The notes under the pieces were generated by a model, which worked only from the letters and a program-made list of their open reading frames with translations, had not been told where the DNA came from and searched no databases. A DNA stretch of 63,934 bases, counting the filler, from Folioceros fuciformis (taxonomy: Eukaryota): the NCBI GenBank assembly GCA_049999805.1. It is 11 parts of 11 records of this genome, joined end to end, with 100 filler letters (N's around TTAATTAATTAA, not from the genome) between each part and the next. Parts side by side here need not be neighbours in the genome. Positions count along the whole stretch, not along the records: positions 48,076 to 56,527 come from JBNGIO010001902.1; 10 more parts are not named here. The stretch is one strand, 5' to 3'. Position numbers and translations under genes: made by a program. How positions within the stretch are numbered: the stretch's first letter is position 1; the number at the start of each line of letters is the position of its first letter. This document shows, piece by piece, positions 1 through 63,934 of the stretch.

Positions 1-270
1 TTAATATTAAACTAATCACCCAACCCTATGGCCTGGTACCGAACCTGAACCTTCCCAGGTCTGGGACCAAACCTATACCCACTCTTATAACCAAACCAAC
101 TATTTCCTGGTCAATTAACTTAATTAGCACAAAAAAAAGAAAAAATGACCAGAAAATCAAGGAAAATTAGGGAAAATAAGTTGAAAAAGAAAACCAAACC
201 ATACCACTATTAACCCTTTTTCAACCAAAGCAAACTACTACCCCAAACTTTGGAGGTTCACAGCTAGCCA
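1..270. repeat. Dispersed AT-rich repeat module, second copy at 34969-35209
   Basis: Co-linear shared blocks ttaatattaaac, gggaccaaacctatacc, aaaaaatgaccagaaaat and tttggaggttcaca in both copies. Confidence 0.85.
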
Positions 271-1048
271 CTCCAATCAGCTGGCCTGCCTGCCTGCCGG
301 CTGGCTACCCCTCGAGCTCCCAGACTACCTGGCTTCGGTCGTGAATAACCCCAGCCAGCCCGACCCTCGGGCTGGCTCAGGTCCATCCAAGCCAGCTTGG
401 ATGCGCCGCCACCACCCGCCTTGCCAGCCAACCATGTGTACCGAGGCCACACACCAGCCTTGTTGGCTTTCGGGTCCAGCACCCTGCTCACTTGCCATGT
501 CTGGACTCGAACGGGACTGCTCACGCCTTGCCTGGCCACCTATCCCGCCCATTGCTCCAGTAACAGCCCTAGAGACCTGTAACCCCACGGCCATCTTCGG
601 CCTCGCTGCCCTCCAGACTCGGACTGACCGGCCTTCCAGCGTCGCCTAGCCCCAATCCGACACCACCTCTGCTTCCTGCTTGACTGGACCGAGCTAGGTT
701 GCAGCCTAAGCTTCCCAATAGCCGCCAACCTGGCTGCCTGCTCCCAAGTCCTCGGCCCCAAGTACCTCGATCTCCATTTCCCGCTTCTTCCAGCAACAGC
801 CAAAGGACCCCCAGCTCGCCTTCCACGATATCCTAGGGTGTCCTATTCCTCCGCTACCTTACCCTGAGGAACCAGAGCCCGTGCCCTATCTACCACACAA
901 CCTACCTACCTATCGGCTCACCATAAATCTAGCTACTATTCTAACCTAATCTCCCAACCTTTCCTCTACAGCACTCACTCACAGATCAAAAAAGAAAAAA
1001 GAAAACCTATTATTTCCCAGGGGTCTGTTCAGCATGTGGAGTGCACAG
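264..1048 (-). mobile_element. GC-rich segment of a Copia-derived repeat family (homologous to ~25030-25346)
   Basis: 735-1048 closely matches 25030-25346 (acctacctacctatcg, aatctagctactattctaacctaatctccc, agcatgtggagt); that copy runs into a Copia integrase. Confidence 0.7.
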
Positions 1049-1517
1049 TAGAGCATTAACTAGAATTTTTAGAGAGCTTGAACAATGGCATGTTGAGTTT
1101 CAACAAGATGATAAGATTCAACCTTGTTCAAAGAAGACAGTTTATAAACTATAACTGGTTTGTAATAAACTTGTGACTTAAAGATGGTCTATGTATGGAT
1201 TGGTTATGGTTGAGCTGTTTGCTGGAATTGCATCTAGTTTGGAGCGTGTGTTGGTTGCTCACTATGTAGTTAAGTGCTACATTTATTGTGATCCAGACGA
1301 AGTTTATTAGGCAATTGTCAAGGATAAATTGTTTAAGTTATGCAAAAAGCATTCAAAGCAGTTGAAAGTTGAAGCTATAAAACAATCGTTTTCTACTTGG
1401 CCACAAGATGTTAAACTCATTAGGTTGACATATGAAGGAACGAGTGGTAGACAAGAGAGCAGAACACTGATTGCTAAGAATGACTTATTGATGAGGTCAA
1501 AAAGTCTTAAATACATA

Positions 1518-3125
1518 ACATAAATAACAGTTCCCTACTTAACCCTAATTGATATATATATAACCTATCCATAACTAACCTAAGACATAGGCTAAAGTTA
1601 ATTCCCTTTAACACCCCCTCTTAGACTTAGCCGTGTCTTCGCGGGTTCGGGTTCTGTGCATAGAGACTAAGGAAAACCTGAGGACGGGCAGGCACCAGCG
1701 GACTCATCATCACGCTCGGCTTCACGCTTGGTGGGCCGCAGCACGCCCCCCCCTCCCCTCGCACTCTTTAGTACAGAGCTGATGGAGGCGTAATAAGAAG
1801 GCGGTGTGCAAGGATGGCAACCAACTTGGCTTCCACAACGGCAGGAATTGAGCTTATCCTTTTTGTGCTTGTCCATCTGCTGTGCTTGGCGATCATGAGG
1901 ACTCGCAGTAGCAAGGAGCTTTAGGCTCACCCTCATGCTAAGAAGCAGAAACGGAGAGTAGCTAGCCCACAACTCACAGCCTCAAGCATGGAGGCCTCCT
2001 CATCAGAGGTGGTGCCTCTGGGGAAAGATGAGGTCATCAAAGGCTGGGAATGGGATAACACACACACTGTTGGGCAGTATGTTTTCTTAGGGAACTATCA
2101 CGTTGAGCTGAACGTATCCCTAGTGGTTAGCAAAGTGAGGAAGAGAGATGCCTGCAGCTGCAAGCCTCCAAGCCGTGAAGAGAGTAAAGAAGGGAGACAG
2201 AGTCTTGTGTGGCAGTTAGAAAATACCATCAAGCTGCTGAACAGGATGAAGGAGGTCGGGTTTGACTAGAGCTAAAGGCTTAGGGTCACGAGCTAAATAT
2301 AAGATTAGGTAATCTTCCTGCTTCATCCTTCTACGGCTCGTGTGTTTTGGGTTCCAGGGTTCTAAAAATACTAACTTCCTCAGCACTTGGGTCTTGTGAT
2401 GCAGGTTGTCTGGCTGAGAGCTATGTAAACATCACAACGAGAAAGCAGGGCTACCATCCCCACCCCCCTCTCAACCAGATAAGTCTGCAGGTCACTGATC
2501 AAAGTATGTTGAAAAGTCATGTAGCCATAACCCTTGAATGTAGTGCTTGTGCTTGGGTAGTCCTTTTATGAGGATATCAGCCGTGTTCTCATCAGTGCCA
2601 ATATAGTCCACCTTGATTACTCCTCGAGCAACATCTCTGATATAGTGATGTTGAATTTCGATATGCTTTGTCCTTGCATGAAAGGTGGGCTTGGCAATGA
2701 ACTCAAGGGCTGCTGTGTTATTGTAGAGGATCAGAGTAGGCTGTTGCAAGACCTGTCCAAGGGAAGTGAGGAAACCACATTCCCATTCAGCTTCCTTGGA
2801 AGCTTCTGTTATAGACTTATACTTAGCCTCTGTGGAGCTTAAGGCTATGGAAAGCTATTTTTTACTACTCCAATTTATGGTAGCTCAGCTAAGGAGAAAA
2901 CAGTAGGTCGATAGACTCCTCCTTGAGTGAGAGTCAGAGCCCCAATCAACATCTGTGAAGCCGGTCAAAGTCAGCTGTGAGGCACCATTGCGCTTATACA
3001 TAAGGCCATATGTGCATGTGCCTTTGAGGTAATGGAAGATCCTCTTAACAGCTGTCCAATGTACTCTCCCGAGTTTCTCAAGAAACTGTGAGGCAGTGCT
3101 GACTGCATACTAAATATCTGGCATG
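1518..3125 (-). mobile_element. Degenerate Ty1/Copia 3' end: RT/RNase H remnant, PPT and start of 3' LTR
   Basis: ORF 2492..2749 PTFHARTKHIEIQHHYIRD...ENTADILIKGL; minus-strand AAGAGGGGG (1614-1622) followed by TGTTAAAG at 1613; left boundary approximate. Confidence 0.85.
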
Positions 3126-3139
3126 GTCCAATTTGCAAC

Positions 3140-3525
3140 GAATAGGAGGCTACCAACGGCATGCCTCTACGCTGAGTACAGAGTGCTCACCGCATCAGCA
3201 AAGGAAATAATATGGTGCATCTTGCTGTTTCGTGAGATGGGCATAGGTTTACCAACCTGTACAGTGGTTCGCACAGACAATCAAGGTTCTATGCTGCTGG
3301 CACATAATCCCGTTTTTCATGCTAGAACGAAACATGTGGAGGTGGAGTACCACTTCATCCGTGATCTCATCAAAGCAGGAAAGATCAGTCTTGAGTATAC
3401 CAACACAAGAAAATCTAGCAGATATTCTAACTAAAGCTCTAGGAAAAGAGCTACATGAGAGACATGTTAAAAGTCTTGGCCTAGGAGACTCCTCTAAGTT
3501 CCTAGGCACAGAAACGAAAGACTAA
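3140..3525 (+). mobile_element. Ty1/Copia RNase H remnant (frameshifted)
   Basis: AEYRVLTASAKEIIW...DNQGSMLLAHNPVFHARTKHVEVEYHFIRD, then QENLADILTKAL in another frame. Confidence 0.9.
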
Positions 3526-6220
3526 AAACAAAAAGCAACAGGTTCTAACTGCGACTACTGAAGAGGAATTGTCATATGAAGTATAGCAATTGAAAATCTC
3601 ACCTCTATGCCTTGAGTAATGAGTGCCCCCATCAAATTCATATTCACCCGACTTTGGACTATCTACAGCTTCCTCTGACTATTCAGATAGGTCCTGATTA
3701 TCCAGAGGCCGGCGTGACTTCTTCTATGCTCTTCTCTTTTTGCCAGAAAGTTTGTCTTCAGACTACAGATCAGATTCCTCTAACAGACGAGTGTTGGATC
3801 CTGTCACAAGTAGTGGGAGCTTATGGGTTACCCACATCAGGCATTAGAAAAGCAAATCGTAAAGCAATTTTCAGAGGTGGTGACTTACTGCATGTGCTCA
3901 AAATGTGCCCAGGGAACAGCTAGCAATCTTCCACCCTCACACATTTCATTACATCCTTGGTGCAACCGACATGGACAGAATACCAGAGAGGGCTGCGAGG
4001 GTGTTTGACAGATATGAATGTCACAATCTGTGTCTCCTTCAACAGGTCGGATGGCTTAGGGAAGCGGAAATCTTCACTAGGGTTAGACTCAAATTAACAG
4101 GATGCAAATTTGGCACTCGGAACCTTAGTAGGAAGAACTTTCCTTGCAGGCTTGGAGGTGATAGTGGTTGGACGAGGTGCAGAAGTACCACCCATCAAAC
4201 TTCTCGGAGCAGGTGTATCCTCACAGTACTATTTACACCTTGGCTTACGTTTCCCGCAGCCTGCAGCTTCCGAATCCCTTGGGTTCCCTTTGTTCTAGTC
4301 AACTACTCCAGCAGAGGAGAACCGGCCTAGTGCATCTCTAGTCTGGAATCGTCGCTTGGAAGGAGAAGGTTCAGTGACAAAGAAATCTTGCTCAAAATCG
4401 CTATTCTTTTGTTGAGGTGGTTTAGAAGAGCAAGACTGAGGGCGTAAAGGAGAATTAACAAGGGAGCAAACTTGTACTCATGCCCCCGTTTTGTGCTGGT
4501 ACAGCATTCCATCATGTTAGGAAGTGTCATGAAGTCGTGGGAGGAGCACTACGCAATGGCGACACCGCAATGGAACTCGCTCAATCCGGAGCTCAACTCC
4601 ACACAATTCTACGAGTAGATTACAGCAGCCAGGACTATCCTTGAACCTTTATCAGCAAGTAGGAGTAATGATATGTAGTGCTGATAATGATTCAAGGGTT
4701 TACGTTGATTAAATTGAGATATGTTGAGCTAGGGCTAAGTACATATGTAGTGTCATTTCATTAGGGTTACGTCTCACGTGAATAGTTACAACGTTTTGTT
4801 TAGTTTTAAGTTGTTTTCATCGTATAAACAATAATGCTCTTTTTCTTAAAATAACAATGTAAATGTTTAATAGGTTATTTACTTGTTTTGCATTTACTCA
4901 TATAAATTATCAAAAACGGACTTGGAGAACTAGCTCAGAGCATCTCAAGGGGAACTAGAGAGGTCGCGGTCCGAGATGGAAGCCATCCATGCTAAGGACT
5001 AGTAGGCATGTAGAAAACGGGACTCGGACTCCTTGGTTGCTTGCCGACAACATCCGTCGGACATGTATCAGTACAAGAAGGAGCGCAATTGGGCTCTCAA
5101 AGTGGAGAGGGAGGCTTCTCGGAAGCTGGCGGAGGCCGCTCAACAAGTGGAGGAGATGGACCAAACTACGGACCTCGTAGGCGGCCGAAAAAGCAACCCA
5201 CTACGAGGTCCGCGCTCACGCAGACTCGCGAGACCATGTAGAGTCATGGAGAAGTCTGGGAGCAGGAGAGGAAGCAAATCGTGGATCAAGTGAACGGCTT
5301 CTGGAGCAAGGCTAAAGAGTCGCTTCGAGACCCAGGAGGATCATCGCAAAGTCACCCTACTCCGGGCACGGAGAGGAGTTGTGTCTGCCCTCCGTCTTCG
5401 GGAATCGGCAACGGTCACCTCTACCGCTTTGGAAGACCTTTGTCAACATGTCAACACCATCGTGGCCCAACACGTTGAACTCCCAAAGGCACGATGGCGA
5501 CCGGAGTACAGGACCCTCCAGAGAATGGTGTGTCATCCAATAGTTGGATGACAGTCATGCCTTCTTCCATGGGGAGGTACTTTGAATCCTGACCAAGATG
5601 GCGGAGGAGGTATTAATAGGGCCTACACCCATGGGTGAACGAATGGCTCCAAGTAGCCTTGACCACCCCACCACCGGACCTACAACTATTAGTTCGGTCT
5701 CCTGAAGCCGGCTCTACCAACCTACCAATTGCAATTGGAGGAGTAAAATTACTGTGCCTAGCCTCATTGACACACAGATCTCCCACAAATTCCTCCTCCG
5801 GACCCATCCGGTCCACTTCGCTATCGCCTCATTAAGATAAGCCAGCTATTGTTTGGCAGGACTAGCCTGCCCAAGTCTTAGGATAATTTTGCATTTATGA
5901 TTATCTCTCGGGCTCCAGGCCCGCATTTACTATAAAGAACGGACGTGCTATCACAGCAGGGGCCTCAAATTGTTCTACATTTGTGACCAGTTCCTTCTTC
6001 TCCCCTCCGCCTCCATCCTCTCGCTCACCACCTTTAGAGAGGATGGCATTAGCCTCTGTTCTAGGCTGTTGCCGTCGATTGGGCTCCGCTCTCCACCGGA
6101 TACTAGGAGTGAACTCCTAACGGGAGGTTGTGCTGACCCTTCCCCGTCCGAAGACCAAGTCCATAACCTGCGTGAGAGATTGTGGAATGATTACGACGTT
6201 TGAGGGATAAAGTCGGTGAC

Positions 6221-6320
6221 NNNNNNNNNNNNNNNNNNNNNNNNNNNNNNNNNNNNNNNNNNNNTTAATTAATTAANNNNNNNNNNNNNNNNNNNNNNNN
6301 NNNNNNNNNNNNNNNNNNNN
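6221..6320. other. Artificial contig linker; also at 16901, 20868, 22953, 30690, 34007, 47976, 56528, 58438, 60644
   Basis: Ten identical 100-bp N44-TTAATTAATTAA-N44 spacers with stop codons in all six frames. Confidence 0.98.
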
Positions 6321-6560
6321 CACGGATCTGCGGGTCTGCATGCGTTTTGAATCCGAAACTGGTTGTTTTGACTGAGTGTCGGGGTCGGGGCATGGTGGTT
6401 AGGGAGCCGTGGTTTGAAAAATTGCTTGATGGCAGTAGCCATCCCTGCTGGTAGTCTATGCATGCAACTGGCTCCGTGGTTCCGATCCGCACTTTTTGTT
6501 TGGAGGATCGTTGGCGTGATGTGATGTGAGTGATGTGATGCGGTGTGGCATGGCGTGCAG

Positions 6561-7839
6561 GTGCAAATCCAGCTTGGGGAGGGTAATGCAACTACTGTAG
6601 CCAGGAATGTTCTAGCGAAAGACGGGGTTGGTGGGTTCTACAAGGTACACTGTTGTTACCCCCGGATGCTTGCCTACTCCCGCTCCATATATCATCGCCT
6701 TATTGGTGTTTGCCTATTGAGCAGGGTCTCTCGGCAGGTCTTTTGAGGCAGGCTACTTACACCACTGCGCGTCTCGGCAGCTTCAGGCAATTCCATGTTG
6801 CTTTCATGGGCCCCTAGTTGTGGTGTCCGAGAATTGGTTTGAGCTTGACCTTGCTTTACACTCTTTTCAACGGATTTTCTCTGTGGTTTTGCAGATTGCT
6901 GACGGCCAAAGCTGTGGAGGCAAACGAGGGAAAGCCTCTTCCTTTGTACCAGAAAGCACTGTGTGGGCTGACAGCTGGGGCAATTGGTGCCACGATCGGG
7001 AGCCCAGCAGATCTAGCTTTGATTCGTATGCAGGCTGACTCTACGCTGCCAGTGCATCAACGGAGAAATTACAAGAATGCCTTCCATGCTCTATACCGTA
7101 TAGCGGCTGACGAGGGTACTTTGGCCTTGTGGAAAGGTGCTGGCCCAACAGTGGTTCGGGCCATGGCTTTGAACATGGGCATGCTTGCATCGTATGACCA
7201 AAGTGTGGAACTATTCCGTGACCAGTTGAACTTGCCGGAGATTCCCACTGTTCTTGGTGAGTGTAAACTTTTTCACGGTTGCCGGTGCTTGTGTGTCTCG
7301 TCTCTCTGCGAAGATGCCTTTTTGTAAAGGATGTGCGGTTGCTCGTCCAAGTTCTCTTTTAGCCGTTTTTGAAGCCAAGTATGTACAAGGAACCGTCGCG
7401 TGAACTCAGGCTGTGAGCGATGTCAGGTTCTGAGCCCCAATCTTGTGCAGGTGCTAGTGCGGTCTCTGGCTTCTTTGCGTCTGCTTGTAGTCTGCCCTTC
7501 GACTACGTGAAGACACAGATTCAGAAGATGCAGCCCGGCCCCGATGGGAAGTTCCCATACTCAGGTTCGGTGGACTGTGCAGTTCGTACTTTGAAGGAGG
7601 GTGGGTTCCTCAAGTTCTACACTGGGTTTGGAACTTACTGCATTCGAATTGCTCCTCATGTGATGGTAAGTTGCTCAATCCAGTCCACCGAGCGCTTACT
7701 ACTTGTCAAGATCTTCCGGCAACTGCACAGTCGGAAAATCCTGCAAGCTTGATCTCACTAGTACTCCTGTTTTGAAACACAGATGACGTGGATTTTCCTC
7801 AATCAACTGCAAAACTTGGAAAAGTCGGTTGGTCTCTGA
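6561..7839 (+). CDS. DTC: Mitochondrial dicarboxylate/tricarboxylate carrier (5' end lost at contig edge)
   Basis: Exons 6561-6644, 6725-6786, 6895-7256, 7451-7665, 7783-7839; GLSAGLLRQATYTTARLG, PADLALIRMQAD, PFDYVKTQIQKM, RIAPHVMMTWIFLNQL. Confidence 0.95.
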
Positions 7840-8972
7840 GGGCGTGAGGCGGCGTTTAATCCCTCCCCATCTCGGATGGCTTCTCTTATTCATCAAGAGC
7901 TTGAGGTATAGTATAATGGGCACTCTTAGGGTTTCTTGAGCATTGAGAGCGCACATTGTCGCATTTTTGTAGGAGGTATTACATTTGTTATCCCCTAACG
8001 CCAATTTAGGGACAGTCAACAAGGACTTTTCGTAGTCGGCGATATTAGATATTTGCTCTGGGCGTGTTTTGTTTTCAGCAACGCCCTACTACCTGCATTA
8101 CTTCGACAAAAGATGTTATGGCTGTCTACAGGCCGTGATTTTGTATCTGCCAGTCTAGTCGATTATAATCAATGGGGTTGGTTCGCACGGTTACGATCTG
8201 TGATACACCTCTCGGCGTTTGTGCACTTAAATTTGTTATCGGTAGGGATGAGAGTGAACGATGTTGTCCACCGGATTTGATGGTCTTAAGACTGTAGGGT
8301 TGTAACACGCGCACAATTACGTCACAGCTTGGGACGAATGGTGCATCACTAACAGTTTGCCTCAACATCACTTTTCAAGGCAACAAGAAGTGTAGCTCTT
8401 ATCACAGACAGAATTGAGACTGTAAAATAAAGGATAGCCGTATCCTGGAGTCACAACTTGGAATACACGAGAGTGGACAACAAACTCCCTTAGCAGTTTC
8501 CTCGAAAAGGGCAACACATGCGTTCAACAACTACAATATAAAGTTAGACGAATAAAAAGAACCCGGTTTCCCGAGAGTACTCAGTCTTGCTTCAGTCATG
8601 CCATGCCCCCATCGCTCACTAAAGAAGCACTTCGGTGGAGCCACACCCGAAGCATACAGTATTTACAGCGCACTCCTCTTGTCCCAATTCCAGACGCGCA
8701 CCTTCTCCAATGAAAAACTTCTCCGATCCCCAAAGATGGATCCCACACGCAGCTTCAATAGTTAGCAAGAGCTGCAGCAAAATTGGCTCACCAGCTTCCA
8801 AATCAACAAAATTCTGTAAAAACTCTCCGGGATGACGCTTGCATGGAGCCAATTGATCCCACAAAGATGAAAGTGACCCACCCAAAGGCCACACTCAGGC
8901 CTGCCTGCTACAATCCGTGATAGTCATCAGAATATAAAACGCCTTGCAATGCGATCCACTGATCGTCACTCC

Positions 8973-11900
8973 TCACGGGCGCATGAAGGGCTCAAACAGA
9001 GTAACACACGAATTAGGGTCATGGCGCATGATCTTGGCGGCGCGATAGAATTCATCTCGCAGCACACGGATGCTGTGCCTATCCACAATTCTTCCGAGAT
9101 CATGTGTCACCTCAAATGGGTCTTCTATGCAGATTAGGTGGCGTTCATTGCCAACTCTCCTTGTCCAGTCTTTTTGATCTTTGCTGCAGAGTCACAACAC
9201 CCGAGAGGCAGTAAGCAAAAGTTAGGAGGTAAACACAAACCTGAGCTTCAAGCAGATCCTGGTCAGCAAACCCAAAGTTGTGTATCATGTGTCTGACCTC
9301 AAAAATGAACCAGTCCTAACAGATATTACTGCACGGTTATAATCATGTCGGAATGCCCAGTATTCAAAGAAGGCTGTGACTAGTTCACCAAGACTCTCCT
9401 TGTTCTGAGAACCAAAGTTTGTCAGAGTTTCGACCTTGTCATAATATGCACATTCAACCCTACCGATTTTAACTCTATAAGTGATTGGCATTCCCTGCGC
9501 AGACATTTGTACCAAATTGTTAGATACGGCCACCAGAATTGCACCCGAACACAGAGCCCTGCACTCCCGCACACAAGGGACGTACCTGCTGAAGACAAGG
9601 GAGAATCGCAGGCTTGCGCTGCTGTAGGAAGTGAACACACATGAGAACATACCTGTCAAAAGTGCACAGGTAGCCCAACATTTACTACCATGCTCACTGT
9701 GAGACATGAAAAATTCCAGAGACATGTAAGACCACCAGGAGCATAAGATGGGATGAAGATGAAAGAGACATACGCATAACTCGAAAGAGTGCCACGATAG
9801 GTCTCATTAACTTGCCGACGCTTCGCCCAATGTTTTACTATGAAAGCGAGCTGCCGCAGACGAACATCAACCTTTGAATAGTCATGAAGTAGCTTGGAGT
9901 TCACAACCGCCAGCATGTTGTTGACACATATGTCGCAAGACATCCCTGTGTTTGAATCAGTGAACTTCACAATAGGTACTCGCGCGTGCGTTAAAGCCTG
10001 GACACACGAGAGTCAGCACTCTATATGAGCGGAATGCTACACAAGACAATTTTAGTACACTGAAAAGGCGTACAGCTCCTCTGCGTTCCCACTGCATCAA
10101 AACCAAGTTTCTTTTCAAACGCAGAGACCACCATCAGCCTCACCTGGACACTCTGCATGCCGTGCACCCTCAGAATGTTTGCCATTCTGGTGACAAGCTC
10201 GGCTTTACTAGTCTGTTCGTCGTTAACTGATAAACAAATGTCAATGTCGCTGTTGCACACACCAAAAGCATTTGCACATGATCCAAATAGGAAAAGCCGG
10301 GCCCCTGGCCACTCTTGTGCAACAATGTTGTCTAGGCGAGATAGGAATTTTCTTCTTCTTTTCTCCTCATCTTCTAGCGGTATTAAGGAATCATATATGC
10401 TAAGCAATTGAGGGGTAATGTCCTCCATATTGGGGCGATATTGCGAATCCGCTCTGATAGTTCCCCGCCTCTGATACTGAGACAACTGATCTCCTTCCTG
10501 AGGACCCCACCAGCCTAAGGCAGTTAATCTCTAACCGCACTGTTCCGCACACACAACCCCGGCCCGGAAAACAATAACAGACTGCAGGCATGAAGATGCA
10601 TACCTCGCGAGCCTTGAGGAAAGAACTTCCACCTGATAACTGTTTGGAGCTATCAAGGTGTGAGGACGTTTCTTGCTCGTCCACCATGTCCAGATAGCTG
10701 AAATCTCGCAATAACTCTTCTTCCTCTTCTTTTCCTAAATAATAGTCATTACCTGCCAACTCTGGTAACAGGAATGAGTAACCGTTCTCTCGCCCTTTAT
10801 CCTCCACCCCATTCAATTGCTGTAGGGATTCCTCCAAAGCAGAGCCTGGGGTTGAGCCCGATAAATTGCTCAAAGGTAGGCCAGGATGGTCAAGCTGTGA
10901 CGTGAGAGAAGGAGCTTGTGAAAGCGCTGGAGCCCCGTTCCCATTCACATCCTTCAATGATCGAGATGGGGACTGAACACCATCGTGCGGCTGAGTGTCA
11001 GAAACATGTCGGAAGGTCTGGATCGATCCATGCGATGGCTGCTTCAAGCGCCACTCCTGTTGTTGCCCTCTCCGGCGCTTGAGCTCGTCTCTGACCTTCT
11101 GTGGGCCCCCTTCCTCAGTCCGTAGTCTGTTTTCATCCTTGCTCACCTGAAATGGATCTCCAATCCGGTGAGCTAACATAAAAACTTGCACAATCTCTTA
11201 ACATAAGAAATTTGACGAAGACATTTGACATAGAGCAAAAGCGCTGAAGGGAAAACGCAACATGCGGACCATCGCTGAAGGAAACCTGAACAAGGAACAA
11301 AATGAAGGAGAAGTGTCCGATACAGGGTCATGCAAGATCCATGGGTTTTTGTTGCAACTACCTGCAAATTACCGATCACATACTGGCCCTTATCCAAGCT
11401 TTCGAGATGATCCTTTACTCCTCCAATGGCAAAGTGCACAGGGTCACAATCTTTCTCCCTCTGCCTGTCGTTCACCACAACCCATTGGCCGGCATTGCTT
11501 CTGCCAGCTCTCCGGCCTCCATCGGCCCGGGCAACAGTACTGGCTCGCCTCCCACCTTTGGTCATATCTCTAGCAAGCTCACGGCTCACTTCACTGTCAA
11601 ACTGATCTTTATATTGGTTATCGTGCACATCAGGAAGGCCTACGCTTGATGGCACGTGAATTTCCAAGGCTCTCGGATTCTTCGTATATATTCCATCCCG
11701 CACTCTCCCATGTGTGAGATGATTGCCCAACACCCGTTGCAGATGTGAGAGACCTGCAGGCAAGAAAGCTCAGCATAGTCAGAAACCAAATCATTCTCAA
11801 TCCAAAGTCGAATTTTGTTTTTTCGTCCCGAAACCCAGAGTGCAAATTCAAAACAAGAAGGTGGCGTAAAAGAAGAGGATAAAACTAGCAACAAAAAACC

Positions 11901-13334
11901 CTCTCCCACTGGGGTATACATCTTCGATCATACTTAACAGGTTTCCAGATTTCCAGGCCCCTACATACAAACGGAAGAGGAAATAGGAATAGGAGTAATA
12001 CCTTGGGGAACCTCACGATCAGCAAAAATACGTGCTTCCTCTAAGCCCGTCCATCCAAAAGCACTTCCGTCTTTCAACTCTAAGCTCTCTGGAAGCATAA
12101 TACCGGGGAACGGGTACCCCGAAGGCTCGGTATCGGGGAGTAGACCAAGGTCCTTTGGGAGCAAGCTGGCGCCCAACGTTCGCAGATCTCCAGCATGATG
12201 ATCCATACCAACTGAGGACCGCAGATCTCCAGACTGCAAAAACATCTCTCTCAGCGCGGACCTGTCAAAACTCAGAGCTTCCGGATGCAGAGATCCGGGA
12301 GTGGACCCCAGGTCCAGGCCTCCGTTGGAGCTGCTGCTGGAAGTAGACCATGAGCGACCCAGCAAATCGTCTGCAACCACTTCACTCCTCTTGGGCGGCC
12401 CGATAGGGCCATGCATCACAGGCGGGGCGGGCTTTTGACCTGCTGGCTTCCCAAGATCTACCGTCCGCAGCGCGGGCGAGGAGGAGATTGCGATCTGAGC
12501 GTTTCCCGCGCTTCCCAAGAGCAGCTGCAGAAGCTCCGGACCGTTGCCGTGAAACTGAGCCTGAGTAAGCCGTTGGTGCTGCTGCTGCGGCTGCTGCTGG
12601 GATGGAGGTGGTGGAGCTGGCCAAGACCTCCCGCCCACCACATTTCCGGGCTCCGCCGCAACCTGTCGCACCTGCTGCGATGGCGAGGCCGCCCAAGACG
12701 GCTCCGCATTCCTGTGGGGCTCGTTGAGGACGTGCTTGCCTCCATACCGCGCCGAGAAAGATTGAGGCAACAGCGGCACGGCCGGCTGCAGCTGGTGGAA
12801 GAGCTGCGGCACCCGGCCCGCGGGGCCCGTCGCCTGGCCAGGGCCTGCCCCGTAGAAAGCCGGGTGCTGGAAATTAGTCTGGCCGGCCGCAATCCCGTGG
12901 TGCGCTTGCTGTTTCAACAGAGCCGATTGCAGGATATCCTCGGAAGTAAGGCCCTTGTGCTGTTGTTGTTGCTGCTGCTGCTGCTTGTGCTGGTGGTAAG
13001 GGTGGGCAGGCCCGAGCGCCGCCAGCGCGGGATCAGCCGCCCAGGAAGCGGCGACCCCACCATCGTCCACAACGGAATGCTGGCCTCCAGGATATCTCCC
13101 ATCTCCCACAGGCTTACCCAGTCCAGCGGCGCTGCTGGTGCCACCGCCGCCGCCCTGCTGCAAAAGCTGCAGCAGAATTTCTCCGTTACTCCCCGACGGC
13201 GCTGCCGCCGCGTCGGACGTAGGCGTCTGCCTCCGGCTGCCGGGAGGCTCACCGATGACGCCCAGATTGGCGGAGTAAGAAATAAAAGGGAGGGGATGGT
13301 TCCCGGGGGGATGAAAGGGAGAGGAGGGGGTCAT
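8973..13334 (-). CDS. URT1: UTP:RNA uridylyltransferase 1 (Cid1-like TUTase), multi-exon
   Basis: Long Q/P/G-rich N-terminus (exon 1 13334-12002); [19 protein letters not shown] catalytic motif; [47 protein letters not shown]; stop at 8973-8975; internal exon limits not all resolved. Confidence 0.93.
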
Positions 13335-13792
13335 GGATGGTCACATTCCCTGGCCTGCCGAGCCTGGCCTTTTCCACGCCCCGCTCCAACCCACTCCAAA
13401 GATCTGAAACACGCACAAATTCCGCAAGCCAAGGCAAGGCCAGGCAAGGCAACCCTACAACGGCCAGGTCCCTCGCATTCCCGCCTCCCTCGCCCAGCTG
13501 CCTGCACGCCAGCTCTCTCAACCCATTCTTGACCACAATTTTAGCCCCAGCACAGTCGCCCGTCCTTCCCACTCTCCAGCCGCTACCCGGCCCACAAGCT
13601 AACACGCCCAAACCCACAGCCTTCCCCTCCACCTCTACCTCACCCCGTGCAGCAGCAAGATCAGGCTTGGGGCGGGGCGGGCGCCCCGCATTGCTTCCCG
13701 TCGCAGCGCCGAAAGCACACAGGAGCAACCGCAGCAGGAGGCAGGGGGGGAGGGAGGGAGGGAGGGAGGGAGAAGACGGCGCCGCCGAAGCA

Positions 13793-13892
13793 GGCGCAGA
13801 CGCAAGCGCAGACTCAAGCGCAGACGCAAGCGCAGACGCAAACGCAGACGCAGCAGCAGGCTCAGGAGGAGGAGGAGGAGGAGGAGGAGGGA
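13793..13892. repeat. 12-bp (gcagacgcaagc)n and (GGA)n simple repeats upstream of URT1 start
   Basis: Directly visible tandem units. Confidence 0.8.
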
Positions 13893-14042
13893 GAGCGTAA
13901 CAGCCCACGGGAGCTTCGCCTGCCCGCCATCCTATGCTAGTCGCAGCAGCCCATGACGCTCGCTCCCCTCGCCACTGCTCTCTACTCGTCTGCCTGCGGC
14001 TCGTGGCTGCTCCTTGTTCGCTCGCACTCAGGCGAGAGGCGC

Positions 14043-14225
14043 GAGCCCAGAACCCCGAGCCCAGAGCCCACAACCCACAGCCCGCCCAGAGCCCACAATC
14101 CACAGCCCGCTCAGAGCCCACAACCCACAACCCAGAGCCGTGCGGGACCAGACACACAAGCCCGCCCGTAAACCCTGGTCAGCCACATCAGCACCTTACA
14201 GGCCCACACCTCTAAGGCCCACACC
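14043..14225. promoter_or_regulatory. Cluster of site II-like (RGCCCA) motifs in URT1 promoter region
   Basis: Repeated agcccacaacccac/ggcccac units about 0.7-0.9 kb upstream of the URT1 ATG. Confidence 0.45.
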
Positions 14226-15604
14226 TCTAAAAAAACAAAACAAGCCAATGTTCCTTACATACATATATACACACATATATGTGTGGACTCTCAGAAAAAA
14301 AAATACTCCATAAATGCGTCATATAATCTCTTCCCATAACTACCACACAGTGTTCAAATATTCTTCCTCATTCTCACTCAATATACATTCAATATTTTTT
14401 AACCCCTAATTCTCACCCTAACAAATACATTTTTCTTTGCCTTTCTCTTTGCCTTGTCTTAAGCCGGTAATTAGTTATAACTACGGTATCCTCATCCCCA
14501 ATATTCGTCAATGTCCCCCTAGAATTCGTCAACATTTTCTGTACTTGGTCAGTATTCATGACTTGCCCGTCCGTGCATCCACGTCTCCATACTTCCTTAG
14601 TATCCGTCCTGCGTTTGTTCGTCCATCTGTCAATATCTCTAGATAGATATATTGACATACGGTAGTTATTACTTGTCTATCTGTCCACAACTTGGAGTTC
14701 GTTAGTGTATTCCTCTATCTATTTGTGCACGTGTCACCATCTTTAGAGATACATATGTACTGACCTCGTCAATATCCGTGGCCCATGGGTCGATGTCTAC
14801 AAAGATACTTATGTACGTTGTTTGTACATACATATTATTCTGTCTTGTCTAAAGTATCTATACTCCTTGAATTGTACTTGTTATATTCTTTAAACCGTAT
14901 CCAATATTTGTACTAGAAATATATTCCATGTCTGTTCTATTAGATGTGTGTCATAGTTTGTTTGTCCAAGGATTATGTTCACTTTTTTCACTTTTTGATT
15001 ATCTTAACTCTTAAACGTAATGTGTTTGTTTATAATGGGTTTGTTCATATTTTAAAATAGAGTAACCATGTGATAGATGCATAAAAGTTGTTTCGAAAGA
15101 AATGATTTCTTTAAAACAAAAATTAATATATATAAATGCACATGTATCGAAAGATAAGGACTTGGGATGCAGCCAAACAACTCAAAACCTTGAGATGATA
15201 ACAATATCTAACCACATGACTATGAACGAAATGCTAAGAAATTAAAGCATTTGTTTGTATTCCAACTTGAAACCAAACAACTTGGAATAAAACAAAACTA
15301 GGTCTGTCCCTATGATATGGAGAACATGTAAAACCTCTTACGTAACCTTTTACCTGTATGTTGCGTACTGTTACTAGGGTATGGAGAGCGAATCGCGGAG
15401 CAAGTGTCGCGTCTCTCCCTTTCGCGGGCTCGCAACCCCGCGGTGGCACTTGGAGCCATGGCCACCACGGAGGTTGAGTATGTCCCCTTCGTTACGGTAG
15501 GAGGTAGGCTGTCAGGACACAAACATATGTGTTGAGGTCAGGTCCAGCCGGAGAAAGACGCAGCAATACGTAGCTTGCGAGAAGCTGATGGTGATGAGAG
15601 ACTC

Positions 15605-16010
15605 TCCACCCGATTGGCCACTTCAAGCTGCCTACCCCCTCCGATGTGGATGTGCAGATGGTACACGGTCTATCCTTTTCGACGACGCCAGAAGCTTTTG
15701 GCCAGGCCCTCCCTGCCTCCACCCTCACCTTCTTCGCTACGTACTACGTAGAGTAGAGTAGGTAGGTCCCAGAGGACCTCTTAATGGCGCTCCAAGCTGC
15801 GTGAGCTCCATCACGAGCCTTTGGTAACAGGAGTACGTGGACGAGTGCTCCAGGATTGGTGTCCCGGAACGCCTGAACCTTGGCACATTTAACGCTTATG
15901 TGAAAGAAATGTCCCGGGGGACAGATTTTGTCACAATCGCATTGGCAGCTGCGTCGGGGCCAGCAGCGGATGCCTGGTCTGCGTTTATTTCTTCGCTCCG
16001 TTGCGCTATG
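15605..16010 (-). pseudogene. Intronless decayed HINT (histidine triad) pseudogene
   Basis: AFRDTNPGALVHVLLLPKARDG, then TVYHLHIHIGGGRQL/KWP in other frames, with stops and frameshifts. Confidence 0.85.
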
Positions 16011-16336
16011 GGAACGGCACGGCACGGCGCGGAAAAACATCGGAACGTGACGCGCGCAGACGAAACCCTTGCTGATTTGCTTGATTGCATCTCACACCAG
16101 GGTTGATGCCGAAGGCGAGTGGCAGCTGGTGCAATGCGCAGAGGGGGGAGCCAAGGCTGTTGAGGGCTATGCCTTTTAACGTGTGACTCCTGCTGCGAAG
16201 CACTAGCATTTCCTTGGGTTTTTTATGCTCTCTAAACCCTTGGGCGTTGGCCGTTACTACAAAAACCCCTGGAAACAGCCGCGCTAAACCCTGAGAGTTG
16301 GGAGTCTCGGAAGGGAGATTTCTGTCGGGAGGCGCG

Positions 16337-16862
16337 ATGGCGCTTTTCAGGAGAATGGGGTCAGCCCTGCGGCAGGCTGGAGCTAGGAGCATGCGGCTGA
16401 AGGAGGCGTCCGTGGGACAGGCCAATCCTGCCCTGTACCAGCCTGTGAGGGCAATGACGGGAGCCTCCGGTGGCAACAAGATCTTTGTGGGAGGTTCGGA
16501 TCGTGTTCTATCTAATTTCCTGCCTGCAGTGTGCGCGTGACCAATGTGCTCATGCCGAGTGAATGGGGTTGTAATTGGAAATTCGCGTGCAGGTTTGGCG
16601 TGGGGAGTGACCGAGAATTCCCTTAGGGATGCGTTTCAGTCGTTCGGGGACATCATGGATGGTGAGGGCATGCAGACTCTTGTGCTGCTTGTCTCGTTTC
16701 TGTCACTCTCTTGCCCTGCGGTTTGGGCTGAATCAGTTGCTGCTTCTGTTTGCAGCTGTTGTTATCGTAGATCGTGAAACTGGACGGTCGAAAGGGTTTG
16801 GTTTTGTTGAATTCACCTCTGACTCGGCTGCGGAGACTGCTGTGGCACAGATGGACGGACAG
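16337..16862 (+). CDS. Mitochondrial-type glycine-rich RRM RNA-binding protein (RBG/ORRM-like), 3' end lost at linker
   Basis: Exons 16337-16493, 16593-16661, 16756-16862; presequence MALFRRMGSALRQ, RNP2 KIFVGGL, RNP1 DRETGRSKGFGFVEF. Confidence 0.88.
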
Positions 16863-17000
16863 GTATTGGACCTTCTATCGTGGCTTAGGCTACCGTGGGG
16901 NNNNNNNNNNNNNNNNNNNNNNNNNNNNNNNNNNNNNNNNNNNNTTAATTAATTAANNNNNNNNNNNNNNNNNNNNNNNNNNNNNNNNNNNNNNNNNNNN

Positions 17001-17295
17001 AACCATGAAAACAATACACATCACCACTGTCTTACTATGGAGGTCCGCGGTCTCCATTTAAGTAGTACATTTAGGGCTACACAACTTCCAGGTTCAATAT
17101 GGGATAATCTACACTATCCTAAGTTCACTAATAACTAGTACTAGTCTAGTATGAACCCAACTGGGATAACTAACACCACATGAGTTTAGCTCATATAGAG
17201 CTCGATAACTCAACACACTCCCCTGAAAGTTTGATTGAAATTGGAGAGGTGAGCAGTCCTAAGAAGCCAAGGTGAGCTTTAAAAACAACTCTGGT
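17001..17295 (-). mobile_element. Copia 3' end: pol tail, PPT and LTR start
   Basis: Minus strand reads VVFKAHLGFLGLL, then AGGGGAG followed by TGTGTTGAG near 17217. Confidence 0.5.
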
Positions 17296-17869
17296 TGCAA
17301 GGGTGACCCTGCCTCTGCCGAACTTTGCATCTTTGACTAAGGCTAACACCTTCGACTCCCCCAGCCATTATGACTTGTTGGAATTCGAGATTCAGCACTC
17401 CATCCCTAAGTCAAGCAAGGTGTTAAAATAGAGGATCACCGAGGAACCTTCATTTCGATGACACACGGTACTGAACCCGTGAATAACTGTTTGCAGAGTC
17501 TTCACAAAAACCCAACCCCTCTTGAATGACACTCATGGCCCTCCTCCTGACTATTTCCCACAACAAGGAAGGACGATATCTATCCACGACATCTAGCTGT
17601 AGTGACCGAGTAGGTAGCGCATGCATCTCCTCCCCCTTCGGCATCCAGTAATAGAACATGTTATCCACCTTCTTCCGCATGAGAACACAAATTTTCACTT
17701 ATGTGATGGTTGTGTCAGCTAGCCTCGAGAAGATGTCATCCTGGATTCGGCGAGCCCACCGTTGTGTTACCAAGTTCGCCCTCCAGAGCTTCTTTTGGAC
17801 TCCTTGGACCCCGCGGGATAAGGGTCCAAGCTATCTCACCTCTAATTTGTAACTCCTGCCTCCTGGTCC

Positions 17870-18800
17870 TGAGCGAAGCGAACAAGCTTGCTTAAGGTGA
17901 TTAGGAAGGCCACAATTTCCACACCTACTCGGAAGACCTGGGTAGTCAAAAAGCTTTGAAGAGTCTTCCAGGTCTCGAACAACCACACCTGCAGGCAAGG
18001 ATGTGAGATTATCAACTCTTACACCGAATCACGGTGGCTTGCTTCTGTCGAAAAAATAGGAATTGACCTTAGGAACCTCGACCACCCGTCCGATTGTCTC
18101 CAGAATCCTGTTGATCAAAGGTATAAGCTGCACTGGTAAGGCGGGCAGCCGCACCCAAACAAAATGCCTCTTGATATGGGATTGCATGATTGTGCTTCCA
18201 AGAGACCACGCCTCTACCGTTTCCGGGATTGAGCCTTGGAAGGGCAACGTTGTTTGCAAGAGTGCTAGGGCCCTAGCTGCTTCATTGCATTTAATCTGAA
18301 AGGATCCATCCTTTTTCAGGAAGACATATGCGGAGGGACACCCTGTGACGTGCACTACCCAATCCTCGAGTTCCCCTACCGTAGGAGGCCCTCCAGCAGA
18401 TAGCCGCCCCACCACTGAGCTAACCGCCAACCTATTTTCCTCCTGCTGAAAGAATCATTCCTCGGTGAGGATGTCCGCCAAAGAACCAAGTTGGATGCCC
18501 GAATCCTCATTCGCCGGGACCGATACAGATTCTATACTTGTGCCCCCGTTTGACCTCCCTCGAGTGGCGTCATTCTTGAGATTCCGTACCTCTGCCTCCT
18601 TCTCAGGCTCTGCTTTCTTCTGCCTATGATCACTAGGATTAGTTGTTGGTGCCACTGCGATAGGCTTCCGACCATTCTGCTTATCTAAGCACATACCGAC
18701 CACCTCGGCCCATATGTTCACTGTCCAGCCCCCCCGCGGGGAGCTCATTGCTTCCATCGTAGCGTCACGCTTCTAGCTGCCACTCCATGCAGCGCATTCT
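17870..18800 (-). mobile_element. L1-type LINE ORF1 remnant
   Basis: VWVRLPALPVQL...ILETIGRVVEV and zinc knuckle RCGNCGLPNHLKQAC (CX2CX4HX4C) near 17885-17930; in-frame stops. Confidence 0.8.
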
Positions 18801-19460
18801 TGAGTGCGTGCGATCCAGCGGGGGTTGACTGTCTACTTAGAGGGTACAATTAAAGTCACATCATACACACGAATAGATCTTTTTTTATTCTTGGAAACAT
18901 CACCCCTATACCTTATATATTTGTAAGGAACAAAAAAAATGTATTTAGTTATCGATTTGTGGACCAGGCACATCTTCGTTCTCCGCAACCATAAAGTCTA
19001 GGACAACAACCACATCCTATAAAAGGTTCTTAGTTTCTTATTCCAAGCTATTTACTTCTTCTGGAGCTTACTAGTCCTCCAAATTGATAACCTCCTACTC
19101 TCTTAATTCCTAAGAAGGAGCTAGGGTGGTTTGTCCTTTCTTTGTTGCTTTAGTTGCACTTCTTCCCTTCCTTCGATCCTTTAATAGATCTATGTTTGCC
19201 TTCATGTAGTCCACCCCATTGATGCATACTTCGAATTTCTTAGCTCAAACCACATATAAACCTTTGCAATGAAGCTCAAGGTCATTCAAAATGTTCACTT
19301 TGTATATAAAATGTTAGAAGTCTGTAGGGAGACGAAAAAGGCTGTCCTTGAGTTTTAATTGCTGCACAAACAAGAAGGAAACAATAGTTGTTATGTTTAA
19401 AGGAGTCCACAAAATACTTGTTTGCAGCCAAAAATAAAATAAAATTGTACCGCGGTAGTT

Positions 19461-19625
19461 GGACAGCACCCTTACCGCTTGGGCTCTCACAACTTGGTGA
19501 AAAGGGGAAGTGAGGGGAGGCAAGGCGTTAGTTGGCCGACACTCTCATTGTTTGGGCTCGCACAACTTGGTGAAAAGGAGAGGTGAGAGGAGGCAGGGTG
19601 TCAATTGGCCGGTGCCCTCACTACT
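19461..19625. repeat. Degenerate ~73-bp direct repeat
   Basis: cacaacttggtgaaaagg...gaggca occurs at 19488 and 19561. Confidence 0.7.
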
Positions 19626-20045
19626 TGCGCTACTACATTGGAAGGTGTTTTGTAACACTCCCTTGTAACACTTTCCAAAAGTGTTACATATTCGAGCCTT
19701 GGGAACACATACTTTATATTGTTACAAAATGTGTGCCATGAAGTGTTACAAAAAGTGTACCATGCCCTGCATTCCGAGGACCCCGCTTAACTCAACACCT
19801 GCCTTGAATGTGTAGTTCACCTATATGCACTTCATGATTAGAAAAAAGGAGTGGAAGGTAGAGTCTCACATTTCTCCCATTCTAACCTCTTTCCCAGGGC
19901 TGCATTACATGCGCACCCCCATTCTGTCATCCGTCAAGGGTTTTAGATGCTCGGTCATACGCCATTTCCTCTCTCGTGTCGTACACAAAATAAATAGTAT
20001 TTTTGCTGCTCGAACGACAATTTTGAAATACGAGAGTCATTGACG

Positions 20046-20230
20046 GCCGAGGACTGTCCAAGATTGTCTCCATTTTCAATGGTTGTGGGCCAAGGACTAT
20101 CTCCATTTATAATTGTTGTTCACCAAGGACAATCTTGATTTACAATTGTCATTGGCCTATGACTACCCCCTTTCCAATTGGGGAAGGCCAAGGATTGTCC
20201 CCATTTCCAATTGTCGAAGGCCAAGGAATG
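20046..20230. repeat. Degenerate ~33-bp minisatellite
   Basis: About five ccaaggattgtccccatttccaattg-like units. Confidence 0.75.
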
Positions 20231-21179
20231 CTGTTCTCATGCATACAAATCGAGCAGATTGTGTTTTGCTTCAATAGTCAAAAGACTCATTTTCCTATAA
20301 ATACTGCTCACCCCTTTTACTTTTGTCAGTCTTCCAACGTATGTCGGCAAGTTGTGCTCCATCGCTCAAGGCCGCATTGCTCATGTTTGCTCGGCCCCAT
20401 CCGCATACCCCAAAATGTGTTGGCCCCCTCTGCAGCCACATGGTTCAACATTGGGGTCTTGGCCAGGAGTGGCGATAGGAGGGTGTGCTGTGTCTATGTC
20501 TACACTTTTCCCTATGCATTCTCCTCAATGACACTTTTACTTTGCTTACTCTTGCTCTCTACCCCCGTCCTCTTCTCCTCCTCCCTCAATAGACACATTC
20601 TCGATGTCCTCCTTTTTTCCTTTTGCGCACTATCCACAGCGTTTGTTCATCCAATCTTCTTCTCTTGCGATGGCCCTTCATTCCCTATCTGGAGCTGGTT
20701 CAAAGCCTTCATTGGAAAAAATAGGAAATACCCTTATCCCCCAAGATAGGGCAAAGTAAGGACTAGCCCCTAAGGTTAGCAAGTTTAAACTAAAAACAAC
20801 ACCTAATATATGGTGATCTAAAAGGTGAAAGGGTCTACCTACCATCGGAGATGCCCACATTACCTCCNNNNNNNNNNNNNNNNNNNNNNNNNNNNNNNNN
20901 NNNNNNNNNNNTTAATTAATTAANNNNNNNNNNNNNNNNNNNNNNNNNNNNNNNNNNNNNNNNNNNNGAAGATAAGAGATAAGACAACTATCTGCATTTA
21001 AAATGACTTGCATACTATGTTCAGAACATAAGCTAGCAGCAGACACTAAGTTTTTACACATGGATGGTACATGAAGGACATGAGAGAGAGAAAGAACTTT
21101 GCTTGAAGAACATATGAGAACAACAGAACCTACACCAGAGATGAAGAGGTTGTGGTCATCGCCCTATAGGATAGTCTAG

Positions 21180-22050
21180 TATCCTATGATTGGCGAATAA
21201 GACTCAAAAGAGTTTCTATTGTGACAAATGTGTGATGTAGCTCCACTGTCCAAGTACTAATATGGATTTGTTGCCCAAATACCTGCTGCAATGTTACATT
21301 GGCACCAAGTGCTACTGCTTGAAGAGTAGCATTCTGAGAGCTAATAAACTGAGAATAACTGTCGAGCAGTGATGCTAAGAAGGAAACAGCTGCTTGAAAC
21401 TCTGTGAAGGTAGTCCCACAATATGCAAGAGTCGCACGAGTTGTGCGAAACTTATTGATATAAGACTCAACAGTCTCATTATCCTACATACGAATATTGA
21501 AAAAATCCTGATGCGCTAAAACAAGGGAAACAGAACTCTTATCTCTATAAATGAGTTGGAAGTTGTTCCAAACTGCAGCTGAGGTGTCAGCGTCCATGGT
21601 GTGCAGCATCATGTTCATGTCAAGGGATGCAAAAAGGATTGACCGAGCCCTCATGTCCTTCCTTTGCCATGCAAGAATATCAGCAGCATTTGTATTGTTA
21701 GGTTGTGCTGCTGGTTTTGGTTCTATCTCGTCCATGATGGACATGAGCTCATGCTCCTCCAAAATCTAGGTCAACCTCATCACCTAGATGTGGTAATCAT
21801 TACCATTAAAGCGATCCTTGTCCTTGAACTCAATCCTCAAGGAACCTGGAGTGATCGCCATAGCTTGCACAAGGGTGTTGACAAAAGGCACTGGTTGTAG
21901 AGATGTGTTAGGTCCTGAATTTGCAGCTTGTCCAGTTGAATGTCCAACTCGAATAGTAGGGTAGCTTGTCGTGCCTACAAGGGTGCTTGCAAAACCCGCA
22001 CGGGATTGCGTGCTGATGGAGTGGGAACACCAGATGGGTTGCACCAAAAC
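21180..22050 (-). mobile_element. Degenerate Copia gag region
   Basis: FNGNDYHI...ILAWQRKDMRARSILFASLD...SAAVWNNFQLIY...DNETVESYINKF with stops. Confidence 0.85.
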
Positions 22051-23052
22051 CTTCTCTAAAGGTCAAAAGAAGGATACTCAACTTGTTGTTTATCGATGCC
22101 AGTTGAGGGATCGACAACAAGTGAAGCAGCTTCCTCTTGCAAATCCAATTTGCCAACACCCAAATCTTCGCCTTCATTTGATTCGCCGGACCCTGATGAT
22201 GGCGAATTTGGTTGCATGTCCACTCTTCAAATGTCATGAACGGGGCACGTGTGAGCGTCTCGGTGAAAGTAGTCTAGCTAGATGCACACGCTTCTCCTCT
22301 TCAAATGGGGTAGCCATAAAAAATAATTATTGAATTCCTAATATGACACCAGACAAAATATCTTGGAGTCCGCAAATCTGGATAGTGGCTTCCCTTAAAT
22401 CATCCTTAATTTTTCGTCGTGGATAGCCACGAGAAATTGAAGGTGGACGTTGAGTAGGGCTTGAGTTGAAAACATGTCTCACATTCAGGGCTTCGGACAC
22501 GGGGTTCCTTCAACTTACAATGTGTGAAATCAAAATCCCTACGAGATGTGAGTGTTGGAGGAGACTGAAAGAAACACTCCTCCGTTGAGTGTGAGAGGCC
22601 TTGCGCCTCGACATCTTCACTCCAGCCTCGACAACTTCACCAAGGAATAATGAAAACATTGCACAATCTGAAGCTTGCCCCGTTCCACCTCAGCAATAGA
22701 GAAGCCCGCTTTGCGCTAGCCCGCTACCCTCTCAAATCACATCCTCATATCGCAAAATCCGAAAGCTTCTATCCCCAATGGTTCCAAAGTGCAAGGAAAA
22801 ATCGGATTAGGCAAGGGGCGTCGTAAATTACGAACATCGCAGAGCCGCGATAGGGTTGCCATCTTCATCCCCTACCCAGCTACAAAACCTCGTTGTGAAA
22901 CCCTCAGATCAGGGCATGGTGCGCCATGGGCAGATCACCACAACAACTCCACNNNNNNNNNNNNNNNNNNNNNNNNNNNNNNNNNNNNNNNNNNNNTTAA
23001 TTAATTAANNNNNNNNNNNNNNNNNNNNNNNNNNNNNNNNNNNNNNNNNNNN

Positions 23053-26000
23053 GGTCTGGATCCTGCCGCCTGCTGGGATGCGCGGCCTGGATCCTGACCG
23101 GACCCTGCCTACTGCCGGGCCGGGATGGCTGCTGGCTAGGCTCTTCAGCAACCCACCACCAGCCAGCAGACCTCCCCCCCCAGGCATCAGCTGCCAGTCT
23201 GCCTGCAGCCAGACCGGGCTGCCTGCGCCACTGGTTGCCTGCCTGTGGCCAGCCGGTCCCGCGGCCTAGCAGAGATCCTAGCCAGGATCCGGGATCGGAT
23301 CCCGGCAGACTGCTCGCCACCGGCGCGGGCTGGGCTGCTTGGCTAAGCTCCTCAGCCGGCCATCACCAGCCAGCAGCCCCTCTACCATCCTTCTCGCATA
23401 CCTGGCCCCCCTCCTGGCCAGCACGATCTGGATCAGCCAGAGGCCCGTCTGGGTACGATCCAGCGCCGCCTTAGGCTATCTGGCCCTGCTGCGACCAGTC
23501 GCCATGGCCACCTGCCCAGCCAGCCTGAATCCGGCTGGCCGCGTCCTACTTGGGCCCTGCGGTTGTTGATTTTATAGCCATTGGAGAGGTGCCGCCACCC
23601 AGCCTGTCCAGGACCTTATGCCATTGCCCGCGCCTGGCTGGTCTGCCTCTTGAATCTGATACTACCGCAGCCTCGGAGCGCCCTGCCGACCAAGACCCGG
23701 CTGCTGCTGACCGCTTGCCAACCTCCAGATCCAGCCCCGGTCTCGACCAGCTTGGATCCGCCCAGCCAGGCCAGCCAGCCCGCCCGTCAGCTGGCTGCTC
23801 CTTTGCGCTCCAGGCTGCCTGGCACCAGTCATGAGCAGCTACAGCCAGCCCGGACTCCAAGATGGGTCGCTTACCCTTCAGCTGGCCTGCCACCGACATT
23901 CCCGGCCTCCTGCCCTCCTGAACCTGGCCAGAAGCTAGCCCAACAGACCCGCCCTGCTGTAGCTAGGCTAGGCTGGGCTGCGGCCAGGCTCCTCAGTAGC
24001 CAGCCGACCAACTCGGCTGCCCAGCTCAGCTGCAGCCCGCACTCTAGCAGCCCGCCATCACCAGTCGATTCCAAGCCGGCCTGCTTGGTGCGGCCTAGTC
24101 CCCAGTTGCTGTCGATCCCCTGCTAGCTGCCCGTTCGCGGCCTACACCGACCTGGATCGGCCACCGACAACCAGCTCCACAGTCGCCACGGCCTGGCCTG
24201 GTTGTCCCCTCCACAGTAGCCGCCGATCCGGCACCTGCTCTCAACTATGACCAGCCAAACCGCCCGGTCAGCCCGTCCTGGCCTGGCGTAGGCGGCCGAA
24301 TCCGTTTGTCTTCTGGCCCGCCAGCCATCCCGGCCGGCCAGGCCGCTCCTGGTCGTCGGCCTACTGGTCCAAACCTGGCTAGCCAGCCAGCTCCCCAGCC
24401 TCCCCTATTTGTTCTGAGCTCCAACCTAGTCTATGGTCCAGCCCGGTTGGATCCACCAACTTGCAAGACCGCCTCCCATTAGCACGGTTGCCTACCTGGC
24501 CAGGCTACCCCCCGGCACACAGGCAGCCCGTAAGCCCGACTGCCTGAGCTTGTATCCCACCAGCCCGACTGGCCGAGCAGCCAGGCCAAACTGGCTGTGC
24601 CGACCTGTTTGCAGCTCGCCCGGCCGACTGGTCGAGCAGCCCCCAACCAGCCATCCGCCTATCTAGCTCTAGCGAACCCCCCATCAGGCTGCTACTTGCT
24701 TGTGCTCCGCCGCCGCCCGCCTAGCCTACACGACTGCCTGCTAGGCAACCTATCCGATCCGGCCCAGCCCCCGGCCTGGGTCTGGCCATGCGGCCTGCCA
24801 ACAGCTAGGCCGCCTACCTGGCTGCTGCCTACTCCTCCCTTGGCCAGCCGGCTGCTTGGCCTCGCCCAGGCCAAGTTAGCCGACCCGTGTGGCTAGCCGA
24901 ACAGCCGGTCCATTACTCACCTGGCTGCCTTCCAGCCTACTGACCCTGAGGCGATACTCCCCCTACCCGGCCATCTGGCTGGCTAACTTTCCCCGAACCT
25001 GATGCCCCACAACCTTAGGCCCTCCTTGCGTGACCGCCTGCTCTCGGGCCCTCGGTCCCAGGCACCGCTATCCCCGTCTCTCGCTTCCACCAACATCGAC
25101 CAGAGAGAGAGCCCCGCTCGCCTTCCATGACATCCTAGGGTTTACTATTCCTCCATCACCTTACCCCAGGAACCAGAGCCCACGTCCTATCTACCACACA
25201 ACCTACCTACCCTATCGACTCACCATCAATCTAGCTACTATTCTAACCTAATCTCCCCACCTTTCCTCTACAACACTCCCTCACAAATCCAAAAAAAAGA
25301 AAACCTATCCTTTCCCAGGGGTCTGTTTAGCATGTGGAGTCCACAGTTGCATATCCTCCAAGAAGGTGACGTCGTGAGAGTAGGTCACTCTGTGTGTTTG
25401 AGGATGGATGATCTTATAACCTTTCACCCCTTCCATGAACCCAACGAAGATGTACTTTTGAGCTCTGTTGTCCAATTTCTTCCTAATAGCTTTGAGTACG
25501 TGTGCGTACACGGGAGCTCCAAATACCCGAGGGTAAGAAAGGTCTGGCTTGGTGCCGGTCCAAGCTTCATATGGTGTGCCTTATGGGAGAGCTAAGGTCA
25601 GTGTCCTGTTGCTAATATAGACCATGTGTTGCATGGCATCTGGCCGATAGGTCTTGGGCTGTTGAGCATGGATGAGCATTGAGAGTCCACAATTCTGAAT
25701 AGTGCGATTCATTCTCTCTGACATGCCATTTTGTTGGGAGGTGTGGGGGGTTGTAACCTGTCTATTTATTCCTTTATCTCTGCAGAACTGAATAAAGGCT
25801 GTTGAGCCGTATTCACCACCTCCATCACTGCGGAGACATAGTAGAGAGTCTCTTGTTTGCTTCGCTTCCCATGTAGTGTACTCCTTAAAGTAGGTAAGCA
25901 CTTGAGATCTATGCTTCAGTAGGTAAATGATCGTGAATCGGCTAAAGTCGTCGATCAACAGCATGAAGTAGTTGAAGCCAATCATGGATCTATTAAAGGG

Positions 26001-26220
26001 GCCACAGAAGTCAGAGTGAACTAGGTGGAGTCTCTTTGTGGCTTTGGTTGTAGATGTTTTGGGGAACAGAGCACGATGGCTATTCCCAAGTGTATAGGCT
26101 TCGCAGTTACCGAATTCTTTGACCTTGGTTAGTGAAATTCCATTAGCTGCTTGTGTCTTGATCATTTCCTTCATTCGTCTCAGGTTCATATGCCCTAATC
26201 GGGCATGCCACAAATATGTC
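23053..26220 (-). mobile_element. Copia GAG-pre-integrase/integrase remnant followed by ~2.2 kb GC-rich low-complexity segment
   Basis: WHARLGH, CEA, LVHSDFCGP, LRSDGGGEY, QQNGMSERMNRT, KKLDNRAQKYIFVGFMEGVKGY (25305-26213). Confidence 0.9.
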
Positions 26221-26568
26221 TGACTTTGTGTGTGTTGTTGCAGATAGGGAGGAGGGGTGGGTTACCCTGAGATGATATAAGTCGTCATGGGTGTGTACAA
26301 GTTCATAGTTTGTATGGGTTGTAAAAGCCTTGCAATGTCATTGCATAGTTAGGGCCAGTTAGCCGGAGTACTAGCCTCTATTGCTGGAGGATGCGAACTT
26401 CTTGCGACATTCTTCGTATGTATGGTTGGGAATTTTGCAATGTCCCAATGGTGGCGAGCACAAACTTGCAGCCTATTTCATGCCACAGACGGAGGCAGAT
26501 GGTGGCAGGCTCGTCACGCGTACACGGCTCCTCCTCCTCCTTCTTGATGTCCTACTTCTAACGGATCA

Positions 26569-26654
26569 CCCTTCAATGCGATGTGCCAACGATGAACCTT
26601 CAATGCGATGTGCCTGCAATGAACCTTCAATGCGATGTGCCTGCGATGAACCTT
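26569..26654. repeat. 27-bp tandem repeat x3
   Basis: ccttcaatgcgatgtgcc...atgaa units. Confidence 0.9.
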
Positions 26655-27652
26655 AAACCCTTGGCAATGCAAGGACGGCAGTGGTTTTTTTTTTTGTGTG
26701 TAACTCACACTTAAAAACTTAAAAACATGTCCATGTTGTGCGGGACAAAACAAAACGTGTCCCCATAGGTCCACAAGCCGTATGGAGAGGAAAAAAATAA
26801 TCTAGTGTACTATATTGAGGTGGGCCCCATGACGTGGGTGTGTACATGATGGGAATCTATACTAGATTCGAAGGTATATTCCCATATGAAGTATGGAAAA
26901 AAAAAAAAAATGTGTGTCCAGCCACTATCCCTGTCAATATTCCATATAGGCGGCCGTAAGTGGTCTGAATGGTGTGACCTTGGTCGTTTTTTTCATACTA
27001 TATACACATGGCACGGGTGGTGACTCAATCTGTGGGCGGGGAGTTCCAATTTCGGAGAGATGGCAGATCAACCTAGACTTGATCTCGGCCGGGGTAAGGC
27101 TCATAAGATATGAATTCTTTTGTGAGGCACTTGGAGGTTAGGGTGTCGGATTGCAACCACATACGTGCTTTCAAGCAAAAGAGCCCCTATACAAGAGCCA
27201 AACTCAGACCCGACTATGTTAGCCACAGCAGTTTTACAACCTTCTCGAGACTCGCTACAACCTCGGTCCTTCAAGTTGAATGCCTTTCAAAGTTCATCTG
27301 CTGGGCTCTCCATTAGCTAGATGCATTTAGTGATAAAGACCAGTCTTCTAGAAGGTTGTCTCACGTAATCTATAAGAGCTGGCGGCACACACAAGGCAAT
27401 CAACATTGGGCTGGTCGAGAAGCGCAGCTCACGGTAGCAGCTGCTGTTACGAGGCTTGGATTGCAGTAAAGTTAGTAGTAGATGGAGACGAAGGCTCAAG
27501 GAGAAAGAAAGGGGCCGGGGATGCTCAATGCTTCTAGCTTAGGTGCTTGTTCCAAAGTTGGAAACACATTTCAAAAAATATTTTTTAATCCAATCCTGAA
27601 AATGTGTCGATACATTTTCGCTTCAAGTGAAACAAAAAGAATGTTCATCCCC

Positions 27653-28295
27653 CTAAGCTTTTGGTGGATCATACATGTACATCGTCTTTGGATCATGTCC
27701 ATCATAATTGTTATCTCCAAAGATATGGCTCCAAGTCTCTGCAGAAAGAATCAAGTTTGCAGAATGATAATCACCACCGGCTCGCATTTGGTCAACAATT
27801 GGAACCAAGATACTGGTGTTGATGCAAATGTTTCCATCAACACGTCCCGATCCATCATCAGAGTTTGATGCGCGACACATATCGAAGTACGCCCCACAAT
27901 TTATCGCTTCCTTCCATACAGTCTCGTCTCCCACTGCCCAGATGCCCGTGCTCACGACTCCTCCAGTACTATTTGTCTTGTTGAACCAACAGCTACTTGC
28001 TGCCCAAAGAAGAGGGACAATCAACGAAGATGAACAAGCGTGTGTGAGCACGTACGAACTTGTATTACATATGTATGGAAAAGAAAATAGAAAGCAAAAA
28101 AGAATTGTGACAATAGAGCAAAGGGGACACACCATCAATCACATACGATGCTTGGGTGATTGCCGCTTTTTGAGCTAGGAAGAAATTGAAGTCGTCTACA
28201 TGGTTTGCGCTTGCTTCTCCGAGACTAGCTCCCAATGAAAACATCACAACCAAGGAGATGACCACAAAGGTCATTTTGTAAACACTCCGCATCAT
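27653..28295 (-). CDS. Secreted EG45-like / DPBB (expansin-related) protein, 169 aa
   Basis: Exons 28295-28133 and 27999-27653 join in frame via GT-AG; signal peptide; SSCW...WAVGDETVWKEAINCGAYF...ICINTSILVPIVDQ...LILSAETWSHIF resembles the DPBB pattern. Confidence 0.65.
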
Positions 28296-29054
28296 CCCTT
28301 GCTCTAGAAAAAGGTATGAAAGGCGACCCTCGAAATGATGTAGAAAACGAGTGCTTGATGCTTTCCAAAGCGCATAGGGCCTCTCTACATATATAGTGCA
28401 ACATTTGATGTGGCCTTCGATGTTTCCTCCACACAACATCGCCCACTGTTTTCCATACTTAACGTTGAGCTTCAAGATTATTACTATTTTTCCTACACCT
28501 TCGAAGGTATTCCTCTTAGAAAAAAAAAAACATTTCCAAAGAAATCATAGAAATAGAAATGGAGGACTTTCCATCACCCGAAGAAGGGAGCTAGTTGGAA
28601 ATGGCGCCCTCTTTTGCACACACGAACTCGTTCTCGATCTTGGGTTTTCACTGCTATACATTTATTTTTTCAATGCTCTGAGGAGGCAGGGCGCAACGGT
28701 GCCCCAAGACCCACACAAAAGGAGCTATGCATTCACGTGAGTAGCGATGCACACTTCTAAGAGCCAATGTTTCGATTTCATCCTGGCCTCGCATGTTGAC
28801 CAACACTTGTGTTGAAATGCTTGCTTCCCCAACCAGGCTGAATGAAAAACGTTGTGAAACAGTCTTCGAGGAAGAAGAAGACAAAGAAGAATTTTAAATA
28901 TAGTGAGCGTAACAAGACTCCAGGCCAGGAGTATCAATTGATACGAAACAAGGGCTCCCATCTTAAGGTCTCATAGATAGGGAAACCGATGCACCCCTAT
29001 CGAGGGATCGTCACTTGCAATTCGAGGAAGAATAGAAAGTGAAGAAAGCAGTCA

Positions 29055-29240
29055 CCTGACCATAGGAGGCACCCTGCTAAAGTAGTGACTTGACCATAGT
29101 AGCCACCCTTCCCAACGTGGTGACTTGACCAAAGCAGCCACCCTTTTCCAAAGCCCGACCATAGCTGCCACCCTTCCCAAAGCTTGACCATAGCCACCAC
29201 AAAAGGCCAAAGAGGGTTAGCTAACCATAGCAGCCACCAA
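29055..29240. repeat. Degenerate ~30-35-bp minisatellite
   Basis: Six gaccatag(c/t)agccaccc-like units. Confidence 0.8.
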
Positions 29241-30056
29241 GGTATATACCTGTGAATACCACAGTAGAGCATATTAAAGAAAAGGCATCTCTTTGGTGTG
29301 CCATAAGTTCCATGTAGATGACATTGACCACATTCAGATAGATAGTCCTAAGTACGTTAGCTTGTTCTTTTAACCAGCGGACATTTGCAATTGAGCACGG
29401 GATCAAGTATCTGTCTACATACACGATGAACTTGCTACAAGTTTCAAACAAATTGACTAGCCTTAGCGAACGGAGAGGTATGGCATACCACAGCGGACGG
29501 AGTGGAGGTGTCAGAATTCTTTCTAAAGACACCAATCATGGCCCCTGTGGCGCATAAGATGAATAGATTGTTGTTCAAAGCAAAATCCCACAACGGACAT
29601 CCTCCCTCGTCCAAGAAAAAAAGAGGCTCTGAAACCTTAACACCTCCCCTTCACTCGACTGTTCCTTTCACATCATTCGCAACGTGGTGGGGGAGGGATG
29701 AGGATAAGGGATTTGTTGAAGGGCCAAAGCACGCCGCGAGGGAGAGCTGAGGATGGGGGTGGGGATCAGGTGAAGACCTAGAGTAAGCTAGATTCTGCTT
29801 GAAAAATTCAGCCGCGCGGGAAGTAGAGGCCCTTGAATGGGTGTCGAGGGATCTCTGTGCCCCATACGGGCTTCGAAAACGAAGCTTCAAATGAGATAGG
29901 GGAGGGCGGTCCTGGTTAAACGTTGTGATTGAGGCATGCCTCAATCACTGGCAGTAGCGAGAGATCAAGGCCCCTCTTAGAAATGTCTTGTTGTTTATTC
30001 TAGGGCCCCGAGACACGGGCCTCAAGCCCTATGATAATGTATAGAGGGGCGTTAGG

Positions 30057-30339
30057 TGTAGAGTTATTAAAGCCCAATGTACTTAGAGTAAAGTGTTTAG
30101 TCTAAGATTAGTGTCTAGTTAAGTACCATTAGTTTAGATTAGCTTAAGCTAATCGGTAGGAAGCTTCTTACGCAGCTTTTTGTGCGCTTCTTGTGAAGCT
30201 TCCTAGGGAGCTCTTCTAGAGGGTATAAATACCCCCTTGAGCTCCCTTGCTATTGAGACACTGAGAGTGAGACCTCTCTTTTCTCATCTCCTCCTTCACC
30301 ATGTAGCTCCTAGAGCGATCCTTCAAGTGGTATCAGAGC
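30057..30339 (+). mobile_element. Short LTR (TG..CA, 30057-30325) plus tRNA-Met PBS
   Basis: TGTAGAG...CCTTCA, then TGGTATCAGAGC at 30328-30339; homologous to the reverse copy at 63605-63859. Confidence 0.9.
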
Positions 30340-30789
30340 GGGTTGGGAGCAAGATGGTGATGTCCTTGGTGTTGTGGATAAGGTGGCTGTGAGGGAGACA
30401 TTGAAGTGGCCGTGTGCAACATCCTAGGTGCAGAGGTCTTCAACCCCACGATGCAAGGCAGCGCGAAGCGGGAGCGGAATCCAAGTAGCAATGTCGCTGC
30501 AGGTGCCACTAGGCCCCAAAAGGGGGCACCTGAGACGCCGAGGCACAGGAGGCGCCAGGCCTTGCGGGCGTAGGCCTCACGGGGCGCACCAGCCCTGCCA
30601 GGCACGGGGTCAGGCGCCCGTGCAGGGCGCCCCCAGGCACGGGTAGAGCCAGGCAGGGGCACCGCCCGCGGGGGTGCCAAGCCCCGTGGNNNNNNNNNNN
30701 NNNNNNNNNNNNNNNNNNNNNNNNNNNNNNNNNTTAATTAATTAANNNNNNNNNNNNNNNNNNNNNNNNNNNNNNNNNNNNNNNNNNNN

Positions 30790-31395
30790 ATCCACGGTTG
30801 GCTAGGGTTGTGACCCTCCCTCATGTCTCGGCATGTTAGTTGTGGATTTGATCTACAGTTGGCTAGGGTTGTGATCCTCCCTCATGTCTCGGCATGTTAG
30901 TTGTGGATTTGATCTACAGTTAGCTAGGGTTGTGATAATGCTTCATGTCTTGGGGTGTTGGTTGTGAATTTAATCTATGCTTGGCTAGGGTTGTGACATT
31001 GCCTCATGTATCGGGGTGTTGGTTGTGGATTTGATCTACGGCTAACTAGGGTTGTGACATTGCCTCATGTCTCAGCTATTGGTTGTGGATTTGATCTACG
31101 ACTGGCTAGGGTTGTGACATTGTCTCATGTCTCAGGGTGTTGGTTGTGGATTTGATCTACAGCTGGCTAGGGTTATGACATTGCCTCATGTCTTAGGGTG
31201 TTGGTTGTGAATTTTATCTACAACTAACTAGAGTTGTGATACTGCCTCCTATCTTGAGGCGTTGGTTGTGTATTTGATCTACAACTGATTAGGGTTGTGA
31301 CACTACCTCATGTCTCAGAGTGTTGGTTATGGATTTGATCTAAGGTTGTAACATTGCCTAGTGTCTCGCACTGTTGACTATAGATTGATCTAGGG
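30790..31395. repeat. ~60-bp tandem array (~10 copies)
   Basis: Unit ggttgtgacattgcctcatgtctcggggtgttggttgtggatttgatctacagttggctag. Confidence 0.95.
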
Positions 31396-31752
31396 ATAGT
31401 TGAGATTGTCACTTGATTGACATGTTAACACCCTCCATCCCTACTCTCACATTCATGCGTGCATGTTCTAATAAGCTCAACTCCTTCTCTTAGAACCACA
31501 GAGGTCATGGATACTTCCATCACAACATAGCCTTGGTCATCAAAAAATATGGTACTCAACTTACAAAATAGTTAGGACTTTATTAGAAGGACGCTTAAAT
31601 GGCCATTGGTAAGTTTAAGAATGGAAAAAACAAAATGACTGAAGAATGCTTCTATTTACTATTTTTCATCCACAATAAGTAGCTTTCATGAATTAAAGGT
31701 AAGAATACTTTTTAAACGATATGAAACGAACACAATAGAACTTTGAACTTTA

Positions 31753-31915
31753 AAAAGATGTAACTCCGCCAACCCTCCCTTTCTAAAGGGAAAAGATGTA
31801 ACTCTGCCAACCCTCCCTTTCCAAAGAGAAAAGATGTAACTCCGCCATCCCTCCTTTTCCAAGGGGAAACCATGTAACTCCACCATCTCTCCCTTTCGAA
31901 GGGGAAAAGATGTAT
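31753..31915. repeat. 38-bp tandem repeat x4
   Basis: aaagatgtaactccgccaaccctccctttc...ggga units. Confidence 0.9.
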
Positions 31916-33167
31916 GCTCAATGGATGTATCATGATGACACTTAACACATAGCCACCTTGGTAAACATCTTAGGTCATTGCTGCCTTATTGGTAAAGAAG
32001 ACATATATATGCATATGTTATTGAATAAAAATATAAATAAATAAGAATACATTATTGCTCGAGCTTTTAACTTTGTCTAGGCTGTTCGAATCTACTCAAG
32101 TAGCTTGTCCCTTGTCACAACAAACCTAGTATAAGGAATGGGGGCCGAGGCATGGGATGGGGCCCTGTTCGTGCTAACTAGTTTTCACAAATGGTTGTAT
32201 GAACTTCCCAACTTTCGTTCAACAAATCATATTATAAATCACAAAAAAATAGCAATTGAGCGTATCCAATGACAAGCACATGGAAAATGCCATTTGCTTT
32301 CAATTTCATCTCACAAAAATAGCAATACAACCTACACAGACGGATTGTCATGACCCATTGTCATAAATCCATTGCCCAACAATGTAATAGTGCATTTTGT
32401 GCATGACATCTGGGTGTGCTGGTGCATGGTGTTGTGCCACATGTATCGGATTTGGCACTTTTGCTACCCACAAGAAACGACTTATGGAGCATTGCTAGAG
32501 TTGCATCGACTCCGAGCTTCTACTTCAGACCGCTATTTGCACATGCTTTCGGTTCGCTGAATGCATTCGCACTAAAGTCCGACAACATGGCTGGATTCTT
32601 CGTATTTCAGAGGATGGGGCAATCTTAGTCCGATCCCTTGGTTGGATCTCTTGTCGTCGGAGCAGCAACCTTAATAGAATATACACAACGCAAGGAAGCT
32701 CGCTCTGGTAAGCAACCTGACCTCAAACCTCACTTTTGTCCGGGGGGGTTGGATCTACTCGAGCCACTCGTCTCGTGCCGCAACGAACCTGGTCCGAAGG
32801 AATACTTTGATGGGCAATAACCTGATTGTTGTGCAGAATCTTTGTCATATGTTGCAGACAACAAAAATTGGGTCATTGAGTATTTTAATCCAACAAATAA
32901 TTTCGAGCATATTACTTTGGAAGTTTAGTTCAAAATTTTGCTCTATCCACAATGTGATTTTAACTATATATAAGAAATGAACGCACCTTTTTTCCTAGGA
33001 AACAATGCATGTAAAGTTTAGTTCGACTATGAGCAATACGATGAGTATTAAACAAAAAATATTAAAACTAAAACAATATATGTACGTTGTTAGAACTTAA
33101 TCAAGATTGTTTGCACACTCTTATATGCTTTAGGAGACATGTGCTAAGTACAATGAACTAAAATCTA

Positions 33168-34001
33168 TCATCGCGCACATAGACATCTCCCACAAAGGGA
33201 ACGGCCATGCTTTAAAACTTCTAGTGTTCTACGCCTAAACCTAATCTTAACCCTAAAGAAAGTTGCCCATGTTGCTGCTCCCATCCTTGTATTTGATTTG
33301 TGTGTTGATTTGTTGTGAGCCACATAATCAATAGAGTCCTTGTATTCTGGCTGGGTTATCGCCTCTTCGTACGCTGCAAGTGCACGATCGGCATCCTCTT
33401 TTAGCGTTCTACATGTTGCATAAGCTATCTTCTTTGCCATCTTCACCTCTTTACATCTTGCAAGTGTTGTCTTAACTACGGCCTCTAGCTCTCTGTATTC
33501 TAAATAAGCTACTGAGACCACCGCTGCCATCTTTTGGTGTGTTTTGTGAATTAATCCTAGAGCCTCATTCACCTCGTGGCATGTTGAGAAACAATCTTGA
33601 CCAGAAGGTGTTAAGCCTTGCTCTTGCCACTTTTGAAGTTCAATGTGTGCTGTACTTTTCATGATCTTCAACTTTGCGGATGCTGTGCATGTTGTTGAAG
33701 TCACCTCCACAAGTTTTTTATATGCTTCATAAGCCGCAGAGGCTGCTGCCTCCAACTTTTGATATTCCATATAAGCTGTTGAGTATTCAACCTTCATGTA
33801 TTGATATGTCGTGTAAGCTTCTTCTTGTTTTTTGTATGTTGTGATAGCTTCTTGAGCAGCTGCCATTTTATTCTCCATTAATGTTGTGCTCTTGTTAACT
33901 ACATGGGGTGCATTCGCACCCATGCTTCTGTCTTTAAAACACCAAAATTTATTAATTCTCATCACCATGGTGGCGTTCTCAACTCTTTGGTGCTTGATCA
34001 A
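33168..34001 (-). CDS. Orphan helical/coiled-coil ORF (A/Y/E/K-rich), possibly 5'-truncated
   Basis: 277 open codons in AT-rich DNA with 14-residue periodicity. Confidence 0.4.
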   Translation of the reverse strand: MIKHQRVENATMVMRINKFWCFKDRSMGANAPHVVNKSTTLMENKMAAAQEAITTYKKQEEAYTTYQYMKVEYSTAYMEYQKLEAAASAAYEAYKKLVEVTSTTCTASAKLKIMKSTAHIELQKWQEQGLTPSGQDCFSTCHEVNEALGLIHKTHQKMAAVVSVAYLEYRELEAVVKTTLARCKEVKMAKKIAYATCRTLKEDADRALAAYEEAITQPEYKDSIDYVAHNKSTHKSNTRMGAATWATFFRVKIRFRRRTLEVLKHGRSLCGRCLCAR

Positions 34002-34968
34002 AATCANNNNNNNNNNNNNNNNNNNNNNNNNNNNNNNNNNNNNNNNNNNNTTAATTAATTAANNNNNNNNNNNNNNNNNNNNNNNNNNNNNNNNNNNNNN
34101 NNNNNNGCCCAGCAGCGGCGACGGGGGGGGGAGGGGGTTTGGGGAACAAATCGCCCAGCCACGGGCCATGGCGGCGGGGAGTAGGACAGCAAGACAATAG
34201 CGGGGATAGGGAAGTGAGGTGAGAGCTGCCAACGCCAGCGGGGTTGAATTGCTCAGCAACGGGCTAGAATAGCGCTGGCTTACCGGATGGCAGCACAGCC
34301 TGGACAGTGGGAAATCACTGGTCAACGCTTCTCAATCCTACAGTAGCAGTTTGGGGCTGAGTAGATCCAGAAGTGCGGGCTCCCAATTAGGCCTACATGG
34401 ATAGAATCGTGACAAGGCATATGGAAGATGAGGAGGCTGGCGAGGTTGGGGACCATGAACGGAGTGTATGGGGAAGAGACAGTAGTGGGAGTGGGCACGA
34501 CGATGGGAAATCAGCTTGGGGAGCGGATTAGGGAGGAAATCAGGATAGGCAGGAGGGAAACTAGGAAAGAAATCACGAAGAAGAAGAGGTTAGGCCTGGC
34601 CCTACATCGGCCAAATCCTTCAACTTGGCTTAACCTCCTCTTATGCGCACATTTAGTCCTATCACTTGGGGATCTCTCCTCTTGCCTACAATGTGGATCT
34701 AAGGAGGAAGCAGGACAGTGGATCTAAGGAGGAAGCAGGACAGAAGCGGGGATAAGAGGAGAATGGAGAAGAAGCAAGGAAGGGAGGGAGGAAGAGAGGG
34801 ATGGGAGCAGCCGCAGTCCTTTAGTCCATCATGTAATCAGCCAGCCATACCCTGATTACCCTGATATCTGACCTTGACCTTGACATACCCCATATTTCCA
34901 TTCTTAGGTTCAAACAATTATTTAACTATTCTATTATTTTAATATTATTTAATACTATATACCTTTAA

Positions 34969-35209
34969 TTAATATTAAACCAATCACTACATTCAAACTT
35001 TCCCCGACCCTATGGTCCGGTACCATACCTAAAATTTTCTAGGTTTGGGACCAAACCTATACCAATCTAATGAGGAAACCAATTATTTCCTAGTTAATTA
35101 ACTTGATTAGCATAAGTAACAGTACAAAAAATGACCAGAAAATAAAGAAAGATAAGTTGAAAAACAAAACCAAATCACTACCCCAACCTTTGGAGGTTCA
35201 CACTAGCCA
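34969..35209. repeat. Second copy of the 1-270 repeat module
   Basis: Co-linear similarity to 1-270. Confidence 0.85.
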
Positions 35210-35241
35210 ATACAATTTGCAAAGCTATCATAAATGTTGTG

Positions 35242-35689
35242 AAAAGAAGGTGTGGCACGCCGAAGAGAGAGAAAAAACTTCATTCCTATGATTGTGATAC
35301 ACCTTAGCACATTCCTCAAATCAACCTTGAAAAGTCCTTGCCTATGGCCCCATGGTTCCCAAGAGCAAGGGGTGAAAACAAGGCCGTCCTATACGGAAGA
35401 ATACTTATAGAATTGGGTAGTAGCACAATCCTTTGTGAATCTTACATATTGGAATCTTGCTTTTCAACATAAGGTCCCTTGAATATGTAAGGAACTCTCT
35501 TTCCATCAAGCCCAAGTTTCGATACCTCATTTTTTTATTTCTTCCGGAATGAGGATATGAGGCCGGAAAGCTTTCTTCTTAAGAAGCTAAATAGGTGGGT
35601 GCCACTCACTCCTCTCTTAAATCGTTCTATCCCTTAACTAGTTTAGGAATAAAGTTCTTTCTCTCTCCTTGTGTGCCACACCTTCTTTT
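35242..35689. mobile_element. Candidate MITE / inverted-repeat element
   Basis: ~47-bp imperfect inverted repeats aaaagaaggtgtggcac...ttccta at 35242-35288 and 35644-35689; no clear TSD. Confidence 0.45.
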
Positions 35690-36172
35690 GATCCAATCTA
35701 TCCCAAGAAAAGAAATACAAGGGCCCAAGCCCCATGATTATTAGAAAGACAAACTTAGAATCGAATGAATACAAGGACCTATGTCTTTTAAAACGTTGAG
35801 AATATATGACATAGTGCCCTGAAAGGGCATGGAGGATCAAGACACAAGGTCCTACATATTCATACTTAGGTGTGCTACAAGTTGTCAACAAGGTACCAAG
35901 TCCTGTGGCGAAAATTGTCCTCGGTGGACTTCAAACCGGCTGAGTTTCCTTTGCCAAGCTCTCGTTTGATCCAAAATTACGAAATGCGTAACGAGACGTG
36001 CCACGTGGGCTCAACATGACAGGCCTATCCAAGTTGATGAGCAACCGGATTAGCGATCCCCAGCGTACCCGGTATCCCGGATGGACAGTTTGGGCGTTCT
36101 TGACCGGGGGCCTTTGCATTCCAAAGTGAAGGGCTTGAGCAGAAGGAGATTTTCCGCAGTAGGATTTTGGCT

Positions 36173-36720
36173 ATGGCGGCGCTGCAGATGGCATCCTGCT
36201 GCTCCTCCTTCGTGGCGGGTTCGTTGTCGCCGCTGGCTCTTAATGGAGCGGGAGCTGGATCTGTAGCTTCGAGGGCTGCTTCCCTGGGGGTGTGGCAGCC
36301 CGGGAGCTACCCATCAGGTGAGGATGCAGATGGAGGTCATGTAAGCGCGGGATGCTGAATGCTGCTCACTCGGGTTTGACTTTGTGTTTTATGCGATGCA
36401 GTTTTTTGTGGACGGGGGGATAAGCGGACAGCCAAGGGCAAGCGATTCAAGGGTTCTTTCGGAAATGTGAGCTTGTGTTTTGTGTTTGTGCGGTGAGGCT
36501 GGCTGAGAAGTGTGAAGGGGATTTGATTGAATGGGATGTTGTGGGTGTGATGTGTGTACAGTGTAGACCGAAGGATAAGAGTAAAGGTAGAGGCCTGCCT
36601 CCTACTCCGCTGCCGGCAAAGAGGGCGCCCAGGAAGGAGGATTTCCCTGAAGGAGAGTACATCCATGTAGACATTGATGAGAGTCTGTACTCGGCGCCGC
36701 CCTTCACTGTTAAGGAGTAG
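36173..36720 (+). CDS. PSRP4: Plastid-specific 30S ribosomal protein PSRP4 (bTHX/S31)
   Basis: Exons 36173-36317, 36402-36466, 36562-36720; transit peptide then [33 protein letters not shown]...HVDIDESLY. Confidence 0.92.
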
Positions 36721-37056
36721 CTGGGACGGTCTGTGTCAGGGTTGTGATCTCATCTAAATGTGATGGGGAAGCTCAATTCTTTTGTTTGGTCTCGTAGGCC
36801 AATTGATGGGGATTTACACACTGAATGTCTGGGGTCAGAAGAAATGAGCAAAGAGTCCGGGGTGCTCGTTTCTTCTCTGAGGTTGCCTCCTCTTAGCAAA
36901 CTTAACGGAGACGGTGAGGGCAGGCCGTTTAGATGTCATTGCTTTGCCTCAGCGCTAGCTACCAAAACTTGATAGAGGTGCTGGGACTGTCCGACTCTCT
37001 ATCTGCATTGAGTGAAGATGGGGAGAGGTTCCAGCTGAAGGGCTCTCGGATGAGGT

Positions 37057-39185
<2,129 letters not shown>

Positions 39186-39386
39186 CACTCCAAGTCCAAG
39201 CCGAGACGTTCGATTCGCACTGGCCTGAAGCTCGCAACCGGAGCGCGAAATCTGGCGCAGGTTTTGAGTGGGCCGACACTTGGAGGTTTTATAGCCGGCG
39301 GGACGGGAAGCTTGAAACGCGAGGCTTGACCCTCGCACCTCGCACATTCCAGATAGCAGCACCCTCGACAGGGCAAGGTTGGATTC

Positions 39387-40926
39387 ATGGCCTCCTCGCT
39401 TGCGTTCTGTCACGCTCGGCTGTTGGCGGGGGCCTTCGCCTGGTCCCCCTGCCCGGCTGACGCTCGACCTGCCGGGGAGCGTTTCTCCGAGGTGGTGCGG
39501 TGGGGCAATGGTGGCCACCACCTCAGCCGGCCTGAGCGAGGCAGCTTGCAAGTGGCCGGCATTGGGTGGGTGGGTTCCTGTGTTGGGTCATGCAGGACCT
39601 TTGAGGGTTGTGAATTTTGATTTGTGGGTCCTGGGATTGGGATGGTGGGTGGCTCAAAATGTGGGTTCTGCGTGGTGCAGGATCCGGAAGGGATATTGGG
39701 TGCCCCGCAGCCCGGGCACATTGCGAGGCGGCAGTTCCAGAAGAGGCTGGAGCAGGACCAAGCTGCCAAGGAGGAGTTTGAGAGGGAAAAGCAGAAAGAG
39801 CGGGAGAGGATAAGAGCTGCTCGAGAGGTGACCCCATCTTGTGTGGAACTCTAACTGGTGATTCCAGCTTCTTTCTTCCCTTTCTGCACGCTGTTGTTCA
39901 TCCGTACGGAGGAAGGAGAAGGATTCTGCTCTGCAGCACTTGCAGTTCAGGAAAAGGGGTTTGGGTCTGGATGATGATGTGAATGGTCGGACCGGCAGGC
40001 CAGAGTCGTTCCGGCAACGACATCGGAGTTGGTGGATTATTTTCTGGACACTGAGGCTCGGGAGCTGGAGTTCGAGATTGCCCGGTGTAGGCCAAGGTTG
40101 GAGCAAGGGGATTGTTGCCTGTCATGTCATGGAGCTGCTTTCATTGCTGGTGGTAGAAGGGGGAGGCCATCTGCTAAATGCGGTTAGTTGCAGACTGGAC
40201 GGTGACTTCTTCAAGTATCTGAAGAAGGAGATCGGGAGCTTGCGCTTTGCAGTGAACTCCTCTCAAGTAAGCTGGCAGCATCCGATCCTCCCACGTGAGA
40301 TTTTCTTGCATGTGCCGTGTGGTGTCGGTTTCTTCTTACAGCATCATGGTACGCAGCAAACAGACGACAGGCTAGTGGAGCTGGAAGCATTGGAGAAGGT
40401 TCTTCAGGAAGGCATTGGTCCGTGTGCAACCACAGCTATTTCGCATGCTGTAGAAGCGAGAGTCATGGGAGAAAAACTCATCTGACTCGAATGATGTTCT
40501 GCAGAGGCGTACGACAAGCTGTCTTCCAACCTTGTGAGTGCCAAAGACCGCCTGGCCAAGATCCTCGTCTCCCAAGACAAGCGGGCGACTGTGAGCATCG
40601 CTCTTCCCTCGACAGCCAACTTATCTATGTGTTCCTGTCACGCACTGGTTCTAACATACGCATTCCTGCCTCCATCTTCTGCAGTTGCTGGAGATGGCTG
40701 GTGAGAATCAGTTGGACAAGCCTCTGTTGGCACTGTTGGACCAGAACATTGCCGCTGCCAGATCTGCCGGCCAGGTGTGAAGTGACCCATGGGCCCATCG
40801 CTCTTGTGTTGTGTGGAAGTAAGAAAACCTGCTTACTGGAAGTACTCTTGTGGCATGAAACAGGAACAAGCGGTCGGCTTCATGGAAAAAATCCGTGGTG
40901 CTGTCCTCAAGTACATGACGGTGTGA
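39387..40926 (+). CDS. Conserved green-lineage plastid protein of unknown function (At1g62780-like from memory, unverified)
   Basis: Eight GT-AG exons 39387-39569, 39681-39827, 39999-40096, 40194-40266, 40357-40417, 40505-40590, 40685-40774, 40864-40926; WDPEGILGAPQPGHIARRQF...YFLDTEARELEFEIAR...MEKIRGAVLKYMTV. Confidence 0.85.
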
Positions 40927-41389
40927 GCCACTGTTGCGAGAATGGTCCCCAGAGCTGCCAATCTTGTCATGGGAGCAGACTTGGTGTAGGGCATCTGTGG
41001 CCACAATTCATTCCTTATAAGCCATCTTCCGGTGCCGAGCAGCAGGAATCTTCAGCCGCCCTTCTCATCGTGCCATTGTTATTCCTATCCCTTGCAAGAG
41101 ACCTGTGGATTTTGGCTGGTAGCTGAGAAGCTTGTTCTCCTACTACCACTGACAAGGACTAGAGGGCATGTTCTACATGACCGGAAGGAGCTCTGGGGCT
41201 CCATAAAGCTGCTTCTGCCGAACTTCACACAACAGCACCACCTCGCAAAGCAAGGCGAGAGGCTTGGGATAGGGATGATCCAGTCAAGTTCAGCGTCTCC
41301 TAACTACCCACGCCGGCCGCCCACCAACACGTGACTCTCGCCACTGATGAGAGGCGATGAGGCCAGTTTACCGGCCGATGACCGGGCTG

Positions 41390-41740
41390 TTGCACACCTA
41401 TAGGCTGTTAACATGGTGGTCCACGTTGTCAAATCTTCCACAACTCCTCCCCTCTGCACTGCCATGGCCATGGCCTTCGGAGCGGGAGCGGACAAGGAAC
41501 CAGCCCCTCATTGAAGGAGAAATCCGTAAAGCAGTGGATGCCCAGTACATGAACAACAACCATCCCTGCTTACAGAATCTGAGCCTGGCCGAACCCTCCT
41601 GAGAGTCAAGCCCAGTACAGCGTGTGTGAGGACACAGAGCAGCCATTCCACACACTCAATGCCCCCGTAGCTTTTGCATTTATTCCATCCCACGCCCAGA
41701 TCCTGTTGAACACATCCTTCTCAGTTGTTCAACTGTCCTG
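41390..41740 (-). pseudogene. Possible highly decayed PLS-class PPR fragment
   Basis: DLTTWTTMLTAY and KDVFNRI motifs, no continuous frame. Confidence 0.3.
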
Positions 41741-41931
41741 ACCTCCTGGGATCAGTTAGTTAATAGTAGAACCTCCTCTCAACCTCCTCAACACTGTCTT
41801 ACTTGTGCTCTGATTGTGGCTTGTGGGCTGACGTGAGTTGACGTTGCAGCATGTTTGTCCGCTAACCTCATCAACCACACGACAGACATCAACCTCTATA
41901 CCAGGTGAATCATGAATTCATACCACGGGAG

Positions 41932-42046
41932 GCTTGTGTTAGTTGTGGGCTGTGGGCTGTGGGCCGAGGCTGGTTGTGGGTTGTGGGTTGATGTGGGCTA
42001 ATGTGGGTTGTGCGTTGTGCGTTGTGGGCAGATGTGGGTTGGGCTG
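41932..42046. promoter_or_regulatory. TGTGGG(C/T) repeat cluster (site II-like)
   Basis: Reverse-orientation counterpart of the motif array at 14043-14225. Confidence 0.35.
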
Positions 42047-43989
42047 ATGCGCGATTCTGATGGATGTAACTCGTGGGTGACATGTCAGTCGTGAACATGG
42101 AGAATCGTGGAAACAGTGCTTCACCGAGCCGCGTGAGGATCATTGAAACATCGGCGGAGACTGGGGCACCGCCCGGAAGTTTCTGTTTCGACCCACGTTT
42201 TGTGATAGGATATGTTGATAGTCATGAAATCGTTGCGTGGCTGGTAAAATCGCGAAGCCGTGGTATGAGATGCCTGGTGGAGTGGTCGCATTGGCTGCTG
42301 CGGGCTATGCCTTCCCCACCACCACGCCATGATCTTCGTACGTGCTCCTTTCACTCCGAGGAGCTACACCACACCAGGTCAAACGATCCACCCAACAAGC
42401 ACAAGCACATCTCCAATCGGCATTAACTGCGTTTGCTCTGGCACCAGCTTTTCATAGCCGTCACCTCGATTCGCTATGGTATTCGTGTAGATTTCAGATT
42501 TTCCTTTATTTCAGGCCACCCAGCTCCAGGAAACACTCTTGCCTACAGTGCACTGAATCCACCCGGTTCTTCCCAAGCTTGACACGCACAAACACCTGCT
42601 CACGTTTCCTGCATGAGGCTCCTCAATAGGATATGTTATCGTTACCCGATGAGATTGTATTCCTTCCATTTAGGCAGGAAGCCTTCACTACTACCCTGTC
42701 CTTTCCTTGTGGAGGAAGAATCGAGGTATGTTGCATGGATGCGAAGCTTTGTTCAACAACACAACAATGTTCACGAGGCAAGAAGAGAAAGAAAGAATCA
42801 TTCTATGCTCACCAAATTTCTAAATCACAACCATGCACCATGATCTGGAGATCACAATCCTGCAGCCACCTCTTAGAGGTAATGCTATTCAATGCACATT
42901 CTATAAACCCGAGGCTAAATTGCTTATCTTTGAGAAACTTTGTGATCAAGAAGATCAACTTCGTTGTATCCATGCAGTAGTGGTGGCGCATTTAGCCAGC
43001 CGTGAGGCCAGTCTCAAGACACCACTTAGGCTAGGTGTGAGTTATTAAACTATATGTATGTAGGTCGGCACTAACCAGTCGCAACTGCCCATTTAGTCCG
43101 GACCAGTTAGACACTCCTTTCTATGCGGAGCCAGCTCATCAGGGCCTTGAGTTTGCAGGCGGGTCCCTTACGTTTCGGAGCGGCCGGCGAAACTGGAACT
43201 GTGCCAGAAACTCTCCCTAACTCGAGGCTTTTGCCTTTCTTGGCCCCGCCAGGGACAAAACAAGAGGCTCCCGCATTCTCCCGCCATCACCTACTCACAT
43301 TCGCCGCGCTTTCTCGCGCTCCGATCGGCCTTCTCTCCGCGGCGCCGTTGCCGTAGATCGGGGCAGTGCGGGAGCTTGTCGAGGCCTGTTGCATGCTCCT
43401 TTCTCCCTTGGTTGCGACCGACGCTGTGCGGTGCTCGGTTTGCGGATTCTGACGGTGCTGGTGCAGGAAAGGCCCTGGTTTGGCCTGAATTTTGAAGCGG
43501 TTGCGTCTGGTTCAGGTCCGTCTGACCACCAGCCGTAAGCTGGAATTTGGCCATTTTCGGTGTGAGCTCTGAGCGCTTGGCAGGAAGGTTCTGTCTGTGA
43601 GGCGTGAGCTGGCGCCTGCGAGGCTCGCCCTTTGGATCTCAAGTTTGGCCGCGTTTGCTTGTGCTCATACCTGTGTCGCTGAGCTTGTTGCTTTGTGAAA
43701 TGCGAGTGATCTGTTGCGTTAGGTGACACAATTTGACGTGTACTTTTGGCAGTGTCGGTAGTCGGTGACCTGATTCAGCGAAGGAGATGTTTGGAATCCG
43801 AAATTGTTTTGGCAGTCGCTTGTGTTGAATTTGTTTGCTCTTGCGGTGCTCAGGCCCCTTGGCGGCGGACGGCAGCACGTTCCACTGTATGTTTGGAGAT
43901 TTTTGGATCTCCCTGCTGTCAGACTATTGGATCTATCGGTTCTATACCAGTCTGAGCAAGTATTGACTGCGGGCGCGCGCGAAGAAGAA

Positions 43990-46185
43990 ATGAATTCGAC
44001 GAGTTTGAACCATCGGCGTCATGACAACCAGCCGCCTGTGGAGGCGTACTCGCCTAAGCCAAGCAAGCGCGTATGGTCTCGTTCGGTGGAGTACTTGTTC
44101 CGGGAACAACGGTTTTTGTGCATCCTTGTAGGGATTGCTATTGCCTCGGGTTTCTTTCTCTTCCAGCCGGCATTGTTTTCTACCGTGAGTCCTGTGACTC
44201 ATCATCCAGTTGAGTCTGCGGTGGTCACTGCCATGGCACGGCGGACTGCCGAGAGAGGAGTGTATGTCAATGGCCACCTGAGCGCCGGAGGTAAAATTCC
44301 TCTTGGCGTGAGGCGGAAAACTTTACGCATTGTGGTCACCGGCGGGGCCGGATTTGTTGGCAGCCATTTGGTGGACAGGTTGATGGAAAGAGGCGACAAT
44401 GTTATCGTCGTCGATAATTTTTTCACCGGGAGGAAGGAGAATGTGAAGCATCACTTCGGCAATCCCCGGTTTGAGCTGATCAGACATGATGTCGTGGAAC
44501 CTCTGCTGCTGGAGGTTGATCAGATTTATCATCTTGCTTGTCCTGCCTCACCCGTTCACTACAAGTATAATCCTGTCAAGACAATTATATCCTTTGGACT
44601 GGTCACGGACGTCTCTCTGGTTTTGTAGTATTTTGGCCTTGATGTCTTTCAGTGTGCTCTGTGCTGTGTGTTTAAAGCATTTGGAAGTGCATTATTGAGT
44701 TCATTGTCGTGCACCTTGGAGTTGTCGTTGAGTGTCATAGGTCCTTAAAGCCTGAAATGCTGGCACACCTTTGCATTGACCAGTTTGTACCGCTGGTACT
44801 AAGCAGTGCGTGAAGGTCTGGCATCTGCTCCTTGAGCTCTGATCATGGTGCAGGCCTTGTCAGATGGATTGGCTTTTGAGTCCCTGTACTTTCCTTAAGT
44901 AGCACCACAAGACAAATGTCGTTGGCACTCTGAACATGCTAGGATTAGCAAAGCGTGTTGCCGCTCGGTTTTTGCTGACCAGCACCAGTGAAGTATATGG
45001 AGATCCTTTGCAGCACCCCCAGAAGGAGGAATACTGGGGCAATGTCAATCCCATCGGTCGGTACCTGATTTTCTGTTTAGGACATGTTCCAGGAATATGT
45101 GAGTTGAGAGTTGCTCAAGTCTCAGTTGTCACTCAGGTGTTCGGAGCTGTTACGATGAGGGTAAGCGCACTGCAGAGACTTTGACAATGGATTACCACCG
45201 AGGTGCGGGCGTGCAGGTGAGCACCTGGTGTTCCATTGCAGGCAGATGACGTTGGCAAGAGGAAAACCTTTTGGAACGCCTGGTTGATGCTCTTGTTTTT
45301 TCTCCACAGGTTCGCATTGCTCGCATTTTCAACACGTATGGCCCTAGGATGTGCATTGATGATGGTCGTGTTGTCAGCAACTTCGTGGCACAGGTAAAAG
45401 TTGTGCCAACACACATTTACCAACGAAATGATCTTAAACTGGGAATCAAGATATTTAGGGATGTACACTACCTAGCTTCGTGTTCTGACCTATTTGTGCC
45501 TTCGTAGGCCCTGCGGAAGGAACCAATGACTGTGTATGGTGATGGCAAACAGACAAGAAGTTTTCAATATGTGTCCGACCTGGTAAGTGTCTTCTGTCAT
45601 TCCTTGGCTAGGTGTGGTTACCATACGTCAAGTATACTTGATCCTGCAATAACGTCTCTGCCCTGTAATGCATAGGTTGAAGGTCTGATGCGGCTTATGG
45701 AGGGTGAATATGTTGGTCCGGTGAACCTTGGAAACCCTGGGGAGTTCACAATGCTGGAGCTCGCTCAAGTAAGTTGTCTTGTCGTTCGTTGCTAACTCAC
45801 CGAATGAGGCTATTGTGCTGCCGTTGTGTACAAACAAGGCTGGTTTTTGCCTTCTCTATTGGACTTCCCCGGGAGCTAAAGCAGCCTCCGGGAAACGCTT
45901 ATGGGCCCTTACAATGGCAAATTGTGTGCTATACAGGTCGTGAGAGAGACAATTGATCCCGAAGCCAAGATTGAGTTCAGGGAAAACACAGAGGATGACC
46001 CCCATATGCGCAAGCCAGACATCTCAAAGGCCAAGGAATTCCTAGGCTGGGAACCTCGGGTTGAATTGAGGAAGGGTTTACCACTGATGGTTGATGATTT
46101 CCGGCAACGCATCTTTGGTGACCAGAAGGATGGGGCTGAATTGGCTATTGATGTTTCGAGGAAGGAAACTGAAGGAGATGACTAG
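43990..46185 (+). CDS. UXS: UDP-glucuronic acid decarboxylase / UDP-xylose synthase, membrane-anchored type
   Basis: Exons 43990-44586, 44909-45056, 45137-45216, 45310-45393, 45508-45582, 45676-45768, 45937-46185; N-terminal TM helix, [38 protein letters not shown]. Confidence 0.96.
44587..44908 (+). other. U12-type AT-AC intron
   Basis: 5' ATATCCTTT, branch TTCCTTAAG at 44891-44899, 3' CAC; splicing restores NPVKTI-KTNVVG. Confidence 0.93.
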
Positions 46186-47246
46186 GAGGCAGGAGAAGCT
46201 GGGTAACGTAGGGAAGCATGTAAATAACTGCTGAGGCAAGCTATGCGTGGAGTAGTCTCGGAAGCCAGACCCGTAAGCTCGCTGTAGGCAGTATGGGAAG
46301 TGTCTAGATTCATTCTTACTGTCACAAGCGCCACCATTGGCTTCATCTTTGTGACTACTGAAGACAAACCATTGTGCGATGACCTTCGCTTTATATCCAC
46401 GTCGGTGGGTGGAGGTGCAGTTTACCCTTCTCTGGTTAGAACTCTTCGTGTTGAAGCATGAAATTTTCCCTGGATGGTAAGTGGCCAGCTAACGGCATGG
46501 TTCCTTTCCATCCCGTTTTGAGATTTTCTTCTAACGCGGAGCCGGGGCTAATTCTTAGTATCCCTAGGGGCCACTTTCTATGGTATAGGTAGAACATTCT
46601 AAGTCCTATTGAACATGAGATGTTTTAGGTGTGTTGCTTCGAGTATTTTAGTTGCCGAGGCTTATGGACAAGGAACTGAAGCAGTTGCGGAACTAGACAT
46701 GGTTGGACTTTGACCTCCAATTTTTGGGACTTAAGTTGAAGTAGTAGATGCATTGTATGAAGTTCTGGATTGAGTTTTGGCACGTAAAAAGTTTTGGCGA
46801 GAAAGAAATGCGTGATGAGCTCGATCTTTCTTCCAACGAAGAAAAGATTTTTTTCTTTAATTTCAGTGTCGTGGTTTGTAAGATTTAAAATGAAGATAAC
46901 ATAGATTAAGCGTATTCCTTTACAAAATTAAGCGTTCATTGTTTGTTGGTTAAAAAATACCCATTTTCTTATGTCATTGGGAAGATGACCGCTCTAAACC
47001 TAGAGGGGTGGCTTAAGGGCTACGGAACCTAAACCTCAAGGGCTCCAAAGCTGCTATCGTAAGAAGGCTCCCAAAGGTCCTTGGGGTAGTGAGCAAGGAG
47101 TCCTCATTTAGGGTGAATGGATTAAATTCAAGTTAATTAATTCTGAGCACTCCAATGGCCCCTACAAACTATTGATTGCACTATTTAGAATTCTCAATGG
47201 ACTTGAAAAATTAAACATTAATATTATGAACTCTTAGAGACTCAGG

Positions 47247-47327
47247 GAAGTATCCTCTAATAGAATGAAGTCTTGCTAGCTTCTGCGGAAGTATCCTCTA
47301 ATAGAATGAAGTCTTGCTAGCTTCTGC
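47247..47327. repeat. Exact ~41-bp tandem duplication
   Basis: ggaagtatcctctaatagaatgaagtcttgctagcttctgc x2. Confidence 0.9.
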
Positions 47328-47929
47328 GTGTTCATTATTGTCATGGACCTGATATTATTCTCTTCATCATCATTCTCTTCACCATGGTTATCTTGGTGTT
47401 GTTCGAACATCTTCCCTCTACAAATACAGTACAATACAATTAGGGCAAGTTTCGAGTCCTACAACCCTCTAACCATGGATGGTGCTATGTATTTGGCATA
47501 GAACATATGAAAGCATACATTTATTTTAATAATGATCTCTTTAATATTGTGTTATGGAGTCTAAGCAAATGCTGCATGTTGTGCTCTCATGGGTATGGTC
47601 ATCACCATCATGCCTGATCTTAGTGATGCTTGCTTTTGCCCTTGGAGTCAAATCCATAGTTAAATCATAATTATATCATAGATGAAATGAAATGATTATA
47701 AGAACATTAAGAACATTAAAGTTGATGAAGCATATATAGAAGGCTTAGTATTTATACTTCTCAATGCCTAATTCAATTTTTTATTTTTTTTATGAAGTGT
47801 TGAAAGTGTATGGGAACCCTTTTATGGTCCAATGAACGTTTTTATTATTTTTTATTATTATAAAATGTACACAAGCTTTGTTGAACATGTTAGGCAAACC
47901 TGCCACCATTGCCATGGTCGAATTTGGCT

Positions 47930-47975
47930 GGTATGGTATGGTATGGTATGGTATGGTATGGTATGGTATGGTATG
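47930..47975. repeat. (GGTAT)n microsatellite running into the linker
   Basis: Directly visible. Confidence 0.95.
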
Positions 47976-50157
47976 NNNNNNNNNNNNNNNNNNNNNNNNN
48001 NNNNNNNNNNNNNNNNNNNTTAATTAATTAANNNNNNNNNNNNNNNNNNNNNNNNNNNNNNNNNNNNNNNNNNNNACATATCATATCTAATTATACAGTT
48101 CTGACTAAATACTTAAACTCTTGCAGTTGGAATATGCAATGGATGGAAAAGTAATGGAAGCTCCTAGGATGCATGAGCATCTCTTGGGCATGAAAAACAT
48201 GGAAACTAGGGTTATTGGAGCACGGGCCCGAATGAGAAGGATTGAAGTCCTCATTTAGTTTTCACCTCATTAGTTCTTAGTGGTGTAAGAGATTTTTGAG
48301 GATGCTTGATTGTAACTATGTCATAGTTACAAAAACGCGGATCCTTACATTCTCTTGCTACTTATGGCTGTCTTTTCCTCATTTTGTGGTCTTATTTGCG
48401 GAGAAGATTGCTAGGTTTTATACTAGCACTAGGTGTTTCTTATAAGGCATTTGAGGTGGAGTATACTTTTATTCCTATTTCTCTAATATTTTTGAAACAT
48501 ATTTTTGATAGAATAGTATGGTATAAATAACCAATATTTTAATATGTAATCAATTTATTTATTTAATATTCTGTTTTAATAATATAGTATCTAATGCATA
48601 TATTAAAATTATTTATTTTATAGGAAAATTTCATTGAATAAGAATAGATGCTACATTGAAATGTATATAACTTCAATATCTCATCATAAGTTGTGATGAG
48701 ATGAAGCGTGTGAATGACGACGTTAGTGAAATCCAGAAAGGAATGCTCATTGCAACCCCTTGCTGCACATATACACACAATAGGCAATAGACTGTTCTGA
48801 ATAGGGAAAGTGGAGAATGTGCAGAACAAAGGACCAAGGCCAAGTATTCTTATGCATTGGTACAGAGGAGTTCATTACCAGAGGAAGAGGCATGCAAGGA
48901 AGGGAAGGGGAGGGCGCCATCGCAAGAAGAATGTTTACCCTAAAACCATACAAGAGTTGTTCTTGAGTGACACTATCATCTTATACTATAGCTTCCACCT
49001 CACTGCTCGCAAACATCTCTATGCAGCAGACAAGAAGGGGATAAGAGAAAAGTTGAATGAGCTTCGAGGTGTGATTGAGGCATCGACTGATGAGGAAACG
49101 AATGGGAGCGACGATGAATAACTATGATTCATTTAGAAGACCATTGACGGTAAAAGTCAATTGTAGAGTGGAGGGCAAGATCTTTTTTGGGGAACGACTG
49201 CGCAATTTTTAAATCATTTGATTTATCGGCGGGAAGCACTTTCGTGATCGACGGGAAGCACTTTCGTGAGCGTGGTTAGCTCACCACAAACAGCACATGC
49301 TAAGGGACACTGAACCGAGCTTGTGTGAACTGTTTTAACTAGGACGGGGTTTGCAGCCATTGCAAGGTACGACTTGTCTTTTGAACATCAAATGAGAACC
49401 CTTAGCGATATTTACTATAGTCTGTATCACAGACCTTTGAATGCAAAACCCATATGCCAGCCTAATTATGTGTATTTCTAGTCCGAAGATCATGGCATGC
49501 GAAATTCTCAATGGTTGCTAATTGGCCAGCCCCATTTCCACGTGCTATGAGATTGCTAAACCAGTATGTATTGGTCTTTAGACATGCAGGCGCCGGCCAG
49601 CCGGCACTTGCCTGCTTGAACTCTAGCCCATCGTTATGAATAATCTTGTGATATGGCGGATGCCCTCATTGTATGGGCCATTCCCTATATTAAGATGAAC
49701 GTGTAGCCCAGTTCAGGCAACGGGTTGTGTGCTGTGCGGATTGTACGATCCACTGCATGAGGATCAAAATGAAGCCCTCATTAGCCAGAGACACCGTCCC
49801 CACGAGTGGAGTAGACCAGCCTTGTTTCCTCCCCTGGGTTCTCTGTGAAAGAGAAGACACCATTCAGTGCTAACATTGCGTTGTAAACAGTCTCGTCGAC
49901 AATAACTGCACCCTTTCGTTTACAGCTAATCCCGCCACATAGCCTCGTATACGGCAATATTGCTCCAATGTGGCCCCCCCTTTGGCATTTCAACGGCCTA
50001 GCCCCCTCATCTTGTTTCATTACACTCTTGCAAATTTCTCCTATTCATGGTTGATTTAAAGGACTAGGCTAGTTTAATTATCCAACAACTTTGGCAGAGG
50101 TCAGAATAGCAACAAATGCTATCCCACATACAATTCATTTAACCACATCCAACTCCT

Positions 50158-50250
50158 TATAGACGGTATATGCAACATATTTTGAGGTAATACCTATAGA
50201 CGATATATGCAACATATTTCGAGGCAATATCTATAGACAATATATACAAA
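50158..50250. repeat. ~37-bp tandem repeat x2.5
   Basis: tatagacg.tatatgcaacatattt.gagg.aata units. Confidence 0.8.
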
Positions 50251-51725
50251 CTAAAGCTTCTTCTACTTGTGCTAGTAGAGGAGTTGCTAAGGACACTAAT
50301 GAAAATACAAGTTGCACACAAGAATATCATCCTTTACACAATTCTCATCCTCAACTTGGTTTCTTCTTCAAAAACCCTCAAACACTTCATTCTGCCCTAC
50401 TCATGATATGTGTTGGAAACCAAAAAATGGATCAAACTATAACTAATGGAGTAGCCATATTTGAGCAAATTGCAGCAATCCACCTGTTCATTGCTATGTC
50501 ACTCTAAAACTCTCCAATCCTAGTTCAAATGGCATGTTTAGGGATGTCGCACTCTAGCTCTCCAAAGCCAGTTTAAGCCCATCTATGCATATCACGCTTG
50601 AGACATTGTATAGAAGTTCAAGCTGCCCATCCACGCATGTGGCGCTCCACATCTCCAAACTGTTTTGCTACGCATGGCACAAACGATGACACCCCTGGTG
50701 TGTTTTCCATGATTCCTAGGTCATCAGTTCCTCGAATGTGTGTTGTGCTCGATCGGCAAGAGCTGCGTCGGCATTTTTTCATAACATACTCTCAGGAATT
50801 GCTCATGCTGGTACTCTGCATAATCTGTCGCATGAGCACCTACCATTACGCAGGCATGTTCAGAATGCCGTAGATGGAGGAGACCCTGAACTTGAACATG
50901 AGGTGCTGCTGAACAAGACAGGGAGACAGGGAGCCCAATTCACTGGTTGTGTTTCTAGATTATCACCTAACGTAAGTCCTACAGAGAATATTGCACAGAC
51001 GATGATACCTTCGGTGTGTTTTACGTGATTCCTTCATCAATCAATTCATCAAGCTTCCTTCAAACCTTTCCTCATGTACTTTCAGGAGTTGCTCAAGCTT
51101 ATGTTTTCCGTAAACTGTTTCTGCATTCTCGTAGGGGGGCACTAGCTAACATTACGCATGTAAGTGTAGAATGCTGCAAGTGGAGGAGAATCTGGACTTG
51201 AATATGAGGTGCTGCTGATGATCGCAGAGCTTAAGACAGGGAAGGGAGCCCTGTTTACTGGTTCTGTCTCCCGATTATCACGTAACTACAGGCCTTATTG
51301 CATGGTTAATGGAGTATTCAGTGAAGCACAGTCGGTTGCCTAACATCGCATCATGCGTCTTGAGGTAAGAGCGTGAAGAATCTGCTGCTTACACATCCAG
51401 ACTGTCCAGTTTGAGCTTGGCATATCGAGGAGTGGAAAGAGCGTGCCGGTTTGGAGCCGGCTGACTGCGTGAGCCGAATGAAGTATGGACACACGAAGGG
51501 AATCACCGAACCACAGCCTAAGACAAGCCGAGAGACGGGTTAAAGCACTCCCGGCTTCCCAGCAATGCAGTATGGGGTCGCCACACGTGCCGTCTCTTGG
51601 TTTTCGAGCTGCGAAAGTGTAGGCTGCAGATGCTTTGAGCTAGAGAGGTGTGTTACCCTGCCTGCTCCTCTTTGGCAATTCTTTGTCTTCCGTAAGTTGA
51701 GGGAACGGCAGGAGAGAATGATGCA

Positions 51726-52422
51726 ATGGTGCAACGTGTGCTGGAATTCGCAAACAGAAGGCTGTCTGACGAGACGGTGGTGCAGATCCGAGTGCTGCAG
51801 GGGGTGGAAGTGACGGTGTTGCTGGAGGCTTTGGCCCCTGGCAGCAGGTCGGAGGACGTATACCAGTCCACCGGGCCAGGATTTCGGGCATCCTTCGTCT
51901 TTCCGATAGTTACTGCCCTCGTTTTGTTCGTCATTTTCGGTATCAGTGCACTCTTCTCATGCTGCCATCACTGGGCGTGGCCCATGCGCAGAGGGTTGGT
52001 GCGGAGAACTGGCCAGCAGGACCGTGACACTCCACCTCTTCTTCTAGCTCCGGCAAGAGAGATACAAGCACTGTACAGAGACTCCCCTGCCTTGTCCAGA
52101 CAAGGCTCCTCGTGCAGGATGCAGGTGTGTGGTTGCATATGGTCATGTGATCAATCTCTTCGTCTAAGATCTTCTCTCACACCTTGTCAGTGTGCTGGAA
52201 AACTTCCGTTCCATTTTGTCCGGTTGAGAAGCGGTGGCTTGGAAATGGTGGCATTGATGTGTGCAGGTGGAGAAAAGCTGCCCGGTGCTTATGCCCGGGG
52301 ACGATGTCCCTCTGTATGTAGCCTGGCCGACACCACTCTCGTTACACATGGCTCACTTGGAATCTTTGCACCTGACAAAGCTCGACTCGGCCGCATCCCA
52401 TCACCAGCAGCAGACCTGGTGA
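51726..52422 (+). CDS. Small single-pass membrane protein, At5g65660-like family
   Basis: Exons 51726(start uncertain)-52124 and 52267-52422; FPIVTALVLFVIFGISALFSCCHHW and PVLMPGDDVPLYVAWPTP motifs. Confidence 0.8.
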
Positions 52423-52878
52423 TGCACCGTCTTACCGACCCGCATCTTCTTGCTCAAACTTTTGCACTGCGATGTTGAGAGAACTGCAGCTGCTTCCCTA
52501 CCAAGTATGTGCGTGCCTTCAATCAAAGCCAAACAGTTCGTTCCTTCCGCCCTCTTATCAGCCTGCAGATCCAAAATTATGATGCTGGACACCCTTCGCT
52601 ACAAGCGAACCCATCTGATTGGTGGTTGATGCCGAAGATTATCCTACCGCTCATCAGCACATCCGGCTTATCTACTACCACAGTACCTGAAAAATGTGTA
52701 CTGAGATGAGAGAATCGTGGATGAGCCACAGAGAACTATGCTGAAATGGAAGCAGCTCATTGGGTGGCTTTCAAGTCACCGGATTTGTTGAGACATCATG
52801 GGTTCCGACCGTTGTATCGAGCTCCGGCTGCCTTCACTGGTGTCGGCATCTCTTTTTTTCAGTTGCTCGTCGAGGAGC

Positions 52879-54666
52879 ATGGCCGTCTCGACCCTGGGCC
52901 TGGCCCTGGGCTCCTGTCGGTGCTCGGGGGGTGTGGGTTCTGTGTCCACCTTCAGGTGCAGGGAGCTGGTGGATTCCTGCCCATTGTCCCTCGCCTCGCC
53001 TTCGCTCGGCAAGACTGGCGGAGTGACAGCAGCGGCTCCGACATGGAGGGCTTCCATACTGGAAAGGCCAGACTCTCTGGAGCACAGGATTGCTGCTACT
53101 CCGGTACATTCCAGGAGGACTATGTTGGGTCTACTGGCTGCCGTCCATTCTCCATCTCTCGTCCCCCGGGCCTTTGCGGAGGAGGAACAATTGAACGGTA
53201 TCGCCTGCTACAAACGATTTCAGCATTAGCGCTCCAAGCTTGCAACATTCTGCGATTCGCACGACGGGCTCTTCGAGTCGTCTGACTTGCAGGCTGCTGA
53301 TCAGTGGTGTCCTGGAATTGCAGACTCGCAAAAGCTCTTCTCACAGATGAAGCAGGTCGTGGAAGAGAGGGTTGCAGAGATGGAACGCGAGAAGGCAGCT
53401 GCTGCAGCGGCGGCGGAAGCAGAATCCCCTGAGGCAGCTGAATCAGAACCCTTGTCCACCACTGAAGACCTGGAATCTCCCTCTCCCAGTCCTTCTGCTA
53501 CCCAGGCCCCAGACCCAGAATCTGAACAGGCAGCCAACACTTCCTCGGAGACAGAGGCCACGGCACCAGAGCCAGAACCTGCACAGGCAGCTTCCACTTC
53601 CCCAGATTCTGAACCTGAAGGGGCCGCTTACACATCCCCAGATCCAGAGCCACAGCCACAGCCAGAACCTGCAGAGGCCACTTACACATCCTCCGAGCCA
53701 GAGCCGGAGCCGGAGGTAGAACCTGCAGAGGCTGCTTACACATCCCCAGAACCAAAAACTGCAGAAGCCACTAACACTTCCCCAGAGCCTGAGCCAGAGC
53801 CTGAGCCAGAACCTGAACCTGAACCTGAGCCTGAGCCTGAGCCTGAGCCGGAGCCGGAGCCGGAGCCGGAGCCTGAGCCTGAGCCAGAGCCAGAGCCAGA
53901 GCCTGAGCCAGAGCCAGAGCCTGAGCCTGAGCCTGAGCCAGAACCAGAACCTGAGCCAGAGCCTGAACCAGAGCCTGAGCCAGAGCCTGAGCCTGAGCCA
54001 GAACCAAACCTAGAACCAGAGCCAGAACCTGCAGAGGCAGCTTACACTTCCCAAGAGGCAGAGGCTACGGCCCCTGAGCCAGAACCTGACTCCTCACTTT
54101 CATCAGAGCCAGCAGAAAGTCCGTCTCCAGATTCCTCAGAGCCCGAAACTCCTGCTGAACCAGCTATCCCTGCTCTCCCTCCTGTCCCCATTCCCACTCC
54201 AGAGTCCCTCACCCAACTAGACGCAACTCTACCGTCCCTGTTAGAGGCCATCAGTCCGGAAGCTTCTCCAGAAGCAGTACAGGCTGTAGAGGTACGAACT
54301 GTGGCTTGTGACACTGTACAGTGCCTCATTTTCTTTCCTGGTCTCGACTTTCCTTTCGCTTAAGTGTGGTTTTATCATCTTGTCCAGGCAGTGGAGGGGA
54401 ACGTGAATCCCATTCTCCCTCTACTCGGCATCGCCGGAACTGCATTGGTTACCGCCATCTACAATCTCAATGAGTTCATTTCCGGACCCAAGGTAAGATG
54501 TTCATTCCACCGTCCTGCTGCTGCTGTGGTTTTGCACTGGTACATGGTACATTGGACCTTATCCTTGCCCATTCCCTTTCAACAGTCTTTGGAAAGTCCA
54601 AGTACGTCCGCCGACGAGTCCCAAGATGGGGCAGTCAATCGGACAACCACCAAATCTGACGAGTGA
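52879..54666 (+). CDS. Putative Tat-targeted thylakoid protein with (Glu-Pro)37 tract and C-terminal TM helix
   Basis: Exons 52879-53197, 53324-54291, 54388-54492, 54586-54666; transit peptide, [12 protein letters not shown]...[10 protein letters not shown] tract 53785-54006, [17 protein letters not shown]. Confidence 0.75.
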
Positions 54667-54939
54667 AGTCCCTTCAAGTGAGTGCGTCCAGTAAGGTGGT
54701 CTGTAGCTGGTAGCAAGGTAGGTTGCCCGGTGTGTTTCCTCCAGGGGTTCGCCGTTCCTCTGGCTACAAATTTGTCTTGACTGTGGGAAGGGACTTGATT
54801 GTATACCCACCACACCAGGAAAATAGTATCGTTAAATTTAAAAAATGAAAATAGGCTAATATTTTGTGATCTTTTTTACAACACAACGAACATGCTTTTC
54901 ATCATTCTGAGATCCCAGTTCGAGGGACCCAACATTGTG

Positions 54940-55297
54940 TAGGTATCTGGTCGACGATGTTGGCGATCCAGGGGCCGAACCGAACCCGAATTCGAACCTG
55001 AACCCGACAACAACCACCCGCAACACAATCACGAAGTTGATAGCAAACACTGTGAATCAGCTCAAGAGGAAGACAGGTTTCCCCACGGCACTCTGCTCAT
55101 ATTTCGTTTCAGGCGCCGGGTAGCAACCTAAGGCCAACAGCTGCAAGGGCATGGGGAGCTGGAATCTGTGGAAGCAAATGAGAAATGGCGGCACCTTACA
55201 GCGCGGGCGGAGGCGATTCTGTTCAAGGTGATGCAGGGATGATGTGGACCCCGAAGGAAACGAAAAGGGAGCGGACGACGGAGTTGATGGGCCCAAG
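54940..55297 (-). pseudogene. Decayed AUX1/LAX auxin influx carrier C-terminal fragment
   Basis: LGPINSVVRSLFVSFGVHIIP...QSAVGKPVFLLS*FTVFAINFVIVLRVVVVGFRFEFG...WIANIVDQI parallels AUX1 GPINSAVGALLVSFTVYIIP...QNAAEKPPFF...VGFGFGGWAS. Confidence 0.8.
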
Positions 55298-55779
55298 GTT
55301 ACGATATTTGGGCACCTGGCCCCAAAGCAGGATGGGAATCTTTGGTGTCGAGGCAGAATTTCTGCACCAGCGAGGTTTCGGGTGGTGGGTCCTCGGTACT
55401 CTCATCTTCTTGTGGCTTAGGACAAATAAATACACACCCTCCCTATAGGAAACGATGCACCGAGGTCGGTTCACTTTAGGACAAGTTATTCAATACCAAG
55501 TCCCGTAAGGAAATTAGGATTGTGCTAGATTTTTTCAAGATTATTAAGTATGATATATATATTAAATAAAAGATGGAAAATCCCATCTACCAAAAATGAG
55601 GAAGTACAACGTGAAGTGAGTAGGCAGGCCAAAGGAAGGACTGGCCCACTCTAATATCATTGTCAAAATTATTTACTTCTCCCATAATGTTGTGATGCTA
55701 AATGACAAAAGCCTGTGGCTACATCTTGGGGCTCAAAGTAGTCACCTACACTTGTCACTCTTCTAGAGATCACACTAGC

Positions 55780-56527
55780 TGTGGCGGCAAAACCCTAGGC
55801 ACTGTTTACCAATGGGTTCGACCTTTAGTGGCCACACTTATCCCTCTGTCATTGAAACATCGCGTCTCATTCCCACGAAGGAGCAATAGGATTCCTCGCT
55901 GCTATGGATGGAGGGTCGGACTCAATCGACACGATGACGGATTCGAGGGATCTACTCTAGCTCAAATCAAGCGTGGACAGTCCTCGCTGTCTAGCAGTCA
56001 ACTGCACCTCTATCGATGCCCACAAATACACTTCAAACACTACAACGACCCTAACCTCTTAGATCTGCGACTTTCCTCACTCACTTCACTCACACACTCA
56101 CTCCAGCACCAGCACCAGCACCAGCAACCAGCAACCAGCAACAACATCATTACCCTCTACACTTTCCTATTGACTCCCCTACTCGGCAAGAGTCACTAGA
56201 CTAACCCCAAAGAAGAGCATGCCGCCACCCACGATTCTACCAGACACCATGTAAGCATGGTTGGCACTCACTCCAGCCCTACGAGGAAACGAGAATACAA
56301 ATCATGGGGACACGACACGGAGAGCACGATCAAGAATTAAAGGGACCCCGCCCTTAACCCTGGCCACCACTTCTCAAAGCTTTACCAGACATTGCATATA
56401 TGCACACATAGCATATATGCACGTTGCATATATGCATGAGAGATCGCAAAGTGACAACTTGCCTCCTACAGGCTCACTCGATCTTATAGGAGCCTCTCTC
56501 TCTTACCTCACCTCTCTCTAGCTTGAC
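55780..56527 (+). mobile_element. LTR-like repeat starting TGTGG; homologous reverse copy at 58538-58933
   Basis: About 400 bp of co-linear similarity, with both copies ending at the same TG terminus. Confidence 0.75.
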
Positions 56528-56627
56528 NNNNNNNNNNNNNNNNNNNNNNNNNNNNNNNNNNNNNNNNNNNNTTAATTAATTAANNNNNNNNNNNNNNNNN
56601 NNNNNNNNNNNNNNNNNNNNNNNNNNN

Positions 56628-56795
56628 GCAAGGAGCAAGAGGGTGCAAGGAGCAAGAGGGTGCAAGGAGCAAGAGGGTGCAAGGAGCAAGAGGGTGCAAG
56701 GAGCAAGAGGGTGCAAGGAGCAAGAGGGTGCAAGGAGCAAGAGGGAGCAAGGAACAAGAGGGAGCAAGGAACAAGAGGGAGCAAGGAACAAGAGA
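56628..56795. repeat. 17-bp purine-rich minisatellite
   Basis: gcaaggagcaagagggt x~9. Confidence 0.95.
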
Positions 56796-57311
56796 GAGGA
56801 GGAAGAGGGAGAAGGCAAGAAAAGAGGACCAAAGAAAAGTACGTACGTACTTATGAATATAGGAGTGTATGAAGTAATATTTTATTTTATTTTATATTTT
56901 CTTTTTAACTTGGTTTAATATTTATTATTTTATGTATTATTATTTATTTTTATTTTTATTTCATGATGGTTTTTAACCCCGAAAATCTTGGAACTATCTA
57001 TCCTGGCAGTTTTTTCTTTTTTTTACGCTTTCATGTGGCTCGGGAAGGAGTATGTTACCACAGGTTTTGGTAACTCTTGTATTTATTGCTGAACGCTTTT
57101 GATCTAACATGTGTTTTCCATCCATCCAGGTACGTTCTGCCTATTAACGTTAAATGTGCTATGATATGGTCACACAAAAAAAGGCTTTTAAAATCATATT
57201 TGGAGCTATGTTTTTATATTAGGTTTGGGATACTTTGTATTTCATTATTTTGAGTACTCAATTATTAAATTGTATCTTTGCAACTTTTGTTTTTCTTAGG
57301 GTGAATTCAAT

Positions 57312-58437
57312 ATGCCGCGATAACCAAGTAGTAAGAAAAAATTATCTTTGATGATGGGACAAAAGAAAGAAATAATATTATACAAAGATGCTCATAGTGG
57401 AGCTACTAATCGAGAGGTTAGTGCTTGGGCTTCTCATCAATTCAGCATACCAGTTTCTGCTATGACCATAGGTCGAATTTTCAAGAAGGGAAATGAGTTT
57501 CGAAACGTTAAGGATCATGAAGCTAACTCTAAACGGAAGTAAGGATACATTTCATCCCAAGGTTGAGAAGGCTTTGTTTTCATGGTTTGTGACGATAGAA
57601 GGAAATGCCACTATCTCTGCCGATATGTTGTGTGAAATGGGAAAACAATTCTTTGATAGAGTACCAGAAGCAGAAAGGTTGGAAACACCACTAACATTTT
57701 CTCATGGTTGGGTGGCAAAGGTTAAACATCGACATGACATCAAAGGTTTTGTGAAGCATGGAGAAGCTGCAAGTGTTGACACATCACAGGTGGTCGAAGA
57801 TAGAATGGAAGACATTAAAAGTATCATGCGAGGATACGAGCCTCAAGATATTTCTAACATGGACGAAACAAGGTTGTTCTACAGATTGGAACTGAACAAA
57901 ACATTGGAACTGAACAAAACATTGGCAACGAAGAGGTTGAGTGGGAAGAAAACTCCAAAGGAAAGGCTAACTATTGCTTTTACAGCCAATACGGATGGTA
58001 GTTATAAATTACCACCATTTGTGATCAACAAAATATTGAGGCCAAGAGCTTTTACCAGTCGCAACATTGGACGAGTGGAGAATTTGAGTATTCATTGGTC
58101 AGCAAACTCAAATGCTTGGATATCGGTGGCTTTATTTGAGCAATTTATTCTCTTTTTTGATGCGAACATGAGAGTTAGGGGCCGTACTAATGTCTTGTTT
58201 TTTTTGGATAATGCTCCTGTTCATAAACTATAAGTTGGGACACAAAGTAGGCTTCAAATTACAAGGGTTGAATTTTTTCCTCCTAATGTTACGGCTCATT
58301 ACCAACCCATGCATGCACGCATTATACAATCTTTTAAGGCCAATTACAAGAAAAGGCTTATTCAGCATCAAATCCAAGAGATTCAAAATGGTAATTCTCC
58401 TCTTATTGATGTATATCATGTTGTGACTATGTTGGAA
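57312..58437 (+). mobile_element. pogo/Tigger (Tc1-mariner, CENP-B HTH + DDE_1) transposase pseudogene
   Basis: KVEKALFSWF, FSHGWVAKVKHRH, HGEAASVD, NMDET, KERLT, LDNAPVH, FFPPNVT..YQPMHA; frameshifts and an 18-bp duplication (LELNKT x2). Confidence 0.9.
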
Positions 58438-58537
58438 NNNNNNNNNNNNNNNNNNNNNNNNNNNNNNNNNNNNNNNNNNNNTTAATTAATTAANNNNNNN
58501 NNNNNNNNNNNNNNNNNNNNNNNNNNNNNNNNNNNNN

Positions 58538-58933
58538 CCGGGTAGGAGGAGTCAGCAGGGAAGTGTAGAAGGTAGTGGTGTCATGGTTAGTTGCTGGTGT
58601 TGGTGTTGGGGTGAGAGAGTGAGTGAAGTGAGTGAGGGAAGTCGCAGATCTAAGAGGTTAGGGTCGTTGTAGTGACTGGAGTGAGTTTGTGGGCACCGAA
58701 AGAGGTGCAACTGACCGCCGGACAGCGAGGCCTGTCCTACGCCTGATCAGAGCTGGAGGGGAGCCCTCGAATCCATCATCGAGTCAATCAAGTCCGACCC
58801 TCCATCCACAGCAACAAGGAACCCCATCGATCCTTCGTGGGAACGAAACCCAATGTCTCAACGACAGTGGGATAAGTGTGGCCACTAAAGATGAAACCCG
58901 TTGGCAATCAGTGCCCGGGGTTTTGCCTCCACA
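58538..58933 (-). mobile_element. Reverse copy of the 55780 LTR-like repeat
   Basis: Reverse complement matches 55780-56190. Confidence 0.75.
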
Positions 58934-59605
58934 CCTTGCAACAAGTATTTCCCTTCTATTCACTCATAGCAATGTATTTCAAGGCTTTCTCTTTCTTCTT
59001 CAGTAGATGCTACAAATCCTTTTTTTCTAGGTGTAGTGGGCTTTCTCCCATTGTTGTTATCAGTGAAGTTGGAAGGTGATCTTAATAAAAATGGCACCTT
59101 TGAGGATGACTGAAGAAAAAATTGTTGATCATGATGAAGAGGAATCTTTTGAAATGCTCGTTAAATAGTTCATTCTGTTTTGCTCTTTGTGGCTTCTCCT
59201 CTTCCTTCTTTCGCTAGCACCCATGCTTTTGTTGCTTGAATTTCTTTGGCCGATGTAATGTTGCTTCTCCTGCAATGGATCTCCATCTCTCTAGGGAAAC
59301 TAAAGACAATCCAATCCAAGGATTGTTTCTTCAAGCAAGCTTGAGTCTCTACCCTGTGTTGTCAATCCTTAATGGCATTTTCTCCTAGTAATAAGATAAC
59401 CACTCTCCACATAACCACTTACAACTCTTGTCCTCAACTTCAAAGTTCTCAACTTTGAAGAGGATGAACTTAAGGTTTAGATACAAACGTTGGCCAATGT
59501 CAATGTTCTCTTTAGTTATTATTAGACTAGAATCATATAAGAGATATATACAGATTATGATGACTCATGGTGGAAAGATGGCATGATCCATTAAGTAGAA
59601 GACAT

Positions 59606-60643
59606 TTAAGAACCACAACAAAACAAGTTCCTTATCCATGCAACAAATATAGCTTTCCAATAAGGTGAACACATTGTTGTTTTTTTAATAATTTTTGTAT
59701 GCTCACATAATGCGTTTCCAATTTGTGTACATATGGATGTTGATGTGCAACTTGTTACATATTCTTTCAACAATTTTTGTTCTATTGAAATATCTTTTTG
59801 CAATTGTTCCAAACTAGTTATGAGTTCACTAAGAGATGGTCTTTTCACAGGATCCCTTTCCAAAACAAAATGTAAGAAGTTTATGATAAGTTGAGAATTT
59901 TCTACCTTTGTAGCTTTTTCAGGAGTAATCAGGTCCTACAAGACAAAACATGTATTCCATGTAACATATATTATTATTATTATTGCAAAAAATTTAATAT
60001 GAATATTAATACTCAATAATAAAATAGCATAATCTTTTCACTTACTTCTGATGACATTGTTACATGTATAAAGAAGTGTGTCCAATCTGTATCATATAAT
60101 AAATACTCTCCAGTTAAGAGTTCATAAAACAAGCATCCTAAGCCCCATATGTCCACTTTCTTAGCTAAATCTTGTGGCAATTTGAGCTCATTTACTTGTG
60201 AATTGGAGTTCACTACCTTAAGCATTTCAGGACTTCTTACATACTCAGTTCCACGATTACGAAAGGTACAATTTCCACCTTGGTTCCCTAATATCTTTTG
60301 TATCATAATATGCATTTTTTTTATTGGTTAGAGAATCATACATAATATGTCTAACTACTTAGGAAGACACTAACCTAGAGTTTGTGTGTGTATATATGTA
60401 TGTATTGTATTATACATTTACATCACATGTATAGTATTATTTGTAGAGAGGTTTTATGCAATCTTACAACGAACAAGAAAGAATACTTGAAAGAAAATAC
60501 ACTCTAAAAAAAAAAAAACTCTTAGGACAAACCTTGCTTTGACCAAAGTCTGCTACACATACTTTAAAAGGTAAGGCATCCAAACAATGCTTTGGTGGCC
60601 ATGTTGGATTCCAGAAATCCTCTTCAAATACTAAACTTTCCAT
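59606..60643 (-). CDS. Ser/Thr protein kinase, C-terminal exons only
   Basis: Exons <60643-60533, ~60294-60046, 59935-59606; VCVADFGQS, NRGTEYVRSPEML, VDIWGLGCLFYELLTG, DPVKRPS. Confidence 0.85.
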
Positions 60644-61159
60644 NNNNNNNNNNNNNNNNNNNNNNNNNNNNNNNNNNNNNNNNNNNNTTAATTAATTAAN
60701 NNNNNNNNNNNNNNNNNNNNNNNNNNNNNNNNNNNNNNNNNNNCTGCGGAGGTAGCTAGCACTAGGTGCTGAGAGTTGGAGGCCAGACTTGGGGCTGGAG
60801 CCTCCTTTTAGCACTGAAGTGATTGATACTTGGAGCTGGAAACGAGGGCTGAAGACAATGCTAGAGTTCTCATTTTGTTGAGGCTGGGGTTGGTGTTGTG
60901 GTAGGAGCCGAAGACAAGACCAAAAATTCTGATCTCTTGCTGTAGCACTTGGTATATGCTGATAGATAGGGTGAGATTAGAAGGATGTAGGTAACCTTGA
61001 CATTAGTTCACTCCCTTGGAAGCAAATCATAAGACTGCAATGATAATAAGGGGAAGTGTGGCCCCTTGGTGGTTCTTGGGTGTGCAAGAAATCACTCACT
61101 ATGGTACCCTCAAACTACCGAAGCCACTCATACCCACCCTCAAGGTCTCCCACGGACGT

Positions 61160-63570
61160 TAAGGCTCACTGTCCCCAAGGGCACGAATGATTCCAACTCA
61201 TATCTTTCCCAAGCGCTAGGAATCCCGCCATCCTCCAGTCTCTCCGCTTAAACTGCTTCCGACGGGATTGCTCCAAAGCTGTTGCTGCAATCAACGAACA
61301 CTCCCATATGCACCACAACAAAGCCTTCGATGAAGCTGAATCTTGTCCTCCATAGACCACCGTGGACCAGTTGACCCAGAGATGGAAAAGGCAAGAAGAC
61401 CACAGTAAGCCCCACCATTGTGTTTTAAGGAGAGGTTTGCCCGAGGTTGCGTCCAGCCCAAATAAGGTTGATTGTGTCGTGATCCTAAGGTAAGCACCAG
61501 GAAAAATCAAACAGAGCCACCTACCAACCTCCCTCTAGATCTCTTGGGCAAAGCTGCAATGATAGAACATGTGTTGGCTCTTGTTCGGGGCCCTAGTGGT
61601 GCACAATCGACACACATCCTCCCCCGCTATAGCTAAAAGCCCATCCCATCGATTCGCATTAGGCAAACACGCTTGAAAAAAACACCAAACCGTAGACCTG
61701 ACCTTGGGGGGGATTCTTGCAAACTTCCATAGAAGTTTGATGGCTTCCCTTTGTCGCCGTCCAGCTAGTTGCAATCGGGGAGCCATTGGTTGTCTTTGCT
61801 TGATTTTCTGCGCTCGCACCAACCAAAGGAACAAGTCCGCCGTTGGGAAGTTGAAGAACGATCGAGGGATAGCCTTCTTGCACCCTGGACGCCTGGGCCA
61901 CTTGTAGAGATCTGGTCCGAGGGTCAGAGTCCAATTCTCGCCCAGTCGAAATCAGCACTGAACCTTAACTTTATCGGAGGTTAGTGGCCCATTGGGTGTT
62001 CGCCTGGGCTGCACCATCGCCCTGCCCGAACGGACTTAACAAGGATAGTGATAGCCCGCAATTCTCCTTCTCGGGCTTCCTCGTCATCCCTGCCCTGTTC
62101 TTCCAAAAATCCATCAGGCGACAAGACCTTGAACGACTTCAACGTCTCTTTGCCATCCGTTCTCGCAAGCCAAACTGCTCTATCTAATTCTAATGCTTCC
62201 TCCTGATCTTCCTCCACATCCGAGTCGACTCCCCTACTGTCCATGGAGTATTTATACCACCCTTCACTTCCTATGGTAGGTTGTTGCCTGAAGAACTGTT
62301 GCACCTTTTCCTCTAGCCCCTCGTGCATCCACGAGAAAATGAGTCTGACGTGCCGGGCCCCTAAGCCAAACTCTCCTTTGACCTCCTCTATCTCCTTCCA
62401 ACGAGCCTCTGACCTATTCCACAAATGACCAGGCTGGATAACGCCTCTTCGACAAGCCAACCCAAAAACTTGTGACCGATAAACCCTTGACCTGAACTCC
62501 TGCACCCACAACCTCGAGAATCCTTGCAAAGGAATACTAAGAACATCATCCGCACAAGAAAAGTCACCCGGGATAATATATTGTTTAACCTCCAAGTAAC
62601 TGCTCTAGATGGACTTGAAGAGTGCGGAGCATTCTACAGTATCAAGAATCGGTTTGTCAGCCAGAATGTTGTCGATAGATCTCCTTCCCCCTGGGGACAG
62701 CTTGGGTGCAGTCCAGATGCTGTGTTAGCAGACTCTTCCAAGGATAGTACGCCGGATCAGCTGCCTTGACAACCCACTGGGCATGCAATACTTTCACCTT
62801 GGCGACCGGGTCTACCACCCCGAGCCCCCCCAAACCACACGCCTGAATAATATGCTGCCAAGCTACTTTAGAGCACCCAGCCATATTGTCCCCCGAACGC
62901 TTCCACAGGAAAGAGGTCAGCACTTGTTGTAAGCGCTTCACTTCTATCTTGGAAGGGGCCCATAAAAACAGATAATACCATAAAGAGGCACTAAGGATAT
63001 GATTAATCACCACCAGCCTACCCGCCAAGTTGAGCTCCAGCAACTGTAGACTAGTCGCTTTGCGAATGAACCTGAGGCAGACGTACTTCCTAATCTCCCC
63101 ATTCTCATCCCCCTGTTGGAAAGGAAGCCCCAAATACTTGTGGGTATAACCCATAGTCACTCGCCTGATGTCATTAATACACTGAGGAAGCGTTCCATCC
63201 ATATGAAGACACATCATACGCGTCTTGCTCCAATTCACCTTGCAGCCCGATAGTTCACCAAAGACCTTGACCTGTTGGAGCAACGCTTTCAATGAGGCCT
63301 CCTCAGCTGAAGAAAAGAGGAGAGTATCATCTGCAAATGTAGATACCCTTAGCTACGTTCCATTTGGGTTCCAAATACCCACCACTGCCGGGTCTTGCTT
63401 GACTGCTCTGAGAAAGAAGTTAGTGATGATGATAAATAAGAACGGAGCAAGGGGGCAACCCTGACGTATCGACCGAGAGATGCCAAAGCACTCCGTAAAA
63501 GACCCATTAACAGCCACCTTGGCTCCTGCATCTTCACACAAAATGGCTATCCATTTGCAGAAATTGTTCC
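61160..63570 (-). mobile_element. L1-type LINE ORF2 remnant (RT C-terminal half plus zf-RVT)
   Basis: SIRQGCPLAPFLF, FADD, SGCKVNWSKT, KYLGLP, GRLVVINHILS, GGLGV, CRLC...HMFYHCSFA. Confidence 0.92.
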
Positions 63571-63591
63571 CTTCTTGCTCCACAACCTTTG

Positions 63592-63859
63592 CTCTAATAC
63601 CAGTTGAAGGATCGCTAGGGGAGCCACATAATGAAGAAGGAGAGGAAAAGCAAGGTCTCTCTATTACAAGGGAGCTCAAGAGAGTATTTATACCCTCTAG
63701 AAGAGCTCCCAAGGAAGCTTCACAAGAAGCTCACAGGAAGTTGCGCAAGAAGCTTCCTAAAGATTAGCTTAAGCTAATCTAAACAAATGATACTTAACTA
63801 GACACTAATCTTAGAATAAACACATTAGTCTAAGCACATTGGGCTTTAATAACCCTACA
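63592..63859 (-). mobile_element. Short LTR (63859-63605) plus PBS, same family as 30057-30339
   Basis: Minus strand TGTAGGGTTATTAAAGCCCAATG...GATCCTTCA, then TGGTATTAGAGC. Confidence 0.9.
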
Positions 63860-63934
63860 AAGAGTGCCTTAAATCGGTCATATTTCATCAAACACCACTT
63901 CTAGATCACTTCTCCACTTATGCGGTCTTTCATC

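Follow-up and report, generated by a model that had tools for sequence, protein, structure and literature searches.

We identified in the hornwort Folioceros fuciformis a real, expressed gene, with a spliced transcript for introns 2 and 3, whose predicted product is a thylakoid protein carrying 37 consecutive Glu-Pro (EP) pairs and a C-terminal membrane helix. The gene lies at positions 52879-54666 (+ strand) of the window, the whole 63,934-nucleotide stretch of DNA analysed, and belongs to contig C1902 of an assembly of 87.2 Mb in 7240 contigs. The four clean GT-AG-bounded exons given in a preliminary description proved correct, and translate after splicing as a single frame of 490 residues, with 97 Glu and 94 Pro. 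The features of the gene, all on the + strand, are as follows.

52879..53197, + strand: exon 1, with the start codon, a transit-peptide-like region, the twin-arginine signal and the first mature residues; GT donor at 53198
52879..53112, + strand: predicted stromal transit peptide, residues 1-78 (Ser+Thr 23%, 7 basic, 5 acidic), compared with the two PsbQ presequences of the genome
53113..53178, + strand: predicted twin-arginine thylakoid transfer signal, residues 79-100, with RR at 79-80, AFA at 98-100 and Arg right before the cleavage motif
53198..53323, + strand: intron 1, 126 nt, GT-AG, with branch-point-like CTGAC/CTGAT; based on a word-share test
53324..54291, + strand: exon 2, with the amphipathic helix, repeat units, EP37 and pre-anchor helices
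53326..53424, + strand: N-terminal helix, residues ~109-140, in an AlphaFold2 model (first three 10-residue blocks, pLDDT 84, 92 and 77)
53505..53784, + strand: imperfect tandem units of an AEAAYTS-like motif and a short PE/PQ spacer; five DNA copies 36-57 nt apart, plus a shorter unit just before EP37
53785..54006, + strand: (Glu-Pro)37, residues 261-334, of five hexamer types, every one coding EP
54028..54087, + strand: further AEAAYTS unit beyond the tract, residues 342-361
54202..54291, + strand: two short pre-anchor helices, residues 400-416 and 423-429, in the AlphaFold2 model
54292..54387, + strand: intron 2, 96 nt, GT-AG, removed in RNA (contig depth 157.7)
54388..54492, + strand: exon 3, carrying the sole hydrophobic helix (residues 435-456, at 54403-54468)
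54493..54585, + strand: intron 3, 93 nt, GT-AG, removed in RNA
54586..54666, + strand: exon 4, with a polar tail (predicted stromal) and the stop codon
54678..54942, + strand: minor 3' UTR intron, 265 nt, GT-AG (contig depth 6.2; the contig with this UTR unspliced has 64.3)

Expression is documented by a 659-nt contig of public run X1 (depth 157.7, a measure that cannot rank genes by abundance), from which precisely introns 2 and 3 are missing on comparison with 54025-55100, and which continues through the stop codon. Its 193 further letters to the left of the compared stretch would enter the EP tract if collinear. The RNA label of this run is a guess, and it is the exact removal of introns that shows the contig to derive from a transcript. 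The RNA support comes from one run of one study, possibly of the genome's own material, and from one of four compared runs, with no contig matching the gene region in runs X2, X13 and X14. For intron 1, we relied on word share. Run X1 contains 0.77 of 209 sampled words from 52800-54800, which is as expected if every intron had been removed (0.795, P = 0.22) and too low for the retention of intron 1 (expected 0.874, P = 3e-5), allowing that a shorter 5' end would have the same effect. Thus, of the junctions that the preliminary description had offered for checking against RNA, those of introns 2 and 3 are joined exactly, whereas the splicing of intron 1 is indicated indirectly.

A (GS)n reading of the opposite strand, which is equally invariant, was ruled out, since it is on the + strand that the RNA joints read GT-AG. 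If the transcript began further upstream, an in-frame ATG at 52798 could add 27 residues, but to judge from a pyrimidine run that ends in AG at 52862, this ATG may lie inside a 5' UTR intron. Within 500 nt upstream we found two hexamers that we take to be I-box-like, compared with two at RbcS, one at each of the PsbQ loci, and 0.25 expected. The three coding-region introns are all divisible by three in length, intron 3 being free of in-frame stop codons, and the alternative 3' UTR intron, represented by a low-depth contig, begins 12 nt past the stop codon.

The immediate surroundings contain further genes and gene remnants. Within reach of the minor 3' UTR isoform, at 54993-55300 (- strand), lies a decayed partial copy of an amino-acid/auxin permease gene of contig C6272 (Pfam Aa_trans; 71% DNA identity over ~300 nt), which we take to resemble AUX1/LAX. 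Upstream, at 50570-52480 (+ strand), is a single-copy, apparently multi-exon gene with two ~310-nt tandem repeats, 77-82% similar piece by piece, and with a hydrophobic segment, for which no Pfam match was found in the two frames scanned.

The presequence makes it likely that the product is a thylakoid protein. The signal core is identical in 10 of 11 residues to that of PsbQ from the same genome, with 20 residues from the twin arginine to the cleavage site (21 in PsbQ) and a mean hydropathy of 1.09 (1.30 and 1.40 in the two PsbQ sequences), bearing out the earlier call of a Tat-type presequence ending in AFA. Sequence features of the cpTat signal class were found, namely RR and hydrophobic residues following a transit peptide, a moderately hydrophobic h-region, and a basic residue before the A-x-A motif (R-A-F-A). 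These defining features of Tat signals have been described, and the Arg right before AFA fits the one associated with Sec avoidance (PMC6708511); PsbQ is listed as a cpTat substrate (PMC4754418). By established targeting rules, we infer plastid import, cpTat transfer and cleavage after AFA. The protein thus resembles the cpTat substrates PsbQ and PsbP in its transit peptide, RR signal and A-x-A motif, but differs from PsbQ (PF05757) in lacking the four-helix domain, and in having a passenger predicted to be unfolded and membrane-anchored. Two separate PsbQ loci are present in the genome, neither with DNA similarity to the gene above 100 shuffles, which speaks against derivation of the signal by duplication from PsbQ and leaves convergence on the Tat consensus or a very old borrowing.

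Beyond the signal, exon 2 as modelled by AlphaFold2 from its sequence alone (mean pLDDT 59, pTM 0.19) shows the order helix, disorder, helices, with residues 141-399 free of secondary structure. The short helix of the preliminary description is confidently modelled at residues 110-140; the amphipathic helix begins at ~105, and residues 105-121, with a hydrophobic moment of up to 0.59, are followed by an Ala run. The proposed transmembrane helix corresponds to the sole hydrophobic segment, residues 435-456, whose best 19-residue Kyte-Doolittle mean of 1.77 makes it a marginal but plausible membrane helix, to be followed by the polar tail. The topology predicted from these elements would place 334 residues in the lumen and ~35 in the stroma, and we consider a lumenal position of the acidic domain probable. 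These 334 residues comprise 90 Glu, 8 Asp, 6 Lys/Arg and 83 Pro, for a net charge of ~-92, and only 5 of the 246 residues in 140-385 are large hydrophobics. Since 334 of 390 mature residues fall in two tryptic pieces (121 and 213 residues), the protein would be easy to miss.

We could not find a relative of this protein in any collection searched, in agreement with the earlier statement that no plant family of this architecture is recognised. In none of the exons was a Pfam domain found with E allowed up to 1, the sole match being procyclin (PF05887, 24.7 bits against a cut-off of 100), and no NCBIfam family was matched. Word-indexed searches gave no credible homologue among nine candidates for exon 3 (proteins of 162-2000 residues) or among 92 for the helix region (177-564 residues). 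HMMER with exon 3 alone, of the non-repeat kind proposed for profile search, was run on 1.84 billion representatives with an E limit of 0.001 and returned no plant match, nor any clear match to a characterised family; its two matches, long proteins of beta repeats aligned at 8 and 12 places, were rejected on reading. The ESM Atlas gave no usable match, solved structures none (one designed coiled coil appeared at E 5.5), and neither of two exact sequence look-ups matched. Among 261 candidate metagenome contigs, one match was out of frame inside a bacterial gene and was rejected. Each of these queries consisted of one exon, or of exon 3 continued across intron 3, and is less sensitive than the spliced protein would be.

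As a control, we queried a hornwort PsbQ presequence, for which 2 of 566 candidates matched, at 53-54%, the best being a Nothoceros aenigmaticus protein. Hornworts are thus barely present in the databases, and orphan status is unproven; the searches would exclude a close relative in well-sampled plants, and say little on other hornworts or remote families. Within the genome itself neither a second copy of exon 3 nor a paralogue was found; weak matches on C6037 (which we take to be a Tudor-SN-like gene) and C6139 were dismissed as chance. No description of such a protein was found in the literature covered, with most subscription journals and preprint supplements outside its scope.

We tentatively propose that the main job of the protein is that of a lumen-facing, membrane-anchored polyanionic spacer or tether. 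The nuclear gene would yield a single-pass thylakoid membrane protein which, after plastid import, cpTat transfer and cleavage following AFA, would be anchored by the helix at 435-456. The free N-terminal amphipathic helix could then dock on the face of a membrane or on some partner in the lumen, with the C-terminal helix holding the other end of the chain. Between them, the stiff, self-repelling EP chain would form a charged brush, separating yet linking neighbouring membranes or complexes, and this brush may shrink in the light as protons and divalent cations screen its charge. Several points weigh against a spacer or tether, among them the reported limits of Tat on unfolded chains, the marginal anchor helix, the failure of the searches to find an orthologue in which the tract or its length would be conserved, and the readiness with which GARCCN hexamers slip in this genome, which has 20 other arrays.

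The dimensions of the compartment bear on this proposal. Procyclins with 24-31 acidic-Pro pairs have been modelled as extended rods of 14-18 nm (PMC2115453), and the computed extended length of EP37 is ~21-23 nm, compared with a reported width of 10.8 +/- 2.0 nm for the spinach thylakoid lumen (PMC12425480). At about twice an ordinary lumen width, as measured in spinach, EP37 does not fit as a perpendicular rigid ruler, and the suggestion that it sets lumen width in that manner is not supported; it fits only as a coil or brush, or in a wider hornwort compartment. Coil-radius scaling laws, which ignore charge and proline stiffening, give ~5.3-6.2 nm for the whole lumenal domain, a diameter near the 10.8-nm lumen, and by this estimate a brush would fill or overfill it. 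Hornwort lumen extension near pyrenoids has been reported to vary with submersion (bioRxiv 10.1101/2025.05.05.652161).

The response to lumen pH that had also been suggested depends on the pKa of the Glu side chains. From pH 7.5 to 5.5, the net charge would go from -92 to -86.5 at a pKa of 4.3, to -69.5 at 5.0 and to -44.7 at 5.5, with ~5, ~22 and 46 protons bound, respectively. The change at the ordinary Glu pKa is small, and a response to pH would require that the pKa be raised by crowding.

In its most specific form, the protein would be a dedicated Tat-delivered, membrane-tethered lumen polyanion that shapes the channel and pyrenoid-wrapping thylakoids of hornworts, swelling and collapsing with lumen acidification. 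We think this unlikely as a whole. If true, this would make the protein the first structural 'lumen spacer' in thylakoids, and at the same time a Tat cargo occurring in nature whose unfolded length is ~3 times the reported limit. Hornworts are to our knowledge the only land plants with pyrenoids, and a soft charged spacer would be a concrete candidate for holding the lumen open and building their unusual thylakoids, in a lineage that is transformable.

The tract itself carries signs both of constraint and of slippage, and these bear on whether the linker has a function at all. Exactly 37 consecutive EP pairs are present, as previously counted, with codons that vary (GAG 30, GAA 7; CCT 19, CCA 14, CCG 4) while the dipeptide is kept. 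All 26 unit-to-unit differences are synonymous, at codon third positions, for which the chance is ~0.002-0.008 with four independent changes and 0.01-0.03 with three; EP purity was, however, what delimited the tract, which biases this test, and the flanking units carry PQ, VE, KT and NL variants. The proposed protein-level constraint therefore has modest support, alongside clear slippage signs, since identical units follow one another in blocks within the tract.

The same data allow a rather unlikely reading in which only the N-terminal helix and the anchor are functional, as parts of a small accessory factor, specific to the lineage, of a photosystem or the thylakoid, and the linker grew by slippage and is tolerated while hydrophilic. 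Besides the runs of identical units, it would account for the longer units, which are recent DNA duplications (six matches to the AEAAYTS-like motif in the protein, and five DNA copies that share 67-80% similarity with the first), and for the failure of the searches run to find a conserved orthologue. Similar hexamer arrays are also common in the genome. The six-unit GARCCN pattern matches 90 times in the genome when overlaps are counted, with 32 matches falling here (58 in the genome for a reversed control pattern), and at least six units are found in 20 other arrays on 19 other contigs, all 19 of which were read. None of these exceeds 15 units, however, against 37 in the EP tract, and 13 of the 20 consist of a single pure hexamer, whereas the five unit types here all encode EP. 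Many of the others extend into GP, KP or QP units, although this comparison at the array edges is biased. Furthermore, a long unfolded chain lowers Tat efficiency, so neutral growth to 334 residues would not be free. If the linker is no more than tolerated slippage, the gene encodes a thylakoid protein of an ordinary, lineage-specific kind.

Two places in the genome have the exact codon pattern of AEAAYTS, and both lie inside this gene; an isolated 15-nt exact copy of the AAYTS-motif DNA at 51384-51398, 2.2 kb upstream of the units, is probably due to chance. The second-longest EP-type array (C3648:1455-1544), with EPDES repeats ahead of it, comprises 15 units of three hexamer types and lies within a short open frame.

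A lumenal polyanion need not be a spacer, and could instead be a low-affinity, high-capacity store for Ca2+, Mg2+, Mn2+ or protons. Acidic lumenal Ca2+-binding stretches exist, for example in CAS, and the domain has 98 carboxylates and a computed pI of ~4.05; lumen pH is moreover reported to matter for the hornwort CO2-concentrating mechanism (bioRxiv 10.1101/2025.05.05.652161). Alternating Glu-Pro would, however, leave the carboxylates strung out over an extended chain rather than clustered, and at a pKa of 4.3 only ~5 protons would bind between pH 7.5 and 5.5. We regard this as distinctly unlikely to be its role.

The proposed spacer raises a conflict with the reported length limits of the Tat pathway. 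Unstructured segments of 100-120 residues are reported to be tolerated, with efficiency declining with length, and a short hydrophobic stretch to halt export, the thylakoid pathway being less strict than the bacterial one (PMC6708511, PMC13186574). Low hydrophobicity is named as the property that lets unfolded chains pass (PMC6708511). Passengers of cpTat are expected to be folded, or to have at most ~100-120 unstructured residues; here residues 141-399 lack structure in the single-sequence model, and the mostly unfolded predicted lumenal domain, at 334 residues, is ~3 times the reported tolerance. Either the protein is an exceptional natural Tat cargo, or its topology may differ from what the signal suggests.

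In the latter case, the signal could be engaged and cleaved without translocation, or the protein inserted in reverse, leaving the polyanion to face the stroma and repel neighbouring thylakoids, so that channel or pyrenoid-flanking membranes are kept unstacked. In its favour are the reported Tat length limit and the reported cleavage of signals without translocation, termed 'translocation reversal' (PMC13186574, PMC6708511), and hornwort plastids are described as containing channel thylakoids and thylakoid-enclosed pyrenoids. We find this improbable, as a complete Tat signal with its cleavage motif has been kept, the chain has nearly no hydrophobic patch to stop it, and thylakoid Tat is described as less stringent than its bacterial counterpart (PMC6708511). 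Tat being a route for folded proteins, a lumenal acidic chain of 334 residues behind a PsbQ-grade signal would either break the length rule or show what admits long chains, candidate features being the absence of hydrophobic patches and a negative charge drawn into the acid lumen.

A non-plastid product, such as a secretory or cell-surface mucin- or arabinogalactan-like membrane protein, which might be supposed from the Pro/Ser/Thr-rich repeats, the other N-terminus available from ATG 52798 and a sole Pfam match to a surface protein, is highly improbable, given a procyclin score so far below its cut-off, the lack of a strongly hydrophobic core near the N-terminus whichever ATG is used (best mean over 12 residues 1.55), a hydrophobic segment placed ~35 residues from the end, where a GPI signal would not be, and a PsbQ-like RR signal where a bipartite presequence expects it.

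The likeness to procyclin is compositional convergence only, as judged from the sequences. EP procyclin (PF05887) similarly tethers a long (EP)n tract to a membrane as an extended rod, but forms a trypanosome cell-surface coat, whereas a plastid presequence and an internal helix anchor are found here. Procyclin has an ER signal peptide and a terminal GPI signal; hydropathy scans revealed neither, the N-terminus lacking a strong core and the hydrophobic segment being internal. CAS and TROL are thylakoid rhodanese-like proteins, and we found no rhodanese domain of their type past the membrane helix, where the stop codon follows after ~35 residues, with no Pfam match. The pre-anchor and anchor region, compared with all six retrieved rhodanese loci, gave no score above the shuffle maximum, and none of the six was recognisable as CAS or TROL.

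Further parallels for the proposed spacer lie in its architecture. TLP18.3/Psb32 is described as having an N-terminal lumenal domain on a thylakoid membrane anchor (PMC4754418), as is predicted here, but that domain is a folded phosphatase (TPM), in place of a disordered polyanion without a Pfam domain. MPH1 (At5g07020) is reported as a proline-rich single-pass thylakoid protein of land plants (PMC4754418), and thus also similar to the predicted product, although it is of 24 kDa, compared with a precursor of ~51 kDa here; no homology to it emerged from the search of the 1.84 billion representatives, for which the exon 3 query was only 35 residues long. The EP-containing polyproline-II spacer described for TonB (PMC10666116) likewise joins a membrane anchor to a terminal interaction element across a narrow aqueous compartment, but the TonB anchor is N-terminal and that predicted here C-terminal, and neither a KP run nor a TonB domain (Pfam, NCBIfam) was found. 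By analogy, a membrane-tethered EP spacer would be an element of a known kind, in a compartment and reached by a pathway for which we found no precedent.

We additionally noted several loci elsewhere in the window and genome. A Tc5/pogo-like transposase remnant (HTH_Tnp_Tc5, DDE_1) lies at 57472-58233, and a 296-residue open frame at 33168-34058 (- strand), in which Ala, Lys, Tyr and Glu are abundant and a helical pattern recurs, reaches an assembly gap. The RbcS of the genome best matches PDB 9chz, presumably the Anthoceros Rubisco, with 206 bits against 160.7 for the next entry. Contig C1919 carries an LCIB-family gene, a family reported within land plants from hornworts only (bioRxiv 10.1101/2024.06.26.600872); a hydrophobic segment before its catalytic domain would agree with reports that LCIB of hornworts is localised to membranes. 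Together with the Nothoceros aenigmaticus match of the PsbQ presequence, these two genes mark the genome as that of a hornwort. Finally, the sulfurtransferase and adjoining gene of the short intronless contig C7021 look bacterial, and the assembly may hold bacterial contigs.
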